Shown here: one piece after another, positions 1 through 64,000 of the stretch
Layout of the letters: each line of letters starts with the position of its first letter
Numbering within the stretch: position 1 is the first letter of the stretch
Source: a virus
Reading direction: 5' to 3' (one strand)
Virus record (IMG/VR): IMGVR_UViG_3300035670_000113
Location: 1-64,000 of that record
Length of the DNA stretch: 64,000 nucleotides
Program-made: the position numbers and the translations under genes
Notes under the pieces: model-generated
The model's input: only the letters and a program-made list of their open reading frames with translations
What the model was told of the DNA's origin: nothing
Databases searched by the model: none

Positions 1-1
1 A

Positions 2-1093
2 CTGTCATCAAAGATTAATAGTACTGAAGATGCATTTCAATCACTGCTGGCTATTAGTACTTCTGGTAGCAAAGAACAGCTAGATTATATTATACAACTT
101 GTAGGTGAGATAGATAGACTAAATACAGAATTAAGAGACCTAAATCTTACTGAAGAGGAACGCAAGAAGAGACTTGAAGAAGTAAAGAGACTCTCAGAGA
201 CTGGAGCCAGTCTTCTGGACCTTGCTATGCAATCAACACAGAAAGAGACAGCATCTCAAAGTAATTTCGAGATTTTGGATAAAAGAGACATGGCAGATCC
301 AGGATATGATGCTCTTATGGATATGTACAACAAGACGCTTGCTCAGTATCAATCCTTTAAAGATCCAAATGGAAATCCTTTATTCCAACCAGAAGAGCAA
401 GATGTTGGAATAATCTTCAAAGATGGAAATGAGAAGTTACACGTAGATTTAAGACTTCTACAAATTGCTATGGATAAGTTGATTGATGTAAATCAAAAGC
501 AGTTAGATGGTCTGTATAACATGCCTGAAGGGTCATACTTCTGGATACCTTCTACAATACTTCCGTATATTGCTAGTGGAGGTGGAGGAGGTACTACAAC
601 CACCGAAACAACCCCTGCTACACTTGCACCAGTATCTACTACGGTAGAAACTACTAAGGATGTTACTGGAGAGAGTGCCAAGATAGAACGTATGGAAGCT
701 GAAGAAGCTACAGTTCAGTTACCCGTATGGGATGCTGGACTTGCTAGGACACAAAGCAGAGAAGCATCTTCATTAGAAGCAGAGGAAGAAACCGGCTCAT
801 CTAAAGTTATATCTGACGTATCATCTGCACTCACTAACATGGTACTTAAACTTAGCGAGTTTCTAAATAACAATCTAAATCCATTAGACTGGATGGGATT
901 AAGAGGAGACTCTGAATCTTCTGGTCAGGTTAATACTGCTCCAGTTTCAAGAGTTGATTTAAAGTTTGAGTCTACTACACAACTTGTTGTAGATGGAAGA
1001 GTGCTATTTGAAACTATGAAGCCTTATATGGCAGAGGATATAGCAGCTGCAGAGGCTGCCAATGGAACTGTTACACGTTCCTTTGTAATTTAG
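2..1093 (+). CDS. Tail tape-measure protein, C-terminal part (truncated by window start)
   Basis: Frame is open from base 2 through the listed ATG at 227 to TAG at 1093. Helical/low-complexity sequence ending in a typical TMP-like tail (LVVDGRVL), directly upstream of tail-tip genes. Confidence 0.65.
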   Translation: MSSKINSTEDAFQSLLAISTSGSKEQLDYIIQLVGEIDRLNTELRDLNLTEEERKKRLEEVKRLSETGASLLDLAMQSTQKETASQSNFEILDKRDMADPGYDALMDMYNKTLAQYQSFKDPNGNPLFQPEEQDVGIIFKDGNEKLHVDLRLLQIAMDKLIDVNQKQLDGLYNMPEGSYFWIPSTILPYIASGGGGGTTTTETTPATLAPVSTTVETTKDVTGESAKIERMEAEEATVQLPVWDAGLARTQSREASSLEAEEETGSSKVISDVSSALTNMVLKLSEFLNNNLNPLDWMGLRGDSESSGQVNTAPVSRVDLKFESTTQLVVDGRVLFETMKPYMAEDIAAAEAANGTVTRSFVI

Positions 1094-1103
1094 GAGACTA
1101 AAA

Positions 1104-1463
1104 ATGGCTTGGTATTTAAATAACACAAGAATTTTTGTACAAGAACATAAAAAAGTAGGTACACAGATTATACCGAGACTGCAACCACTGACAGGGGGAA
1201 CAGTGCATCAGTTCTTTGGGTATGAAAGTCCGATAGTAAAACTGGCAGCCCTTGTTGTTGGAAACACAGACAAAGATGCCCTTGAGGACATGTATCAGAG
1301 TACATCGTCAGTTGTACTATCTGGTCCCTACGATATATATAAAAGTTATTATATGCACAGTATTGAAACTGGTATTGAACCAGCAACATGTCAAACTATT
1401 AGAACAGACCTTGCAGAGGATGCTCCAGTATATACAATCTTGATGGAACTATACGAGGTATAA
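1104..1463 (+). CDS. Putative distal tail / tail-tip protein
   Basis: GGAG RBS, 119 aa, position immediately after the tape measure. Confidence 0.45.
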   Translation: MAWYLNNTRIFVQEHKKVGTQIIPRLQPLTGGTVHQFFGYESPIVKLAALVVGNTDKDALEDMYQSTSSVVLSGPYDIYKSYYMHSIETGIEPATCQTIRTDLAEDAPVYTILMELYEV

Positions 1464-1464
1464 A

Positions 1465-2406
1465 ATGCCTATATTAGATGCATCAGTAACTGGAACAAGC
1501 GGACTTATATCTATAGTAGTATCAGATAGCTATACTGCTGCTACAGCTACGGCGGTTATCACCGCTCTAGATACAAACCTCGATATCGGGGACAGTGTTT
1601 CCGTATATTTAGGATACTCTACTGGAATAAATAGAGTTTTCCAGGGGTATGTTAAATCTATGGAAAGAAAGGAAACTGAGCGTGTTTACACGATAACAGC
1701 TGCTAATGCCATGATACGGGCCGTAGATTACTTTATTGTGTCACCAGACGGGCCTGAATACCCCTACAGGTGGCGTGGGGTGGATGCAGAAGACTTGGTG
1801 GGGGACATTCTAGGCATGGCAGGGCTTACAAACTACTATGGGGGAAACTCTGGGTTTACATTTGGTATAAATACAGATGTTGAAGTAAATCTAACATCTG
1901 CGTATGACTATGCTCACTTTATTGCCAGCATTTTAGCGTGGCACGTTTATTGTGATGATAATGGTAAATGTTGGTTTGTAAACAGGCCTCCATACCCCAG
2001 TGGAGATACGAGCATAGCTACAGTCACAAATTCTTCCATAATTCAGGCACAGTATATGGAGTCTGATAGAGACCTTAGAAACAGGGTTGTTGTTTATGGA
2101 GCTGAAGGAATTGTTGCTGAGGCTAAAGCCGCATCCCCATATCTACCCGCAGGATTTTATAAAAGTGTTGTTTTAGCATCCCCAATAATAGATGTTCAGA
2201 GCGTAGCAGATGCAGCAGCAGCATACAACTTGGCAAAACTTAATAGACTTACTAAAAGACTTAATGCTAGTATTATTGGTAATCCAAGTATAAACTGCAG
2301 AAATTGCATTAATGTTACAGGTTGGGGAGGACAGTACTTTGTCTACGGTATAGAACACAACTGGTCAAGAAGTGGCTATATGACAAATATGGAATTGAGG
2401 AAATAA
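1465..2406 (+). CDS. Baseplate hub / Tal-like protein 1
   Basis: RVFQGYV and LRNRVVVYG segments and C-terminal YFVYGIEHNWS strand pattern resemble gp27-like hub proteins. Confidence 0.55.
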   Translation: MPILDASVTGTSGLISIVVSDSYTAATATAVITALDTNLDIGDSVSVYLGYSTGINRVFQGYVKSMERKETERVYTITAANAMIRAVDYFIVSPDGPEYPYRWRGVDAEDLVGDILGMAGLTNYYGGNSGFTFGINTDVEVNLTSAYDYAHFIASILAWHVYCDDNGKCWFVNRPPYPSGDTSIATVTNSSIIQAQYMESDRDLRNRVVVYGAEGIVAEAKAASPYLPAGFYKSVVLASPIIDVQSVADAAAAYNLAKLNRLTKRLNASIIGNPSINCRNCINVTGWGGQYFVYGIEHNWSRSGYMTNMELRK

Positions 2407-5400
2407 ATGGATTTAGTAAATGTTTTTCATGGAAGTACAAACATTACAGAATATGTAATTTCATATGAGAGAAATCAGAAGATGTGTACAGGAATACATA
2501 CACTATCTCTGACCTTATCTCCTGGCCTGTCTTTTACTCCCTGGGATGTTTTGAGGATATACGAGGAAGGAAATTTAAATGGGGAGTTTTACGTCAGCAG
2601 TTATGGACCTAAGAAACCAAACAATGAGTATATAGTAACGGCTCAGTGTGGTTCAAAACGTCTGGTTGATTATTTTATAGCGGAATCATATACTATAGAA
2701 TATCCTACCTATGCAAGAAGTTGGATAGAACAATTTCTTACGGAGGCAGGTGTAACTTATGAATTTACTACAGAGAGTTATGGGAGCCTTCTTTCTAATA
2801 ACACAACTCTTGGACTGATGAGTGCTTATGACCAGATAATGTATCTACTGCAAATCAGTGGATGGTACATGTATTTTGATGAAAGAAATACTTGCAAGAT
2901 AGGCAAAATGGATGTTGACTATGGAAGAACAAGAGGGACATTTACTAATAGGAAGCTGCTAAGCATTAAACTTGTTAAGCACGATAAAATGTTGAGAAAC
3001 AGGGCTGTAGTGTACGGTAATGTTGATCCATTCACTGGACAGCAGATTATTACAGACATTAGTACAATTACACCCTGGAACTATGATGAGAATGATTTAA
3101 GAGCGGTTGTGGTATCTAATTCCAATATCCCAAACCAAAGCTCTGCAGATACCCTTGCATCACAGATACTCAGTGAGTTTGCAGACATTACTCAAGAAAA
3201 ACACATAACTTTTCACGGTGGAAGTAAATTACACATCGGAGAAGTAGTCAGAATTTCCAACAAAATATTTAATGGAAAAGGTGTAGTTACCACACAGGGT
3301 GCATCTTTGAGCAGAGAAGGACTTGTTGGAATGGCAATATTGGATGAAAGATGCCCAAGACTGTGGGCCTTCTTTGATTATGGTGACTATGTTTATGTTG
3401 GAACTGTAAGTAGTGGAGTATATAGAAAACACATCCTTTGGGATCATACGTGGAGTGGATTCAATGAGGGACTTACAGAGTCTGGCATATCTGACCTGTT
3501 TGTGCGTGGAGGAGTTGCTACGTGCGTCACATTCAGCGGACTCGCATGGGTAACTCTAGCTGAAGAAGTTAAGGCAGCATGGAGTGGAATAATCATTCCT
3601 CCACTAATGACATTTAGTGGAGAGAATAGTGATAGAACACTGTATCCAAGTGGAGATATGTTAGTAGAATCTGGACTAATGGCTAGAGGAGTTATACACG
3701 ATAAAGTTACTAATAATATAAGACTTTTGGTGGATAACTACTCTGGAGGTAATTATCCAGGATTCTTTGATATGTATTCAGGAGTTTTTATTAATGCTAG
3801 TGGTATTACAGCAGAAATGTTCTCAGGACTTCGGGCTTGGGTACTGGACTACACAACCAGTGGAAATCCTGGAGATGATACATCTGCTGACTATGTTAGT
3901 GGATATTATGGATCTCCCATATTGGTGAGTTCATATCCTATAGAAGTATCTGGAAATTTTGGATTTATAGGAATAGACATAGAAAATGATGGCAGATATG
4001 ACTACGTATCCGTTGCTACTTCTGGAGAAGGAGTGCCAACTAATCCAAGTGGAGAATATAATTTTGGATACAGGGGTCCAGTATTTGGGTGGGGTCCTGA
4101 TATAAATATAAAAACAAGTATATCTAGAACTACAGACTTTTCTTCTGGTTTTACTTATACTTCAAGAAACGGTGATGATATATATCCGGCATCTGTATTT
4201 GCTTATGATGACGGAGATGTTGCAGAACTGGCATACGTAAGAAGATTGCCAGTAGGTGGTACAAATGAGGTCTGTCACCTTAAAATAACCAAAGAGTTTG
4301 ATGACTTTTGGAACGAATTCTATCCAGTTAAAACATTTACTTCAAAATCATTGACAGGAATTGGGTTTCCAATTATGGGAACACACAGGGTCGAAGAAGG
4401 TATTTTCAAGTTTTTTGATGGAGAAAAGATGTATGAGTGGGATGTTGCTAATAATACTATAACATCAGAAACAGTAAATTCTACGTCCTTCCCATATGCG
4501 CCTTCTGTCTACATTGACGGAATAGCTTATACAGCATCTGCTAATAACACAAGCAATAACCTTGTTGTTAAATTATTCTCAATAAATACACTAACAGGTG
4601 AGGTTGGAGAGAATGAGGTATTAAACTACCCCGCCGATGATTATAACAGATATAGACTATCAACAATACAGACAGGAAGAGTTAATAATAATCCAGCGTT
4701 TTTAGTTCACTATACTCATGAATATAGAAGTTCATTATTAGATGAGTGGGATACAGCACTTTATGGGGCATATATTCAGGGTCTTACAGCTGCAGGTGTT
4801 GAGCTAATACATGACTTTGAAAGACCTCTAGACTATGGTTCCCCAGACCCTATTTTTGGTATAGAGAATTATATTCAGCTTAATGACTCAACATTTGTTG
4901 GTTCAACTGTGGCAATGTTTACTGACATGACCGGAGATGATCCAGTTTATATCTGGGTAAGAATAACCCAATCAAACGGTTCCTTTAATTTTGAGCAGTT
5001 TACATCTGCCACCTTGACATTGCCACCAACCAATCCACTAGATGGCTATACTACAATTCCTCTTACTGGAACGGATGATGGTGCATTTTTAATGGAAACA
5101 GCTACTGAAACAATATGGAAGGCGGATTCAAAGTGGGGAAATCCTGTAGAGGAGTTCTTAATTGAAGGATATACGGTTGCTAATATAATACAAAATGCAG
5201 ACACTGTAACAGAAGAGATATATGTACTAGTTTATGATGATAACTATGATTACTACCTAATTCCATATGATACAGCAGGTGATGAGGCGGGTAAGAAAAT
5301 AGTATCAACCCTGTCTACTGGAGGCGATGCTACATTGACTATGGCTGGTCCCTGGGTAATAGCCTACTTTCCAAGATATGTACAAAACGAGTTTTCTACA

Positions 5401-6063
5401 GTTCAAGCAGATTCTTCTATCAGATACCTTTATAACAAAGGCGGAATTTCTTCTGGAATAACTTTCTTAGTCTTACAAAGGGATGGTGGTGTCTTTTATG
5501 TGCTGCAAAGTGGTGGATACCCCTATAGGCTGGATGTATCAGCAGTATCACCGCTTCTTACTGTTCAGGAAACTCTGGGAACATCAAGAAGTATGTATGT
5601 GACAGGGCCTGGAATGTTTGTTGACGATTTTGGTGGAGCACTAACATATGGAGATACTCCAGTACATGATTATAGATATACAACACTAGATTCTGTGGCA
5701 TCTGGTATAATTCTAAATGACGTAACAGTTTCAGGTGGTTCTAGAAGTATGGTATTTGTTGTAGAGAGCGGCCTGGTTTTAGCATCTGGCATATTCTTTA
5801 CAGATCTGTCTCTGAGCATGGGAGTATATGATATTTCATATCTTATCAGTGGTGTCCCAGTTCAAATGTCAGGAGTTCCAGAGTTAATAGAAACTACAAA
5901 CTACAGTTTCCCAGACCAGTTTATATTTGCTACATCAAGTGGAGAAGAAGGTCTCTACAGGTTCTATCAAAAGAACCCTAGTGGACTTATGTTTCAAGAG
6001 CATATAAGCGGATTTCCAATGGACTCTAGAACTACTATAATCAGAGTAGAGGATAAAATTTAA
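2407..6063 (+). CDS. Large tail protein: N-terminal hub-like domain plus beta-rich extension
   Basis: 1218 aa. The first ~320 aa parallel the previous gene (LRNRAVVYG); YVYVGTVSSGVYR is propeller-like. Confidence 0.6.
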   Translation: MDLVNVFHGSTNITEYVISYERNQKMCTGIHTLSLTLSPGLSFTPWDVLRIYEEGNLNGEFYVSSYGPKKPNNEYIVTAQCGSKRLVDYFIAESYTIEYPTYARSWIEQFLTEAGVTYEFTTESYGSLLSNNTTLGLMSAYDQIMYLLQISGWYMYFDERNTCKIGKMDVDYGRTRGTFTNRKLLSIKLVKHDKMLRNRAVVYGNVDPFTGQQIITDISTITPWNYDENDLRAVVVSNSNIPNQSSADTLASQILSEFADITQEKHITFHGGSKLHIGEVVRISNKIFNGKGVVTTQGASLSREGLVGMAILDERCPRLWAFFDYGDYVYVGTVSSGVYRKHILWDHTWSGFNEGLTESGISDLFVRGGVATCVTFSGLAWVTLAEEVKAAWSGIIIPPLMTFSGENSDRTLYPSGDMLVESGLMARGVIHDKVTNNIRLLVDNYSGGNYPGFFDMYSGVFINASGITAEMFSGLRAWVLDYTTSGNPGDDTSADYVSGYYGSPILVSSYPIEVSGNFGFIGIDIENDGRYDYVSVATSGEGVPTNPSGEYNFGYRGPVFGWGPDINIKTSISRTTDFSSGFTYTSRNGDDIYPASVFAYDDGDVAELAYVRRLPVGGTNEVCHLKITKEFDDFWNEFYPVKTFTSKSLTGIGFPIMGTHRVEEGIFKFFDGEKMYEWDVANNTITSETVNSTSFPYAPSVYIDGIAYTASANNTSNNLVVKLFSINTLTGEVGENEVLNYPADDYNRYRLSTIQTGRVNNNPAFLVHYTHEYRSSLLDEWDTALYGAYIQGLTAAGVELIHDFERPLDYGSPDPIFGIENYIQLNDSTFVGSTVAMFTDMTGDDPVYIWVRITQSNGSFNFEQFTSATLTLPPTNPLDGYTTIPLTGTDDGAFLMETATETIWKADSKWGNPVEEFLIEGYTVANIIQNADTVTEEIYVLVYDDNYDYYLIPYDTAGDEAGKKIVSTLSTGGDATLTMAGPWVIAYFPRYVQNEFSTVQADSSIRYLYNKGGISSGITFLVLQRDGGVFYVLQSGGYPYRLDVSAVSPLLTVQETLGTSRSMYVTGPGMFVDDFGGALTYGDTPVHDYRYTTLDSVASGIILNDVTVSGGSRSMVFVVESGLVLASGIFFTDLSLSMGVYDISYLISGVPVQMSGVPELIETTNYSFPDQFIFATSSGEEGLYRFYQKNPSGLMFQEHISGFPMDSRTTIIRVEDKI

Positions 6064-7460
6064 TGGGAACTTTTGAATTACAAATCTTAGAATATATAAA
6101 TAGTGCTATTAGACAAAGCAGGGCACAGGCTCTTATACTCGGCTCAAGACCTGGAGGATACGTTGGACAACTTCCACAAACCAGAGTACAGTATGATATA
6201 AATGAGTTAGCAACAAGTGGTACTCCTATTTCTGGATATTCCATGCTTGATAACTTAAACCACATAAGGTATAGAATACAAGTACTGGAAAGTGGAGGAA
6301 CACCATCATCTTTCAGTGGGGCATTTACAGATCTATCAGATACACCTAGTACTTATACAGGAAATGCTGGAAAGATTCTTATTGTAAATGCTACTGAAAG
6401 TGGTATAGAGTTCACCTCTTATGTTCCATCGTCTGGAACTACTACGCTATCTGGCATTGCATCAAATGATGCTGTGTTCTTTATAGATGGTGCTTTGGCT
6501 AGTGGTATTGCAATGAGTTACTCATATGTAGTTCCTAGAAACATGACAATATCAGGAATTTTTGCATATGTTGAGACTCCAGGAGATTCTGGAGACACAA
6601 TAATTGATGTCAATAAAAATGGAACAACATTATTCACTACACAGGCCAATAGACCTTCTGTAGCATATAACGATACATCTTCTATAAAAGCAGTTCCAGA
6701 TATTACAGAACTGCTAGAGGGAGACATTATAACCATAGACATTGATACTGTAGCAGAGGCAGCAGAAGATCTCACTATAGTAATAGCTGCTAATACAAAC
6801 CTGGTAGAGCAGATAGTACAGTCTGGAGCATCAACCTTTATAGAACTTTCAGATACTCCAATAGATTATACAGGAGATGCTGGTAAGTTTCTTGTTGTCA
6901 ACCCAACAGAGGATGGAATTATATTCTCTGGATACACACCATCCGACTTCAATTTGACGGTAAAAGAGGCAGATGGAAACCCATCTATTAGTAATATTAG
7001 CACAATTGTATTCAGTGGTGCTATAATTAGTGATGATGGTGGAGGCCAAGTAACTGTTACTGTTTCTGGTGGTACTTCAACAGGAACTTTCATACAACAT
7101 AGCCAGGCAGTACTAACAGTTGGTGGAGTACTAAGTAGTACCGGAGTAAAACCATTAAGAATATATACTCCAGATGTTGCAAGTGGTGCTACTATAGAAG
7201 AGATATATGTTGCAGTTAATACAGCTCCAGCAAGTACAGCATTAAGAGTAAGAGTTTTAAAGGGCGGGTCTACAATTTTTAGTGGAACCGATTATATAGA
7301 AGTATCCTTAGGAAGTAATACTGCTTCAAGAACTACAAATTTTGTAAGTACATCTTTATCAAAGAATGACTATTTTACAATAGAGATAGTTCAAGGGGAT
7401 AGTACAGCCAGTGATCTGTCTGTACATATAAGATATAAATGGACACTTGACAGTGATTAG
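6063..7460 (+). CDS. Tail fibre / receptor-binding protein with internal duplication
   Basis: Two copies of FxxLSDTPxxYTGxAGKxLxVNxTExGIxF; S/G/T-rich; tail context. Confidence 0.6.
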   Translation: MGTFELQILEYINSAIRQSRAQALILGSRPGGYVGQLPQTRVQYDINELATSGTPISGYSMLDNLNHIRYRIQVLESGGTPSSFSGAFTDLSDTPSTYTGNAGKILIVNATESGIEFTSYVPSSGTTTLSGIASNDAVFFIDGALASGIAMSYSYVVPRNMTISGIFAYVETPGDSGDTIIDVNKNGTTLFTTQANRPSVAYNDTSSIKAVPDITELLEGDIITIDIDTVAEAAEDLTIVIAANTNLVEQIVQSGASTFIELSDTPIDYTGDAGKFLVVNPTEDGIIFSGYTPSDFNLTVKEADGNPSISNISTIVFSGAIISDDGGGQVTVTVSGGTSTGTFIQHSQAVLTVGGVLSSTGVKPLRIYTPDVASGATIEEIYVAVNTAPASTALRVRVLKGGSTIFSGTDYIEVSLGSNTASRTTNFVSTSLSKNDYFTIEIVQGDSTASDLSVHIRYKWTLDSD

Positions 7461-7471
7461 GAGATTTAATA

Positions 7472-8467
7472 ATGGCTAGAATTTTAACAGAAGGATTTGA
7501 GTTGCAGGACATGGTGGGCTTTTCTACATCTACTATCGGTTCTATTAGTACTTCAGTAAAGAGAAGCGGTAACGCATCTCTAACACTGGCTGGTGGTAAA
7601 GATTTAACATATAGCTTTCCAGCATCCTACTCTGAATTTTATATTAGAGCTGGAATATACCTTAATACTATAAATGGACTTAGCATAAGATGGTATAAGA
7701 ATTCTGTCGAGCTTGGGTCCATAAGAACGGATACTAGTGGTTCAATACTTATTTATACTAGTACAGGAACCCTAAGAGCAACAGGAACTACACCACTGAG
7801 TACAGGTATATGGTATCTTATAGAAATAAAGGTGTTAATAAATGATACAACTGGCTCTATAGAAGTTAAGTTAGATGGGGCAAGTGAGGTATCCTTTTCT
7901 GGTGATACCAAGCCTGGAACAGATACTGATGCTAATGTTATGAAATTTTATGGACTTACATCTAATGGATTTAACTTGGATGACGTAGCTCTTAATGATA
8001 CATCAGGAGGAGCAGATAATTCGTGGTGTGGTGATGGTAAAATTATAATGCTAATTCCTAATGGAAACGGAGACGCTTCTGGGCTTACTGGATCTGACGG
8101 AAACAGCACAGATAACTACCTTCTTGTGGATGAAGCACCATCAGATGATGATACCACTTACGTTGAAGGAACCGTTGTTGACACAGAAGACCTATATGCT
8201 TTAAGTAATATGACAGTATCTGGGATTACTATAAAAAGAGTTTGGGTAGCTGCAAGAGCTAAAGACACTGTTGCAAGCGGTAGAGAAATATCCCTTAATA
8301 TTAAACCAAGTGGTGGAACTACTCAACTTGGGACCAGTGTGGCACTTCTAGATTCATATACAAAAAATATTTTGGGAGATTATTACACTACCAATCCTGT
8401 AACAACATCAGCATGGCAGATATCTGAGCTGGATTCTTTACAGGCAGGTGTAAGAATTAGGAGCTAG
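7472..8467 (+). CDS. Virion protein with lectin/LamG-like beta-sandwich
   Basis: WYLIEIKV...IEVKLDG...LDDVAL pattern typical of concanavalin-like domains. Confidence 0.5.
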   Translation: MARILTEGFELQDMVGFSTSTIGSISTSVKRSGNASLTLAGGKDLTYSFPASYSEFYIRAGIYLNTINGLSIRWYKNSVELGSIRTDTSGSILIYTSTGTLRATGTTPLSTGIWYLIEIKVLINDTTGSIEVKLDGASEVSFSGDTKPGTDTDANVMKFYGLTSNGFNLDDVALNDTSGGADNSWCGDGKIIMLIPNGNGDASGLTGSDGNSTDNYLLVDEAPSDDDTTYVEGTVVDTEDLYALSNMTVSGITIKRVWVAARAKDTVASGREISLNIKPSGGTTQLGTSVALLDSYTKNILGDYYTTNPVTTSAWQISELDSLQAGVRIRS

Positions 8468-8469
8468 AT

Positions 8470-8670
8470 ATGGCATCTAGAACTACAAATCTTGGTACTA
8501 ATGTAGAATATGTAAACACCTCGAAAATAACGGTGTCAAATCTGGGGTTGAAATTGGAGTACGTTTTCCCCAGTAATATTACCGTATCAACATTAGGACT
8601 AATGGTGGAGTATACTGGTACTGAGATACCAGTTTCTAACGTCTATGGACCTGATTTACAAACAATGTAG
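8470..8670 (+). CDS. Small virion-associated protein with three ~18-aa repeats
   Basis: TNLGTNVEY / SNLGLKLEY / STLGLMVEY repeats. Confidence 0.5.
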   Translation: MASRTTNLGTNVEYVNTSKITVSNLGLKLEYVFPSNITVSTLGLMVEYTGTEIPVSNVYGPDLQTM

Positions 8671-8682
8671 GAGAAATTACTA

Positions 8683-9963
8683 ATGAAGAAAAATGATAAA
8701 CAACTAGGAAAGCCTGGTATTCTTTATAAAAATACAACAGCAGCCATAGAAGCACTTACTTCAGTTGATGAAGGAAGCATAGCATACGCCACAGATACAG
8801 ATCTAATTGGAACATTTAATGGTGTAATATGGCTTTGGGGGTCCGAAGCGGCTGTTTCTGGGTTGCATAATTCTTTGGATGGTATACAGGGTGGAAGCCC
8901 AGATGATTATTACCACATCACACAGGTACAATATTCTGGGCTTGTAGGAGGAGAGGAGACCTCCCTGCACAGTCATGCGGCTGTTGCAGTCAGTGGAGCC
9001 AATGGACACATAATTCAGGAAGAGGGCGTATCTGTAACACAGAGGTCAAAACTGAACTTTGTAGGTGAAGGTGTACTTGTACTTGATGATGAAGCCAACG
9101 ATACTACGATTGTTACAATATCAGGAACCACAGTATCTGGAACCACATCATCTGGAACATCATATACTGATGAGCAAGCCCAGGACGCAGTTGGGAGTAT
9201 ACTAAATACAACCCTGGTGTATGATGATGATGCCCCATCAATTGGTCGTGCAACAATCTCAGGAGACGTAAGCGTTCTTGCTGGAAGCAATGTATCTACA
9301 ATACAAAATGATGTTGTTACTAATGCTAAGTTGGCAGAAATGACCAGTTACACCCTTAAAGGAAATGGAACAGGGGCCACTGCTAATCCAACAGACTTAA
9401 CTCTAAACAATGTTTTAGATTGGAAATCTGCAATAGCTGGAGCAATGCTTTACCGTTCAGCATCTTCGTGGGTTGGACTTACGGGTCCAACAGCAACAAC
9501 ACAGTTTCTTGGAGTAACCTATGATGCTGGAACTGAGGTATACTTACCAGAGTGGAGAAATGGCCCCGGATATGTTTTGCAGGGAATGGCTACAAACCAA
9601 ACATCTACAACAGATGGCCAAACAGTATACTGGGGATTAATTGACCGTCTTCCAACAGCCACTGCTGGAGACCATAGGGTTTATATACCATTTGCTGGAA
9701 CGATCAAGATTGCGTATATCTTTACACAATCTGGAACTGCCGGATCTGGACAAGACTGGTCAGTGTATATTAGATTAAATAATACAACAGATACCCTGGT
9801 TCAGACAATCGGGTCAACATCAGCAGTAAGAGTTTTTACGAATACTGGTTTATCCATTGCTGTAGCACAGGGAGACTACATAGAAATAAAAGAAGTTCAT
9901 CCAACATGGACAACAAATCCAGTTAATATTAGACGCAACTTCTCAATCTATGTGGCAATATAA
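8683..9963 (+). CDS. Tail fibre protein
   Basis: HNSLDGIQGG..YYH, YTDEQAQDAVG and VTNAKLA fibre-type repeats. Confidence 0.6.
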   Translation: MKKNDKQLGKPGILYKNTTAAIEALTSVDEGSIAYATDTDLIGTFNGVIWLWGSEAAVSGLHNSLDGIQGGSPDDYYHITQVQYSGLVGGEETSLHSHAAVAVSGANGHIIQEEGVSVTQRSKLNFVGEGVLVLDDEANDTTIVTISGTTVSGTTSSGTSYTDEQAQDAVGSILNTTLVYDDDAPSIGRATISGDVSVLAGSNVSTIQNDVVTNAKLAEMTSYTLKGNGTGATANPTDLTLNNVLDWKSAIAGAMLYRSASSWVGLTGPTATTQFLGVTYDAGTEVYLPEWRNGPGYVLQGMATNQTSTTDGQTVYWGLIDRLPTATAGDHRVYIPFAGTIKIAYIFTQSGTAGSGQDWSVYIRLNNTTDTLVQTIGSTSAVRVFTNTGLSIAVAQGDYIEIKEVHPTWTTNPVNIRRNFSIYVAI

Positions 9964-9985
9964 TACCATAAATAGGAGATATAAC

Positions 9986-10069
9986 ATGTTCGCATATTTA
10001 CCAGTGATTATTTTTATAATTAACTTTGTGGGAAGAGTTTTTATTGGACCAGCTATTAGAGTATTCTAG
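9986..10069 (+). CDS. 27-aa hydrophobic peptide upstream of endolysin
   Basis: AGGAG RBS; MFAYLPVIIFIINFVGRVFIGPAIRVF. Confidence 0.35.
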   Translation: MFAYLPVIIFIINFVGRVFIGPAIRVF

Positions 10070-10078
10070 TAGCAATAT

Positions 10079-10102
10079 GGGGAGGGAGATTTCTCCCTCC
10101 CC
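10079..10102. terminator. GC-rich hairpin (terminator or processing site)
   Basis: GGGGAGGGAGA-TT-TCTCCCTCCCC. Confidence 0.45.
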
Positions 10103-10117
10103 AATAAAGAGATTAAT

Positions 10118-11107
10118 ATGATATTAGGAATTGATGTATCACACTGGGACGGAATTGTAAATTTTCAAAAAGCAATAGATGCTGGAGTTAAATTTGTAAT
10201 AATCAAGGCAATGGATGGAAAAGTAGAGACAAGATACTTTAGAGATAACTATGCTGGAGCTAGAAATGCTGGACTTATAGTTGGAGCATACCAGTGGTTA
10301 TACCCATCCAGCAAAATCAGTGCTGGAGGACAGGCAAGAGAGTTTATAAATCTTTTGAAAGGTTATCCAGTAGATATAGTTCCAGTTATTGACTTTGAGT
10401 GGACCAACTGGGGAGGTGCTCCAGCCAACCCAACAGAAAGCGACCTGAACGGTTACTGTGTTCCATTTGAGGCAGAGTATGGAACAAAGCCCATGATTTA
10501 TACTAGTGCCGGATACTGGAACCAGTACGGAAATGTAATGAATCAAGCATGGAAAGAATATCCATTGTGGGTAGCAAATTATGGGGTTAGTTATCCAATG
10601 ATACCAAGACCCTGGGACAGATTCAATTTCTGGCAGTTCTCGGCAAGTGGGGATGCACAGCTTTATGGAATTGACCCTAATGTAAAAAGAGCAGTGGATT
10701 TAGATTATTGGAACGGAACCTATGACGAACTTGTCAATTGGTGTAATTATGTTCCAGAAACAGGAGAAAATAATATGTACAAGTATTCAGCTACCATAGT
10801 AGCAGGAAAAGAATTTATTAATATTAGAGCTAGCAATACCATTGCTTCAGCAGATCTTGGGGACCTAGTAAATGGAGATGTTGCCAGAGGCGATGAACTG
10901 GTGGATTCCGCTAATGGAGACCAGTGGCTTCACATCAAGGAGACCAATAAACTAGGCCTAATAGATGGATGGATAGCGGTAAAGGTTGCTGGAGCTACAT
11001 ACAGTGTAGTTACAGTCAATACACCACCAGAAGCAGTAGAAACTATTACGTTCAATGTTACCACTTCCAGTGGAAAGACGGGAACAGCAACCATCGAACT
11101 AAAGTAG
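10118..11107 (+). CDS. Endolysin: GH25 muramidase plus C-terminal SH3-like domain
   Basis: GIDVSHW, GAYQW, IDFE, LWVANY, FWQFS, VDLD motifs of GH25. Confidence 0.9.
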   Translation: MILGIDVSHWDGIVNFQKAIDAGVKFVIIKAMDGKVETRYFRDNYAGARNAGLIVGAYQWLYPSSKISAGGQAREFINLLKGYPVDIVPVIDFEWTNWGGAPANPTESDLNGYCVPFEAEYGTKPMIYTSAGYWNQYGNVMNQAWKEYPLWVANYGVSYPMIPRPWDRFNFWQFSASGDAQLYGIDPNVKRAVDLDYWNGTYDELVNWCNYVPETGENNMYKYSATIVAGKEFINIRASNTIASADLGDLVNGDVARGDELVDSANGDQWLHIKETNKLGLIDGWIAVKVAGATYSVVTVNTPPEAVETITFNVTTSSGKTGTATIELK

Positions 11108-11114
11108 GTAGATT

Positions 11115-11888
11115 ATGAGTTACACAGTAAATGTATTCATACAAGATACCTATGAAGACCTGAATCTGTATGTTTTAAAGCATGACTTTGAATCACCAGA
11201 TTGGGAATACTTTCCAAGAGTATGGAAAGATGTAAAAGACCTGCCACCAGAAAGATGGTATGGTCTTCCAGAAACTGAGAAGTTTCTAATATCAGACTTT
11301 CTCTCATTGACACCTGCATGGCAAAACTTCTGGTTTGGCCTGATGGTACACCACGCTAGAGGCCTCAATATACCAGAAGATAGGATGAAGAAAGAGTGGG
11401 CCAGCCTAACAGATGGTAGAAAAGCCTTTACCAACAAGAATGGTTCAGAAGAGAAAGCTGATTATATCAACGGAACAAATCTTGATAAAGAGCCTATAAG
11501 AAAAGAAGGTTTAAGCACTTGTGGAAATATAGTAAAAGCCCTGGGGGACCCAGAGATAAAATCTGGTGAGTTATGGGTTCCAGTAGAGTGCATAAATTAC
11601 AACGATGCGCCACCTCAAATAGAGGCAGTGGCTGATTTACGCCACTTAGTTCATGCAGCCACAATATGCAGACCGGAGCTAATTGATGACACTAAAACAG
11701 AACTTGCCCCTAATGGTAAATTCAGAGTAAATCCCTTCCCTAATTATGACTCTGGCAATGGTTCTAGAGTTCCCTATGTACCAGTTCCTATGATAGCAAA
11801 AGGCGGAATAAACTGGATAAAACTATCCAGACTAAGAAAGTTAACACCAGGTGAGCGCATACCCTCCCCCTATGTACCTGAGCGTTAA
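11115..11888 (+). CDS. Hypothetical protein in lysis module
   Basis: 257-aa ORF between endolysin and holin-like gene. Confidence 0.6.
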   Translation: MSYTVNVFIQDTYEDLNLYVLKHDFESPDWEYFPRVWKDVKDLPPERWYGLPETEKFLISDFLSLTPAWQNFWFGLMVHHARGLNIPEDRMKKEWASLTDGRKAFTNKNGSEEKADYINGTNLDKEPIRKEGLSTCGNIVKALGDPEIKSGELWVPVECINYNDAPPQIEAVADLRHLVHAATICRPELIDDTKTELAPNGKFRVNPFPNYDSGNGSRVPYVPVPMIAKGGINWIKLSRLRKLTPGERIPSPYVPER

Positions 11889-11898
11889 GGAGATTATC

Positions 11899-12396
11899 AT
11901 GACAGAAAGAAAAGCCGGTAAAAGGAAATTGGATTGTATGACAGCAGACGAAGTAAAAGACTTGATAATAATGGCACTGCAGCCGCTGGTAGTACAGTTA
12001 ACTGATGCAATGGAACTGACAAAACAGAATGATAGAACCTTGAGGGGCAACAATGGAACCCCAGGAGTTTTAGCAAAACTGGACGTTGTAACCAATAAAA
12101 TGACATCCTTAGAGGAGAAAGTAGAAGAAGGGTCCAAGATGACCAGAGCTCTACAAGAATCCTTACAAATGCACGAAGATAAGGAATTCTCCTATCACGC
12201 AGACGTAAGTAAAAAGTTGGAAATATTGGAAACATTATTCACATCAGCTAACCTGAAGGCTAAAATACAAGAAGATAATAAGGATAATGCATGGCAATAC
12301 ATAGTAGAGAAGATGGTTTTCCCCATAGTAATACCAGGAATAGTTTTCATCCTATATACAGTCATGCCAAAGATATTCATTCTTCTGGATAAGTAA
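11899..12396 (+). CDS. Coiled-coil protein with C-terminal TM helix (holin-like)
   Basis: AAGGAG RBS before ATG 11899; hydrophobic MVFPIVIPGIVFILYTVM near the C-terminus. Confidence 0.5.
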   Translation: MTERKAGKRKLDCMTADEVKDLIIMALQPLVVQLTDAMELTKQNDRTLRGNNGTPGVLAKLDVVTNKMTSLEEKVEEGSKMTRALQESLQMHEDKEFSYHADVSKKLEILETLFTSANLKAKIQEDNKDNAWQYIVEKMVFPIVIPGIVFILYTVMPKIFILLDK

Positions 12397-12409
12397 ATAC
12401 CAGGACATG

Positions 12410-12437
12410 AAAAAGAGACCTTTTAGGTCTCTTTTTT
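12410..12437. terminator. Bidirectional intrinsic terminator ending the late operon
   Basis: AAAAAGAGACCT-loop-AGGTCTCTTTTTT. Confidence 0.8.
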
Positions 12438-12673
12438 ATTTAATACCGATATCGGCATATATAAAAAATAATTTTAAAAAATTTTTAACAATAACATCTT
12501 ATAATAAATGATTAATCACCGATATCGGACAATATTTTCAACATATGTGCTGCGTCTCTGGGGTACACACGGGGCGCATATCGTGTAGTAATCGGACAAT
12601 TTTTATCCGAATAGGGGGGGATTGCGTGTATGAATATGACAAACCTTACCCATAATGTCCTAATTAACTCTAT

Positions 12674-12705
12674 AAAAAAACGGGAGGGATTAACTCCCTC
12701 CCGTT
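12674..12705 (-). terminator. Intrinsic terminator of the inverted mini-operon
   Basis: A7-CGGGAGGGA-TTAAC-TCCCTCCCG; U-tract on the minus strand. Confidence 0.75.
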
Positions 12706-12711
12706 ATACCA

Positions 12712-12819
12712 TTAGAATTTCAATCCGTTGAAGAGCGTTGAAAATATCGGAGCAACTACCCAGTAATAAGCGGCAAGTCCGATGACGGCCACGAACAAAG
12801 CAAGCAAAAGTTTAGCCAT
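12712..12819 (-). CDS. 35-aa single-pass membrane peptide
   Basis: MAKLLLALFVAVIGLAAYYWVVAPIFSTLFNGLKF with GGAAGGA RBS; below the ORF-track size cutoff. Confidence 0.6.
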   Translation of the reverse strand: MAKLLLALFVAVIGLAAYYWVVAPIFSTLFNGLKF

Positions 12820-12877
12820 TGTAGGATCCTTCCATGTGCGGGTGAGGGAGGGGTATTGCCCCTCCCTCGATAGTTGA

Positions 12878-13303
12878 TTAGAATTCCGTGACAGAGGCTT
12901 TTTTATCGCCCGATCCCGTCACCTTGCCGTTTGCATCACGGGTGACAAACTTGTCAAGAGGCGTCACTTCAATTTCAGTGATACCCTCGATGGCAGATTT
13001 CAGGGCGACGGCCTGATTCGCACGGGCAAGCAATTCCTTGCGAGTCTTGCGATACATCACCTTCTTACCTTGCTCGGGATGCTCGAATTCGAATTCGAAC
13101 ACGTCACCTTCTTTGCCCTTGCTCATGGCGGTGATGATGGAGGGAGTGTCTTTGTATGCGCCCTCCGATGTGATTTTCATGTCCACAAGGCGGACCACGG
13201 CCGCAGGGATTGCGCCCGTCAGGGCGGTTCGTTTTGTGCCTTCAACTTTAACCAGTGTCCCGGTTAGGAAGATGATTTTACCGCTTTCAAGTGTTGCATG
13301 CAT
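12878..13303 (-). CDS. Hypothetical basic protein with atypically GC-rich codons
   Basis: GAGGA RBS before ATG 13303 (MHATLESGK); own promoter upstream. Confidence 0.7.
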   Translation of the reverse strand: MHATLESGKIIFLTGTLVKVEGTKRTALTGAIPAAVVRLVDMKITSEGAYKDTPSIITAMSKGKEGDVFEFEFEHPEQGKKVMYRKTRKELLARANQAVALKSAIEGITEIEVTPLDKFVTRDANGKVTGSGDKKASVTEF

Positions 13304-13525
13304 GATTATCCTCTTTTCTTTGTAACTATCCTCTTGCGTAGGATTAACTTTGTCCCTCACACTAGAGGGGTTAAGGTGTGTACTACGCTATTCAATTCCA
13401 CGGCCCGGTTTAGCAAAGACTCACCTGCCGTGCCTTCCCCCCATTTGCCGGTTCTCCCCTCACGCCCCGACCGTAGCGTAGACTTCCGTCCCGGTCCCCT
13501 TCCCCCTCACCCCTCAACAATGCCC

Positions 13526-13554
13526 ATTATAAGAGATGCCTCTCTCTGTGTCAA
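13526..13554 (-). promoter_or_regulatory. Sigma70-type promoter
   Basis: TTGACA-17 nt-TATAAT on the minus strand. Confidence 0.75.
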
Positions 13555-13885
13555 GAGGCAATTTACCTTAAATTTTCTATTACAAATGTTAAAGAATCTA
13601 TTACTTTCATAATTATAAGAATTATATGATTTATTAACATACTACACGAATGTTAATAATTATGATAAAAGTGACGTTTTTTAACGTTCGATTATGCGAA
13701 ATTGTATCATTGTACATCAACCTTAAAGAATCCCCCCACGCCTTGCAATGGGGGTATAATCACCCCTGAAATGGGCTTATAGGGCATGTGTGCTCCCTGC
13801 TACCCCTCTCTCTATTGTGAAATGTAGGTAAATGCGTGTCCAAATTAACCCAAAAAATCCGGTCTTCGGGTCCGAAGAGGATAAC

Positions 13886-14395
13886 ATGAATGACACAGAG
13901 TTACAAAATGAAGTACTTAAAGAGATGAAACGTCTCTTTGATGTATCCAGGGGTTGTGGACTCATTCCTGATGCTCCTGTAAAGGTTAGTGTACTATTTG
14001 ACCTCAGGGGACATACAGGCGGTTGGGCCATTAGACGAGGTACAGACCTCTCTATTAGGTTCAATATGGATATTCTCAGGGAAAATAGCCACTCATTCAT
14101 TCGAGAGATTGTTCCTCATGAGGTTGCTCACATCATTACCTACATCATGGGCCTGTATGATGCACATCATGGTAAAGAGTGGCAGGACGTTTGCTGGAAA
14201 ATTGGATATGCTCCAAGCAGGTGTCACAATTTTGATACTACTCCAGCCAGAAAAAGCTCACCTAGAAATACCAGAGTTTTGTGTGAGGCATCATGTGGCT
14301 GTCAAACCTATGTGAGTAGCATCACCCTCAAAAAGGTGAGAGTTTGGAAATGTGGTAAACACAATGTGGACGTTACCCTAACCCCGATCCTATAG
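13886..14395 (+). CDS. SprT-like zinc metalloprotease
   Basis: IVPHEVAH (HExxH), HGKEWQ, C-terminal CxC...CxxH; RBS supports ATG 13886. Confidence 0.85.
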   Translation: MNDTELQNEVLKEMKRLFDVSRGCGLIPDAPVKVSVLFDLRGHTGGWAIRRGTDLSIRFNMDILRENSHSFIREIVPHEVAHIITYIMGLYDAHHGKEWQDVCWKIGYAPSRCHNFDTTPARKSSPRNTRVLCEASCGCQTYVSSITLKKVRVWKCGKHNVDVTLTPIL

Positions 14396-14640
14396 GAGAT
14401 CAAAATGTGTGAAGAATGTGAATATCAGATTCTGGAAGAGGTTATGAGAATCCCTAGACACTTGGTCCGTGAAATCAGGGATGATGGGCGTGTTAAAAGC
14501 ATGAATGATGCAACAGATGTAGATGACCTCTATCTTGTTGCTGTTCTTTCAGGCGGAACCATGATCGACATTACAAAAAAGGTAATCTCTTTTGAAAGGG
14601 ATTACTTTATTATCAGCCAATACGTGAGAGGCGATCTATA

Positions 14641-15198
14641 ATGGACACCACAGATAAAACAGGTATTCCATACCCTGAAAATGGTTTTTCATTTGAGCAG
14701 TTTGCTGCTCTGAAGAATGTCTTAAAACCAGGACAGGCAGTAAAAATTCAGATGCAGACTGATGGTAGTCTGCATATCTTTTTCGAGCACAAAACGGGAA
14801 AAAAGACACAGTCTACCAGACTCAGGAACGATCTGTTTCTTAGGGACACCTATCAACCAGTGAGGGCTTCAGGCCTTTACATGGGAATCAGTGGAGGACC
14901 TGCTGATACCAGTGCGCTGGAATCAAGGAAATATAAAAAGCCTATTGATAAAAATAAGAGGCACGCCCACAAAATGGAGGTGGAAACTGTAAAATTTCTC
15001 GCTCAGGAGGCTATCTCGAGTGAGGAGGCTGATGTTAAACAGGCTGTAACTGGGTACGAAAGATTTTGGGTCAGAGAGTATTATTGTGGTGAACTGAAAG
15101 TTTTCTCACAACTATCTGACATTAATAAAATCATCAAGATCGAATATCATGGAAAAATGTACTACATGGACCAGGATGAACCTCTGGTATCATTCTAG
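14641..15198 (+). CDS. Hypothetical protein
   Basis: 185-aa ORF coupled to upstream 14405-14641. Confidence 0.55.
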   Translation: MDTTDKTGIPYPENGFSFEQFAALKNVLKPGQAVKIQMQTDGSLHIFFEHKTGKKTQSTRLRNDLFLRDTYQPVRASGLYMGISGGPADTSALESRKYKKPIDKNKRHAHKMEVETVKFLAQEAISSEEADVKQAVTGYERFWVREYYCGELKVFSQLSDINKIIKIEYHGKMYYMDQDEPLVSF

Positions 15199-15935
15199 GA
15201 TTAAGGAAAAAATGAGTAAACTTGATGAGATCACATTCTTCCTAAATGCTCTTGCTCTTATTTCTACGGATAAAACTTTAGAGGAGATCCATGGGATTAT
15301 AGTCATTTTCCCAATCTCGTGGGTGATGGAGGTAGAAGAGAGGGATTGCACTGGGATGGCAGACTATGTGAAAGATGTGTGGACACTACATTATCCGTTC
15401 CGTATTGATCTGTGGGTAAATTCTGATTTTGCTATTACTCTCTGGATGGAGAGTGATTAGTATCTGAAAAAGGAGATATAAAATGGATAGGCTTGAACGG
15501 AAGCACGTAAGAGACATGGTCAAGAGCGTACTTGGAAACGAGTACGTGACCGCAATGTGCAACTTTCTCGTAAGTTTCTCTCAGGGCACTTTCGGGACTG
15601 ATTACGAAGCTGCTCTGAAAAAGGTGTTCCTGGGAGGGTAAAATGTTGCACAGACAGAAACAGAGTTGGGGTAAGTGGCTGGTAAAGCTGATCCTTCTTC
15701 TTAATGCTGAGGGATTTGAGCTCAGTGATGTGTCTATGGGTAAGGTAAAGGGTCTCTTTGAGGCAGGGTTTAGTCCTAAAGAGGCGTTGCGAAGGCTGTA
15801 CATTTAACCTTCGAGTCGTATTGCCAGAAACGGCATAACTTTTCTATCCAAAAAACTCAAGATCTTATATCAGGCAGGTGTCCTGAGGAGGTGTGACATG
15901 TAAAATATATCTAAATAGAAAATATAAGGATCTGA

Positions 15936-15962
15936 AAAGGCACTCTGAAAAGAGTGCCTTTA
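15936..15962. terminator. Intrinsic terminator
   Basis: AAAAGGCACTCT-GAAA-AGAGTGCCTTT. Confidence 0.7.
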
Positions 15963-15984
15963 CCTTTTAATAGAGGCTATAATA

Positions 15985-16446
15985 ATGGATAAAATTAAAA
16001 TTCTTGGATCTGTTGCTGCTGGTGGAGTAGCACTAGGATTAGTAGGAGAAGTAAACTACTATCTGGTGCAAGAGTTCTCCAAAGAGGTAGCATCAGTTTT
16101 TATGTCACCTTTTCTGGAAGAGCCACTGAAAAGAGGTATTAATAAAGTTTCCGTGTTCAGTACTGTTATCTTTTCAGTGATTGAGAATATCCAGTACACA
16201 ACGTGGTCTGACAGGCCGCTGGAGACCTTTGTAGTAAGATGTTTACTCACAACTCCAATGCACATCATGTCATCGAAATATAAAATGTGGATCGGAATAG
16301 CATCTCACGTACTTTTTAACGCAATGGCAGTAAATCACCTGCCAGTGGGATTATTGGCAGTATTTGTTTACACTCAACTCGCCCTACATCTCTACAGGGC
16401 GAGAAAATTAAAAAGAATGGAGAAGGAAAATGTTTCAGACAGTTGA
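15985..16446 (+). CDS. PrsW-like intramembrane glutamic protease
   Basis: PFLEEPLK, FSVIEN, PMH and HVLFN motifs in hydrophobic helices. Confidence 0.65.
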   Translation: MDKIKILGSVAAGGVALGLVGEVNYYLVQEFSKEVASVFMSPFLEEPLKRGINKVSVFSTVIFSVIENIQYTTWSDRPLETFVVRCLLTTPMHIMSSKYKMWIGIASHVLFNAMAVNHLPVGLLAVFVYTQLALHLYRARKLKRMEKENVSDS

Positions 16447-16713
16447 GACAAAAGGGGTAAGTCGCCTCTATGCCAAACAGGGAAAAAGGCGTATGATGCT
16501 TCTCTGTGGGGCAAGTTTTGAGAAACTTGTTGCTGTACAGCACAAACTGAAAAAGGGACAAGAGTTCAGCGTTGGATTGCTGGAGGAAGGGGATATTCAC
16601 TTATTTACAGTGAGTATCGCTGATATCTGTGTCTTTCTTGATTCGGATAAAGAAAAGGCCGAGAGATTCTGTAATAAACTCAATGAAAGACTTAAAAGTT
16701 TTGAGAGGTAAAA

Positions 16714-17124
16714 ATGGATCTCGATACAGCATTAACAGAGTTGGGAAAGATTCCCAATATTAACTCTGGAGGGTGTGGTCTAGTTGCTTTAGCTCTGTAC
16801 AGAATGTTGGAGCGAAAACCAAAAATATTCGCAGTATACGAGTTTCCATCAGAGGTAAATAAGTGGATACCTTATCACTTATTTATTGAGTATGATTCCT
16901 CAGTAATTGATGCTGAAGGAATCTGGCATGATGGGTGGTATCCACATGAGGAGGATCTTTATGTGGCTGAGGAAAGTTTGGTAGTAGTAGAGATTGAAGA
17001 ATCTCTACTACTAAAAATGCTGAACGGGCAAACTCGTGGATCGTGGAATAGTATGTTTGAGCGTGAAAAATATTTCAGAAAAATTGAAGAGATATGTGGT
17101 GTATCTCTCTTGGAGGTAGTATGA
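16714..17124 (+). CDS. Papain/transglutaminase-fold protein (Cys-His-Asp)
   Basis: GGCGLVALAL...YHLFIE...IDAEG. Confidence 0.5.
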   Translation: MDLDTALTELGKIPNINSGGCGLVALALYRMLERKPKIFAVYEFPSEVNKWIPYHLFIEYDSSVIDAEGIWHDGWYPHEEDLYVAEESLVVVEIEESLLLKMLNGQTRGSWNSMFEREKYFRKIEEICGVSLLEVV

Positions 17125-17407
17125 ATATATACGTATGTGAATATTTTGCGGATAATGCTACAGGGCATGTCACATTCGTATGTGAGGAAGACCATCTTCC
17201 TCACGTGTCATTTCATGGGCTTAAAATCATTACAGATAAAGTCCAAACAGATTTGTTTAGGAGATACAAAAACGAGCATAAAGATTGTCCAGACTCTCCG
17301 ATTGATGGAATTTACATCCTTTTTAAAGGGATCTCAGAGAGACCCTACGTGAAATTTCTTGTAATAATGGATACATTCTTTTACCATGAAATCGAAGGAG
17401 AAATATC

Positions 17408-18187
17408 ATGCCATACTATCTAGAAAAAGAACCATATCTCCCAGACAGAATCAGGCACGGTTACTACGAGACTAAATGTGATGCATGCCAACAATACTTC
17501 TGTAGGAAGATCGACTCGATGAACTATATTGAGAAGTACCTGGATTTGATGTGCTGTCCTTGCTGTGGGTATGGAAATCGAGTACATAAAGAACGGGTAG
17601 AGGATAATAGTGCAGATGGTTATCAACCTCATGTCGAGGAGATCAAACCTGTCACATACGATGAAAAAGAATACAGCATGGGATTTGAGATAGAATTCTT
17701 TATTCCAGATCCAGTGAAAGATGTTGAATACATCTCCAGAGTTAGAAACCCAAAATACGACACTCTCGGATTTGATGGAGCGACACCCTTCATTAAAGAA
17801 TTCAGAAGTTTTCCTTGCTACTCTGATGACATTAGAACATTATTTGCTAAAGTCTCTCGTGAGTTGGACGAGACTGTACATGTAATCGAGGAATGTGGAG
17901 GTAAGTTGGCCCCCTATAAAATCTCTCTTTCAGGATTACTAACATTTGGAATCCATCTCTCGTTTGGAGGAGACCTTCTGGCTGGAACGTATGGTGATTA
18001 TATCCCTGAAGACACTATTTTGGGAGGTATTCTGGCACAGTTGAAAAAGAAAACTCCCTTCAGGATTGAAAGATATTTTGTTGATAAATTTCGATACCAT
18101 AGGGACAGGGTAGAGTTTAGAGGTTTTTCATCCTCTGAAAACTCAATTAAAATTATCACAGATTTCCTCAAGAATCCCTATTTATAG
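17408..18187 (+). CDS. Divergent COOH-NH2 ligase (amidoligase) with N-terminal Zn ribbon
   Basis: CxxC...CPCC; GFEIEF, DG..EFRS, GIHLS, RVEFRG. Confidence 0.55.
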   Translation: MPYYLEKEPYLPDRIRHGYYETKCDACQQYFCRKIDSMNYIEKYLDLMCCPCCGYGNRVHKERVEDNSADGYQPHVEEIKPVTYDEKEYSMGFEIEFFIPDPVKDVEYISRVRNPKYDTLGFDGATPFIKEFRSFPCYSDDIRTLFAKVSRELDETVHVIEECGGKLAPYKISLSGLLTFGIHLSFGGDLLAGTYGDYIPEDTILGGILAQLKKKTPFRIERYFVDKFRYHRDRVEFRGFSSSENSIKIITDFLKNPYL

Positions 18188-18420
18188 AAAGGAGAAATGC
18201 AATGGACCAACTAACTGTAGTGGCACTTCTTGTTGTATTTTTTATTGCTGGAATGGCATGTGGAATGTCCCTTGCTCTGCTGGTAATGCATATGTACAGG
18301 TAGTTTCTATATATCTGGCGACACCTGCCACCAAATGAGGACTCTATATCACCGAGGGTTCGGATTCGATATACTGATCTGATGGAAAGTGGTGTGACTC
18401 TAAGGGAGAGACCTTGGCCT

Positions 18421-18493
18421 GCCTCTCTAGCTCAATGGATAGAGCAACAGACTTCTAATCTGCAGGTTCAGGGTTCGAGTCCCTGGAGAGGTG
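18421..18493 (+). tRNA. tRNA-Arg(TCT), isolated copy
   Basis: Cloverleaf GCCTCTC/GAGAGGT; loop CTTCTAA; TTCGAGT. Confidence 0.9.
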
Positions 18494-18575
18494 CTAAGGC
18501 TTGAGGGGTTGCCATCTGGAAAACCTGCTCGCAGTAAACAAGAGTAGGAAATTGCCAACTGGTACAAGTTACATG

Positions 18576-18676
18576 TAATCTCAGTCGCACAATTGGTTAG
18601 TGCCGAGACTGTCCATAAGGTGGGCCAGTTTGAGCGGACATTCTTACCATGCTGGTTCGAGTCCAGCCTGAGATTA
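18576..18676 (+). ncRNA. tRNA-like RNA with the anticodon arm replaced by a long stem-loop
   Basis: ATCTCAG/CTGAGAT acceptor, GCAC-AATTGGTTA-GTGC D arm, GCTGG-TTCGAGT-CCAGC T arm; middle GAGA-C-TGTCC...GGACA-T-TCTT with a 21-nt loop. Confidence 0.75.
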
Positions 18677-18678
18677 TA

Positions 18679-18847
18679 GACAGGTGGTAGGTATTGGGGT
18701 CGGGAATACTGAGCCAACACTCCCCGACTCATAAATAGAGTGTAGGCTCATTGCTGTAAGGAGTCACAAGTAACAACATACACTTTACTAGTGACAAAAA
18801 CACATCTCATCAATCACAGTATACCACCATCCAATATACCACCTGTC
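18679..18847 (+). ncRNA. Structured RNA directly upstream of the DIP1984-like gene
   Basis: 11-bp terminal helix GACAGGTGGTA/TACCACCTGTC, internal hairpins, possible pseudoknot. Confidence 0.65.
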
Positions 18848-18862
18848 AAAAAAGGAGAAACC

Positions 18863-19360
18863 GTGAGTGCTAAACCTGTTACTATCATCCACCTGATCGA
18901 AGATATAAATGCTATGCCTAAGAGGATAGACATCCTGATGGAGTCTATCAAATCTGGGGCGTTTGAGTCCCCGATGACTGATGACATTCTGAGGCTGACA
19001 TCACTGATCGAGTCTCTTGGAAATTATAAGAATACCCTGGATACAGCAAACTCTACTATCACAGTAGAGTACAATGGCATTGTTTTAACTTTGTCAGAGG
19101 TCAGGCATCTCAGAGATTCTATGTTAAAGAAGAGTTCTGTTCTCGGCATGTTAGCCTCTTCGCAGAGGGAGAGAGAACGCAAGAATTTTGAAATTGGCTC
19201 AGATGGTGTACAGAGAACGGTGTACATAAAAGAGACATCCCAACTGGACTTTAAGAGGCTGAAAGCAGTGGCTGATGAGTGTGCTAAAGTGGCTAGAGAG
19301 TTGAACGAGTTACTTCAACAGACTAACTGGACCAAAAAAGTAGCCTTAATTGAAGCATAA
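18863..19360 (+). CDS. DIP1984/DUF6847-like coiled-coil protein
   Basis: AAAGGAG RBS before GTG 18863; AN..I..LTLSE...RD and RELNELLQQTNWT C-terminal signature recalled for this family. Confidence 0.6.
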   Translation: MSAKPVTIIHLIEDINAMPKRIDILMESIKSGAFESPMTDDILRLTSLIESLGNYKNTLDTANSTITVEYNGIVLTLSEVRHLRDSMLKKSSVLGMLASSQRERERKNFEIGSDGVQRTVYIKETSQLDFKRLKAVADECAKVARELNELLQQTNWTKKVALIEA

Positions 19361-20960
19361 GGAGATACAAATGAAAACTGATAATACTGAAATTGAGGTT
19401 GGACAGAAGATGTATGCATGTGTAGAAGCTGGAACTACACTAAATCTACTTTTAGAAGACCTATCCTGTGGACATGTTGAGCTTTATCGAAATCCAGAGG
19501 ATGCTGTAGAATCCGAATCTATCTTAGAAGTAGGGAGGAATCTATTGAATCCAGAGGTTGTAGAGATGGAGATCACAAAAATACTGATTCCCCATGTTGA
19601 GACAAGAATCTCTTTTACAGACAAGTAGAAAAAATGAAAACTCGTGTAACTTTTACTGCACAGGAGTACAGAGAAATTGTCAGGGTACTGGCAGGAGCCT
19701 GTGTGGTCAATCAAGAGTACATTAATGCAAATAGAAAAGAAGACTCAGATCATCCTATTGACAGGAAAAACTGTCCAGTAGCACAAAAAATGATCTTTAA
19801 TGGTCTCTTGTGGGCTCCTACTGAACTACTCTCTGATATTGAAAATGAAATTGGAAAGATGATGGGAGAGTTCAGGGCAGAAGTTTTGGATAACTCAGAT
19901 GACTTTTGATTGGAAAAGAGGATAAAATGGATATTTCAGGCATATATGAAACAGACCTGGAAGTTGTGAGAGAAGCGGCAGTTAGATCAGTTATGCTAGA
20001 GCTTTCCAACGATACAGATCCCTGTCAGCATGATATGTTTACGTTCTGTCCCAGTGCTCTTTGTAGAGTCATATCGCTCTTCAATATTTATCCTATGGAT
20101 CTATACCAGAGAATTCTTGGTTATGTACCACTGGAAGAAATGCAATCTTTGGAGGAATACTGGAGGCACTTTATCAATCATCTTGTCAGAGATCCTAATG
20201 ATTTTCAAGTAAGAAATTAACAGTATTTCCATCCCAGAGTATTTGGAACGGTATCTATTTACAAATACACTAACTCGTATCTTACATTTGGTGAGGTAGA
20301 TGACCTGGATTACATCTCCTCAGGTACGTTCAGCAGTAAATTAAGGAGTGCAAAAAACTTATTGAGGGAGATTGCTAAGGAGAAAAGGAAAAATGATTAA
20401 TATCTTTTTCATGGTATATAGTATTTTAGCACGAGTTGCTGATAAAAAATACATTCTTATGTCTCTCAGATTCGCAAGTATTGAGCTACTTGCAGATCTC
20501 ATGCTAATTTTTGTACTTGTTAATATTAACTAAAAAGGATATATCATGCCTCTAAATACAGATACATTTAATGCTTTCTTGGATAAGTTTATGGAAACTC
20601 CTGGAGCTAAATTCCAGACTCTTTTTCAAGAGTTCTTTGGAAAAGTAGATGGGATCTCCACTGAAGAAGAATCCTTCAGTGATCTTGTGGAGATGATCAA
20701 GTGGTTCATAGAAAATTTGGAGGAAAAAATGTAAAATTAAACCATAAAATAAAAACAAACCGATCAAACCAGACTCACTAAAAGGAGAAAAATGAACAGA
20801 GAATATGAGGTTGCTTTCGTTTTACGTGGCAATATTGACATTGTCACAGAAAAGATCCAGGAGTTTCTTAAGAAACTCCATGCAGACGGGGTGATTGAAG
20901 AGGAAGTGGGATGTGTCTGCTTCCTTGACACTGAACTTGATGCTGAAATGGAGGCTGAAG

Positions 20961-21215
20961 ATGCTTAATATCCCCAATAATGGAAAGGATCTCGCAAGCT
21001 TCTTTAAGAAGAGGGGTGCAAGTACCTCTCCAGGGCCTGGAGGTACTACAAAGATCAGTGTAGGAAACTCCCACATGGTTGTTTCCAGCACATCAAAACA
21101 GCTGGATAAGGGAACTCTCCACCGAGTGATCAAATGGGCAAAAGCAGTCGGTCTACTGGTGGTCCTCATCATGTTGAAAGATCCATTGATGAACCTCTTG
21201 ACATCCCTAATGTAG
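20961..21215 (+). CDS. HicA-fold-like protein with C-terminal hydrophobic helix
   Basis: GGAGG RBS; KDLASFFKKRG...LDKGTLHRVIK resembles HicA, but the GSH catalytic position is not conserved. Confidence 0.35.
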   Translation: MLNIPNNGKDLASFFKKRGASTSPGPGGTTKISVGNSHMVVSSTSKQLDKGTLHRVIKWAKAVGLLVVLIMLKDPLMNLLTSLM

Positions 21216-21427
21216 TGACAGAGGGAGGGGAGTTATTTTTAACTCACCTCCCTCAAAGGAGAAAAAATGATCAAGCACTATCAAGGAAAAGATGTGACTT
21301 TTACATCTGAGGGTACAATTGAATCTGGAAAAAGAATCGAGTATGATTTTTCTGGAAAACTTACTCTGGAGGAGATCATTATCAGAGTGGTTATCTGGGT
21401 CACTCCCATCGTCATTATGGTGATGCT

Positions 21428-21733
21428 ATGGAAAATCTAGATCTAGTTTCATGGTATTTAGATATATTCCATAAAGCATATGGATATGGGACTACTCAGA
21501 ATATCTTTCTTTGGTTTTCAGCAGTACATGCTATCAATCTTGTACTGCTGATTCTCCAAACCTTGCTAAACAGGCTTAATAAAAGCCTGTTTCCTCTGAG
21601 TGCTACTATGAAGAATCTCCAATTTTGGGGATTCTTCATGGCAACTGTATGGTTTATTCTAATTGTTGTCTCAGCATATTTTTGGATATGGTGGGATTCC
21701 GTGCTATGCAATTCAGGAGTATACTGCAAATGA
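21428..21733 (+). CDS. Two-TM membrane protein
   Basis: Two long hydrophobic segments. Confidence 0.55.
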   Translation: MENLDLVSWYLDIFHKAYGYGTTQNIFLWFSAVHAINLVLLILQTLLNRLNKSLFPLSATMKNLQFWGFFMATVWFILIVVSAYFWIWWDSVLCNSGVYCK

Positions 21734-21845
21734 TCACTATTCTTGTTATAGTCATAGGAGTTCCTCTCATTGTATTGGTATTAAATGATATTCTCGATGG
21801 ACGATTTAAAGGAATATCATTTAAAGAGAAGAAAGATGAGGACAA

Positions 21846-22568
21846 ATGAAAATTTTGGACAGAGATACGTATATGGGTGATCACCCTATTTTTGTGTGTC
21901 TAAGCTCTGGGATTATTTTTCCAGCATATCTCTGTAGATACATGGTGATACAAAATAGTACTGGAGAGAGGCTGGGAAGAGTCTTTAGGGGTAAGGAGTT
22001 TTCAAGATTAAAAGTATATGGAGATCTCTTCTATTCGATGAGAAACTCAAATAGAATACATATATCATTAGAAAATAGAGATACTCCTAGTGATATTCCA
22101 CATTATCTATGGAATACATGGAGTAAAAATGTAGCTGATACTGAAAAAAAGCTTAATTTGATGCAGAAACTCCGCTTTTTTCGAGATAATAAAGATACCG
22201 TAAGGATTCTTAAAGAGACCACAAATTTAGAGTCTTTAATAAAAAAAGTGGCAATGTTTGCTCAGTACAAGGGATCTATAAACGAAACAGAAAAAACTCC
22301 TCCAGGTCACAGGAGATCAAGTCAGGATATATATAGGCACATAAGGAGTATTAGAGATGATATACCCCTGAGGGAAGTTATGAGAGTCCTGGCTAATAGT
22401 ACATTAATGCGGAACTACTGCAGTGATGTTGAGAGACTAGTATTCCATCATAACCACTATATGTTACTTAGGGAGCATATTGACTGTTTTGATGAGTTTG
22501 GGGGATTCATCAAAATGTGGGGGTACAAAAAGTTCAGAAAAAATATATTTATGGAGGAAGAAAAATGA
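21846..22568 (+). CDS. Hypothetical protein, paralog family member 1
   Basis: RRSSQDIYRH...CSDVERLVF...DEFGG shared with 23404-24375. Confidence 0.65.
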   Translation: MKILDRDTYMGDHPIFVCLSSGIIFPAYLCRYMVIQNSTGERLGRVFRGKEFSRLKVYGDLFYSMRNSNRIHISLENRDTPSDIPHYLWNTWSKNVADTEKKLNLMQKLRFFRDNKDTVRILKETTNLESLIKKVAMFAQYKGSINETEKTPPGHRRSSQDIYRHIRSIRDDIPLREVMRVLANSTLMRNYCSDVERLVFHHNHYMLLREHIDCFDEFGGFIKMWGYKKFRKNIFMEEEK

Positions 22569-23407
22569 GACAAATAAAAGATCTCGTAAATGTTTCAGAT
22601 GGAGAAGCGGTCATAGCACTTATAAGAGATTCTCTTCTCCTTGCAATAGTATCAAAGGAGCCTGGAGGATTCTATTTATGCCAGGATTACAGGAGTGGCA
22701 TGCCCAGTAGACATAAAAAGGGTATGATGTATTCTTGGTGTGTGGGAGATGGGAGTGAGTATGCACTAAATCGAAATGAGGTTAAGGTGTTTTATGCTGG
22801 ATCTCCAGAGAGTATTAGTAATGAATCTTTAGATTTTGACAGTTTAAACGCTTTGAAGAGTTCCTTTCTCATGTGGAAAAAGAATATGAACAAAATAGAG
22901 GTACATGCAAGGAAATCTCCAATGTTCTTCTTGGCGGATGTACAAGAGAAATTTGAACGAGTAATGAGATCAGATATATCACTGAAAGCAAAAATTGTTG
23001 CTACTATAAACTTCATGCGCTACGGAGTATGTACTGAGAGTTTATCAGGATACTATACAGGCGTAAGGAAGTATGAATTTGATATATCCTTCCTGTATAG
23101 GATCATGGTCACAGTGGATCATGGATTATCTATCATGGATATTATCAAGAATCTTTACAGATTAGATATATCTATGAATGATGGAGACTATGTGGCCCCT
23201 CTGCTAAAGAGGGTATATGAATTCCTTAGAGATGGCACAAGTTTTAGAGAACAACATTTTTGGAAAATGTTGTGTGAGGATACTCTAAGTATTCCTAGTG
23301 GACCTGCTCTATTTGATCTAATCAGAAGTTTAATAAAAAGTCCGGTCGTTGACTATCTAGAACAGTCACGAGAAAGACTTATGACATTAAAAAAAGGAGC
23401 GAAGTGA
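22565..23407 (+). CDS. Hypothetical protein, paralog family member 2
   Basis: GGAGG RBS before ATG 22565; YLCQD..SG..GMMYSWCV shared with 23404-24375. Confidence 0.65.
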   Translation: MRQIKDLVNVSDGEAVIALIRDSLLLAIVSKEPGGFYLCQDYRSGMPSRHKKGMMYSWCVGDGSEYALNRNEVKVFYAGSPESISNESLDFDSLNALKSSFLMWKKNMNKIEVHARKSPMFFLADVQEKFERVMRSDISLKAKIVATINFMRYGVCTESLSGYYTGVRKYEFDISFLYRIMVTVDHGLSIMDIIKNLYRLDISMNDGDYVAPLLKRVYEFLRDGTSFREQHFWKMLCEDTLSIPSGPALFDLIRSLIKSPVVDYLEQSRERLMTLKKGAK

Positions 23408-24375
23408 TGAGAAAAATCCAAGATCTAATTTCCACAAGAAGTGGAGATATTGTTGTGTGTAGTATCTTCAGTAATCTTGGGCTTGCAATCGTTGAAAGAT
23501 CTCCGGAAAACACTAATGCTCATTACCATCTATGCCAAAATATGGTTAGTGGTAATAGACCAGAAAATTTACATGGCATGAATTTTGGGTGGTCAGTTGC
23601 ATATGGAAATGCTTCTAACCTCAGATCCAATTCTACTGTAGTATATTATGTAGTTGATAAAAAGGACTCTTTGGAGAAGATTCTAAGATCTATGGACTTG
23701 TTAAAAGAAGAGCGTGATAAAGAATATCCAGATGTTTTGAGACTATTCAAAAAATGGAAAATTGAGGTTGCCAGAATGGGAGAACATTGGAAAAGAAAAG
23801 GTCATCTCTATTTGCCAGATAAACAACAAAGACTCTTAAAAAGGGTCTGCGAAACGGATTTAACACTTAAATCAAAAGTGTATATGTGTTTATACCTAAC
23901 AAGAGAATTTGGGTCATGGGATATTCCAGAAAAGATCTTCTCATCTAATGATAAAGTACACACTACACCTGCCAGAAGGAGATCTTCTGGAGATATTTAC
24001 AGGCATCTCCTTTCTGTTATGGAAGTGAAACTGGAGGATGTAATTGAGGCAATGTATGGTATTTTAGGGAAAAAAGTATTTGCATCAATCCATCCTTCCT
24101 TTAGAATAACCTGTTCGTTCTGCTCAACTGTTAAAAGGATGGTATTTTATGGTCACATGTCACCAAGTATTCCTACTAAGGGAGTTGATGAGTACAGAGG
24201 AAGCTTACTTTACTGGAAAATAGTAAACTGGACCAATGAGGATGAGATTTACTCATACCTGTTAAAGAATGGAGCTCCAGGAGCATGTAATGATGGTAAC
24301 CCACTAAAATCAATGAGAAATATGATTGAATTATCATACAACTATATCAGAGAAATGGAGAAAACAGCAAAATGA
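23404..24375 (+). CDS. Hypothetical protein, paralog family member 3 (carries both modules)
   Basis: HLCQN..SG..GMNFGWSV and RRSSGDIYRH...CSTVKRMVF...DEYRG. Confidence 0.65.
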   Translation: MMRKIQDLISTRSGDIVVCSIFSNLGLAIVERSPENTNAHYHLCQNMVSGNRPENLHGMNFGWSVAYGNASNLRSNSTVVYYVVDKKDSLEKILRSMDLLKEERDKEYPDVLRLFKKWKIEVARMGEHWKRKGHLYLPDKQQRLLKRVCETDLTLKSKVYMCLYLTREFGSWDIPEKIFSSNDKVHTTPARRRSSGDIYRHLLSVMEVKLEDVIEAMYGILGKKVFASIHPSFRITCSFCSTVKRMVFYGHMSPSIPTKGVDEYRGSLLYWKIVNWTNEDEIYSYLLKNGAPGACNDGNPLKSMRNMIELSYNYIREMEKTAK

Positions 24376-25250
24376 AGAAATTTCTAATACTTATCACTCC
24401 CCTGGGAAAGAAATATGCTGGGATGATCAGCAGATCCATTATTTTCCAGGCGAAGAGGGACGGAGAGGATGTCAAAGTTGACATCTCTACTCCAGGATGT
24501 AATATGGATGGATACTCGTGCATCCATCCCCGTACAGCCTCTCCAAAGGCTGCATGGCTGTCCAATGCTGAGAAACTCCAGACTTTTGGGGTACAAGTAA
24601 TTAACTCTCCTGCCACTGTAAGACTCACATCTGATAAGATGAGATGTTCTGATGTTCTCATCAGAGCGGGTGTATCTCATCCGGATAGTATCTCCTACAC
24701 AAAAGGAGATGTTGCATCTTTCGAGTCGGTACTGGAGTTGCTTAGGGGTGGTTTGGCAATTGCCAAACCTACAACTTCACTCTCTCAGGGACAGCATGTG
24801 ACAAAGTTTGATCTTCCCAATTCCTTTGATGAGTTTGAGAGGCTTGTAAATGGAGTTCCTGGAAAGCAAATTGTAGTACAAAGGTTTGTTCAGTACACAG
24901 GAATTCACAGAGTAATTGTAATTGGAGGAGTTCCAAAGAACTTTACTTTTGTTGACAGAGTTTCTTTCCATCCAGAACAGTGGAAGGTCTCGGTGTGTCT
25001 ATCCAAAACAAAGAGACTAGTTACTAATCCTCCAAAAGATCTTCTCGATGTTGCTGTAAAAGCACAGATGGCTGTCGGAGGTGACATCAATTTTATTGAT
25101 GTCTTTGAGACACCAGATGGTTATACCATGAGTGAGATTAATACAGCATGTTCTCTGATCAAGCACGAGAAAATGGCAAGAGAAGCCGGAGTAAGGGGGT
25201 GGAATATCCATGCCAGTATTGCAAAACTGTTGTTAAGAAAAACAGCTTAA
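24372..25250 (+). CDS. RimK-like ATP-grasp ligase
   Basis: INS..DK, IAKP..SQG, VQRFV, RVIVIGG, IDVF, SEINT. Confidence 0.8.
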   Translation: MKKFLILITPLGKKYAGMISRSIIFQAKRDGEDVKVDISTPGCNMDGYSCIHPRTASPKAAWLSNAEKLQTFGVQVINSPATVRLTSDKMRCSDVLIRAGVSHPDSISYTKGDVASFESVLELLRGGLAIAKPTTSLSQGQHVTKFDLPNSFDEFERLVNGVPGKQIVVQRFVQYTGIHRVIVIGGVPKNFTFVDRVSFHPEQWKVSVCLSKTKRLVTNPPKDLLDVAVKAQMAVGGDINFIDVFETPDGYTMSEINTACSLIKHEKMAREAGVRGWNIHASIAKLLLRKTA

Positions 25251-25259
25251 GGAGATAAA

Positions 25260-26003
25260 ATGTATACTATCCTGACAAATGTAAATTCTGTATTAAGAAA
25301 AACTGCCAATATCATGGCAGAAGAACTTGGACAAAAGTGGAGAGTGGTTACAAAGCTTTCTGATGGAGTTCCCCCCACTGTAAGATGGGGAACATCCAAA
25401 TCCTGGTTCCAGAAAGATACTGATCTCAACTCTCCATACTGTATAAATACTGCTGGAGTGAAAACGAAATTAGCTGAGGTATTGAGAAATGCTGGAATAT
25501 CTCACGTAGAATTTTTTAATGATACTCCAACGAGATATCCAGTAGTTGTAAGAAAAATGATCAATGTTGGTGGGGGTAGAGGTATCGTAATTGTTAAGAA
25601 TGAGAGTGAATTCCAGCAATATATTGGAAATACATTCTCATATTGGTATGACTTTCAATTCGAGTTGGGAGTTCATGTACTGGATGGTAGAATTGCCAGA
25701 GTTTTTAAGAAGGTGTGGCCAGAAGAATTAACTCCCCAAGAGTTTCCAATCAGGAATACCCAACTTGGTTGGGAGTACAGGTTAAGAAATATTGAAAAAT
25801 ACAAAAAACTCCCACAATTTGTGAGTGGTATTTACAGTGTATTCCCAATAAGGATGTGTAGAATGGATATTGGATGGGATGATACCAATAAAACATACAG
25901 ACTTATTGAGATTAATTCTGCTCCAGATCTGTCTAATAACAGCAACACCAGAGAACTGTACACTAATTTTATTAAGGAGGTGGTAAATGCCATCACCAAT
26001 TAA
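25260..26003 (+). CDS. Phage ATP-grasp amidoligase (phiEco32-like)
   Basis: VRWG, YPVVVR..GGRGI, IRN...GW, MDIGW, IEINSAP. Confidence 0.8.
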   Translation: MYTILTNVNSVLRKTANIMAEELGQKWRVVTKLSDGVPPTVRWGTSKSWFQKDTDLNSPYCINTAGVKTKLAEVLRNAGISHVEFFNDTPTRYPVVVRKMINVGGGRGIVIVKNESEFQQYIGNTFSYWYDFQFELGVHVLDGRIARVFKKVWPEELTPQEFPIRNTQLGWEYRLRNIEKYKKLPQFVSGIYSVFPIRMCRMDIGWDDTNKTYRLIEINSAPDLSNNSNTRELYTNFIKEVVNAITN

Positions 26004-27102
26004 GGTTCTTGATTGGTTGGGAATAGAGCTGGAAACATCTATTCTTTCCAGAGAAGAACTGTCAAAACTTTTGCAGATTGGAATTGGAAAGAACCTGAAA
26101 GAATTTGTACAGGACATTCACAGAGATGCAAGTACAGAAAGTCCAATGTATGAGTTTTCCGGATTGAGATTACTAAGATCCCCGAATGAGGGAGATGTTA
26201 TATCCTTCATGGGAGATACCCTATATGGGCACAGCTCTGTTGTGGGAGGAGAGATTGTATCACAACCACTAACAGAGGAAGAGAAGAATGTATTTCTCCA
26301 CAGAATTATACCCCTTATTTCCAATAATGGGGTATCTGCTGATCCGAGGTCTGCTCTACATTTCCATGTTGGTTTTCCATACTACCATGAGAATATGGTA
26401 AAAGCCCTCATGGTAGCCAGGGTCGTTGATCCTGTCCTATTCAGAATTGCAGGAATGGGGGGTTTTTACAGAGGAGAGATAAACAGCAGTATATTTGCAA
26501 GACCTGTAGGTTCACCTCCAGCAGTAAAAGATATGGATAATAGATGGTGGAAAATGAACCCTCTGCGGGCCGTATCTTCAACTAATTTGGCAGACTTCTG
26601 GAAAATGTATGCGGGTATCTCAGATCTTGAGAGACCCGATAGAAGCTTTCCAATCAGGTATTCAAGTGTTAATCTTTTTTCAGTGCTCGCACACGGGACT
26701 CTGGAATACAGACATTTTAATAGTACAAATATTCCTGTATTTGCATCCAATGTTGGAGGCCTGTGTATGCTGATTACTAAGCTGATAGATAGACTCAGCA
26801 TACCTGAAATCAATAATCTGCCAGTTTTGCCTTATATCTTTAATGGTTTTCAGGATAAGGTATTGTTTGACTTGCTGGAGAATCTTATAAAGATGGCCAG
26901 GAGTAAGGGTATTAATACATGTGTGTCATTAGATGTAATAAAAAATATCTTTAAGGTCACACCGCACCCTGTAATACAAATGGGAGACTATAAAACTCAC
27001 TCCAAATACAAATTTAATTCCATGACACCTCAGAAATGTGGTTGGACTGAGTGTAGTCCTCTAGAATCTGGACACATTGATATTCATACATTTGGATTTT
27101 AA
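25987..27102 (+). CDS. Putative amidoligase (COOH-NH2 ligase fold)
   Basis: GIELE, HRDAS, GEIVSQPL, ALHFHVG, RYSSVNL, GTLEYRHFNST. Confidence 0.85.
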   Translation: MPSPIKVLDWLGIELETSILSREELSKLLQIGIGKNLKEFVQDIHRDASTESPMYEFSGLRLLRSPNEGDVISFMGDTLYGHSSVVGGEIVSQPLTEEEKNVFLHRIIPLISNNGVSADPRSALHFHVGFPYYHENMVKALMVARVVDPVLFRIAGMGGFYRGEINSSIFARPVGSPPAVKDMDNRWWKMNPLRAVSSTNLADFWKMYAGISDLERPDRSFPIRYSSVNLFSVLAHGTLEYRHFNSTNIPVFASNVGGLCMLITKLIDRLSIPEINNLPVLPYIFNGFQDKVLFDLLENLIKMARSKGINTCVSLDVIKNIFKVTPHPVIQMGDYKTHSKYKFNSMTPQKCGWTECSPLESGHIDIHTFGF

Positions 27103-27114
27103 TTAGGAGACTAT

Positions 27115-28269
27115 ATGTGTAATCTAATATTCGCTAATTTGGGAGATACCAAGCTTAATATTGCTATAATTGAGATTATAGCATCCATCGGATCTTTGGC
27201 CAGACATGATGACGGGTTTGGTATTTTTTCTCCGGCAACGGGGCTATGGAAAACTGAGCAATCTGCTCATCTGTATAATAAACTGGGAAAAAATGTCTTT
27301 GATATGTTTAATGGTGTTCCAACAGATGGTGGTGTAATGGGACATATTAGAGCAGCATCTCCAAACATTCCCGTAACAGTTGAAAATGCTCACCCATTCG
27401 ATGGAGAGAGATTTGTTCTAGCCCACAATGGGAGGCTATATACGAAAGATGATAAAACACCGGTCGTAGCCAGTGATGAGTCTACAGGTTCTGACTCTTT
27501 GATGTTTCTACACAGGCTGGAAAAGATACCTCTAAAAAAGAATGTATGGAATGGGCTTGTTGATACCATGAGAGAATTTAGAGGTACATTTGCATTTCTA
27601 ATCTATGACAAAAGTAGTGAGGAATTTTACGCAGCAAGAGGTAAGAATAAAAAACTATTTATAGCATTTATTGGAGATAGATATGTGATCACGACAGAAG
27701 AAAATAATCTAAAATTCTCTGTAAATCTTCTGATAAACATGTCCCAAATACTGGGAAAGGATCTCTCAGATGAGACTGTAGATATACAAGAAATTCCAGA
27801 AAACTCTATTCATAGATTGGATAAGAATAGCATTGTACATGTTTCAAAGATTCAGGAGACCGAAGATCCAGTGGTGCAACGGCCTATTACTGTAGGCACA
27901 AAATCTGTGAGTGGAATGAAGGGAATACTGTGGGAAGATCCTGTATCCATTAGTAAGTGGGCTAAAGGTCAAGGTCTACTGCCCAGAGATATGGATGTGA
28001 TATGGAAAGTATTATTTGGACATGGTATTCTCGCTGCAGAGATGTGGGAGATGGACAAATTTATTAACAAAGTAATTCCAAAAATATCTGCGGATAAACG
28101 TGCATTAAAGTTTTGTCATAAACTCAGAATGTTGCCTTTTTACAGGTATTACTACATGAGACACGTATCCAAGAATGAAAAATCTGAATTTCCCTGGAAT
28201 TTGTGGACTCTAAATGAACTAAGAGAGTTCGCAGATAAAGAGGAAAAATCCAAGAAAGTTGGAGACTGA
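27115..28269 (+). CDS. Class II (Ntn) glutamine amidotransferase
   Basis: N-terminal Cys2, DGFG, GHIRAAS, NAHPF, AHNG, SDS. Confidence 0.85.
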   Translation: MCNLIFANLGDTKLNIAIIEIIASIGSLARHDDGFGIFSPATGLWKTEQSAHLYNKLGKNVFDMFNGVPTDGGVMGHIRAASPNIPVTVENAHPFDGERFVLAHNGRLYTKDDKTPVVASDESTGSDSLMFLHRLEKIPLKKNVWNGLVDTMREFRGTFAFLIYDKSSEEFYAARGKNKKLFIAFIGDRYVITTEENNLKFSVNLLINMSQILGKDLSDETVDIQEIPENSIHRLDKNSIVHVSKIQETEDPVVQRPITVGTKSVSGMKGILWEDPVSISKWAKGQGLLPRDMDVIWKVLFGHGILAAEMWEMDKFINKVIPKISADKRALKFCHKLRMLPFYRYYYMRHVSKNEKSEFPWNLWTLNELREFADKEEKSKKVGD

Positions 28270-28270
28270 A

Positions 28271-29053
28271 ATGTATTTTATCGGACAGAGTAGGATAATG
28301 AATGAGCTGTCAGTACTCCTAAAACAGCTGTATAGCTCAAGATCTGGAACTAATATCCTAATCAGAGGACCATCTGGTTGGGGAAAGACACGTATGGCTC
28401 TCGGTATATGTAACTATTTGTCAGGGAGAGATTTCTACATGGCAGTAGGAAGCTACGCTCGAAATGATAAATGGGTACAGTTTATTGACGAGTGCCACCT
28501 AATAAATGATCCAGAATTCATGTATGAAGTTATGGACATGAAAAAGTATGTTATGATATTCTGTACCAATGATGCATCCATACTCAAGGAAGCATTTGTT
28601 AATAGGTGTACATATAGCTTCTATATGGAGCCATACACCGATGAAGAGCTATTTGAAATGGTAGGAAGATCACTGAGGATAAGACTTCTTCCTGAATCTA
28701 TTAAATATTTAATAGATTCAGGAGGTGGAAATCCAAGATTAATTCTAGGATTAGCATCCAGAATTAATACTCTACATGATGGAGGAGTCATAGAAAGTTT
28801 AAGTCATGAGGACTTTGTTAATATTCTCGATAAGTTTATGGGAATTAGGTATAGTTTAAGCCCTGCATGTACCAGGTACTTAAGTGTTCTTAGAGATATT
28901 GGAGGAACTGCATCACTGGATACAATGGCTTCAATGTTAAGAATGGATAAAAGCACGATAAGGTCTGAGATAGAGCCTGTATTACTGTACAAAAATTTGA
29001 TAACCATCTCCAGTAAAGGAAGGAAGATAAAAAATGACAACTACACTGACTAA
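28271..29053 (+). CDS. RuvB-like AAA+ ATPase with C-terminal winged helix
   Basis: FIGQ, GPSGWGKT, FIDECH, GNPR, IEPVLL...KGR; GGAG RBS before ATG 28271. Confidence 0.75.
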   Translation: MYFIGQSRIMNELSVLLKQLYSSRSGTNILIRGPSGWGKTRMALGICNYLSGRDFYMAVGSYARNDKWVQFIDECHLINDPEFMYEVMDMKKYVMIFCTNDASILKEAFVNRCTYSFYMEPYTDEELFEMVGRSLRIRLLPESIKYLIDSGGGNPRLILGLASRINTLHDGGVIESLSHEDFVNILDKFMGIRYSLSPACTRYLSVLRDIGGTASLDTMASMLRMDKSTIRSEIEPVLLYKNLITISSKGRKIKNDNYTD

Positions 29054-29996
29054 AGTAGTGAGAACAAGTGACGATGTGTTTGTTTCCAGAACTCTTTATG
29101 AGTTCAAAGCAGATCTAGGAAAAGATGTTAAATTTTGCTATGTACCAGCTACAGACATTGTATTGATTAAAAGAACGTCTCAAACAAATATTGATGTATG
29201 TTTCCTGTATTGCATCCACCACAACCATGCTGATATCTGGACAAAACTGGATGGAGATAAAACTGTAACAAGAATTGCTCAGCTATCTGTCGGAAGTTAC
29301 GCATTTTACTCATTAAGAGATGAGAGGATCATTGATGATAATGACTTCTCAAGATTTATTCGTAAAGCAAAAATAAGTGATGAAAGGCCTCTGCTGGCAT
29401 ATATCATAAAGAGTTCACTAAACTCTGGTATTGACAAAGTATACTTTGTTACACCAACAATCAAAGAAACATACGAAAAATGTATTAGAATGACAGAATC
29501 TCGAAATTTCCTTATCGAAATTGCTATTACTGCTCCTGGACAGAGATTATTTGAAGCCCTCAATGTAGCATCAGGTGATTTTAATGAGTATGACGAGAAT
29601 GATCATGCTCCTGGAGGTGTTACTGCTGACTTGATGATACCTCAAGAGTCTAACATACCAGAATATTTGTCCTATAATAGATTATTAAAGATCAAAAAAC
29701 AAGTATTCCCAGACGCTACTGATAGAGAAGAAAGACCCCTTACTTTATCTGATGCTGTAGAATCTATTGGTATTAACGTTCTGCTGGACTCTCTATATCC
29801 AGATGACCGTGTAGAACTGGAAATAGACATGATGGAGGACTTCTTTAAGAAGGTAACGCTGACGAAGTTTAACAACGGATCTGCCATGTGTGCAGTAACA
29901 TTACAAACACCATCTCATGGTAAGGAGGTATACGATAAAATAGAAAGTTCTCTAGGAACAGATCTTTTCTTCCTGCTTGAAGGAACGGATATTTAG
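29034..29996 (+). CDS. Hypothetical protein in ligase cluster
   Basis: 320-aa ORF overlapping the ATPase stop. Confidence 0.6.
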   Translation: MTTTLTKVVRTSDDVFVSRTLYEFKADLGKDVKFCYVPATDIVLIKRTSQTNIDVCFLYCIHHNHADIWTKLDGDKTVTRIAQLSVGSYAFYSLRDERIIDDNDFSRFIRKAKISDERPLLAYIIKSSLNSGIDKVYFVTPTIKETYEKCIRMTESRNFLIEIAITAPGQRLFEALNVASGDFNEYDENDHAPGGVTADLMIPQESNIPEYLSYNRLLKIKKQVFPDATDREERPLTLSDAVESIGINVLLDSLYPDDRVELEIDMMEDFFKKVTLTKFNNGSAMCAVTLQTPSHGKEVYDKIESSLGTDLFFLLEGTDI

Positions 29997-30013
29997 TTAG
30001 AGAGGAGATAAAA

Positions 30014-30394
30014 ATGCAAGTATTCTGTAGTAAGTGTAAGTGTCCTGTAAAGCTCACTGGAACAATTTCTACTGTTGCAACCATTGTTGGGATCTCTCCA
30101 ACCCCCAGTGGAATGGGTAAAATCACCCTGGGAGAGCGTGGAGAGTTCACCACCGCAGTTACATATAAGTGTTCATCGTGTGGACACAATGATACCATCA
30201 GTAACTCCTACGTGTGTTGCTCTCAGTGCGGAGATCAGTATGAGATCAAGGAGATGTATTGGTCTTATATCACAGGGACCACATGTAGTAAGTGTAAAAC
30301 ATCTGAGACCTTGATAAAAGACTACAGTGATATTCAATCATTCAGATGGCACAGAATGTCCACTATTCTTGGAAAAGGAGATACAAATGAGTAA
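30014..30394 (+). CDS. Multi-zinc-finger protein
   Basis: Four CxxC pairs. Confidence 0.65.
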   Translation: MQVFCSKCKCPVKLTGTISTVATIVGISPTPSGMGKITLGERGEFTTAVTYKCSSCGHNDTISNSYVCCSQCGDQYEIKEMYWSYITGTTCSKCKTSETLIKDYSDIQSFRWHRMSTILGKGDTNE

Positions 30395-31256
30395 AAAACT
30401 TCTATATGGGGCAGATCCTGAGTACTTCGCTACTGAACCTGGAACAGACAATGTAATTCCTCCAATCTTCTTTAGAAAGTTTGCTGGAGCGTCTGTGGAG
30501 GTAGTGAATGGGGCTGAAAATCACCCTATCTTTTTTAAGAGGGGTAAGGCTTTTATCCACGAGGATGGAGCTGCATTTGAAATGAGTCTGCCTCCAAGAG
30601 AGAGATGGCAAGACCTTTGGGATGATATTCAAGATCTTAAAAATGCTTTTGATCTGTCAGCCTATCCTTTTGTAGAGCCCAAACTAAAGGCTCTGCCTAC
30701 TGCAACTTGGCAAGTAGAAAGATGGTTGGAGACTGGAGATGATGATTTCAAATTCTGTACAAGATTCGGATGTGACCGAGACGAAGATGCGTTCCTCATT
30801 GAAGAGGAGCAGGATGAAGAGGATGCGTCTCTGCACCCATTCAGATATGCAGGAGGACACGCTCACTTCTCAGGACTTGAGATCTTCGAGAGGAGACCTC
30901 TGGATGTTGTTAGAGGGCTGGCATTTACTGCAGGAATTTGTGCCATGCTGTACTCTGACACTCCTAAGGAGGATAAGCTCAGGGTGTACAGATATGGAAA
31001 ACCTGGAAAATTTCGTGTACAACATTACTCTAATGGGGCGGTTGGTATCGAGTACAGAACTCCATCCACTCGCTGGACGGATAACAAAGAACTTGCTCAA
31101 AAGATCTTTGAAGCAGCACAATATTGCTTCTATGAGCTTGTACCCTCTGGGAGGGTAGAAAGGATCTATAGTGATATGCGGGATACTCTAATTGCTGCAT
31201 TTAGAGGTATGAATAAATCGGTTCTATCTGATATTCTGAAGGAGGTTATGGTATGA
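30387..31256 (+). CDS. phiEco32-like COOH-NH2 ligase type 2
   Basis: GADPE, EDGAAFE, FGCD.D, RYAGGHAH, YGKPGKFR, GIEYRTPS. Confidence 0.9.
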   Translation: MSKKLLYGADPEYFATEPGTDNVIPPIFFRKFAGASVEVVNGAENHPIFFKRGKAFIHEDGAAFEMSLPPRERWQDLWDDIQDLKNAFDLSAYPFVEPKLKALPTATWQVERWLETGDDDFKFCTRFGCDRDEDAFLIEEEQDEEDASLHPFRYAGGHAHFSGLEIFERRPLDVVRGLAFTAGICAMLYSDTPKEDKLRVYRYGKPGKFRVQHYSNGAVGIEYRTPSTRWTDNKELAQKIFEAAQYCFYELVPSGRVERIYSDMRDTLIAAFRGMNKSVLSDILKEVMV

Positions 31257-31855
31257 ATGTCCTATTTGCAAGCAGAACTCTCTCTCAAGCGGTTGCTGAA
31301 AAACTCTCAAAACACAATATCTTCTTTTCTGAAAATAGAGATAGGAAAACCACATACGATCTCGTGATTTTTACAGGAGGTAGCGATATCCATCCAGAGG
31401 CTTATGGAGAACGTGTGAATGGAGCAGTCGGCTTTGACACTGATAGAGATAGTCATGAACTGGCACTTCTCCAAGATATCTATGGAGGATACATCAAGGT
31501 CAGGAAACTTCTAGGAATCTGTAGAGGTATGCAAATGTTACATGTCGCTAGAGGTGGTAGACTTATTCAACACATTCCAAACGCTCACAGGTCCTATCAT
31601 ACATTAAAGTGGCTGGAACATGGACCTCTTGATACCTTTGCTATGGTAAACTCTCTACATCATCAATGCATTATTCCGGATGGAAGACAGAGAGTTTTAG
31701 CTATGCATGAAGATGGAGATCCAGAGGCCACTTATTTTTCCTATAATGGAATTGAACAACTTGGAGTTCAATGGCATCCAGAGTGGATGACCAATGCAGA
31801 AGATTTCTTTGATATAATCATCAAATGGGTCAATGGAGGTACTATTGTAAAATGA
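31253..31855 (+). CDS. Class I glutamine amidotransferase / gamma-glutamyl hydrolase (peptidase C26)
   Basis: GGSDIHP, GICRGMQ, VNSLHHQ, GVQWHPE. Confidence 0.9.
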   Translation: MNVLFASRTLSQAVAEKLSKHNIFFSENRDRKTTYDLVIFTGGSDIHPEAYGERVNGAVGFDTDRDSHELALLQDIYGGYIKVRKLLGICRGMQMLHVARGGRLIQHIPNAHRSYHTLKWLEHGPLDTFAMVNSLHHQCIIPDGRQRVLAMHEDGDPEATYFSYNGIEQLGVQWHPEWMTNAEDFFDIIIKWVNGGTIVK

Positions 31856-31937
31856 TGTTCACAGATATAAAGATTAGATCTCCCTGTTAAAGATCTATAA
31901 TCATAAATAATAAACTACAAAGAAAAGAGGAAAACAA

Positions 31938-32672
31938 ATGTTAATCAATGCTAAGATATTACTAATTCCCACATCTATGTATGGAAAGAGGTGTGGAAAG
32001 ATTCCTATTACTAAAGTTAAAGACCCCGCAGAAGCAGTAATACTGGCTGTAGAGAACTGTATCAATGATAGGAATTTTACTACGCTTGAGTTGCAAATTG
32101 CAGACCCTGTAGAGTGCAGAGAAGTACTGGTTTCAAGGATTATAAGAAACATCAGGGACATTAATTCCATATTTAGGATCGGTCTCCCTAAAGATAGTGG
32201 TGAAAGACCTTCAAGATATAGATCTTTCACTATTGAGATAGAAATGCTGAAAGGATTCTATCCAGAGAAATATAATGCAAAGACAGGCACGAAACTCTCA
32301 CGCATTATAGATGCATCTGTAAAGTTTAATAGAAAGAGAGACAAGGTATACTTTAAGATTGATCCAAAAAATACAGATATCCTATTTACATCGGCGCAGA
32401 TCTCTGCATGTCTCCTCTTTCTAAGAACTCCAGATATTGTTGACCGTATAAATGAAATTCCTGGTGCTCTAACTTTTAATATCTTCAACAGCCTCACAGA
32501 TTTAGCAGTATTAAAAAATGATATTCATCTCTTAGAAATACTGGCAGTTTTGCGTGTAATTCAGGGGAGGTCATTTGTACACAATGGGCCAATTAACCTC
32601 CTTTGGAGATTAGCAGATATTAAAAATATGATAGACAACAAAATTGAAAGAGCAACACAGGTAAGGAGTTAA
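31938..32672 (+). CDS. Hypothetical protein
   Basis: 244-aa ORF with GAGG RBS. Confidence 0.55.
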   Translation: MLINAKILLIPTSMYGKRCGKIPITKVKDPAEAVILAVENCINDRNFTTLELQIADPVECREVLVSRIIRNIRDINSIFRIGLPKDSGERPSRYRSFTIEIEMLKGFYPEKYNAKTGTKLSRIIDASVKFNRKRDKVYFKIDPKNTDILFTSAQISACLLFLRTPDIVDRINEIPGALTFNIFNSLTDLAVLKNDIHLLEILAVLRVIQGRSFVHNGPINLLWRLADIKNMIDNKIERATQVRS

Positions 32673-32673
32673 T

Positions 32674-33060
32674 ATGCGATATCACAAAGAAGTATATGCC
32701 CCTCCCTGGTGGGAGAAAGAGGTAGGTGATCTGGTAAAGAAGATTAATTCCAAAGAGGTGAGATGGACAGAACACTCTGAGGATAAGTTGTTTGATCTTC
32801 CTCCACGTCTAAGAAGAAATATTATTAAATTTATTACTTGCATGTGGATAGATACATCTATGGTATTTGAAGTTTACAGAGCTGATAGTATCTACAAGTT
32901 TTGTCTAAGAGTTCAAAGTCCGATCTCAAACAACGATATGGTAGTAGTAATGACCTCAGACAAAAAAGTTGTAACATTCTACTTCAATAGGACAGAAGAC
33001 ATGCACTCAAACCTAAATGAGGAAGTATATGAAAGAGAGGAAAAATGCCAGCAAGAGTGA
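32674..33060 (+). CDS. Putative BECR-fold (DUF4258/colicin E5-RelE-like) RNase
   Basis: TEHSEDK helix, EVY, K..LR, DMVVVM, VVTFY strand order. Confidence 0.35.
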   Translation: MRYHKEVYAPPWWEKEVGDLVKKINSKEVRWTEHSEDKLFDLPPRLRRNIIKFITCMWIDTSMVFEVYRADSIYKFCLRVQSPISNNDMVVVMTSDKKVVTFYFNRTEDMHSNLNEEVYEREEKCQQE

Positions 33061-33965
33061 GAAATGTTGTAATCGAGAATGGAGAGGTGGTGGTTCTTCC
33101 AAGCATGGAGGACATTGAAGATCTCAAAATTGGACATGCAAATGGGAAGATGTACTTTGCTACCAGTGACAGGTATCTCTTCAAACTCCATAATGTGAAT
33201 GAATCATATATGTGGATAGGTATGTGGAATAGTATTTGCTGTATTGAAAAGACTTTCAAAACAATGGAGGAGGCAATTGTGTATATGTTAAATGACAGAT
33301 ACAAGGTAAAACAAATTCCATACTCATGCTTCGATCATATATATTAAGTACAATTACTAAAAGGAGGCACAATGTTTAAGATCTTTGTTAGAATCCTGAC
33401 GTTTCTTTTCCTGTTTTCAACATCCATGTCCTTTATCTGGATCTACCTGCGAGAGGAATTAAAGTTTGTTCCTGAGAGTGTGGTAGAAGTACAACTTATG
33501 GGGTTAGGATATTTTGTACTAGTGTGTATTGGACTTGGGATCAATCCAGTTGATAGTCTATCCAAGTAAAAAAGAGATAATATGAATAACATGGTAGCAA
33601 GTAAGGCAGAGCGTGTACGAAGAAGATTAAATACTGGATCTATTACTACAGAGAGGGTCGTTGACTTTCTCGCTGTAATGAACGCCATTAATACTTCCCA
33701 TATTTTTAAGGAGGATGTGCATGACAGAATGTTCTTAGAGTTGGACCCACTCTCAGAGATGAGAAACGATCACTACTTCTACGTGAGGAGAAACCGGCTC
33801 AGGAATCAGGATGCAAAAGATCTTTTCGATGTAATTAGATACGCATGTAATATCCCCGTAGAGCTCAGTAATGATGGTGAAGAGGTGACAAAATTACTCT
33901 TCTGGGTGAGTTACTAAATAGTTCCGCTACCGTGAACCTATAACGGAGAGAAAGAGAAGGCAAAA

Positions 33966-34346
33966 ATGATTAAGAAGATGCTAATTGTTATGGCAGTGCT
34001 AATGATGCTCCTGTCAGGATGTGCAGAGGCGGACGTGGCATCAGAGAATTTGTCAAAAAAGGCAGATTACTTTGAGGTTACTCGCCGCATCGTATTCTAC
34101 AACGGAATCACTGGAGACTACATTCTGGTCATTGAAGGGTTGTGCTCTCTCGGCAACTACGATGCATTAGGGGAGTTGTCAGTGACATGTAAAGTTGGTC
34201 CTGAGGAGTATAAGAAACACTTTTTGGGATTATCTGATAACGTCACATATTTTGCTGAGCAGATTGAGGCAGTCAAAACAGATGTATACCATTACAAGGT
34301 GATTTTCCGGCCCTCAGTTATCGTTCCAGACGTAGATGTTAAATAG
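33966..34346 (+). CDS. Conserved phage lipoprotein
   Basis: Lipobox LLSGC; RRIVFYNGIT...YKKHFLGLSDNVTYF. Confidence 0.75.
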   Translation: MIKKMLIVMAVLMMLLSGCAEADVASENLSKKADYFEVTRRIVFYNGITGDYILVIEGLCSLGNYDALGELSVTCKVGPEEYKKHFLGLSDNVTYFAEQIEAVKTDVYHYKVIFRPSVIVPDVDVK

Positions 34347-34358
34347 TATCCTGTAACT

Positions 34359-34395
34359 AAAAAAGCCCCCAGAGATAAAACTCTGGGGGCTTTTT
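34359..34395. terminator. Bidirectional terminator between convergent blocks
   Basis: AAAAAGCCCCCAGAG-loop-CTCTGGGGGCTTTTT. Confidence 0.85.
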
Positions 34396-34433
34396 AATTT
34401 AAATTTTTTCGTGTGGTTATTAGAGTGAGAACT

Positions 34434-36212
34434 CTATGCTACATCACAAAATGAAAACCCACAATCTGGATCTGAACACTTGGAGCACCCACTCTCATGA
34501 ATAAGAGGTTTTTCACAAACAGGGCACATATCTTTTTTGATATTCTTTGGTTTCAGTACTTCTATATCTCTAGACCCATTTCTATAAACTGTTATACCTT
34601 TTACTCCCAATTTCCATGCATATAAAAAGGACTCATATATAGTATCTTTGTCTGTTGAGTTGGGGAAATTTATAGTCTTACTCACACCACTATCAACAAA
34701 TTTTTGGGCTGTGGCTTGTGTCTCAATGTGCTCTTGCCATGTGACCTCAACCGCTCCATTTGAGGATACTGAGCATCTATACCAGGGGAGTTTTGAAAGC
34801 TCTGTATGGTCAAACTCATATTCTCCAGTCTTATCCTCTCTTTTCGTAAGATCAGAGAAGAATGGCTCGATACCTGAGTTGCATCCTGCTATCAAACTTA
34901 TAGTACCAGTTGGGGCTATAGTCAATAGAGTGATATTTCTTCTTGGATTTGGAAGTACAGAGCACGACTTTGGAACTCCTCTCTCTTCACCGAGGGTTAT
35001 GGACTCTTCAGTGGCTATTGTTCTAATGAACGATAATATAAAAGCAAGCTCTTCATTAGCCTGTCTGGAGCCATATGCTACACCCCTGAGTAAATAATAG
35101 TCAGCTAAGCCCATAATTCCAAGACCTATAGGTCTATTCTCTTCGGACCATCTGGCAATATCATTAGTGGGGTATGAAGATACACTAACTACATCATCTA
35201 AAAACCTCACTGATAATCTAACTGCTAATTCCAGCATCTCAACATTAATGGAGTTATCATCTCTCAGAAACTTTGAAATATCCAAACTCCCAAGATTGCA
35301 TACACCATTAGGCGGAAGTGGTTGTTCTCCACACGGGTTAGTAGCTTGTATCACCTGCCCAGAAAACCTATAAGGGGAATTATTAATTTGGTCAAAAAAT
35401 AGGATTCCAGGTTCACCATTTTTCCATGCGCTATCAACAATTAACCTAAAAAGATGTCCGACACTTAAAACATATGTATCTGGATGAACGTGTTTTAGAT
35501 CCTCCTCCAACATTACTGTTGGGTAATAGATTCCTGGACCTGGATCACGCAGTAAGTATCCTTCCCCCCAACCATCAAAAAATACCCTGTGTGGCTTATC
35601 AGGAGTACTTTTTACCGCCTCCATGAAAGAATCGTCAACAACTACTGATATATTGGTTGTTCTCATGACACCTTCCGTACTTTTGGCATTAATAAACTCC
35701 ATTATATCTGGATGGTATACGCTCATTGTACCCATCATGGCCATTTCCCTGAAACCAGCCTGTGTCATAACTTCCATATCGTGACATATTGTATTAAAAA
35801 ATGCTACAGGCCCACCAGCATATCCGTGAGTACTGCCATTGACAAGAGATTTTTTAGGTCTAAGATTTGATAAAGTGGTCCCACAACCACCACCCTTCTT
35901 GGCTATAAGAGCGAAATCCAGCTTTGTTTTATAAATGCTTTCGATACTATCCTTAAAGTCTACTACAAAACATGCCGACAATCCACCACCTACAGTCCCT
36001 GAATTGAAAAGACATGGGCTATTAGGAATAAAGTACCTGTTTGCTATCATCTCCCTTGTAAGGGCTTTTGTAGTAGGGTCTTCATACACCATAACATGAT
36101 TAACAACTCTGTCAGCAATATCCTCCCAAGACTTTTCACCCTTTTTAAAATACCGCTTGTGTAGAATATTCATTGCGGTATCTGTAATATCATTTACTTT
36201 AAAAAATACCAT
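34434..36212 (-). CDS. nrdJ: Class II (adenosylcobalamin-dependent) ribonucleotide reductase
   Basis: PNSP, LSACF, TNPCGEQ, CNLGS, TIAPTGTIS, KGITVYR, C-terminal Cys cluster; no small subunit nearby. Confidence 0.85.
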   Translation of the reverse strand: MVFFKVNDITDTAMNILHKRYFKKGEKSWEDIADRVVNHVMVYEDPTTKALTREMIANRYFIPNSPCLFNSGTVGGGLSACFVVDFKDSIESIYKTKLDFALIAKKGGGCGTTLSNLRPKKSLVNGSTHGYAGGPVAFFNTICHDMEVMTQAGFREMAMMGTMSVYHPDIMEFINAKSTEGVMRTTNISVVVDDSFMEAVKSTPDKPHRVFFDGWGEGYLLRDPGPGIYYPTVMLEEDLKHVHPDTYVLSVGHLFRLIVDSAWKNGEPGILFFDQINNSPYRFSGQVIQATNPCGEQPLPPNGVCNLGSLDISKFLRDDNSINVEMLELAVRLSVRFLDDVVSVSSYPTNDIARWSEENRPIGLGIMGLADYYLLRGVAYGSRQANEELAFILSFIRTIATEESITLGEERGVPKSCSVLPNPRRNITLLTIAPTGTISLIAGCNSGIEPFFSDLTKREDKTGEYEFDHTELSKLPWYRCSVSSNGAVEVTWQEHIETQATAQKFVDSGVSKTINFPNSTDKDTIYESFLYAWKLGVKGITVYRNGSRDIEVLKPKNIKKDMCPVCEKPLIHESGCSKCSDPDCGFSFCDVA

Positions 36213-36289
36213 ACTTCCTCCAAGTTGACAAGTTTACCCCCAAGAAAACTTGGGGGTAATTTAGTTTAATTTCATTATACCACATAATA

Positions 36290-36685
36290 CTATTCTGTGA
36301 TATTTCTACCGTCTACTGGAAGAAGCTGTGAATACCCCTCAAGAATCTTTCTTTCCGCTTGCAAATCTCTTTGATTTGCATTTTCCTCTGTAAACTTATT
36401 TGGGAAGCGAGCATGTAACTTGCTAATATTTTGTTCCAAAATTTTCTCAAAATCAATGCTAAGAATATTACACATATTAGCTAAATACCACATTATATCC
36501 CCTAATTCTTCCTCAATATTTACAAGATCTAGTTCTCTTCCATACGCAAGAGCCTTCTTGTACTGGTCCAATAACTCACCAGACTCTGTAGAGATACCGA
36601 TAACCATGTGCAGCTGGTTTTTAAGACTATCCCCCAAATCTGGGAGAGTCCTTTTTGTTGATTCCATATATTCTTTAAGATTCAT
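36290..36685 (-). CDS. MazG-like nucleotide pyrophosphohydrolase
   Basis: ESGELLD, EELGDIMWY, NISKL..RFP. Confidence 0.85.
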   Translation of the reverse strand: MNLKEYMESTKRTLPDLGDSLKNQLHMVIGISTESGELLDQYKKALAYGRELDLVNIEEELGDIMWYLANMCNILSIDFEKILEQNISKLHARFPNKFTEENANQRDLQAERKILEGYSQLLPVDGRNITE

Positions 36686-36876
36686 TTTTACTCCCGTGTC
36701 TAATTCCGAATTCCACTCCAGCATAAAAAATACTATATAGAAGTGCGTTGATAGTATTTATAAATGTTTTAGATTCTTTAATATACTCTGATGAGTTCGC
36801 ATAGATATCTTCAAATATTTTTCTTATTATATTATCGTACTCTTCAACAATGGCTTCTTCAGAAATATCTTCCATT

Positions 36877-37398
36877 TTATAACTCCTTCTCTAAGTTTTG
36901 TCTAAGCTCTAGCATGGAATAAACAGTATTGTATGCGTTACTCATGTGCGTATTCCAGGGTCTATTATACATAAAGGCATGTGTCACTTTACTCAAATTT
37001 TTAATCTGATATACAGAATCTTCCACAGAAAAATCAATCGAGTATAGTCTTGCAAGAGTTGCTTTATCACTCTCAAATATTAAATTATCTCCCTGTGGAA
37101 AATTAAAATCTCTGAAATACTTCTCTGTTACTCTCATTACACTAGTTGGTCTACTAGTAACATAATAAATATCAAAAATATTATTGGCCCAAGTAAGAAA
37201 ATCTTTAACATCTTTTGATGGTGAAATTCCATAATAGTACATCGGTATACTGCATATATAGTCCTGGTACTCTGTGGACTGGTTATGCACAAACACTGTC
37301 CAGAAATGATTGAAATCCATGTCTGGATTCACTTCCCTGTGTACGACATAATGCCAGTCATAAAGTACTCCGTCTAAGTCCAAAAGAATCTTTTTCAT
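36877..37398 (-). CDS. HAD-family 5'(3')-deoxyribonucleotidase
   Basis: DLDGV, VTSR, VEDS, RPWN. Confidence 0.8.
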   Translation of the reverse strand: MKKILLDLDGVLYDWHYVVHREVNPDMDFNHFWTVFVHNQSTEYQDYICSIPMYYYGISPSKDVKDFLTWANNIFDIYYVTSRPTSVMRVTEKYFRDFNFPQGDNLIFESDKATLARLYSIDFSVEDSVYQIKNLSKVTHAFMYNRPWNTHMSNAYNTVYSMLELRQNLEKEL

Positions 37399-37399
37399 T

Positions 37400-38254
37400 T
37401 TACACCTCGAATACATAAGTAGAATTAGAAATCAAGTCTTTAAATCCTTCCAGTGTACCGCCGTCTCTAAAGAAGTCAACAGTATCATACTTTTCGGGCT
37501 TTTCCCTATACTTAACTATACGAACTCTGCCTGTTCCTAAAGATTCTGCTACCTTTTTAGATGCTAAATACCCTGCCTTATCATTATCTGCAATATAAAA
37601 AATGTTATCTACTCTTGTAAAGTATTTAACCCACGATGAATTCCAATGATTTGCACCGTTTGTAGTACACACACACGGAAATCCCAGTTGATTTAGTAGT
37701 ATACAATCAACCATGCCCTCTGTAATGTATGCAGTATCTGTAAACTGTAGAATGTTCTTATTAAATAAAACTGGCTTAAAATCAATATCCTTGTACCACA
37801 TACGAATATTCTTGGGGTCGTCCCTTCTACACTGAAAGTTTACAAACCTATCATTATCATAAATGGGTATCAGACTCCACCCATCATAAAATCCTAGTCT
37901 GTACATATCTATTGTAGAATCTTTGAGACCACGCTTATACCAGTAATCTCTAAAATGTTTACCAAGATTATAAAAAGAATCTATCAGTTTAGAAAACTTT
38001 ACCTGGACTCCAGTGGATTTTACTTCATCTGAAAATGGGTCAGCGTGATTTTTTATCAGCTCCCTAGCCGACTTTACATCCATCTGTCTGACCTTTACTA
38101 AATATTCTAAAGGTCCTCCACTAAATCCTCTCGAATTGAAATAGAAAACATTCTTCTCATTATCTATAACTAATGAGGAGTGTATGTCAGACCTTAGCCA
38201 TCTCCCTCTTCCAGATATTCCAAAGTCTTCTTTAACTAGTTCCTGTAGTAGCAT
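37400..38254 (-). CDS. DNA primase (TOPRIM)
   Basis: ITEGMVD, ADNDKAG, YDTVDF. Confidence 0.8.
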   Translation of the reverse strand: MLLQELVKEDFGISGRGRWLRSDIHSSLVIDNEKNVFYFNSRGFSGGPLEYLVKVRQMDVKSARELIKNHADPFSDEVKSTGVQVKFSKLIDSFYNLGKHFRDYWYKRGLKDSTIDMYRLGFYDGWSLIPIYDNDRFVNFQCRRDDPKNIRMWYKDIDFKPVLFNKNILQFTDTAYITEGMVDCILLNQLGFPCVCTTNGANHWNSSWVKYFTRVDNIFYIADNDKAGYLASKKVAESLGTGRVRIVKYREKPEKYDTVDFFRDGGTLEGFKDLISNSTYVFEV

Positions 38255-38858
38255 TTAGCCTCTCTTCCGCTATTGCACAATAAGAAGGTGATATGTCTAC
38301 TCCTATATAATTTCTTCCAAGATTCTTTGCACTAACACATGTTGTCCCTGACCCAACAAATGGGTCCAATATCAGATTACCTGGCTTAGATGCTCTGCTT
38401 ATTATCCAATCTGCCCACTCTATTGGCTTTGGGACTGGATGATTAAATGTTCCCTTTTTAGGGCTTGGTTTTGTCTGAAAAAAGTCATGCATTACTACTC
38501 CCTTGTTTTTTCCATATACAAGGTGTGGCTCATAGTCATTGAATCCTACAAAACTTCTATGGCCAGTTGATCCCTTATACCATATAATCAACCAATCTGG
38601 AGGAAAGTTATCATATATCCATTTCATTCTGGCAATCTTACAAGATGGAAGTATTGCCATAGTTGATACCCTAATAATCTCTGGTAATGCTTTGCCCATC
38701 AGTTTAAACCACTCATCTTCTGTATCACTATATGTATCATAATCTATTCCAATACCGTATGGCGGGTCTGTTAAAACTAGGTCTACAGACTTGTCTGGAA
38801 GTGTTCTCATAAATTCAATACAGTCTGCTGTATAAATCTTATTAATTTCAGGAAACAT
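38232..38858 (-). CDS. N6-adenine/N4-cytosine DNA methyltransferase (beta class)
   Basis: TDPPY, HPVPKP, DPFVGSGTT. Confidence 0.9.
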   Translation of the reverse strand: MFPEINKIYTADCIEFMRTLPDKSVDLVLTDPPYGIGIDYDTYSDTEDEWFKLMGKALPEIIRVSTMAILPSCKIARMKWIYDNFPPDWLIIWYKGSTGHRSFVGFNDYEPHLVYGKNKGVVMHDFFQTKPSPKKGTFNHPVPKPIEWADWIISRASKPGNLILDPFVGSGTTCVSAKNLGRNYIGVDISPSYCAIAEERLNATTGTS

Positions 38859-39528
38859 TTAACCTCTTTTCTGCGAGTGAGAAAACATTCTTATCTATTT
38901 CTATACCTGTATAATTTCTATTAGAGTATCTACACACTTCACCAAGTGTACCAGAACCCATAAATAAATCTAGCACGTTATCACCTTCATCAGTAAAAGG
39001 TAATAGTAATCTTTCCATTAACCATAAAGGTTTCTGCCACTGTATATTTCTACCACTATCTGTTTTTACTCTTTCTTTACTAACTGTAGAAAAGGATACC
39101 TTATCATAAAAAACAGATGCTGGTACTTTTGTTCCAGTGCCCTTCTTATCAAACTTTGTTCCCGCTGTTGCTTTAGGAATCAAAATAGAATCTGAGTTCC
39201 ATTTCCATGTCGTAGAATTTGAATAAACCAGTATATCGTCATGTTTCTGTGCAAATCTATTTTTAGGGACCCCTCCCCAATCATTTATATATATTAACCA
39301 GTTTACAAATGACATCCCTAACATATCAAGATGCCTTTTAACCTCACATACTGTATGATAATCTGTTTGCACAACGAATATGCATCTGTCTTTCATCCTG
39401 GATATGGCATGATTAATCCATTCAAGATTTAAATTTTCATATATCATATCAGCATAAATAAAATCATACATAACATTGTCTCTTTTAATAAAGGATATGT
39501 TATCTTCATTAATTATTCTTATTGTCAT
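38848..39528 (-). CDS. Beta-class DNA methyltransferase homolog with variant motif IV
   Basis: ADMIY in place of DPPY, QKP, DLFMGSGT, GIEID. Confidence 0.75.
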   Translation of the reverse strand: MTIRIINEDNISFIKRDNVMYDFIYADMIYENLNLEWINHAISRMKDRCIFVVQTDYHTVCEVKRHLDMLGMSFVNWLIYINDWGGVPKNRFAQKHDDILVYSNSTTWKWNSDSILIPKATAGTKFDKKGTGTKVPASVFYDKVSFSTVSKERVKTDSGRNIQWQKPLWLMERLLLPFTDEGDNVLDLFMGSGTLGEVCRYSNRNYTGIEIDKNVFSLAEKRLNVS

Positions 39529-39700
39529 TTGAATAGAATCCCTCTCCTACAAATACAATTCCTGGTTTTACTATAATCTTTATAGTGCTGTTACTCCCGC
39601 ATTTTGGACATGCGGGAGATTTAACAGCATGCTTTATATCTATAAAAGATTTGTCAAAATATTTAAGACACTTTGTACACTTATACGAATAGGTCAGCAT
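39509..39700 (-). CDS. FmdB-like zinc-ribbon protein
   Basis: YSYKCTKC...CPKCGS...FVGEGFY. Confidence 0.75.
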   Translation of the reverse strand: MLTYSYKCTKCLKYFDKSFIDIKHAVKSPACPKCGSNSTIKIIVKPGIVFVGEGFYSNDNKNN

Positions 39701-40829
39701 ATTTCTCTTTTCTCATCTTCTTTTTGTGCTTACTCTTTTTCTTGACATCTCTCTTATTTATTTGTTCTTCGATGGTAAATACGCTCTTTGAGTCCATTAC
39801 CATACCGTAGCGTTTCTTTCTGTTTTTACGCTCTCTAACTGTAGCTTTAGTTATATTCATTTCCTCTATTTCCAGTTAGCATCTTGCAGAACTTTTGCCA
39901 CCTTCTTTGGCGATTCAATTTCTTCTGATCTCTTATCATTGCCTTATGCCGTCTGGCATCTTGTCTGCGTTCTCTTTCATCATCTCTAATCTCTGCCTTT
40001 GTTTTTCCAAACATTTCTACCTACCTTTCTTTATAATACTTTCAAACTCTTCTTTTGTAATTTGTCTAACATCTCCTGCACTGGTCACATAATATATATC
40101 ACACAACCAACAATGAAGAAAGTGGTGTGGTAAAACCCATACGTCATCCAAACAGGAGTTACACACAAAACATTTTTTTCTCATTTGTTTCCCCTTAAAT
40201 ATCTAGTTAAAGTTCTAGTAAGAGTGTCTGACAACAGATCATCATCTTTAGTATACAGAAAATTTATCAATCGGTTTAGGTCTGGTTTAGATAGTGGCAC
40301 ATAAATTAATTCATGTGCATCTCTACATTGGTCTGCTTTAAACTCTGTAGGGAACTCCTTTTCACAATAACTGCAATACCACTTGTCTTTTTTATTAATA
40401 GCCACCAGTACCTACCTGTTCAACCTGTATCATATAAATACCACTCAATGCCTTTGAACACTCCTCAAACAGTCTACACAGAATATCATTACTGGAGTTT
40501 TTATTGATTGTAAAAGGAAACTTTACAGTCACCTTTTTTTGTCCATGTGAACTAAAACATTTACAGGAATATTTAATCATTATGCTCCTTTCATTAGAAA
40601 CACTGTCATTGCGGCTGTACCTACTACTAGAAAAATCTCCCATGTTGCAAGGATGTAGGCATCATATACAGTTGTAGTACCAGTAACAATTCTTTTGTAA
40701 ATACTTTTTAGTAACATAAAAATTTTCTCCTTCCACAGTATGAGCATCTCCATCCGTGCCCGTGATTATAAAACCATACATAAGCTCTGCAAACAGAGCA
40801 ATACATCCATCTCTCTTTTACATTACTTG

Positions 40830-41465
40830 TCATGCGTTATTCTTCCTTGTTTCTGCAGTAAGATCAACAAAAGTCTCTGTTCTTCCCAAATCAAACCCAT
40901 ATGTTAGCCACATTGAGTGAAACTGTGCCGAAGAATATTTATAAATAAGTTGTGAAGGGATTTCATCTTTTCGTTCAAAAATCGTATTTTCTCTGCTGTT
41001 TACTCTTGAAACAATATCTGGAGTAATGTATGCAATTCTGGATGTTGGAATAATTTTCTCACAACCTCTCTTTATCCAATTAATAGATGTTGCAGAGTAA
41101 TCAGCATTAATAAGAAATGCAAACGGCTTATTATATTCAAACGCTTTCTCAATAAATAGGTCCTTTATCGAGAATGGGGGATTGGTTATAATACAGTCTA
41201 TACTGGACAGCTCACTATCTTCCAAAGTTTCTGTTATAAAATTAAACTGCCTATCAATTATGTCTGGTTCAAATCGAATGTCTGTAGTATAAACACCGTA
41301 TCTTTTAGTACCTTCCAAGCGCACGGCTATTTTACCACCACCCGCCGCACATTCCCAAATTGTGCCAACATTTTTAGGAATGAAGGGAATAAGTAAGTCA
41401 ACAGCATAATTAGGCGTTTCAAATGTATCCCTGCCTTGCACGCTTTCGGGCGTTTTGGGGGGCAT
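40830..41465 (-). CDS. Phage adenine DNA methyltransferase
   Basis: DTFETP, WECAAGGG, IITNPPFS. Confidence 0.8.
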   Translation of the reverse strand: MPPKTPESVQGRDTFETPNYAVDLLIPFIPKNVGTIWECAAGGGKIAVRLEGTKRYGVYTTDIRFEPDIIDRQFNFITETLEDSELSSIDCIITNPPFSIKDLFIEKAFEYNKPFAFLINADYSATSINWIKRGCEKIIPTSRIAYITPDIVSRVNSRENTIFERKDEIPSQLIYKYSSAQFHSMWLTYGFDLGRTETFVDLTAETRKNNA

Positions 41466-41538
41466 GGTAATGCCTTTTTTAGTGCGTAATTTGTAAGAAA
41501 ATTCGGGCATTTTGGTGAAAATTCCTTTGCTTTAACCC

Positions 41539-41567
41539 TTGACAAATGGGTGATTTTGTGCTATAAT
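41539..41567 (+). promoter_or_regulatory. Sigma70-type promoter for tRNA array
   Basis: TTGACA-17-TATAAT with extended -10 TG. Confidence 0.8.
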
Positions 41568-41607
41568 AGGCACATCGTTAGAAAGTAAATTACCCAACGA
41601 TGAACCA

Positions 41608-41636
41608 ATTATACACCATTTTAATGATTTTGTCAA
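41608..41636 (-). promoter_or_regulatory. Sigma70-type promoter for the minus-strand nucleotide/methylase block
   Basis: TTTACCC-TTGACA-17-TATAAT on the minus strand. Confidence 0.8.
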
Positions 41637-41652
41637 GGGTAAAAAACAAAGT

Positions 41653-41724
41653 GCCTCGGTAGTTCAGTGGTAGAACATCATACTTGTAATATGATTGTCA
41701 GAGGTTCGATTCCTCTTCGAGGCT
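41653..41724 (+). tRNA. tRNA-Thr(TGT)
   Basis: Cloverleaf, loop CTTGTAA. Confidence 0.9.
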
Positions 41725-42083
41725 CCTAAGTGGTGTGGTCAACATTCTATGGAGAGATATTTCTCTAAAAATGACAAAGACCATATATACAAAATCGTTG
41801 AGCCTGAGTAAGCCAACAGCCACAACTAGAGTATCAGAGAGGTAATAATATGGATGAAAAAGTCTACTCTGGTGTTATACACGAGATTAAAGATGGTAAA
41901 GTACACCACTGCATAACCATCACTATAACACAATATAGTAACTCAAAAATGCCTGAGAAGATAGATGATGGCTTCAAGTTAATTAGCAAGTCATCCAAGA
42001 AAGTTGGGTTTCTGGAAGTTAATGGAATTTACTTCTCTGGAACTGTACATACTTTTATATTCAAAAAGTATCTGGATTGATAT

Positions 42084-42156
42084 GTATCCTTAGCTCATGT
42101 AGTAGAGCACCTTCCTGAAGAGAAGGGGGTGGCTAGTGCAAGTCTAGCAGGATACA
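42084..42156 (+). tRNA. tRNA-Phe(GAA)
   Basis: Loop CTGAAGA; T loop TGCAAGT. Confidence 0.8.
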
Positions 42157-42189
42157 CAAGAGCAGTAATACACTGCTCGAAGGAGTACC

Positions 42190-42549
42190 ATGTTACCAAA
42201 GTATCACTATGAAATTGATGCTAACACTGGGAACGAAATTAAAGTTAGAAATTATCAATGCCCTACAGGTTGTAGTGTAGGCATAGCAGACTATCTCTGC
42301 TTTACAATAAACACTGGTAAGGCCACAATTACTACAACACCTTCAAACCTATACAATGATACAGAGGAGTGTTTAAAGATTATTATAAGAAATACTTCTA
42401 AAAAGACTGTAAAGATTGGAGGACCACTTTCACAGGATTTATCCCTGCTTCAAAATGCTGTAATAGAAATACCTATAAACAGTGTAAGTAAGGTATTTCT
42501 AAGAACTGATAGTGGTAGTACAATAGTAGAGTATATGATTTTAGGGTGA
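42190..42549 (+). CDS. Hypothetical beta-rich protein
   Basis: AAGGAG RBS, 119 aa. Confidence 0.55.
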   Translation: MLPKYHYEIDANTGNEIKVRNYQCPTGCSVGIADYLCFTINTGKATITTTPSNLYNDTEECLKIIIRNTSKKTVKIGGPLSQDLSLLQNAVIEIPINSVSKVFLRTDSGSTIVEYMILG

Positions 42550-42555
42550 GTTACT

Positions 42556-42626
42556 GGGCGATTGATGTAACGGGAGCCTGATTGCTTTGCAAGCAATTCG
42601 TAAGAGTTCGATTCTCTTATCGTCCA
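42556..42626 (+). tRNA. tRNA-Ala(TGC)
   Basis: Loop TTTGCAA; G3:U70 pair present. Confidence 0.85.
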
Positions 42627-42627
42627 C

Positions 42628-42837
42628 TAGTCTAATAGCATCGGCTGAGAAACTAGGACAACACTCAGTTTGTTGCCCAGGCAATAAGTACGGTAGTCAT
42701 CGAAGGTAATCTGCAAAGATATTCCTCCTAGTAGTAAGAGGTAATCCCTGATGGCAAAAGGAGTGAGTTTGCTACAATAACAATAATCTCCGCCTACAAG
42801 AAAGGGTAAGCCGACCTGTAAAGTGTAAGCAGGATTA
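42628..42837 (+). ncRNA. Structured ncRNA candidate A (~210 nt)
   Basis: Fills the Ala-His spacer; TCGGCT/AGCCGA long-range helix, GCAA tetraloop, ACTAGGA/TCCTAGT complement. Confidence 0.5.
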
Positions 42838-42838
42838 T

Positions 42839-42911
42839 GGTGGCTAGCGTATAAATGGTAGTACACTCGTCTGTGAAACGAGAGGTGAGGGATCGTTACC
42901 CTCTGGCCGCC
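42839..42911 (+). tRNA. tRNA-His(GTG)
   Basis: Loop CTGTGAA; G-1 and C73. Confidence 0.85.
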
Positions 42912-43436
42912 CCTTGAGCTTTAAGGCTCAGAGAAAGGGATAACCAATGTTAGCTGTCTTGTACGTTTCAATCAGTATAGGTGTATTTATAGCATACTTA
43001 CTTGATATGGAAGGGCCTTTTGAAGGACTGCCAAAAACAATTTTTAATATACTAGGAAACTTTGTTGAGGCGTTCTTCTGGCCCATCACACTTTACATGC
43101 ATATCTTTAAAAAGATTTGGGGTGATGAATGAAAAAAGACGCATTTCAAGTAGGCTACGATGTAAAAAGTAGTGTAATCACTGTTTTATCTCTGATTGGA
43201 ATGATAGTATTATGTGTTGGAGCATTTTTAATTATATCATTTTTTGCTACACAGTTTCAATACTACACTCATCAGCCTGAGATGAACTATGTTGTATCAA
43301 TTCCAAAAACAATTATAGGAGCACACTAATGAGAACTAAAATCGCTTGGTGCAAAAGATGTAATTCATATAGAGTCTTTATTAAGATTGGATCTATTTGG
43401 AACTGCAGAGTTTGCGGAGAACAAAAATAGAAAGAT

Positions 43437-43509
43437 GCTCCTATCTTCTAATGGACAGGAAACTAGACTCTCAATCTAGGAATCGTGGGTTCAACTCCCC
43501 GTAGGAGCA
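43437..43509 (+). tRNA. tRNA-Glu(CTC)
   Basis: Loop CTCTCAA; bulged T stem. Confidence 0.8.
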
Positions 43510-43684
43510 CACAAATATAAAATGTTCTTTTGGTATAATATATAGGAGATAGAATGTTAAACTTAATAAGAAACTTCATTAAGGCATACAAAGAAGCATG
43601 GCTTGAAGAGAAGGTTATCTTTATAGCCCTGTGCATATTCTTTATTGTTATCGTAGTTTTAGAAACCAGATTTTAGTGGTAAAT

Positions 43685-43757
43685 GCTCCCTTCGTCTAGT
43701 GGTTAGGACATCTCCCTTTCAAGGAGAAGATGGTGGGTTCGACCCCCACAGGGAGCA
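43685..43757 (+). tRNA. tRNA-Glu(TTC)
   Basis: Loop CTTTCAA. Confidence 0.9.
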
Positions 43758-43775
43758 CTGAAGCATGTAAGACAT

Positions 43776-43848
43776 TGACGACTAGTTCAATTGGCGGAAC
43801 GCCTGTCTCTGGAACAGGAGGCTCCAGGTTCGATCCCTGGGTCGTCAG
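43776..43848 (+). tRNA. tRNA-Gln(CTG)
   Basis: Loop CTCTGGA. Confidence 0.9.
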
Positions 43849-44028
43849 CTTGGGAGTGACAATGTTACTGTAGTAAAGTCTGCATACAAGTCCTTGTGGC
43901 TTAGACTCCCAAATCGAAAATCTGTAAATCCACTATGCATAATCCTGAATAGTGGATTTACAGGCTAATGGATAACATCTTCACTACATCATATCTTATT
44001 ATAATTGAGTACAAGAAAGGAAAAACTA

Positions 44029-44295
44029 ATGTATAAAATCGAGTTCGCTCATTTCCCTAACGAGGGTGGATCTGGAAAGTTTCAAGAAAATGGTAATACG
44101 CTCAAGTATGTTGGACATACTACGTGTGTAATCCTAAAAGGTGAAGAATTAATCTCCACTGGTAAAGCATTTTGTGGAGAAAAGGATAAGTATAACAAGG
44201 AAAAAGGTCGTAAAGTGGCTCTTTCCAGGGCTATTAAAAACCTTGATAGAGATACAAGAACCACTATTTGGAATGAGTACTTTTGCAGAAAGTAA
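44029..44295 (+). CDS. Small phage protein resembling the gp49/gp66 (Acb4-like) family
   Basis: TTCVI...TGKAFC..D.Y...GRKVAL.RA. Confidence 0.4.
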   Translation: MYKIEFAHFPNEGGSGKFQENGNTLKYVGHTTCVILKGEELISTGKAFCGEKDKYNKEKGRKVALSRAIKNLDRDTRTTIWNEYFCRK

Positions 44296-44304
44296 AATAC
44301 TGAT

Positions 44305-44378
44305 GGGTCTGTAGCTCAATTGGCTAGAGCAAGTGCCTCTTAAGCATTAGGTTCAGAGTTCAAATCTCTGCAGACTCA
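44305..44378 (+). tRNA. tRNA-Lys(CTT)
   Basis: Loop CTCTTAA. Confidence 0.9.
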
Positions 44379-44394
44379 CTTAAGGATATATAAG

Positions 44395-44661
44395 ATGTCA
44401 TTACTTCAAGAAGTCAGAGACTATAAAGATGTTATTACTTTTGGTAAGTATAAAGGTCATACCTACAGATACATTATTGATATTGACCCATCCTATATTG
44501 ACTGGCTAGATTCCCAAGAAATTGTAAAACTTCCAGCAAGGATGATGAAAAAAGTATTACATAATAAAAAAGAAAATGACATATTCTACGATGTAGATAT
44601 TAGTCATGCTGACGATGACATTATTAATGGTGGATGTGACCCGAATATGTGGGGGGATTAA
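44395..44661 (+). CDS. FGKYKG-motif small protein (DUF3820/ExoX C-terminal-like)
   Basis: ITFGKYKG...DPSYIDWL. Confidence 0.6.
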   Translation: MSLLQEVRDYKDVITFGKYKGHTYRYIIDIDPSYIDWLDSQEIVKLPARMMKKVLHNKKENDIFYDVDISHADDDIINGGCDPNMWGD

Positions 44662-44681
44662 TACACCATAAATCATCTTAT

Positions 44682-44753
44682 GCTCCTGTAGGTTAATGGA
44701 TAACCGCTTCGCTACGGACGAAGAATCTGCGAGTTCGATCCTTGCCAGGAGCT
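44682..44753 (+). tRNA. tRNA-Arg(ACG)
   Basis: Loop CTACGGA. Confidence 0.85.
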
Positions 44754-44765
44754 CAGTTAAATAAT

Positions 44766-44852
44766 GGAGAGTTGGCCGAGCGGTAAGGCTCTCGTCTTGA
44801 AAACGAGTGACATCTGTAAAAGGGTGCAGGGGTTCAATTCCTCTACTCTCCG
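44766..44852 (+). tRNA. tRNA-Ser(TGA)
   Basis: Loop CTTGAAA, long variable arm. Confidence 0.9.
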
Positions 44853-44856
44853 CCTT

Positions 44857-45108
44857 GTATCACATTTAGTAAGCAATCTAATCACAGAAGGTTGCTGAAA
44901 ATCAAGTAAGAAAAGAAAGTCTTACATGCACCAGGCATACCATTAAGATGTATGTATACTATATTAAGTTTAACTGTGAGTGTGACTTATTATAGGGTTA
45001 TCAGGCTGTGACGCTTGAGATTCTACCAAAAATTCAGGTAACGACTGGAAAATGGTAGACGGTTACTAGAATCCGATGCCTTGAAATAAGGTGAGTGCAG
45101 TGTGATAC
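44857..45108 (+). ncRNA. Structured ncRNA candidate B (~250 nt)
   Basis: Terminal helix GTATCACAT/GTGTGATAC; at least five internal hairpins; no ORF. Confidence 0.6.
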
Positions 45109-45110
45109 TT

Positions 45111-45195
45111 GGAAGATTGCCCGACCGGTAAGGGCTCGGTTTGCTAAACCGAAGGCATCCGTAAGGGTGAATAGGTTCGATTCCTATATCTTCCG
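45111..45195 (+). tRNA. tRNA-Ser(GCT)
   Basis: Loop TTGCTAA, long variable arm. Confidence 0.9.
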
Positions 45196-45241
45196 CCTAA
45201 AAGACTAATAAGACAAAGATTGTCAAATTTCAAATTTACCC

Positions 45242-45270
45242 TTGACATGGCAAACATGTTGTGGTATACT
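45242..45270 (+). promoter_or_regulatory. Sigma70-type promoter
   Basis: TTTACCC-TTGACA-17-TATACT. Confidence 0.75.
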
Positions 45271-45334
45271 AGGGGTATGTGGACGAAATGACCACCCCGC
45301 CTTTGGTGCAAACTGGGAATGGAAGTCCACATTA

Positions 45335-45408
45335 GCAGAAGTGGTGAAGTGGTATAACACGCTCGTCTGATAAGCGAGTATACGCAGGTCCGAATCCTGC
45401 CTTCTGCA
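45335..45408 (+). tRNA. tRNA-Ile(GAT)
   Basis: Loop CTGATAA. Confidence 0.85.
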
Positions 45409-45409
45409 C

Positions 45410-45712
45410 TAATGTCTGTGTGCCAGACTATAAAAGAACGTCCTACGGTTGAAATGGGATGTGTGGAGGTCTAACATACACAGGCTGTAAGTAACTCTGT
45501 AGTGATATTGGCAGAAGAAGAGATGCAAATTAGACCAGCATCTACTGCGCTCACATTCGGTAGCAATTAAACATGGTTAGTAGGCGAATGTGTGGGGTAG
45601 ACATCCCCCCAAGACGGTGATAATTACAGGCCAGTAATTTGAGTCTTGTGAACCAGAATAATCATAGACAGAGTGAAAGCTAGGAGGCCTTACAAGCTTC
45701 CCACAGACATTA
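45410..45712 (+). ncRNA. Structured ncRNA candidate C (~300 nt)
   Basis: 11-bp terminal helix TAATGTCTGTG/CACAGACATTA; GGGATGT/ACATCCC; CACATTCG/CGAATGTG; GGTCTAA/TTAGACC loop-loop complement. Confidence 0.7.
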
Positions 45713-45716
45713 ACAT

Positions 45717-45789
45717 GCTCCAGTAACTCAATGGTCAGAGTACCGCTCTTATAAGGCGTTAGTTGTAGGTTCGACTCCTACTTGGAGCA
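45717..45789 (+). tRNA. tRNA-Ile(TAT)
   Basis: Loop CTTATAA. Confidence 0.85.
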
Positions 45790-45803
45790 CAGAAAGGAAA
45801 TCT

Positions 45804-45971
45804 ATGAACACTCATCCAACAGAAGGAGGTTTATTGAGATATCCTGAAACAGGTGGTTTTTACGAAGAGATTCCGTGTACTTGCAAGGAGGATTGTAACG
45901 ATCCTTGTAGGGGAGAATGTGGTTGTAGAGCATGTGTTAATGCTTATATAGATGTCCTGGAGTATGATTAA
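45804..45971 (+). CDS. 55-aa Cys-rich peptide
   Basis: AAAGGA RBS; CTCKEDCNDPCRGECGCRAC. Confidence 0.6.
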   Translation: MNTHPTEGGLLRYPETGGFYEEIPCTCKEDCNDPCRGECGCRACVNAYIDVLEYD

Positions 45972-46048
45972 AGGCAATGTACAAGACTACGAACAGCAAA
46001 CTAAAAAAATTTTCCAGTCAATGAAAAAAAATAAAAGTAGTCTGTTTT

Positions 46049-46134
46049 GGGTAGAAGGCGAATATGGTTTGTCGCACCTGACTGTAAATCAGACGAGGCT
46101 CGGCCTCATGCAAGTTCGACTCTTGCTCTGCCCA
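46049..46134 (+). tRNA. tRNA-Tyr(GTA)
   Basis: Loop CTGTAAA, long variable arm. Confidence 0.85.
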
Positions 46135-46199
46135 CATGTATTATTAATATTAATATATATTCAGGAGATGTGTCTTATGTACCAATATCAGGACACTCT

Positions 46200-46274
46200 G
46201 CAACCTTGATGGGAATTGGCATACCTGGGTCCCTCAAAAGCTCCCGTTTACTGGTTCGAATCCAGTAGGTTGCA
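46200..46274 (+). tRNA. tRNA-Leu(CAA), atypical (short variable arm, mismatched anticodon stem)
   Basis: GCAACCT/AGGTTGC, loop CTCAAAA, TTCGAAT. Confidence 0.65.
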
Positions 46275-46295
46275 CTTATTGGCACTGCAATAAAA

Positions 46296-46369
46296 GCTCC
46301 CTTAGCTCAATTGGACAGAGCACTTCGGTCCTAACGAAGAGGTCACAGGTTCAAATCCTGTAGAGAGCA
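46296..46369 (+). tRNA. tRNA-Arg(CCT)
   Basis: Loop GTCCTAA. Confidence 0.85.
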
Positions 46370-46584
46370 CCAAGAAAGGAGATGCTATGAAAATTTTTAT
46401 GGTGATAATATACTTTCCATTGTTTGTAGTATTCTTTCCCTGGATTGTAGCATACAAACTTGCTATCAAAAATACACGTATTGATTATAATCTTAGTTAT
46501 CCAATGACAATTATAGTCATAGGATATGTAGCTCAGATGGTTTATTTTGCAACGATTTTCTACGTGTTTTTGCATTAGTAAAAT

Positions 46585-46670
46585 GCTCTTGTGGCGGAAT
46601 TGGTAGACGCAACTGACTTAAAATCAGTCGGGAAATTAGTACCGTAAGGGTTCGAGTCCCTTCTTGAGCA
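46585..46670 (+). tRNA. tRNA-Leu(TAA)
   Basis: Loop CTTAAAA, variable arm; two U-U mismatches in the acceptor stem. Confidence 0.85.
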
Positions 46671-46684
46671 CAGAAATGATAAAT

Positions 46685-46758
46685 GGCCCATTGGTCGAGA
46701 TGGATAAGGCACTTCTCTGTCACGGAAGAAACCAGGGGTTCGAGTCCCCTATGGGCCG
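46685..46758 (+). tRNA. tRNA-Asp(GTC)
   Basis: Loop CTGTCAC. Confidence 0.9.
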
Positions 46759-46987
46759 CCTTTAGTAAGTATTTATAAACAGTAAAAGGAGACTTATGAA
46801 AACATTTTTAGTTCTATTAGGTATCTATATTACATTCGGATATGTATTTTCCATATCATATCTTTATGATGTATCAAGAACATGGAACGCACATTTTGTA
46901 GGAAGAACAACACGAGAAGTTAAATTGATGGCCATTAAGAAAGCTATAATGATGGTTGTAATGTGGCCGGTTCTTTACAAATAAGAT

Positions 46988-47058
46988 GGCTAGGTAAGCT
47001 AATGGTAAACTGCTGATCTCCAAAATCAGTTTTCAGGGTTCGAGTCCTTGTCTGGCCG
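46988..47058 (+). tRNA. tRNA-Trp(CCA)
   Basis: Loop CTCCAAA. Confidence 0.85.
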
Positions 47059-47259
47059 CTATTAGAAAGGAGCATATATGAATCAGTATCCTAAGGATTT
47101 ACGTGATAAGCAACAGAAAAAGTTTTTAGAGAAGGGGGAAGAAGCCAGAAAAGAGTACCTGTTTCATAAGAAGTATAAGGTGGCTGTAAAACTGTCTGCA
47201 CTGATTATATTCATTATGTTTATTATCAGAATCGTTATAGAAAATTAAAAATTTATTAA

Positions 47260-47331
47260 TCCCGTCTAGCTCAATGGCAGAGCAGGAAGCTGTTAACTTC
47301 AAGGTTTGAGGTTCAAGTCCTCAGATGGGAG
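47260..47331 (+). tRNA. tRNA-Asn(GTT)
   Basis: Loop CTGTTAA. Confidence 0.9.
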
Positions 47332-47335
47332 CTAA

Positions 47336-47409
47336 GGACTCGTAGTTCAGTTGGTTAGAATGTCTCTTTTACACAGAGAGGGTCGGGAGTTCGAGTCTCT
47401 CCGAGTCCA
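47336..47409 (+). tRNA. tRNA-Val(TAC)
   Basis: Loop TTTACAC. Confidence 0.9.
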
Positions 47410-47539
47410 CCTATATCAAAAAGAAAGGATTCTCTATGAAAGAAATCTACAAAAATCTCGATAATATTATCATATCCACTCTTATATTCATCACAGGAGT
47501 AGGCACGTTTCTGATGTTTAGATATGTTATCTAGTATAG

Positions 47540-47610
47540 TCTCCTATCGTATAATGGAAGTATGCTTTGCTTTGAACAAAGAGGCCTCGGTTCAATTCCC
47601 TGTAGGAGAG
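47540..47610 (+). tRNA. tRNA-Gln(TTG)
   Basis: Loop CTTTGAA; weak T stem. Confidence 0.75.
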
Positions 47611-47898
47611 CCTTTACACAATAGGAAGGAGTTATCATGGCAATTCTAGTTTTGCTAGTTATTATTGTGGTACTTTTGTTTCTAGCCTACCTGTATTTAT
47701 TCAAGAAATATTGGGACAAATGAAAACCATTAAGTATATTGACCCACCAGAAGGATGGAAATATGGATTTCCAAAAAAACTTCCTGATAAGATTAAGAAT
47801 AAAGACATTAACAATTGGTTAATATCTCAAGGATATCCTAAGGAACTAATAGAATCCTATGGTGACAGTTTTATAGTAAGTTACTGGACATCGAATAA

Positions 47899-47972
47899 GC
47901 CTCCATAACTCAACTGGCTAGAGTATCTGCCTTTTAAGCAGGAAGTTCAGAGTTCAAATCTCTGTGGAGGCA
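47899..47972 (+). tRNA. tRNA-Lys(TTT)
   Basis: Loop CTTTTAA. Confidence 0.9.
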
Positions 47973-47976
47973 CTAT

Positions 47977-48049
<73 letters not shown>

Positions 48050-48107
48050 CAATTATTAGAATTTCATTAGAATTGTGAAAGTCATATGAAATTGCCCCAC
48101 TTTACCC

Positions 48108-48136
48108 TTGACAAAATTGAAATTTGATGGTATAAT
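48108..48136 (+). promoter_or_regulatory. Sigma70-type promoter
   Basis: TTTACCC-TTGACA-17-TATAAT with extended -10. Confidence 0.8.
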
Positions 48137-48164
48137 AGGACATATAGGACGGCAGAAATAGGGC

Positions 48165-48245
48165 ATATATTAATTAATATATTAATTAATATATTAATTA
48201 ATATATTAATTAATAAGCGGAATAATAAAATTTATTATTCCGCTT
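48165..48245. repeat. (ATATATTAATTA)x4 tandem repeat followed by a 15-bp inverted repeat
   Basis: Four exact 12-mers at 48165-48212; AAGCGGAATAATAAA-A-TTTATTATTCCGCTT. Confidence 0.9.
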
Positions 48246-48295
48246 GATAAAAAAAAATAAAAAAAAAGAAGAAGAAAGTGATTTTTATTTTACCC

Positions 48296-48324
48296 TTGAC
48301 ATATTTTAAAAATTGTGGTATAAT
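48296..48324 (+). promoter_or_regulatory. Sigma70-type promoter
   Basis: TTTACCC-TTGACA-17-TATAAT with extended -10. Confidence 0.8.
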
Positions 48325-48357
48325 ATATACATAATAAAAAATGAAAGGAAGTAAAAA

Positions 48358-48600
48358 ATGATTCGTTCAAGTATTCACTCAAACCAGTTTATTATTGCAT
48401 CTGTCTATTACAGCGGTAAAACAGCTCATTTCTCTGTATCTGATAATCCTGTTATTCATGAGAGTTACTCAGAGGCTCTTAAGGAAGCTCAGCGTCTAGC
48501 ATCTAAGTTTAATGGTAAAAAGTTTGTTGTACTTGCTATAGCCGCTATTGCTGAATTAGCTCCTGTAAGTACTCCGGTAATAACCACTTATTCACTTTAG
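48358..48600 (+). CDS. Small phage protein
   Basis: AAAGGA RBS; PVIHES..EA..EAQRLA motif. Confidence 0.65.
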   Translation: MIRSSIHSNQFIIASVYYSGKTAHFSVSDNPVIHESYSEALKEAQRLASKFNGKKFVVLAIAAIAELAPVSTPVITTYSL

Positions 48601-48898
48601 TTTACAAACATTGGTGACTGAAAGAAATCTTGACTTCGGGAACAAGGTATTTCCATAAGAATCATACTACATGGAAAGTAGGGAAGATAGGAAAGGGTAA
48701 GGTGCTGGTAAAGATATTCTTAGGACAGTAGAATTCCTAAGATCACAGGCAATGTGTATCTCACGAAGTTACACAGTACATGTAAAACCATGTCATCACG
48801 ATAAAAAGAAATTGCTACTCTTTTTGTGATGTGACCGAATACCTGGAACTTCTATCATAATCTTGCAGTTAGTGACGCAACTGCCCAATGTTTATAAA
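48601..48898 (+). ncRNA. Structured ncRNA candidate D (~300 nt)
   Basis: Terminal helix AAACATTGG/CCAATGTTT; about seven hairpins; ACTTCG/CGAAGT loop-loop complement. Confidence 0.7.
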
Positions 48899-48899
48899 T

Positions 48900-48974
48900 C
48901 GAGGAGTAGCTCAGTCCGGCTAGAGCACTTGCTTTGGGAGCAAGGGGTCGCAGGTTCAAATCCTGTTTCCTCGA
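48900..48974 (+). tRNA. tRNA-Pro(TGG)
   Basis: Loop TTTGGGA. Confidence 0.9.
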
Positions 48975-49166
48975 CAGTACATATTTTCAAGGAGATATTA
49001 GATGATTAATAAAAATCAAATTGTAACAATTATTCTATCAGTAATTTTACTGGGTGCTGGAATTGCTACTTTTGTAGTGACCAAGAATGATGCACTTTCA
49101 AATGAGCTTATGATTGGGTCTATGATATTTGTAGTGATTACCTTATTTCTAAAACAGTAGATTGAT

Positions 49167-49223
49167 TGATTGCTTACAGCAAATACTACTCTTTGGCTTC
49201 ATGTCAAGTATAGGGGCAATCAG
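49167..49223 (+). ncRNA. ACAGCAA module 1
   Basis: GATTGC-TT-ACAGCAA...TTTGG-CTTCATG-TCAAG...GCAATC-AG. Confidence 0.7.
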
Positions 49224-49234
49224 TAAAATAACTT

Positions 49235-49306
49235 AGCGGGTGGTGGGCAAGGAGTCCAAAGAGCCTCATAAGCTCTTATAGCACAATTCAATTTTGTGAC
49301 CCGCTA
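49235..49306 (+). tRNA. tRNA-Met(CAT)
   Basis: AGCGGGT/ACCCGCT, loop CTCATAA. Confidence 0.8.
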
Positions 49307-49309
49307 CAT

Positions 49310-49366
49310 GGACTTCATACAGCAACTAATAAATTTTTTCATTTGGAGAAAAAAAACCGAAGTCCG
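49310..49366 (+). ncRNA. ACAGCAA module 2
   Basis: GGACTTC-AT-ACAGCAA...TTTTTC-ATTTGGA-GAAAAA...GAAGTCC-G. Confidence 0.7.
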
Positions 49367-49371
49367 TATTT

Positions 49372-49484
49372 GCCGAGATAGCTCAATGGTAGAGCACTAA
49401 AAAATTTTAGTCAGTAGATTAGTATCAGCAATAACTATAACCTTTGCAGGGTAGTGGTTCTAGGTTCGACTCCTAGTCTCGGCA
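49372..49484 (+). ncRNA. tRNA body with a circularly permuted CAGCAA module inserted in the anticodon arm
   Basis: GCCGAGA/TCTCGGC acceptor, canonical D and T arms; insert TTAGTC-AG-TA-GATTAG-TA-TCAGCAA; ACC-TTTGCAG-GGT loop. Confidence 0.75.
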
Positions 49485-49613
49485 CTAGTCACATAGGAAT
49501 ATGTGACTCCCACAAGCCCATTGGCGGTGCAAACCAATTAAAAAACACTTCAGAGTTTTTACCGCATAGATTTTCTCAAGGACAAAAAAATCTATGCACA
49601 CTTATATAGATTT

Positions 49614-49684
49614 GAGGCTATGGTCTATGGGTTGGGCCTCTGCCTTCCAAGCAGATGAACTGAGTTCGAGTCTCAGTAGCCTCT
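49614..49684 (+). tRNA. tRNA-Gly(TCC)
   Basis: Loop CTTCCAA. Confidence 0.85.
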
Positions 49685-49691
49685 TAAGTTA

Positions 49692-49770
49692 GATTCCTAA
49701 CAGCAAACACAGGAAAAAAAATTCATTTTGAGAATTATATGTGGTTCAAATCCACAAAGAAAGGAATCAG
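49692..49770 (+). promoter_or_regulatory. ACAGCAA module 4: leader RNA overlapping the RBS of the DUF2828 gene
   Basis: GATTCC-TA-ACAGCAA...AATTC-ATTTTGA-GAATT...TGTGG-TTCAAAT-CCACA...GGAATC-AG, then ATG at 49776. Confidence 0.7.
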
Positions 49771-49775
49771 GAATT

Positions 49776-51197
49776 ATGAACAACCTATTTAAGGCACTTA
49801 CTACAAAAGATACTTACACAGAAAATGGTATGCTAGCACACTCAACAACATCTAATCCACTATTGGACATGTTCTTCAAGATTGGAGCTACAAGACATCT
49901 AAGTGAAGTTGATATTGTAGATATCTTCTCAAAAGCATTTGCATATAATCCGACACTGGCTGTAAGATGCATGTTTTACAATCGTGATATTAGGGGAGGC
50001 CAGGGAGAAAGACGTTCATTCAGAGTCATGCTTGCATGGCTAACACAAAATTATCCTGAAACTGCTATAAACATCATTAAGTACGTTCCAGAATATGGTA
50101 GATGGGATGACCTTTTTTCTACTGTTGGTAATTCAAGAGTTTGGAAGGTAGCAACAGATTTTATTTTATTTAGTCTGAAGGCAGGAGATGCACTTTGTGC
50201 AAAGTGGATGCCTAGAGATAATAAGAAGTACAGAGAAATTGCAAATTATCTGGTAGAGACTTGGGGTATAACTCCAAAGCAGTATAGAAAGCTTATTGCT
50301 GGAAATACTAATGTAGTTGAGAGCCTGATGTGCAATGGATTGTGGAACAAGATTAATTATAACAGTGTTCCATCAAAGGCTTCTAATATCTACAGGAACT
50401 CTTTCAAGAGACACGATACAGAAAGATATAACGAATGGATTGATTCTTTGAGCAAGAAAGATACTACTTCAAAAATCAATGCCGGAGCTATTTTTCCACA
50501 TGATATTGTGAAGCCTTATTATGATGGAAAACCATTAGATAGAACTTTGGAAGAGCAGTGGAAGGCTTTACCAGACTACGTTTCTGAGGGTGTTTCTTTT
50601 CTTCCAATTTGTGATGTATCAGGCTCAATGAGCAGTTACGCAGTACTTGATAAGGCCATCACACTTTCTATTTATCTTGCAGAAAGAAATAAGTCCATCT
50701 TTAAAAATGGGTTTATGACATTCTCTGGAGATGCACACTTTGTACAAATTCATTCAAAATCATTGTATGCTAAGGTACAAGAGGTGCGTAATACTAGAAT
50801 TACTAGTATGTGGGAAAGCAATACAGATTTGACCAATCTTTTTAAAGTCCTTCTAGGACACGCTAGAGACGCTGAAGTGTCTCCAAGTGATATGCCTGAC
50901 ACACTGTTGATTCTGTCAGATATGCAATTTGACCCTTCATGGTATAACAGGAATCAAAGTGCTATGGAAATGATTAAAGAAAGTTACGAGAGATTTGGTT
51001 ATAAGTTCCCTAACATAGTTTTCTGGAACCTAAGATCCTCTGATAATGTTCCTGTGAAGGCAGATACTAAGGGTACTATACTAGTGTCTGGCTATAGTCC
51101 TAGCATTATGAAAAATGTTCTTTCAAATGAGTACACTCCCGTAAACATGATGCTACGTGTATTGAATTCAGATAGGTATAGTAAGATAACTTTATGA
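49776..51197 (+). CDS. DUF2828 / TROVE(Ro60)-like helical-repeat plus vWA protein
   Basis: TENG, RDIRGGQGERR, YGRWDDL, AKWMPR, QWKALPDY, MIDAS DVSGS, SDMQFD, FWNL, SGYSP; start reassigned to ATG 49776. Confidence 0.85.
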   Translation: MNNLFKALTTKDTYTENGMLAHSTTSNPLLDMFFKIGATRHLSEVDIVDIFSKAFAYNPTLAVRCMFYNRDIRGGQGERRSFRVMLAWLTQNYPETAINIIKYVPEYGRWDDLFSTVGNSRVWKVATDFILFSLKAGDALCAKWMPRDNKKYREIANYLVETWGITPKQYRKLIAGNTNVVESLMCNGLWNKINYNSVPSKASNIYRNSFKRHDTERYNEWIDSLSKKDTTSKINAGAIFPHDIVKPYYDGKPLDRTLEEQWKALPDYVSEGVSFLPICDVSGSMSSYAVLDKAITLSIYLAERNKSIFKNGFMTFSGDAHFVQIHSKSLYAKVQEVRNTRITSMWESNTDLTNLFKVLLGHARDAEVSPSDMPDTLLILSDMQFDPSWYNRNQSAMEMIKESYERFGYKFPNIVFWNLRSSDNVPVKADTKGTILVSGYSPSIMKNVLSNEYTPVNMMLRVLNSDRYSKITL

Positions 51198-51559
51198 ATA
51201 ACAACATAGAATCAATTGAAGTTAATATTGATAATGAACTGAGCCTGTATCTAGTATACAGGCTTGGTTCTGCCTTATGCGGGATATGCAAGGTAACACA
51301 CCTTGAAACAGACATTCTTTTTATAGACACCCTTTATGTAGTTCCGTTCTTTAGGGGTAAGGGTATTGGAAAACATCTTGTACAAGCAGTGGTAGATATA
51401 GCGAAAGAAAACAATCTACACGGAGTATCTTTGGGGGTAGATGATTGTTTTTCAGGATTAGGTGCTTTCTACGAAAAGATAGGATTTAAAAGGGTTTATC
51501 AATACCCTAGTGATAATATGCATGCATGCATTTATTCAATTGTACTTGACAAAAACTAA
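51194..51559 (+). CDS. GNAT-family acetyltransferase
   Basis: LYVVPFFRGKGIG, FYEKIGF; ATGA overlap with the DUF2828 gene. Confidence 0.85.
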   Translation: MNNNIESIEVNIDNELSLYLVYRLGSALCGICKVTHLETDILFIDTLYVVPFFRGKGIGKHLVQAVVDIAKENNLHGVSLGVDDCFSGLGAFYEKIGFKRVYQYPSDNMHACIYSIVLDKN

Positions 51560-51574
51560 ATAGTATGGTATAAT
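51546..51574 (+). promoter_or_regulatory. Sigma70-type promoter upstream of polA
   Basis: TTGACA-17-TATAAT with extended -10. Confidence 0.75.
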
Positions 51575-51656
51575 GGGGACGTGGTGGAATTTGGCAGACA
51601 CGCATGCCTTAGGAGCATGTGACTAGTTCGTGAGGGTTCAACTCCCTCCGTCCCCA
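51575..51656 (+). tRNA. tRNA-Leu(TAG)
   Basis: Loop CTTAGGA. Confidence 0.9.
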
Positions 51657-51673
51657 CTACAGAAAGGATTTTT

Positions 51674-53548
51674 ATGTCACTAAATTATATTCAAGACCTG
51701 AAAGGAGTAAGTGATTTTCTCATCAAACTAAATGATAGTGAGGTGTTGGGATTTGATACTGAAACAACAGGTCTTGATCCATTTAATGACAGACTTATAT
51801 TAGTACAGTTTTCATTCAAAAATAATGATGTTTATGTAATAAATGTTAGGAATATAGGTTACGACCATTGTAAGAGTATTTTTGATAAGATAAATCAATT
51901 AAATATAAAACTTATAGCCCACAATGCTACATTCGATATAAAGTTTATATACACGCATTTTGGTATTATGTTAAAGAATGTTCATGATACTATGGTAGCA
52001 GAGGCAATTTTGACAGCGGGACTTGGAAAGTTTAAAATGTCGCTGGCAGAAGTGATACACAAATATATTGGGGTTGAAATAACAAAGGATACAAGAAAGG
52101 ATTTCTTTAACTTTCCAGAGAATTCTGTAGTCTCGTATGAAATGGTAGCATATGCTGGAATAGATGTTATCCATCTTATGAATATATATAAATTACAGAT
52201 GAAAGCAATGGAAGATTCTAAATCTTTAGATGTTTATAATCTGGAAATGATGGTTATTCCAGCTGTAGCCAGCATGGAGATCAATGGTGTATCCATAGAT
52301 GCTGATAAATGGAAGGCATTAGTAGAAAAAGCCGAGATAGATGTAAAAGAACTGGATATAAAGATTAGAGAGTTTTTTGTGGAAAACTCTAAGATTTCTG
52401 GAAAGACATCTTTAGAGGTTGCTCATATGTTTAAGATACCAGTTAAACTAAAAAGAGATATTGAAGCATTAAGTATGATAGTGGATGCTAGCAATATAAA
52501 AAAGTGGTTAGTAGATAACATAAATCTCGGTTCTCCAAAACAACTTAAAACATGCTTACATAATGTTGGTATAAAAGTAGCAGATACAAATGAGAAAACA
52601 CTAAGAAAGTTACCAAAAAATGAAGTTATAGAATTGATATTCAAGTATCGTGAGTATGATAAGAAAATAACATCATTTGGAATGAACATACTAGAGCTTG
52701 TTAATTCTAAGACTGGTAGGATACATACACATTATTCTAGCATAGGAACAGCCACCGGAAGGTTTTCTTCTTCCGTTCCAAACATGCAACAGATTCCATC
52801 AACCAATGACTATAGAAATGCCTTTATAGCTGGTGATGGAAAAAGTTTTGTTGCTATGGACTATTCACAACAAGAGTTAAGGCTTGCAGGAGCAATAAGT
52901 AACGAGGATAAGTTTATCGAAGCTTATATTAATAATACTGACTTGCACCAATTAACAGCATCATTACTTTTTGGTATTCCATTAAACAAGGTAGAAAAAA
53001 GTCAAAGAAGCATAGGCAAGTCTATAAACTTTGCTATTCTATACGGCACAACAGATTATGGTCTTAAATATAATCTTGATGTGTCTATGGAAGATGCAAG
53101 ACGTTTTATTAACAACTTCTATAATGGCTATCCAAAACTGGCAATGTTTAAAGCCTATGCAGAGGAACGTATTATAGAGTTGGGTTTCTCCGTTACCCCA
53201 CTTGGTAGACGCAGATATTTTACACCTAGACCAATGTTTATTACTCCAGATGAACTTGAGAAGTATTATGGAAAACTAAAGCGTGAAGGATTCAATCATA
53301 TTATTCAGGGTAGTGGTGCAGATATAACAAAGATGGCACTGCAGAGAATGTTCTTTGAGAACCCATTCGGAGACAAGTTCAAACTTATTCTTCAAGTACA
53401 TGATGAGATTGTAACAGAAGTTGACGATAGTGTATTAGAAGATGGTATAAAGTTTATGAAGAGTATTATGGAGCAGGTAGAACAGAGATTTTTGGGTAAA
53501 ATTCCAGCAGCAGTTGATTATAAAGTTGGAAAGATGTGGAGTAAATAA
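51674..53548 (+). CDS. polA: Family A DNA polymerase (3'-5' exonuclease plus polymerase)
   Basis: FDTETTG, HNATFD, TGRFSS..PNMQQIP, DYSQQELR, KSINFAILYG, QVHDE. Confidence 0.95.
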   Translation: MSLNYIQDLKGVSDFLIKLNDSEVLGFDTETTGLDPFNDRLILVQFSFKNNDVYVINVRNIGYDHCKSIFDKINQLNIKLIAHNATFDIKFIYTHFGIMLKNVHDTMVAEAILTAGLGKFKMSLAEVIHKYIGVEITKDTRKDFFNFPENSVVSYEMVAYAGIDVIHLMNIYKLQMKAMEDSKSLDVYNLEMMVIPAVASMEINGVSIDADKWKALVEKAEIDVKELDIKIREFFVENSKISGKTSLEVAHMFKIPVKLKRDIEALSMIVDASNIKKWLVDNINLGSPKQLKTCLHNVGIKVADTNEKTLRKLPKNEVIELIFKYREYDKKITSFGMNILELVNSKTGRIHTHYSSIGTATGRFSSSVPNMQQIPSTNDYRNAFIAGDGKSFVAMDYSQQELRLAGAISNEDKFIEAYINNTDLHQLTASLLFGIPLNKVEKSQRSIGKSINFAILYGTTDYGLKYNLDVSMEDARRFINNFYNGYPKLAMFKAYAEERIIELGFSVTPLGRRRYFTPRPMFITPDELEKYYGKLKREGFNHIIQGSGADITKMALQRMFFENPFGDKFKLILQVHDEIVTEVDDSVLEDGIKFMKSIMEQVEQRFLGKIPAAVDYKVGKMWSK

Positions 53549-53889
53549 TGAAAGGCTGTAAAAATTGTTTCGATGGATATTTATCTGAAGAAATAGTAGA
53601 GTATGTTACAGAGGATATGGCTAAAGATGCTGGAGACCCTTCCTTAGCTGGATCTGTTTTTAGAAAGCACATTCATTATTCTTTATGTCCGTGTTGTCAC
53701 GGTAGCTTTGATGCGTGTAAAGCATGTGATACTGAACATTGGGTTAACAGATACAAAAATTGCTCTCCTTATAAATTCCCAATAGAGTTATGGGATAATG
53801 GTAAATGCTCCAGATGTGGTGATACTATTAAAGATACTGGACATGTATGCAAGGATATAATAGCACTTCTTAAAGAAGAGGACAAATGA
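53548..53889 (+). CDS. Cys-rich zinc-binding protein
   Basis: Several CxxC pairs. Confidence 0.55.
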   Translation: MKGCKNCFDGYLSEEIVEYVTEDMAKDAGDPSLAGSVFRKHIHYSLCPCCHGSFDACKACDTEHWVNRYKNCSPYKFPIELWDNGKCSRCGDTIKDTGHVCKDIIALLKEEDK

Positions 53890-54908
53890 CAAAAAGTGAA
53901 ACATTTCTAGATAAAATATTTGAAGAATTTGATGAAAGAGTTGTTGTAAATGAGGAAAGAAAGGTAGACGTAATTCCTACAGGGAGTTTAGCATTGGACA
54001 TGTCCATAGGAATTGGTGGAATACCTAGAGGTAAGATCACAGAAATCTATGGTAGTGAAGGTTCTGGGAAGACCACCCTCGCTCTAAGTATCGTAAAGAG
54101 CTGCTTAAGTATGGGGGAAAAAGCACTATACATAGATGCTGAAAACATGTTGGATTACAGCATGTTAAAGACAATGATTGGAGAAGCCTATGGGCAGGAA
54201 TCTCTTATCATTACTACACCGGAAACAGCGGAAGATGCATTTAGAATGGCGGAACTCGGTCTTGAATCTGGGGATTTTGCACTTGTTATTATAGATTCAA
54301 TAGGTGCTCTAGCCCCTAAAAAGGAAAAAGAGGATGACTTTGCAGATGCCAATGTAGCCCTTGTTCCAAGAATGGTATCAAAATTCTTGAGAAGAAACGC
54401 TACTGGTGCTGTAGCTAGAAACAATGTTGCACTAGTACTTCTTAATCAGGTTAGGGACAAGATAGGTGCATATATGGCATCTTTTGAAACACCTGGAGGT
54501 CACGCCCTAAAACATTTTTCATCCCTTAGAATTTCAATGTCCAGAGGTCAGGAAATCAAGGTAGGAAAAGAGACTGTAGGAATACTAACAAAGTTTACCA
54601 TTAAGAAAAATAAAATGTCAGCCCCATTTAGAGGGTACTTTACTCCAATTCTTTTTGGAAAGGGTATTGATACATATGCTGATGCAGTTGACTTTTGTTC
54701 TATGTTAGGAGTTATAAAGAAAAGTGGTTCCTTCTACAAGTTTGAAGGAGAAACTCTTGGACAGGGTAAAATAGCCTCAGCAGATTATGTAAAGAGTGTG
54801 CCTGGGATGCTTGACAAATTACGTGAAAAGGTGTATAATGTGTTGAATCAGAACACATCCATAGACCTTGAAAATATGGAGGAAGTTGAGGAGGAAGAAA
54901 ATGAATAA
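53886..54908 (+). CDS. recA: RecA recombinase
   Basis: IPTGSLALD, GSEGSGKTT, IDAE, NQVRDKIG, TPGGHALK, KNK. Confidence 0.95.
   Translation: MTKSETFLDKIFEEFDERVVVNEERKVDVIPTGSLALDMSIGIGGIPRGKITEIYGSEGSGKTTLALSIVKSCLSMGEKALYIDAENMLDYSMLKTMIGEAYGQESLIITTPETAEDAFRMAELGLESGDFALVIIDSIGALAPKKEKEDDFADANVALVPRMVSKFLRRNATGAVARNNVALVLLNQVRDKIGAYMASFETPGGHALKHFSSLRISMSRGQEIKVGKETVGILTKFTIKKNKMSAPFRGYFTPILFGKGIDTYADAVDFCSMLGVIKKSGSFYKFEGETLGQGKIASADYVKSVPGMLDKLREKVYNVLNQNTSIDLENMEEVEEEENE
54811..54839 (+). promoter_or_regulatory. Internal sigma70-type promoter near the recA 3' end
   Basis: TTGACA-17-TATAAT. Confidence 0.6.
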
Positions 54909-55251
54909 ATCGCTTTCGGTTGAAAGGTTGTACTCTTTGGGGGACTATAAGAATATTAAATTTTCTGATACAATTACAGATATTCCTGGGCATGTAGCTC
55001 TTGACCAGGATGTTATGAAATTGTTATCTTATTTACAAATAGTGGATATTGAATTATCCTTTAATAGATATAAGGAATTAGTAACCAGAGCTGGAACAGA
55101 GAAGTCTGAAGATATCCTCGCATTTCTGGAGGAAGAAAGAACCCTTACGTTTCAAAATCTGGTTGACAGATTAGCAGATAAACATGGATACGGCGATTCA
55201 GCAAAAGCCGTAGTATTAAAAACACCAGAATAAGAAAAGGAGTATAATAAA

Positions 55252-56031
55252 ATGCCATTCGCAGATACAAAGAAACCAGAGTATTCCAATAATAAAAAGA
55301 CTCAGTTCATGAGTTTGGATGCCGGAACATATTTGGTTAGAATTCTAAACACAGAGGCACATGATACATACACACACTATATCAATAGAGCTACAGTAAT
55401 GTGTCTTGGAGATGATTGTCCAATTTGCAGAAATAATCAGCGTATTATCATGGAAAATCCTGACCATTTCAGGGAAGAGAAGGGATACTCTTCAAAGTCC
55501 AGACGCTATGCTGTAAATGTTCTTGACAAGACACCTGTTAGAATTTGTCCAAAGTGCAACACTGAAAACGTAAATGTACCAGGAAAGTCTCCAGTATGTA
55601 AAGCATGCAATGAGATGCTGGTATCAGTAGAGCTTAAGCCGTCAAATACAGTTAAGGTATTGTCAAAAGGCGTTAGTCTATTTGACCAATTGAATAGTAT
55701 TGATTTGGCAGTTCTAACTGAGACTGGAGAGCCAGTAGGAATTACTAATTATGATATTACGTTTGTTGTAAGTGGGACAGGAAAAAGCAAGTCCATCACT
55801 GCTATTCCAAGTACAAACTCAAATGCACCTATTCCAGATGGACTGGAATTACATGACCTGGAATCCTCAGTTATTAAGCTGACACCAGATGAGATGCTAG
55901 ATGTTCAGAGGGGAGTAACCCTTAAGGACATCTTTGCATCAAGGCGTGCAACATCTCTGGAAAAGGATATTGATAGTTCAGATATCGTAGCTGATGCCAG
56001 GGAACAAGTTCAAAATTTATTTAAGGAGTAG
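55252..56031 (+). CDS. gp32-like single-stranded DNA-binding protein with Zn-ribbon insertion
   Basis: H..C...CPIC, RYAVNVLD, YDITF; acidic tail. Confidence 0.65.
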   Translation: MPFADTKKPEYSNNKKTQFMSLDAGTYLVRILNTEAHDTYTHYINRATVMCLGDDCPICRNNQRIIMENPDHFREEKGYSSKSRRYAVNVLDKTPVRICPKCNTENVNVPGKSPVCKACNEMLVSVELKPSNTVKVLSKGVSLFDQLNSIDLAVLTETGEPVGITNYDITFVVSGTGKSKSITAIPSTNSNAPIPDGLELHDLESSVIKLTPDEMLDVQRGVTLKDIFASRRATSLEKDIDSSDIVADAREQVQNLFKE

Positions 56032-56033
56032 AA

Positions 56034-56237
56034 ATGCCTACAATTGATTACCTTTCCATTGGTGCTATCTTCACAGCAATTTACATTCTTCTAAAGTTCT
56101 TCTGGGCAGATTTCCCTCTAACCCAGGACCTGTTTGTTCAGGTTTGGGTAGCCATTCTTACACTGATTGGTTATAATATTACCGATAAGCCAAGAACAGC
56201 CCTAAAGGGATTTTTACAGAAAAAATTTAGTAAGTAA
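56034..56237 (+). CDS. Small two-TM protein
   Basis: Two hydrophobic helices, basic tail. Confidence 0.55.
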   Translation: MPTIDYLSIGAIFTAIYILLKFFWADFPLTQDLFVQVWVAILTLIGYNITDKPRTALKGFLQKKFSK

Positions 56238-56242
56238 TTAAA

Positions 56243-56318
56243 GGTATGGAATGTGAAAGTCATGTATACGACCTTTTATAGGTACGAGAGATTATAGGTG
56301 CAAATCCTACCCATACTT
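56243..56318 (+). ncRNA. Degenerate tRNA-like element
   Basis: GGTATGG/CCATACT, TAGG-TGCAAAT-CCTA, ACC-TTTTATA-GGT. Confidence 0.4.
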
Positions 56319-56353
56319 ATAGATTAAATCATTATTAAAGGAGGCACTGCCTT

Positions 56354-57421
56354 TTGAAGTACATATATAGTATCATTATAGCACTTGTACTGGTTTTTAA
56401 TACTGTCTCTTATGTAAGTGCAGATGATGGAATGGGGAATGGTGGAAGTCTGCAAAGAATTGTTTCAATAGAAAATAAAATTTTAACAAGAAAAGTAGAG
56501 CATTACTATTATAGTTTAGCAAGACAGGCATGGAACTTTAGACCTTTCTTCAGTATAAAAGCAGAAGATTACAAAGAATATTTTAGTGATGGGTTTCTTG
56601 ATGAAGCCGAGAGAAAATTACTTTACACTAATTATTATTCAGAAATGCCAAAAAGTTTTACATGCAGTGCTACACTTTATGGGTCTGATATAGGGGCTAT
56701 GAGAGAGGTTTTGTCTTATGGAGAATGGATACGCCAGCAAATGTCAAGGGGGTGGGTTCTTATAGGAAGTAGAAACTATGGATACCATGATAGTCTGGAA
56801 AAAGATTTGTCCTTATTTATACAGACCAATTATAGTTATAAAGATGATAGTGATGTTTTATTATCGAAGCAAGCCTCCCCACTTTATTTATATTTTGCGG
56901 ATGGTGGCAGACAAAAAGTTAGAAGGGATATAAAGAACCAGCCTGTTCCAGTAATATACTCTGAATTGAATTCTAGACAGAAAAGAATATATGACTTTAC
57001 ATCAGTAGGTACTGATATTGCCAGACATAGGTTTATATCCACAATTGATTATCAGCAGTCTACGGGAATTATAGAATCTTTAAACAGTGGTAAGTATATA
57101 GGGATTATATCATCAAAGTCTCCCAATGATTTTGGAAGAAGATTTATTTTATTCTTGAATAGAAATAATAGAATAGAATTTTTAGGTATAGTTCTCGTAG
57201 GAGGAGAGGCAAAAAGAGATGACTGGGTGGGATTTGGGAGTCCAACATCAAAATATTTCAAGCAGTTTCCTCTCGGTCTTAGGAATAGTGACGGACTATA
57301 TTGGGGAGCAGATATCCCAGTATCAATCTATGAGTACATTAAGGGTTGTGACGTTAATGATGAGGACTTTTGTTATGGGCCAGCATTAAATTTGATTTTT
57401 ATTGACCCAGATTTGGAGTAA
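56354..57421 (+). CDS. Secreted hypothetical protein
   Basis: GGAGG RBS, TTG start, signal peptide ending VSA-DD. Confidence 0.6.
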   Translation: MKYIYSIIIALVLVFNTVSYVSADDGMGNGGSLQRIVSIENKILTRKVEHYYYSLARQAWNFRPFFSIKAEDYKEYFSDGFLDEAERKLLYTNYYSEMPKSFTCSATLYGSDIGAMREVLSYGEWIRQQMSRGWVLIGSRNYGYHDSLEKDLSLFIQTNYSYKDDSDVLLSKQASPLYLYFADGGRQKVRRDIKNQPVPVIYSELNSRQKRIYDFTSVGTDIARHRFISTIDYQQSTGIIESLNSGKYIGIISSKSPNDFGRRFILFLNRNNRIEFLGIVLVGGEAKRDDWVGFGSPTSKYFKQFPLGLRNSDGLYWGADIPVSIYEYIKGCDVNDEDFCYGPALNLIFIDPDLE

Positions 57422-57810
57422 TATGGAAGAAAATGCAGCTGAGACTTATTATAGGAAGTTGTCTGGAGCCACTAATCCAGCTACAATTTTATGTGATTTC
57501 TATAAAACTATAACAGGAAGGCCCTGGGGAAGATCTGAAATTATCATGTTTAATAAACTGATAAAAATATTCGGAAGGTACACAGTATTTTTTGCAGTAC
57601 TGGATTTAGCAAATGTTCAAGCCCTGTCTGCTTATCCATACAGGCTTTTATTTACAATATGTAAAAATAGGCTTGAAAAAATCAACCAAGTTGACCTTAC
57701 ATCAGCTACATCTACAAACTTGAATAAGAGTGCTGGTGCTATAGAAAAAGAAATAGAGAAATTAAAAAAGACCAAAAAGGTCGTTCACAATATTATAGAA
57801 GAAATGGAAA

Positions 57811-59109
57811 ATGAGGATGACAGACACGATTAATATCTTTTCGCATGAACCAGAATTGGCGGTTCTTTCAATAAACTTGAAAAACCCCACACTTGTAAAC
57901 TTATCAAGTGGGCCTAGATTTTATATGTTTTCATCCATACCGCATCAAGTGATATACAAAGAAATGGAAGACCTGTATGAGAAAAATCTTGTTGCAGATT
58001 CTTCACTTGTTGTAGCGTCTTTGGAAAGTAGTGGTACACTAAATAAGGCTGGAGGAAAAGAGTACATAGAGTATCTTCTTGGGCTAGACTATCCAGAAGC
58101 AAATCTTTCAGAGTACGTTAGAATTCTTCAGCAGTCTTATAAAGCAAGAATGGCAATTACTGCAGTATCTACTTTCAAGACATCTGAGATTACTACGGAT
58201 AATGTAGATACACTGATGTCAACATTAAAAAGATCAATAGATAATATTACAGAAACATCTGGAGGATCTGCGACTGTACATATCGGTGATAACATGAAAG
58301 AATTCACTGATACTGTTATTTCCAGAGTTTCAAACCCAGGAATTAGGGGCTTTTCTTGGGGTATTAGTGATATTGATATAACCACTGGTGGTAAAAGTGC
58401 TGGAGACTTATGGATTATAGCATCAAGACCTTCTATGGGAAAGACAGCTGTAATTTGTAATTCACTTTTAAAGGATGGTGAGAACGGTGTTCCATCAATC
58501 CTGTTTGAGAAAGAAATGAATTATCAGTCATTGGTAGAGAGATTGGTAGCCATTGATACTGGTATCCCACTTCAGAATATTAGAATGGGAATTCTAAATC
58601 AGGAGCAATTAAAACTTATTCTAGCTTCTGGAAAGAAAATAAAAGAGTATCCAATCTACATTGACACAAACTTTAAATCAGACGTATACTACCTAGAATC
58701 AACCATATCGAGACACCAGAAAGTTAATGGTATCAAAAATGTATATCTCGATTATCTACAACTCTTTGCAGAAAGGGATGATAATCAAACACACGAACTA
58801 GGGAGAATTTCAAGAACACTGAAGTTACTATCAACAGAATTGAATATATGTACAATAGCAGTATCTCAGTTAAATAGAATGGTTGAGATGAGAGATAATA
58901 AAAGACCATTCCTTTCAGACCTAAGACAGTCAGGAAATCTAGAAGAAGATGCTGATTTTGTAGTAGGATTGTATAGGGATGACTATTATAATACTGAATC
59001 ATCTGCTAAGGGTCTACTAGAATTTATAGTTCTTAAAGCAAGAAATGGTCCTGTTGGTACTCTCACATTAAAGTTTGTAGCAGATTCAAATAAAGTATTA
59101 AAGGTTTAA
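57811..59109 (+). CDS. dnaB: Replicative DnaB-like helicase
   Basis: SRPSMGKT, DYLQL, SQLNR, RPFLSDLRQSGNLEEDAD, KARNGPVG. Confidence 0.95.
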   Translation: MRMTDTINIFSHEPELAVLSINLKNPTLVNLSSGPRFYMFSSIPHQVIYKEMEDLYEKNLVADSSLVVASLESSGTLNKAGGKEYIEYLLGLDYPEANLSEYVRILQQSYKARMAITAVSTFKTSEITTDNVDTLMSTLKRSIDNITETSGGSATVHIGDNMKEFTDTVISRVSNPGIRGFSWGISDIDITTGGKSAGDLWIIASRPSMGKTAVICNSLLKDGENGVPSILFEKEMNYQSLVERLVAIDTGIPLQNIRMGILNQEQLKLILASGKKIKEYPIYIDTNFKSDVYYLESTISRHQKVNGIKNVYLDYLQLFAERDDNQTHELGRISRTLKLLSTELNICTIAVSQLNRMVEMRDNKRPFLSDLRQSGNLEEDADFVVGLYRDDYYNTESSAKGLLEFIVLKARNGPVGTLTLKFVADSNKVLKV

Positions 59110-59111
59110 TT

Positions 59112-59537
59112 ATGCCGTTGAAATCAAGAGTTAAAGGAAATCAATTTGAAGCACTGGCAGTTCAGTTATTGACAGAACTTGTTAAAAATAGTAGTTGGAA
59201 GAGAGTCCCAGGTTCCGGTGCATTTGGGACTTCAATGCATGAGCCACACCTACTTGGTGATATAGTAGGGCATGTGGATTCATTTCAGAAGCCATTCAGA
59301 GTAGAAGCCAAAGTTGGATATAACAGTGCATCCGATACCAGGGAAGTAAAACAGTTCACTCTTAAAAAAGAATGGTTAGATAAGATAAAACAGGAAGGTG
59401 TAAATTCATATTCCTTCCCATTTTTAATAGGAAAGTTTTCTGGTGCTAGAGATGGAGTTAAAGTATTCGTAGTAATGGATTTAGAACAATTTGCAGATCT
59501 CTTAAATAAAGTCACAGAACTTTCAAACGAGGAATAG
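59112..59537 (+). CDS. Holliday junction resolvase (PD-(D/E)xK, Hjc-like)
   Basis: KGNQFE, RVPGSGA, GDI, VEAK. Confidence 0.75.
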   Translation: MPLKSRVKGNQFEALAVQLLTELVKNSSWKRVPGSGAFGTSMHEPHLLGDIVGHVDSFQKPFRVEAKVGYNSASDTREVKQFTLKKEWLDKIKQEGVNSYSFPFLIGKFSGARDGVKVFVVMDLEQFADLLNKVTELSNEE

Positions 59538-60195
59538 ATGAGAGATGCCTGGAATACCATAAAAGATTTTTATACAGAAAACTTTAAGATTTCTGAAGAA
59601 GTTGTTGATATTGTAGCAGACCATGATATTTTACTGTTATGCGCCTCTGGACTGTCAAATATATCTATAGCATCGTTTCTGAATGTTGATGTTGAAGATG
59701 TTGCAAGTGCTGTAGAAAAGTTTTATGGTTTTCGTGGGTGGATATCTGACATGAAGATTAATCCATATAAAGAATACAGAACAGATAATAATAAAGATAC
59801 CTTTATAGAAAGATTAGAATCTGCAGGTATTGATAAGGATGCTATTTTTACATCTTACGCATTATGTGAAAAATGTTTTGCATACGATAATAGAATAGAA
59901 AAAGAGTGGGTATAATTGCAGGAAGGAATATAAATGAAAATTAATATAGAAAAAATACCCTATGGAAATAATTATATTAGTGTTGGAAATACTGTGACTA
60001 GAGAACTTACTAATTTACAGGTACTTCAAATGATATCAAAACTGGGTGTTTTTGGAGTACTGAGATTGGAAGTTGATACAATTAGTAAGTTTTCCAGTTT
60101 ATGCAAGGTGCTTGAAAAACTTGGTATTATAAGTTACTATCATACATATGAACCAGAAAATTCACGTACTATTTTAAATATAAGAAGGAGTTAAT

Positions 60196-60567
60196 ATGAT
60201 TACAAATTCAAATGAACTAATTAAATCATTACCAGATTTTGATGACCTTGTAAAGGTTGCTCAGGATATTTCAGCACTACAGTATAAAAAATTAATGCTG
60301 GAAGCTAAAATCAAGGAGGCCGAAGCAAACGTATTTAAACTGGCATTTACTGACGAGAAGTTTTTCCAGGGAGGAAAGCCAGCCTCAGTTACATTTATTG
60401 AGAACACCTATAAATACACTGGACTGGATAATTCAATAGTTCCTCTAAGAACAGAGTTAGCAGAAGTAACAGCAAAATTAGAAGAGCATAGAATTCTATT
60501 TGACATCTATAAGAACATGTTGGACGTGTGGAGAACATTATCAGCATCTGAAAGAAGTGTTACATAA
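60196..60567 (+). CDS. Helical protein, possibly a UvsY-like recombination mediator
   Basis: Coiled coil ending RTLSASER; replication context. Confidence 0.35.
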   Translation: MITNSNELIKSLPDFDDLVKVAQDISALQYKKLMLEAKIKEAEANVFKLAFTDEKFFQGGKPASVTFIENTYKYTGLDNSIVPLRTELAEVTAKLEEHRILFDIYKNMLDVWRTLSASERSVT

Positions 60568-61244
60568 TGACAATAAAACTATCAGCATCACTGATAAAGG
60601 ATTGGCTGGCGTGTAAGGCCATGCCGTTCAATAGAATTAATTTCCCAGAAGAGGTTGTTCCGAGCAGGGAAATGCACATCGGTAATGCTGTACATTTCTC
60701 TATAGAGCATGGATGGACAAACATGGAGTCCAGCATGGTCTACCTTGAAAAGTATAGAAAGTATTTTGACTATACACCACAAGAAAAAGATTTTATACTA
60801 AAATGTTTGAATAATTTTCATTCAGTATTTAGGGGATTTCTTTCAGAGGAAGATCTCGTAGAAAAAAAGTTTTCAATTGATATTGGAAATGATGTTCGTG
60901 TAGTAGGTAAAATAGATAGAATAACGTCTGATGGAAAGATTTTTGATTGGAAAACAGATAGAAAAGTTCCCTCCAGTATATCAAAGTCACCACAGTTTAT
61001 AATCTATGATTGGGCATATAGAAAACTTTTTGACAAACAACCAGTAGGAGTTTATTTTGCATCCCTTACCGAAGGAAGTTTAATAAGTAAGAAGAAGGAT
61101 GCCCTTTCAGAAAATGAATTGTTTGAGAGTATAATACCTGCTATAGTTAGTGATATAAGAAATAATAAGTTTCCAAGAACAGGGTTATTTACAGGAACTT
61201 GTTTTAGATGTCAGTATAAGAAATCCTGTTTAAAGGAAGATTAA
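60567..61244 (+). CDS. PD-(D/E)xK Cas4/RecB-like exonuclease
   Basis: GNAVH, GKIDRI, DWKT, QFIIY, CFRCQY...C. Confidence 0.85.
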   Translation: MTIKLSASLIKDWLACKAMPFNRINFPEEVVPSREMHIGNAVHFSIEHGWTNMESSMVYLEKYRKYFDYTPQEKDFILKCLNNFHSVFRGFLSEEDLVEKKFSIDIGNDVRVVGKIDRITSDGKIFDWKTDRKVPSSISKSPQFIIYDWAYRKLFDKQPVGVYFASLTEGSLISKKKDALSENELFESIIPAIVSDIRNNKFPRTGLFTGTCFRCQYKKSCLKED

Positions 61245-61245
61245 T

Positions 61246-61647
61246 ATGAGTTGGGCAGTACAAAATTTATTACGAACAAGAGAGACTATTAGAATAAAGC
61301 ATGATATAGAATCAGATGAGTACAATGACTTACTTATTCTAGAAAGACAGATAAAGGTATTACATGCTGCAGGAATGTTAACAGACTTTGATGTATTTTT
61401 GTTAGATTCTATCGGTGATGGTAGACCGCTAGTAGAACTTGAGAGAATACTAAATCTTAATCGGCTTACTGTATCTAAACTATTCGTGCAATTGTGTAGT
61501 AGAATAGCATATTATCTTGGTGGAACATTTACAGATGACGGACTGATTGAGGATATGACAAAGAAGTATTCCCTGAAGGATGAAGAAATAGAAACCCTAA
61601 AGAAATATATCAGCGGAAGATATAGACATAAACTAAAAAGGAAATAA
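61246..61647 (+). CDS. Putative HTH protein
   Basis: GRPLVELERILNLNRLTVSK. Confidence 0.4.
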   Translation: MSWAVQNLLRTRETIRIKHDIESDEYNDLLILERQIKVLHAAGMLTDFDVFLLDSIGDGRPLVELERILNLNRLTVSKLFVQLCSRIAYYLGGTFTDDGLIEDMTKKYSLKDEEIETLKKYISGRYRHKLKRK

Positions 61648-61650
61648 AAA

Positions 61651-62547
61651 GTGATAGCAAAAACAGACATTAAGAATTTCAGATGCAAGCACAGACACTC
61701 AGCTTTATCCCACCCCAAATGTTATATAAAGTTTCTGAGGGGTGAAGAAGATAAAAAGACACTCCCCAAAATACTTGTAATGGATATTGAAACATCCCCA
61801 CTTACTGCGTATGTTTGGCAAAAGAGTGTGTGGAAGGCAAGCATTACAGATGACCACATTATATCAGAGTGGTATATGCTTTGCTGGAGTGCTAAATGGT
61901 TATTTGATAATAATATAATGGCAGATAGACTCACATCTAAAGAGGCACTGGCAGAGGATGACTCTAGAATAGTTGGAAGTTTGTGGAAACTTTTGGATGA
62001 AGCAGACATTGTTATAGCACATAATGGTGATACTTTTGATGTTCCAAATATGAATACACGTTTTATTGTTAATAACTACACTCCTCCAAGTCCATACAAG
62101 ACAATTGATACTGTCAAAATAGCTCGAAGACAGTTTGGATTTACCCATAATAGTCTTAGAGCTCTTGCAAAAGTTTTTGGATTCAAGACAAAACTGGAAA
62201 CTAATTTTGAGCTGTGGAAAAAGTGTACAGACGGTGATGAAGAATCCCTAAAAAGTATGGAAGAGTATAACAAGAATGATGTCAGACTTCTAGAGGATGT
62301 ATATACAAAACTTAGACCCTGGATTAATGGACACCCAAATCTTGGAATGTACATGGACTTTGATGGTCCGGTATGTCCAAACTGCGGAAGTGATAATATT
62401 AAATGGATTGATGGAAAATTCTGGTATGCATCTTCATCTAAATACCCGCTATTTACTTGTGATAATTGTGGGGCTTTTGGAAAGTCACGTACAAATGTTG
62501 TAACTAAAGAAGAAAAGAAAAACCTAGCATCACCAATACCTAGATAA
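61651..62547 (+). CDS. DnaQ/RNase H-like 3'-5' exonuclease with Zn ribbon
   Basis: DIETS, AHNGDTFD, YNKNDV, CPNCGS...CDNC. Confidence 0.85.
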   Translation: MIAKTDIKNFRCKHRHSALSHPKCYIKFLRGEEDKKTLPKILVMDIETSPLTAYVWQKSVWKASITDDHIISEWYMLCWSAKWLFDNNIMADRLTSKEALAEDDSRIVGSLWKLLDEADIVIAHNGDTFDVPNMNTRFIVNNYTPPSPYKTIDTVKIARRQFGFTHNSLRALAKVFGFKTKLETNFELWKKCTDGDEESLKSMEEYNKNDVRLLEDVYTKLRPWINGHPNLGMYMDFDGPVCPNCGSDNIKWIDGKFWYASSSKYPLFTCDNCGAFGKSRTNVVTKEEKKNLASPIPR

Positions 62548-63000
62548 AGGAGATATGTAAATGTATACAAAAATAACTTACTCGTCCAACGTAGTCTGTG
62601 AATTTGAAGATGGCTCATGGACTGTTGTAGCAGATATTATAGAGCGAAGATTTAATGGAGAAACATGGGAAGAAGAGAAAATCGCCGCTAAAGGAATTAG
62701 CAACCTGTTTGAAGAGGCTTATCAAACCGCAATGAGATCTTCTGTTGCTCAGTTTAATGACAGACTAAAGAAGACCAAATCTGGAGGATTATTTCCAACC
62801 CCAAGTAGAGATTAATATGGGAAAACTTATTATTACTAAACTTGATAGATTTAATACAATTGTGATAAAACAAGTAGGGGGTAAGTTCTTTCTATCAGCA
62901 CAGGATTCTTTGGTTATAGATATTCCTGGACTGGCATTTATTTTAAAGTACCTGGTATTCAATAATTTAATCAGTGTAAAGGTATTAGAAGGGATTATTA

Positions 63001-63600
63001 ATGAGTATAGAGATATTAAAACTTGATAAGGTGGTTCTTCCAAAGAGCGTGTGTGTTCTTTTTTCTGGAAGAATGGGAGTAGGAAAAACCCTTTGCAGTA
63101 ATATTGCAAAGACATCTGTTAATGATGCTGGAATGACATCAACCGTATTATCTTTTGCCTATGATGTAAAAAAGATAGCACGAACTATGGGATGGAATGG
63201 AATAAAAGATGCGAGAGGTAGAGCACTTCTACAGGGGGTAGGAAGAATTGGCAGAGATTATGACAAGGACTGTTGGGTAAAATCGTCCTTTAAGCGGGCG
63301 GAAGAAACTAGTGGTTATCCTTTTGATTTTATATTCGTAGATGATTGGAGATTTCCCAATGAGGCGATTTATATTAAAGAACATGAACCTCTTTATCATG
63401 TTGTTGAAATTAATATTATATCTGATACTTATTTTCCTGCAGATGGAATTTTTGGCACTGATGATGCTTCTGAAACATCGTTAGAGAATCATACATTTGA
63501 TTATATTATAGACAATAATTCTGATACATTGCACCTCCATAATTCCATAGTTCAAGTACTTAATAGAGTGTCCAAAGAGTTAAGAAGTTCAAATAGATGA
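63001..63600 (+). CDS. Deoxynucleoside monophosphate kinase
   Basis: SGRMGVGKT, SFAYDVK, RALLQ.VG, DDWRFPNE, SETSL. Confidence 0.85.
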   Translation: MSIEILKLDKVVLPKSVCVLFSGRMGVGKTLCSNIAKTSVNDAGMTSTVLSFAYDVKKIARTMGWNGIKDARGRALLQGVGRIGRDYDKDCWVKSSFKRAEETSGYPFDFIFVDDWRFPNEAIYIKEHEPLYHVVEINIISDTYFPADGIFGTDDASETSLENHTFDYIIDNNSDTLHLHNSIVQVLNRVSKELRSSNR

Positions 63601-64000
63601 TGTATATTCATACAGGAAAAAAATTAAATGCTGCCTAAAACATGCTTTCTTTGTGAGAAAGAGATACAGATTGGTAGCCGATATCAGATAATTGGCCTAG
63701 ATAAGCCGTATATAAACCTCTATTTTCATAGAGGTTGCTACGGTTTAATCGGTGAAATCAATGTATTTTTATCACAAAATGTAAAAAAAGTGTATAATTG
63801 GTGTAATAAAACTAATAAAAACACAAAGAAATGAGGATAAATGGCCAAGCAAACCAAAGAAAAAATGAGAAATCTTAAACAGTACAGTGATATGACTGAT
63901 GAAAGGTTTGAAGAAATTTGGAAGAGTAGGGTTGCTGGACTTCAGCGTTCAAGTGACTTTGAGGAAAGAATCAATAAGAAACTTGAGGATTTCTCTAAAG

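Follow-up and report, generated by a model that had tools for sequence, protein, structure and literature searches.

A structured RNA ahead of a phage DUF6847-family gene: a candidate relative of the RNA that accompanies DUF6847 genes in bacteria and archaea

Proteins of the DUF6847/DIP1984 family are widespread and their structure has been solved, and no function is known for them. In the phage analyzed here, a gene of this family lies directly behind a compact structured RNA of 169 nt. The question raised by this locus is whether the RNA is a dedicated partner of the protein or owes its position to something else. A dedicated RNA adjacent to DUF6847 genes would turn the question about the family into one about the role of the pair.

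The locus and its DUF6847-family protein

A small non-coding island precedes the DUF6847 gene, and its first member is a tRNA-Arg(TCT) gene. The features considered below lie in the 64-kb window, by which we mean the whole analyzed stretch of 64,000 nucleotides of the 87-kb phage genome.

18421..18494, + strand: tRNA-Arg(TCT), found by ARAGORN and matched by the Rfam tRNA model with 66.1 bits
18577..18676, + strand: tRNA look-alike, found by ARAGORN with the intron option only
18679..18847, + strand: 169-nt end-closed structured RNA (the element), candidate DUF6847 partner
18679..18689, + strand: 11-bp closing helix, 5' side, partner 18837-18847
18692..18703, + strand: second closing helix, 5' side (TATTGG, GGT, GG), in the minimum free energy (MFE) structure, partner 18824-18836
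18697..18730, + strand: pseudoknot stem A, G-run 18697-18704 with C-run 18723-18730
18711..18749, + strand: pseudoknot stem B, GAGCC 18711-18715 with GGCTC 18745-18749
18763..18797, + strand: row of five 7-nt units, each having AC as its positions 4-5, from an in-phase heptad test
18853..18857, + strand: Shine-Dalgarno sequence AGGAG, unpaired in the fold
18863..19360, + strand: DUF6847/DIP1984-family gene, 165 aa, GTG start, identified by Pfam and hhalign
19371..19628, + strand: next open reading frame (ORF), 85 aa, with its own ribosome-binding site

In the tRNA look-alike the acceptor, D and T arms are normal, and the anticodon arm carries a 26-nt insert; its acceptor repeat is 9 bp long (18576-18584/18668-18676). 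The look-alike stops 2 nt short of the element, and the end of tRNA-Arg lies about 185 nt before the element. A second tRNA-Arg(TCT), at 47977, is unlike the first in sequence. On the other side, the 85-aa ORF, which has no match in Pfam or PHROG, begins 11 nt after the DUF6847 stop codon and thus leaves no space for an RNA behind the gene. A search for intrinsic terminators and promoters returned nothing beyond the shuffle expectation. The phage PolA has no close relative in IMG/VR and is less than 30% identical to its counterparts in GenBank phages, and the upstream 259-aa gene has no relatives among metagenome contigs. The RVT_1 domain is absent from the whole 87-kb genome, which rules out a retron, that is, a reverse transcriptase with an end-paired non-coding RNA (ncRNA).

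Judged from profile comparisons, the 165-aa protein is a distant, divergent member of the DUF6847/DIP1984 family, to which the earlier note had assigned it. The Pfam model PF20935 (DUF6847) matches residues 46-158 with 32.1 bits against a cut-off of 27 (E 1.3e-7) and matches this protein alone in the genome, whereas the NCBIfam DIP1984 model NF038048 gives 26.8 bits, below its cut-off of 70. Alignment with hhalign to five family members yields a probability of 99%, and the crystal structure 3KDQ is matched with E 0.01 by the phage protein alone and with 1.9e-48 by the family profile. The C-terminal Q..NW(T) that the earlier note gives for the family is indeed invariant in the family alignment: N63, R84-D85, Q152, N155 and W156 are conserved throughout 8 sequences, and N63, Q152, N155 and W156 throughout 68. 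In contrast, the MKLAEAL..R start of the family is missing from the phage protein. Identity to 67 relatives is 16-29%; among 1.84 billion representatives searched there is no relative above 36% identity, with 7 distant matches at 27-36%, and tblastn against GenBank phages gave no match. The phage protein is the most divergent family member that we could find. Its pI is 6.75, not basic, and the family median is 5.95.

Relatives are labeled 'DIP1984 family protein' in plasmid records, and a literature search on the name 'DIP1984' found no paper about the family or its function. The 'septicolysin' genes of Acinetobacter plasmids presumably belong to the DUF6847/DIP1984 family as well. In excerpts of the Acinetobacter plasmid papers, these genes are treated as putative cytolysins (PMC5559437). 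The family occurs as a single gene among varied neighbors, and among 30 same-strand neighbors no family is common to more than two members.

Fold of the 169-nt element

All structural parts that the earlier note had listed were found in place by inspection of the sequence. Inside the 11-bp closing helix, TATTGG (18692-18697) pairs with CCAATA (18831-18836). A hairpin is formed by GAGCC-A-ACACTC (18711-18722) and GAGTGT-A-GGCTC (18738-18749), and its loop CCCGACTC (18723-18730) complements the upstream segment GGGTCGGG (18697-18704) with one G-U pair. Further downstream, GTCAC (18763-18767) pairs with GTGAC (18791-18795), and an A/C-rich tract at 18796-18830 contains 1 G in 35 nt. The element was also said to end just before the ribosome-binding site, which is accurate: AGGAG begins 5 nt past its end, and the GTG start codon (18863) lies 15 nt past it.

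The MFE of the element is -57.0 kcal/mol (z -5.86), and none of 200 dinucleotide shuffles is as stable; the minus strand also folds well, with z -4.17. When the + strand of the 87-kb genome is scanned for local folds, the element comes 11th (z -5.9), and 11 structures as good as the element occur in the real genome vs 1, 1 and 0 in three block-shuffled genomes. The element behaves as an independent folding domain inside 386 nt of context. An inverted repeat with 17 of 19 positions matching surrounds about 135 bp of it.

The loop pairing described above, in the earlier register, is stem A. In another possible register 18700-18705 pairs with 18721-18727, leaving a C bulged, as in the relatives described below. 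Within stem A lies the 5' strand of stem B, a stem that in the present phage is extended by ACACTC/GAGTGT. The pseudoknot duplex is worth -13.1 kcal/mol, and the observed pairing energy is reached by 30 of 2000 shuffled loops and by 14 of 2000 shuffled upstream segments. The G-run has competing partners, with the nested pairing worth 7.7 kcal/mol and the pseudoknot duplex 13.1 before knot penalties.

The region behind the pseudoknot contains a row of five units, GTCACAA GTAACAA CATACAC TTTACTA GTGACAA, followed by the looser A/C-rich, G-poor tract to 18830. The dinucleotide AC is in phase in five of six successive heptads (p = 0.001, 2000 shuffles), and the same test on the phage's other spacer RNAs gives p 0.34-0.99. 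Lag-7 autocorrelation alone is weak, with z from +1.7 to +2.3 for the element.

The element has no Rfam match up to E 10, including riboswitch and leader families, and it occurs once in the genome; RAGATH-27 is likewise absent from this Rfam scan of the region. A model built from its single sequence (R1) recovers the element alone, and its pseudoknot written as a DNA pattern gave 20 matches in metagenomes, none of them a homologue. A contig from a second sample matches 18433-19258 with 0 differences; the element is therefore represented by one sequence and has no covariation evidence of its own. The sequencing runs that contain this stretch are DNA runs of one subsurface-metagenome study, with no RNA run listed among them.

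An RNA behind DUF6847 genes and its likeness to the element

The 170 nt upstream of the gene were surveyed at 81 DUF6847 loci, 27 of which have a gap shorter than 50 nt. The median fold z is -0.46, and no locus reaches z -4 or below. Taken as a refutation of a partner RNA, this survey is misleading, because in relatives the RNA sits behind the gene. A conserved, covarying RNA is found there, downstream and on the gene's strand, in 77 of 83 DUF6847 loci. The earlier note had regarded a lack of conserved structure next to homologous genes as evidence against an RNA partner; such structure is present at nearly all of these loci.

The whole-RNA model (R2) rests on 32 RNAs that lie downstream of DUF6847 genes. 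At E<=0.01 it identifies 76 of the 83 loci, in each case on the gene's strand and directly past the gene, and nothing elsewhere in 418 kb. Switching the filters off adds one more locus, and weak matches then appear at the right place in three more; divergent true members (L003, L006 and L007) score 4-8 bits. The RNA starts at a median of 7.5 nt past the stop codon. In the family alignment 96.3% of the cells are paired vs 26-38% in slid controls, and 299 cells are changed on both sides vs 13-42. At least seven consecutive flank pairs close the RNA terminally in 25 of 45 cases, vs 3 of 45 with a shuffled flank. In our sample, this RNA spans bacteria and archaea and is present at nearly all loci examined. 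We found no DUF6847-linked RNA in Rfam and no paper on one; an Rfam search of 40 of the 83 family loci returned tRNA and tmRNA only. In one 198-kb phage (L002) no RNA could be detected at the DUF6847 gene, and a tRNA-Arg(TCT) lies 275 nt before that gene. Phage T5 gave no match to PF20935. A 3' G-rich motif, GAGGGNGGGN(2-5)GGGG, occurs in 47 of the 83 loci. By eye, it is seemingly missing from Bacteroidales-type relatives.

Is the element a member of this family? Model R2 gives it 7.7 bits (E 0.068) in an ends-only alignment that ranks third among 12 chance-like matches in the window, and a sequence profile (nhmmer) gives no match. The phage has no canonical copy of the family RNA, and the element is the sole candidate that adjoins the gene and shares its strand. 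The sub-family model R3 was derived from Bacteroidales-type RNAs with the element left out of building. Within 500 nt of the gene, its best match (rank 1 of 7) is the element at 18695-18793, with model positions 1-91 all spanned, 11.1 bits and E 0.032; in the 64-kb window the element has E 1.4 and ranks 3 of 4. Aligned locally to 80 family RNAs, the element outscores each of 150 dinucleotide shuffles of itself, with z +3.2 for the mean and z +4.5 for the top ten. The same test gives z from -1.1 to -0.2 for the reverse complement of the element and from -1.0 to +2.2 for three other phage spacer RNAs. The best alignments are collinear with Bacteroidales-type RNAs over 18693-18790.

The correspondence extends to the pseudoknot, whose topology in the element is that of two covarying stems in relatives. 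Stem B aligns column for column, is paired in all 18 sequences (17 relatives and the element) and has three of its five pairs changed on both sides. The equivalent of stem A is 91% paired in the same set, with four of five pairs changed on both sides; in this alignment the stem A of the element itself falls into a shifted register. The row of units aligns, through TTACTA, to a unit row of the relatives that ends in TTACTACC. The relatives' row ends (T)TACTACC, and in the element TACCACC comes about 30 nt later than in relatives. In-phase AC reaches p<=0.05 in 16 of 76 family RNAs, with about 4 expected; the family mean of the lag-7 autocorrelation is z +0.72.

The element and the family RNA have three characteristics in common: (i) a position adjoining a DUF6847 gene on the same strand, (ii) a terminal helix and a similar length, 169 nt vs roughly 150-230 nt, and (iii) a central two-stem pseudoknot, followed by what may be the same row of units with TTACTA at its end. 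They differ in the side of the gene, since the family RNA is downstream at all 77 significant loci and upstream at 0 of 83, whereas the element is upstream. The family RNA has outer covarying helices with a GCGAGCACA/GTGCTGA pairing and a 3' GAGGGNGGGNNNGGGG motif; the element lacks both and has a G-run on its 5' side instead of the latter. The element also has a longer loop within stem A, and its units follow each other at exactly 7 nt. The element is not a clean member of the DUF6847-linked RNA family. Several of the alignment and model results, however, point to a distant kinship with it.

Origin and possible role of the element

The reading that we favor, and consider rather likely, is that the element is the phage's strongly diverged and rearranged DUF6847-linked RNA, and a candidate partner of the protein encoded 15 nt downstream. 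A cognate RNA partner had been proposed in the earlier note. The association of an RNA with DUF6847 genes, the common pseudoknot, the probable unit row and the above-chance similarity speak for this proposal; the weak R3 statistics (E 1.4 in the window, 0.032 near the gene), the chance-level R2 score and the opposite side of the gene speak against it.

The main competing explanation is a tRNA-linked spacer RNA, excised from the tRNA transcript or retained in it, with a role in processing, in protection of the 5' end of the downstream message or as a stable RNA in the manner of T4 RNAC and RNAD, its adjacency to DUF6847 being a matter of position. We regard this as unlikely. In its favor, the element lies 2 nt from a tRNA look-alike and about 185 nt from tRNA-Arg, and at least three other end-closed spacer RNAs lie next to tRNAs in places with no DUF6847 gene. 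Among them, three spacers of the main tRNA array have terminal helices of at least 10 bp that abut tRNAs (z -4.06, -2.95 and -1.9). The ribosome-binding site is free, as expected of a 5' stabilizer, and across the window the element resembles the family RNA weakly. However, the other spacer RNAs have no in-phase AC row (p 0.34-0.99 vs 0.001), show no excess similarity to the family RNA and have no sequence in common with the element. Moreover, an RNA partner adjoins 77 of 83 DUF6847 genes, so that a structured RNA abutting the present gene is unlikely to be a coincidence. Another alternative is a purely cis-acting 5' leader that has no role as a separate RNA, either a switch between nested and pseudoknotted pairing or an operator for autorepression by the protein. 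Such a leader would be consistent with an element that ends 15 nt ahead of the start codon and with a G-run whose two partners have a similar net worth (7.7 kcal/mol for the nested pairing, 13.1 before knot penalties for the pseudoknot), but we consider it improbable: the ribosome-binding site and the start codon are unpaired in both folds, Rfam gives no riboswitch or leader family match, and the homologous RNA of the relatives sits behind the gene, where it cannot serve as a leader.

Two further explanations find still less room. The 17/19 inverted repeat around about 135 bp and the good folding of both strands would also fit a DNA-level feature, such as a protein-binding palindrome or the inverted repeats at the ends of a small mobile element, or a chance structure; by our own arithmetic, 87 kb should contain a few 11-bp inverted repeats whose arms lie within 250 bp. 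Yet a second copy is found neither in the genome nor among the 20 metagenome pattern matches, a flanking target duplication is not seen in the sequence, the similarity to the family RNA is restricted to the + strand, and the internal stems correspond to covarying RNA stems of relatives, which makes this explanation highly improbable in our view. A type III toxin-antitoxin pair, in which the RNA would neutralize a toxic protein, had been raised as an alternative in the earlier note, and the layout, a structured RNA directly ahead of a small gene, is all that speaks for it. In ToxIN the RNA is likewise encoded directly ahead of its protein partner, and ToxI is a tandem 36-nt repeat that is cut by the toxin, whereas there are no tandem repeats at 18150-19450. 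The protein has no toxin or defense family match, and the genes of the helical DUF6847 family stand singly in varied surroundings, with no conserved second gene. This alternative has no support here, and we consider it hardly credible.

If the element is the phage's DUF6847-linked RNA, its mode of action may be sketched as follows, the steps from transcription and processing to binding, stoichiometry and any function being those that we infer. A single + strand transcript would run from tRNA-Arg through the tRNA look-alike and the element into the gene. Processing of the tRNAs would leave a free 5' end beside the 11-bp closing helix. The closing helices and the two-stem pseudoknot would shape the RNA and expose the row of 7-nt units, and copies of the small helical protein may bind along this row to form a protein-RNA particle.

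Proteins that read evenly spaced short RNA units are known. TRAP, a ring protein built of beta-sheets, reads GAG/UAG triplets on the trp leader; it is a possible mechanistic analogue for the unit row and differs in both the triplet units and the ring fold. According to two preprints, the VIPR system consists of a phage-borne small protein that oligomerizes along an RNA of short, evenly spaced units (bioRxiv 10.64898/2026.04.26.720920, 10.64898/2026.04.26.720927). The likeness to the present pair would be in the possible mode of action only. As described there, Vipr is a RAMP/RRM protein and the units of vrRNA are 5-nt YNNGG, whereas here the protein is a helical DUF6847 member, the period is 7 nt and the G-poor tract has 1 G in 35 nt. 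The words 'coiled', 'helical' and 'tRNA' do not occur in the main text (bioRxiv 10.64898/2026.04.26.720920, 10.64898/2026.04.26.720927). A bolder proposal is that the 7-nt row is a programmable read-out, with one DUF6847 protomer per AC and the five variable bases jointly specifying a nucleic-acid target. We advance it as a speculation with a small chance of being right. If true, it would be a second system of RNA-guided recognition, based on a helical protein and a gapped code, analogous to VIPR and evolutionarily unrelated to it, and RNA-guided DUF6847 systems would be spread over bacteria, archaea and phages.

Other ncRNAs are known from the tRNA regions of phages. GOLLD and ROOL are several times longer than the element, and we know of no tie to a DUF6847 gene for either of them or for RNAC and RNAD of phage T4. 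The element has no sequence or Rfam match to any of the four. Like the element, RNAC and RNAD lie beside phage tRNA genes, and they are still termed RNAs of unknown function (PMC9697503), which is also in keeping with a spacer origin of the element.

At the phage locus the order of gene and RNA is reversed relative to that in relatives. Of the RNA, little more than the closing helices, the pseudoknot and the unit row is left here, a hint that the functional core lies in these parts. The pair also has tRNA genes and a tRNA look-alike as neighbors at this locus, and the phage is rich in unexplained RNAs.

A conserved RNA downstream of DUF6847 genes

The earlier note had paired a 169-nt structured, pseudoknotted candidate RNA (the element) with the DUF6847/DIP1984-family gene behind it, and proposed looking for a conserved RNA beside homologous genes. 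Such an RNA exists, with covariation, downstream of the gene in 76-77 of 83 loci; upstream, 81 loci gave no structure. In these 81 loci the median distance to the end of the preceding ORF is 89 nt, the 170 nt upstream of the gene fold no better than shuffles, and a one-sequence model of the element had no match upstream of homologous genes.

On the downstream side, 47 of the 83 loci carry a strict G-rich motif on the strand of the gene, 157-592 nt past the stop codon. A 32-sequence alignment yielded a consensus with covarying helices. With a cut-off of E<=0.01, the derived model matched 76 of the 83 loci, in every case directly 3' of the gene on the same strand and nowhere else in 418 kb. Switching the filters off added a 77th locus and weak matches at the right place in three more. 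Across 71 aligned RNAs, 96.3% of cells are paired, against 26-38% with partners slid, and both sides have changed in 299 cells (13-42 in the slid controls). Because of these matches and the covariation, the gene-RNA linkage at family level is real. In the 40 family loci scanned against Rfam at gathering thresholds, nothing beyond tRNA and tmRNA was matched. The literature searched contained no paper naming DUF6847 or PF20935, and the two with "DIP1984" appear to be unrelated; the linkage is therefore unpublished as far as the literature could be searched.

The family RNA is about 150-230 nt long and lies about 0-400 nt after the DUF6847 gene (77 of 83 genes; cellular loci L005-L084). Its hosts span many bacterial phyla and Methanomassiliicoccales-type archaea. 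An invariant GAGGGNGGGNNNGGGG motif is present in 47 loci, and some copies carry a T-arm-like GGGTTCGAATCCC hairpin. An unrelated 198-kb IMG/VR phage (L002) has tRNA-Arg(TCT) at 2726-2799, 275 nt upstream of its DUF6847 gene (3001-3522), as in the window; neither flank of this gene showed a detectable partner RNA.

The phage locus

The window covers the first 64 kb of an IMG/VR phage record of 87,182 bp that has direct terminal repeats. Its family-A DNA polymerase is less than 30% identical to any GenBank phage counterpart, and reads containing the stretch come from runs of one subsurface-metagenome study only. ARAGORN predicts 28 tRNA genes, a number that rises to 30 when introns are allowed. 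A non-coding island about 560 nt long contains the candidate RNA.

Features of the non-coding island and the adjoining gene start
18421-18494, + strand: tRNA-Arg(TCT), 5'-most island member (ARAGORN)
18577-18676, + strand: tRNA look-alike with a 26-nt insert (ARAGORN, intron option only)
18679-18847, + strand: the element (sequence and fold)
Downstream of the element, + strand: AGGAG, then GTG start at 18863 (sequence)

The look-alike ends 2 nt before the element. Its acceptor, D and T arms are intact; the insert sits in the anticodon arm, and its loop contains AAGGTGGG, similar to the G motif of the family RNA. A second interrupted tRNA of the same phage, at 49372-49484, is a 113-nt tRNA by Rfam (53.1 bits), which ARAGORN recognizes only when a 43-nt insert is allowed for. 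Where the tRNA array ends, a 489-aa protein containing DUF2828 and DUF7788 domains is encoded (49728-51194). Between a 259-aa gene and tRNA-Arg, a 33-codon ORF (18203-18303) with its own AAAGGAG ribosome-binding site encodes a hydrophobic, membrane-peptide-like product.

The assignment of the gene to DUF6847, made in the earlier note, was confirmed: the 165-aa product scores 32.1 bits against a Pfam cut-off of 27, aligns to family members with 99% probability in hhalign, and retains the invariant RD and Q..NW residues. It falls under the NCBIfam cut-off, its closest relatives among 1.84 billion representative proteins are at most 36% identical, and GenBank phages gave no match; it is a far outlier of the family. 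Its near-neutral pI of 6.75 (family median 5.95) does not favor a classical basic RNA-binding surface.

All helices and complements claimed for the element were found on inspection at the positions given in the earlier note. Its minimum free energy is -57.0 kcal/mol (z -5.86; 0 of 200 shuffles equally stable), and it remains an independent domain when folded with 386 nt of context. Fold stability by itself, however, does not set the element apart in this genome: it ranks 11th in a local-fold scan of the + strand, and 11 structures are as good in the real genome, against 0-1 in block-shuffled genomes. The strongest + strand folds, 21471-21658 (z -9.6) and 16832-17023 (z -8.4), fall within two nominal ORFs, 101 aa and 136 aa long, without family assignment, and each could be a structured RNA instead of a gene. 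The loop-to-upstream complement of the element (-13.1 kcal/mol) is equaled by 0.7-1.5% of shuffles. Rfam matched nothing in the element at E up to 10, and the phage genome holds no second copy. The element is known from a single sequence, the contig from a second sample being identical. Neither a retron nor a mobile element is supported, as no reverse transcriptase and no other copies, respectively, were found.

Resemblance of the element to the family RNA

The whole-RNA model aligns to the element by its ends only, at 7.7 bits, third among chance-like matches in the window, and a sequence profile matched nothing. The element has neither the outer GCGAGCACA/GTGCTGA helix nor the 3' G motif, and it lies upstream of its gene, a position occupied in 0 of 83 family loci. 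Model sensitivity is clearly limited, since three loci with family helices visible by eye score only 4-8 bits.

In Smith-Waterman comparison with 80 family RNAs, none of 150 dinucleotide-shuffled versions scored as high as the element (z +3.2 for the mean, z +4.5 for the top ten), whereas its reverse complement and three other phage spacer RNAs did not outscore all of theirs; the nearest spacer control reached z +1.1 to +2.2, and 4-18 of the 150 shuffles made from it did equally well. In the best alignments, the element runs collinear with a Bacteroidales-type sub-family for about 100 nt. A sub-family model made from 17 RNAs, with the element left out, spans 18695-18793 with all 91 positions at 11.1 bits; it ranks the element first of the seven matches that lie no farther than 500 nt from the gene (E 0.032) and third of four window-wide (E 1.4), E-values of models built here being rough. 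The model scores two places just 5' of the main tRNA array slightly higher than the element, 41163-41220 (+) at 12.0 bits and 40289-40372 (-) at 11.6 bits (E about 1 for both); these matches are probably due to chance.

Two crossing stems covary in this sub-family, and they are the pseudoknot that the earlier note had described. Stem B forms in 18 of 18 sequences, that of the phage among them, and three of its five pairs have changed on both sides; stem A is 91% paired, with such changes in four of five pairs in the sub-family plus phage alignment, the phage version being longer and register-shifted. Stem B of the element is followed by five consecutive 7-nt units in which AC recurs in phase (p 0.001). 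Other phage spacer RNAs lack such a row (p 0.34-0.99), which is enriched among family RNAs (16 of 76 with p<=0.05).

Alternative readings and a possible mechanism

We consider it fairly probable that the element is the partner RNA of the DUF6847 protein. The prior is strong: nine of every ten genes in the family adjoin such an RNA, and no other candidate exists for this one. Taken singly, the lines tying the element to the family RNA are weak, with p of roughly 0.001-0.03, and some of them were picked after looking; they differ in kind, comprising position, strand-specific similarity, pseudoknot topology and unit periodicity. A tRNA-island RNA without relation to the gene is unlikely. Three main-array spacers (44855-45110, 45410-45716 and 48601-48899; z -4.06, -2.95 and -1.9) likewise form domains closed by terminal helices of at least 10 bp that abut the flanking tRNAs, but the 7-nt AC row is missing from them, and none has sequence in common with the element. 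The remaining probability is divided between a leader with no other role, a DNA element or chance structure, and a toxin-antitoxin pair; the type III antitoxin idea is unsupported, with no tandem repeats found and no match to a toxin or defence family.

As a partner RNA, the element may be co-transcribed with the tRNAs, since all of them lie on the same strand and promoter- and terminator-like sites do not exceed shuffle expectation. Processing of the tRNAs would then set its 5' end at the closing helix. DUF6847 protomers might bind along the unit row; TRAP is a possible analogue for protomers binding along RNA units. Another is VIPR, in which Vipr protomers are reported to oligomerise along a repeat RNA (10.64898/2026.04.26.720927). 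VIPR itself uses a RAMP protein and repeats of the form YNNGG, and is unrelated to the DUF6847 pair. The G-run of the element has two alternative partners, the 3' strand (7.7 kcal/mol) and the hairpin loop (13.1 kcal/mol before knot penalties), so a conformational choice is possible.

What the first reader, a model, noticed from the sequence alone, without database searches (positions are those of the whole stretch)
49692..49778. Leader module sequesters the RBS of the Ro-like gene: possible switch responsive to tRNA damage
Seen: GATTCCT (49692-49698) is complementary to AGGAATC (49762-49768), which lies in the AAAGGAATCAGGA Shine-Dalgarno region 8-14 nt before ATG 49776. The helix encloses ACAGCAA, a Lys(UUU)-like anticodon hairpin and a perfect T arm. 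Inference: protein binding would close the RBS (autorepression), while cleavage of the anticodon mimic or titration by the other modules would open it.
Basis: partly seen in the sequence, partly recalled or inferred. Interest (0 to 1): 0.7.

Follow-up and report, generated by a model that had tools for sequence, protein, structure and literature searches.

The report
Partner-RNA handle covering Ro-like gene's RBS
The leader of this phage's Ro-like (DUF2828) gene is a tRNA-flavoured copy of the small-RNA "handle" found beside such genes in many phages, and because it sits on the ribosome-binding site it probably lets the protein limit its own synthesis, though nothing shows that it senses tRNA damage.

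Summary
GATTCCT (49692-49698) pairs with AGGAATC (49762-49768). The helix encloses ACAGCAA, a 5-bp hairpin with a 7-nt loop, and a T arm. Its 3' strand holds the likely Shine-Dalgarno sequence AAGGA (49761-49765).

Folding energy alone is unremarkable (z -1.13). Opening the ribosome-binding site (RBS) costs only 3.6 kcal/mol, rank 16 of 59 genes.

The element is non-random because it belongs to a family. A covariance model built from other copies finds four hits in the whole 87-kb phage, all on the gene strand, and this element is one of them (E 0.03-0.04).

The family is a terminal helix followed by ACAGCAA. It flanks DUF2828 genes in very different phages, and its helix covaries.
- In 58 of 136 non-redundant leaders a copy ends within 30 nt of the start codon (shuffles: 0.9).
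- Where tRNAs and modules lie upstream together, the module is always gene-proximal (41 of 41).
- KVP40-type vibriophages carry a minimal copy with the SD in its loop and the AUG in its stem.

Best reading: an operator that mimics the protein's partner RNAs, giving translational autoregulation. Binding is inferred, not shown.

The tRNA-damage switch is unsupported. This scan has already noted the RNA family and leader copies on other DNA. I found no published description.

The parts
49690..49770 (+). Leader module: the gene-proximal copy of the stem + ACAGCAA RNA family, with a T arm
   Evidence: Full-length hit of model R1 (18.6 bits, E 0.032 in the window; E 0.044 in the whole genome). It was not among the seeds.
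49692..49698 (+). 5' strand of the closing helix (GATTCCT); acts as an anti-SD
   Evidence: pair probabilities 0.71-0.76.
49700..49706 (+). ACAGCAA, the invariant single-stranded motif of the family
   Evidence: (invariant in 36 of 36 seeds).
49720..49736 (+). 5-bp hairpin with the 7-nt loop ATTTTGA (anticodon-arm-like, central UUU)
   Evidence: The in-frame TTG 49728 lies in its loop.
49740..49756 (+). T-arm-like hairpin, 5 bp, loop TTCAAAT
49762..49768 (+). 3' strand of the closing helix (AGGAATC); overlaps the SD
49761..49765 (+). Probable Shine-Dalgarno sequence AAGGA (aligned spacing 8)
49769..49772 (+). Second AGGA, mostly unpaired but only 3 nt from the ATG (aligned spacing 1, outside this phage's range)
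49776..51197 (+). DUF2828 + DUF7788 (vWA) protein gene, 473 aa, Ro60-like by features
   Evidence: Pfam; PHROG 850 'RNA-binding protein'; nearest non-DUF2828 clusters in the ESM Atlas are TROVE/vWA_Ro60.
49614..49684 (+). tRNA-Gly(UCC). Its 3' processing would leave the module at the 5' end of the mRNA.
   Evidence: The processing step is inferred.
45983..46044 (+). Trans copy of the module (possible competitor RNA)
   Evidence: R1, 56.3 bits.
49166..49223 (+). Trans copy of the module
   Evidence: R1, 35.4 bits.
49309..49366 (+). Trans copy of the module
   Evidence: R1, 50.1 bits; Rfam Dicty_Class_I_RNA 26.8 bits, below its cut-off of 41.5.
49372..49484 (+). tRNA-shaped RNA with a 52-nt insert that holds TCAGCAA
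   Evidence: Rfam tRNA 53.1 bits with a 52-nt insertion; followed up elsewhere in this scan.
48108..48136 (+). Consensus sigma-70-type promoter (12 of 12, TG extension)
48296..48324 (+). Second consensus promoter. No further promoter of this quality and no terminator-like site lies before the gene.
51194..51559 (+). GNAT acetyltransferase gene whose start overlaps the DUF2828 stop (same operon)

Best explanation
Bases 49690-49770 are the last, gene-proximal copy of a conserved small-RNA module. The module is a 7-9 bp terminal helix, then two nucleotides, then single-stranded ACAGCAA, a variable 'cargo', and a 3' strand ending C-N-G. It accompanies DUF2828 (Ro60-like) genes in many phages and is the presumed docking handle for that protein.

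In this phage the copy carries a hairpin and a T arm as cargo. The operon is probably transcribed from the consensus promoters at 48.1-48.3 kb. Processing of tRNA-Gly would then leave this module as essentially the whole 5' leader of the DUF2828 mRNA.

The 3' strand of the module contains the Shine-Dalgarno sequence. The RNA helix alone is only a mild barrier to the ribosome. When free DUF2828 protein binds the handle, it would lock the helix and cover the ribosome-binding site, so the protein represses its own translation.

The three free module copies and the tRNA-shaped RNA in the same operon would compete for the protein. Synthesis would thereby be matched to the amount of unoccupied partner RNA.

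Shown here: the anatomy, family membership, covariation of the helix, and conserved placement at the RBS. Inferred: protein binding, repression, processing and competition.
For: Family membership
- Model R1, built from 36 other copies, finds only 4 hits in the window and in the whole 87-kb genome. All are on the + strand, and this element aligns full-length in register.

The family is real
- In loci fetched through the protein alone, 74 of 75 hits and 90 of 90 hits lie on the gene's strand.
- On the 90 non-seed hits the helix is 99.2% paired, and 7 of 7 pairs change on both sides. Slid controls reach at most 42% paired.

Placement
- Of 136 non-redundant leaders, 62 have a module within 150 nt. 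Of those, 58 end within 30 nt of the start codon and 44 within 18 nt.
- 58 of 136 leaders have a module ending between -30 and +9, against a mean of 0.89 and a maximum of 4 in 100 shuffles.
- In 45 leaders with a same-strand tRNA within 1 kb upstream, the module is the nearest upstream feature in 41. The other 4 have no module upstream. About half would be expected by random order.

Copies that cannot be separate sRNA genes
- L008 and L017 have the AUG inside the 3' strand.
- KVP40, nt-1, VH7D, VS1 and K566 have a 6-bp helix + ACAGCAA, with the SD in the loop and the AUG in the 3' strand.

Same design as the window (SD in the 3' strand)
- L006, L157 and L092/L093.
- L086 has a T-arm-bearing leader copy whose 3' strand runs into the SD.

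Other support
- SD assignment.
- Operon context without an internal promoter or terminator.
- Protein likeness to Ro60. A felixounavirus protein, Bas63 gp130, is described in a preprint as Ro60-like and as a counter to the ppl defence (passages read). Felixounaviruses encode full-length homologues of my protein, followed by a tRNA stretch that holds modules.
Against: - No binding, expression or RNA-end data exist. No RNA run holds the phage.
- The helix is weak. RBS opening energy is 3.58 kcal/mol, rank 16 of 59, below the median of 4.91. Fold z is -1.13.
- Features in these arrays are tightly packed everywhere. Non-leader modules lie a median of 12 nt from the next tRNA or module. A module abutting the SD is therefore partly what packing alone would give.
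- 78 of 135 rows have no leader module by my criteria, including one clade of 59. Felixounavirus has none. The operator is therefore not universal.
- The SD-inside-helix state is scattered and not clade-conserved.
- The R1 score of this copy is low (18.6 bits), and its outermost model pair is an A-A mismatch.
- Many leaders of the 13-15 nt class come from one freshwater clade, so the counts overstate independent events.
No sequence-level match to a solved Ro60 was found.
Confidence: 0.5

Rival explanations
1. It is simply one more stand-alone partner RNA (Y-RNA-like), cut out of the polycistronic transcript like its tRNA neighbours. It touches the RBS only because the array is tightly packed, and it has no regulatory role.
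For: Non-leader modules lie a median of 12 nt from the next feature. In the window, modules sit 1-11 nt from tRNAs. [quoted passage not shown] This copy carries cargo (a T arm) like free copies do.
Against: Excising the module at its consensus 3' end (G 49770) would remove the only well-spaced SD. The module is the gene-proximal feature in 41 of 41 arrays that hold both kinds. Minimal copies with the AUG inside the stem (KVP40 type, L008, L017) cannot be separate genes.
Confidence: 0.28
2. It is an mRNA 5'-end element. The stem plus T arm would act as a tRNA-like processing signal (RNase P or Z type), or as a 5' stem-loop that stabilises or enhances translation of the DUF2828 mRNA, independent of the protein.
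For: It starts 5 nt after tRNA-Gly. It has a 7-bp stem and a T arm. M. smegmatis YrlA, with its 7-bp acceptor-like stem, is cleaved by RNase P (Chen 2014, passages).
Against: Five unpaired nucleotides separate the T arm from the 3' strand, and there is no D arm. No tRNA model or ARAGORN hit was found. Most leader copies in relatives lack any tRNA-like part yet keep ACAGCAA. A mere stabiliser would not need that motif.
Confidence: 0.1
3. One reading: it is a switch that senses tRNA damage, in which an anticodon nuclease cuts the Lys(UUU)-like loop and so opens the RBS.
For: The loop is ATTTTGA on a 5-bp stem. Loops with central UUU recur in 6 modules, and anticodon-like 7-nt loops are enriched: 73 of 237 modules against a shuffle mean of 19.8.
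Against: The triplets are diverse (GCA 8, TGT 7, TTT 6, GTT 5 and 29 others). The loop has A, not C or U, at its first position. The L086 leader has a tetraloop there. Most leader copies have no such hairpin. Cutting that loop would not by itself unpair the closing helix. No RtcB or PF09414 ligase is present in the phage.
Confidence: 0.05
4. It is a decayed tRNA-Lys pseudogene in the tRNA array, whose end-pairing and overlap with the SD are accidental.
For: A T arm, an anticodon-like arm, a 7-bp end helix and a location in a 28-tRNA array. Its T loop TTCAAAT is the same as in both phage tRNA-Lys genes.
Against: No tRNA hit at E up to 10 in a 111-nt search, and none by ARAGORN. ACAGCAA sits exactly where the family has it, and the whole element aligns to R1. 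The stems differ from those of the phage's tRNA-Lys genes.
Confidence: 0.03

Closest known systems
Ro60/Rsr with Y RNAs, especially bacterial and phage YrlA/YrlB (Chen et al. 2014, PMC4201824; Thermus phage phiLo Ro60 with Yrl1/Yrl2, PMC12135203)
   Same: Small RNAs whose two ends pair. They are encoded next to, and often upstream of and on the same transcript as, the gene of a ring-type vWA RNA-binding protein. Some carry tRNA-like T and D arms (passages read). Relatives here include permuted tRNA-like modules with a T arm, a closed acceptor hairpin and a D arm.
   Different: The protein is DUF2828/DUF7788, not TROVE, by Pfam. The handle is a short helix plus single-stranded ACAGCAA, not the Ro-binding helix with the GNCGAA-type motif; this element contains no CG at all. 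No Rfam Y-RNA model hits. In the passages I read, no copy covering the protein's own RBS is described for Ro60.
Translational operators that mimic the protein's RNA ligand (recalled examples: the E. coli thrS operator mimicking the tRNA-Thr anticodon arm, ribosomal-protein leaders, T4 gene 32 and regA, MS2 coat protein)
   Same: A cis copy of the RNA that the protein normally binds sits on the SD or AUG. Surplus protein blocks initiation, and the true ligands compete.
   Different: Binding and repression are not shown here. The ligand is an undescribed phage sRNA family.
Dictyostelium Class I RNAs (Rfam RF01414; Kjellin et al. 2021, PMC7919456)
   Same: [quoted passage not shown] The remainder is variable, and the tail is C-U-G (Rfam consensus; passages). 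Two phage modules score 26.8 and 36.1 bits.
   Different: All hits are below the gathering score of 41.5. This element scores only 12.3 bits, E 7.5. The paper calls the class unique to Dictyostelia and names an RRM protein as binder. Whether dictyostelids pair these RNAs with a DUF2828 protein was not tested here.

Membership tests
   six of the model's 7 pairs are standard, the outermost is an A-A mismatch, and U49698-A49762 adds a seventh pair outside the model. Pair probabilities are 0.71-0.76.
   18.6 bits; E 0.032 and 0.044. E-values are rough because calibration was shortened. The score is lowered by the 21-nt cargo insertion.
   It ends 5 nt before the ATG. Strand bias in relatives: 74 of 75 and 90 of 90.
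Y RNA / YrlA | Match to a curated Rfam Y-RNA model | tested here: not met
   No such hit at E up to 10.
Y RNA / YrlA | Neighbouring protein has a TROVE domain | tested here: not met
   Pfam gives DUF2828 + DUF7788 and only weak VWA_2; no TROVE in 37 of 37 members at E up to 5. TROVE appears only as a feature look-alike, score 0.92.
Y RNA / YrlA | GNCGAA-type motif (Chen 2014) | tested here: not met
   The element has no CG dinucleotide. The motif is as quoted in the passages.
Y RNA / YrlA | Bound by the neighbouring ring protein | not testable with these tools
   Needs immunoprecipitation or a gel-shift (EMSA) assay.
tRNA (RF00005) | Cloverleaf recognised by a tRNA model | tested here: not met
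   No ARAGORN call. No RF00005 hit at E up to 10 on 49680-49790. There is no D arm.
Dictyostelium Class I RNA (RF01414) | Score at or above the gathering score of 41.5 | tested here: not met
   12.3 bits, E 7.5, although full-length and in the same register.
Autoregulatory translational operator (ligand mimic) | A cis copy of the ligand RNA overlaps the SD or AUG | tested here: met
   Recurs in relatives.
Autoregulatory translational operator (ligand mimic) | The protein binds the leader and lowers translation | not testable with these tools
   Needs reporter, toeprint and binding assays.

The most novel reading that the evidence does not exclude
The DUF2828 ring protein, its free anticodon-displaying handle RNAs and the handle on its own mRNA form a titration circuit that reports on the state of tRNA-like RNAs during infection. 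When host anticodon nucleases, or the load of damaged RNA, change how much protein is occupied, occupancy of the operator changes and so does protein synthesis. The same handle-protein pairing would then underlie the unexplained Class I RNAs of Dictyostelium.
Probability: 0.1. Interest if true: 0.85.

Novelty: new variant of a known kind. Interest (0 to 1): 0.55.

Why it matters
DUF2828 proteins occur in 711 records of the phage collection searched. A preprint reports one Ro60-like felixounavirus protein as a counter to the ppl defence (passages read). Their RNA partners and their regulation are not described in any paper I could find.

A handle copy on the gene's own ribosome-binding site is the best internal evidence that the protein binds this handle. 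It also suggests a simple feedback that sets the protein-to-RNA ratio.

KVP40-type vibriophages, which are cultured, carry a minimal version over the start codon. The idea can therefore be tested directly with ordinary reporter and binding assays.

Tried and rejected
Closest DNA relatives. A blastn of 49100-50300 against the phage collection gave no match. A single-protein scan of viral contigs gave one locus.

Genomic context through the look-up of encoding contigs. I used the search for related loci with an alignment instead.

A profile search of solved structures gave no Ro60. Only the ESM Atlas look-alike is available.

RNA evidence. No RNA holder was listed. Laying the three DNA runs gave identical contigs over the leader, so there was no natural variant to test pairing. 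The two joints at 49396-49456 are other organisms' ordinary tRNAs aligning to the arms of the tRNA-shaped element.

Thermodynamic sequestration as the mechanism: rejected as sufficient.

tRNA pseudogene: rejected.

D490-type vibriophage leader. ACAGCA runs into the ATG but no closing helix was evident. It is left unexplained.

Phage RNA-repair context in this genome. No RtcB and no PF09414 ligase were found. Other repair families were not searched.

Literature. Searches for DUF2828 (5 papers, none on phage RNA), Class I RNAs, PhageMaP/Bas63, YrlA + phage and Ro60 + Y RNA + phage + translational repression found no description of this RNA family or of a leader operator. Supplementary files were not opened and could hold relevant tables (Chen 2014 Table S2; PhageMaP Fig. 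S7).

Whether Bas63 gp130 is a DUF2828 protein was not checked by sequence. That Bas63 is a felixounavirus is recalled, not tested.

Caveats on counts.
- Module detection uses my own regular-expression and helix rule (at least 6 or 7 bp, at most one G-U), not the covariance model.
- Loci with identical leaders were collapsed.
- Four loci with under 150 nt upstream, and those with under 600 nt, were left out.
- L126 had no start found.
- Of the 25 'T-arm' hits, two (L094, L008) are small hairpins that merely fit the pattern. One (L042 5148-5220) coincides with an Rfam tRNA hit. One is the window's tRNA-shaped element.
- The tree is FastTree with many long branches.
Full report
1. WHAT IS IN THE SEQUENCE

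The window comes from an 87-kb virus record with terminal repeats. The stretch 41.6-51.7 kb holds 27 of the 28 tRNA genes that ARAGORN finds in the window.

The ORF from ATG 49776 to 51197 encodes a 473-aa protein with Pfam DUF2828 and DUF7788. It matches PHROG 850, 'RNA-binding protein'.

The minimum-free-energy fold of 49685-49790 gives three helices:
- this closing helix;
- a 5-bp hairpin with the loop ATTTTGA (49720-49736);
- a 5-bp T-arm-like hairpin with the loop TTCAAAT (49740-49756).

The energy is ordinary: z -1.13, and 29 of 200 shuffles fold as well.

2. THE SHINE-DALGARNO SEQUENCE AND THE STRENGTH OF THE HELIX

Among 29 ORFs of at least 100 aa with an SD match of at least 5 nt, 25 have an aligned spacing of 3-8. 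AAGGA at 49761-49765 has spacing 8. The second AGGA at 49769-49772 has spacing 1, which none of the 29 shows.

The helix is only a mild barrier. Its pairs have probability 0.71-0.76. Opening positions -16 to +3 costs 3.58 kcal/mol. That is rank 16 of 59 SD-bearing ORFs in ascending order, below the median of 4.91. RNA structure alone does not make this a closed RBS.

3. IT IS A MEMBER OF A CONSERVED RNA FAMILY

I fetched loci through the protein only: 80 viral contigs and 80 metagenome contigs. The regions around DUF2828 genes carry repeated modules. Each module has:
- a helix of 6-10 bp;
- one to three nucleotides;
- CAGCAA, usually as ACAGCAA;
- 30-45 variable, A-rich nucleotides;
- the complementary strand and a C-N-G tail.

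With a simple rule, 60 such modules lie on the gene's strand and 2 on the other strand. None lies inside the gene.

A covariance model (R1) was built from 36 copies of 50-65 nt. It did not include the element under study. Its results:
- In the 64-kb window, both strands, it finds only four hits, all on the + strand: 45983-46044, 49309-49366, 49166-49223, and 49690-49770. The last scores 18.6 bits, E 0.032, full-length and in register.
- The whole 87-kb genome gives the same four.
- In the viral loci, 74 of 75 hits at E up to 1 are on the gene strand.
- In the metagenome loci, which were fetched after the model was built, 90 of 90 hits at E up to 0.01 are on the gene strand. L087 and L089 lie on the same contigs as the seed loci L005 and L007.
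- On those 90 hits the helix is 99.2% paired, and all 7 pairs change on both sides. Partners slid by 1-3 columns give at most 42% paired. That alignment was fitted to the model and leans towards it. The seed alignment was selected for pairing and is not independent.

4. THE CARGO OF THIS COPY

T-arm-like hairpins occur in 25 of 237 non-redundant modules, against 0.34 in shuffled interiors. Four of the 25 should be discounted: two are small hairpins that merely fit the pattern, one coincides with an Rfam tRNA hit, and one is the window's tRNA-shaped element.

Two designs appear.
- In the first, the T arm is followed by a closed acceptor-like hairpin and a D arm, the permuted layout known from YrlA. 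Examples are L098 1370-1480, L129, L144, L148 and L157 1184-1294.
- In the second, the T arm sits 5-10 nt before the 3' strand. Examples are L086, L096 489-580, L098 1150-1243, L157 948-1041 and the window's element.

The window's copy is a short version of the second design without a D arm.

Hairpins with a 7-nt loop, U at position 2 and a purine at position 6 are enriched: 73 of 237 against a shuffle mean of 19.8 and a maximum of 28. Their central triplets are diverse: GCA 8, TGT 7, TTT 6, GTT 5 and 29 others.

The element is not a tRNA by ARAGORN or by Rfam at E up to 10. Its stems differ from the phage's own tRNA-Lys genes, though the T loop TTCAAAT is the same.

5. IS THE POSITION AT THE RBS MEANINGFUL?

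Evidence that it is:
- Of 136 non-redundant leaders with at least 150 nt upstream, 62 have a module within 150 nt. The distance from helix end to ATG is 0 or less in 2, 1-6 in 4, 7-12 in 7, 13-18 in 31, 19-30 in 14, 31-60 in 2, and more than 60 in 2.
- The commonest arrangement is the C-U-G tail running straight into AAAGGA.
- 58 of 136 leaders have a module ending between -30 and +9. The shuffle mean is 0.89 and the maximum is 4.
- L003 and L005, which fail the strict motif, have a minimal hairpin with CAACAA or CATCAA abutting the SD.
- In 45 leaders with a same-strand tRNA within 1 kb upstream, a module is the nearest upstream feature in 41. The other four have no module. Modules make up about half of the upstream features.
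- SD or AUG inside the helix occurs in the window, L006, L157, L092/L093 (SD), and L008 and L017 (AUG). For the narrower test of overlap with SD or AUG, 5 of 65 viral-contig leaders qualify, against 6 of 529 control ORF leaders and a shuffle mean of 0.145.
- Cultured KVP40-type vibriophages (KVP40, nt-1, VH7D, VS1, K566) have a minimal copy downstream of a promoter-like TATAAT. It is a 6-bp helix plus ACAGCAA, with GAGGAA in the loop and the AUG in the 3' strand. The helix does not vary among these five, so it offers no covariation.

Evidence against over-reading this:
- Arrays are tightly packed in general. Non-leader modules lie a median of 12 nt from the next tRNA or module.
- 78 of 135 rows on the protein tree have no leader copy, including one clade of 59 with a different promoter type and modules downstream.
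- Felixounavirus has modules only between the downstream tRNAs. Listeria phage A511 has three upstream modules, the last ending 34 nt before the annotated start.
- The SD-inside state needs 6 changes for 7 rows on a FastTree tree with many long branches. It is not clustered (50 of 500 shuffles are as low). It looks like drift around a conserved theme and not a conserved design.

6. TRANSCRIPTION CONTEXT

Perfect consensus promoters lie at 48108-48136 and 48296-48324, and the next at 51546-51574. No promoter of that quality and no terminator-like site lies between 48324 and the gene. These are pattern matches only.

tRNA-Gly ends at 49684. Ordinary tRNA 3' processing would therefore leave the module at the very 5' end of the mRNA. 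This step is inferred.

The GNAT gene (51194-51559) overlaps the stop codon of the DUF2828 gene.

7. THE PROTEIN

No TROVE domain is found by Pfam in 37 of 37 family members at E up to 5; only weak VWA hits appear. No solved relative is found by profile search.

Once DUF2828 clusters are excluded, the ESM Atlas gives TROVE/vWA_Ro60 clusters as nearest by features: score 0.92, 26 of 30 hits, 160 shared features. The tool rates this as a lead.

Homologues occur in 711 phage records, several of them annotated 'Ro-like RNA binding protein'.

A preprint (10.1101/2024.10.10.617714, passages read) reports that Bas63 gp130 is structurally similar to Ro60, lies directly upstream of tRNA genes, and counters the ppl defence. 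I did not verify by sequence that gp130 is a DUF2828 protein.

8. MECHANISM

The best-supported reading is an operator that mimics the protein's partner RNAs.
- The protein binds helix + ACAGCAA on its own leader and blocks initiation.
- In this phage the SD lying in the 3' strand helps that block.
- Free copies compete for the protein.

My estimates: the element is a true family member, about 0.9; it acts as an autoregulatory operator, about 0.5.

The main rival is a stand-alone processed RNA that merely abuts the RBS (0.28). The tRNA-damage switch has little support (0.05).

9. COMPARISON WITH WHAT IS KNOWN

Y RNAs. The system works like Ro60 with Y RNAs. Chen 2014 (passages) describes Y RNAs encoded next to, and sometimes upstream of, rsr. 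They are processed from one precursor and carry tRNA-like domains. The phiLo paper gives a comparable arrangement (passages). This system is not a member by any tested criterion: no Rfam hit, no TROVE domain, no GNCGAA-type motif.

Dictyostelium Class I RNAs. The handle resembles these in architecture and motif (Rfam consensus; passages of PMC7919456). Scores stay below the gathering threshold: 26.8 and 36.1 bits for two modules, and 12.3 bits for this element.

Ligand-mimic operators are a classical bacterial and phage device (recalled).

10. NOVELTY

My searches found no paper on this RNA family or on a leader operator for a Ro-like protein.

Within this scan, the family, its likeness to Class I RNAs, and leader copies on other genomes have already been noted. 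This report is therefore a further instance.

It adds:
- counts of module placement;
- the gene-proximal ordering test;
- the packing caveat;
- the weak-helix result;
- cultured KVP40-type phages as a test bed.

Noticed in passing
L164 1425-1507 (Vibrio phage KVP40): The spacer between the promoter-like -35 and the TATAAT upstream of the KVP40 DUF2828 gene reads like a T arm (a 4-5 bp stem around TTCAAAT). A minimal handle then covers the SD and AUG. nt-1 and VS1 keep it; VH7D and K566 differ in the spacer.
   Followed up: partly
L098 1370-1480: This leader module is a whole permuted tRNA-like RNA: handle, anticodon-like hairpin with central UGU, T arm, closed acceptor hairpin and D arm. It ends 20 nt before the start codon and uses the motif variant TCCGCAA.
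   Followed up: partly
L129, L144, L147, L161, L064, L072, L102 (TCCGCAA); L156, L162, L142, L153, L113, L122 (CAGCAT): Clade-specific variants of the invariant motif, kept in the same register after the 5' strand.
   Followed up: no
window 49396-49456: Contigs of other organisms in runs X2 and X3 align to both arms of the tRNA-shaped element 49372-49484 but replace its 58-59-nt insert with 17-18 letters. They are ordinary tRNAs with a normal anticodon arm.
   Followed up: no
window 48108-48136, 48296-48324, 51546-51574: Three perfect 12-of-12 sigma-70 consensus promoters with a TG extension. Two precede the module/tRNA/DUF2828 operon and one precedes tRNA-Leu.
   Followed up: no
window 51194-51559: A GNAT acetyltransferase gene is translationally coupled to the DUF2828 gene (start overlaps stop). 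I did not check whether this pairing recurs in relatives.
   Followed up: no
L167 (Vibrio phage D490) 190-203: ACAGCA runs directly into the ATG of the DUF2828 gene with no evident closing helix. A homing endonuclease gene lies just upstream on the other strand.
   Followed up: partly
L165 4303-4458 (Listeria phage A511): A gene annotated 'tRNA splicing ligase' lies 1.3 kb downstream of the DUF2828 gene. The window's phage has no RtcB match.
   Followed up: no
L163 3254-3321, 3420-3480, 3816-3885 (felixounavirus, E. coli O157 typing phage 8): Handle modules fill unannotated gaps between annotated tRNA genes downstream of the DUF2828 homologue. This fits the PhageMaP preprint's guess that Y-like RNAs hide in that tRNA stretch.
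   Followed up: partly
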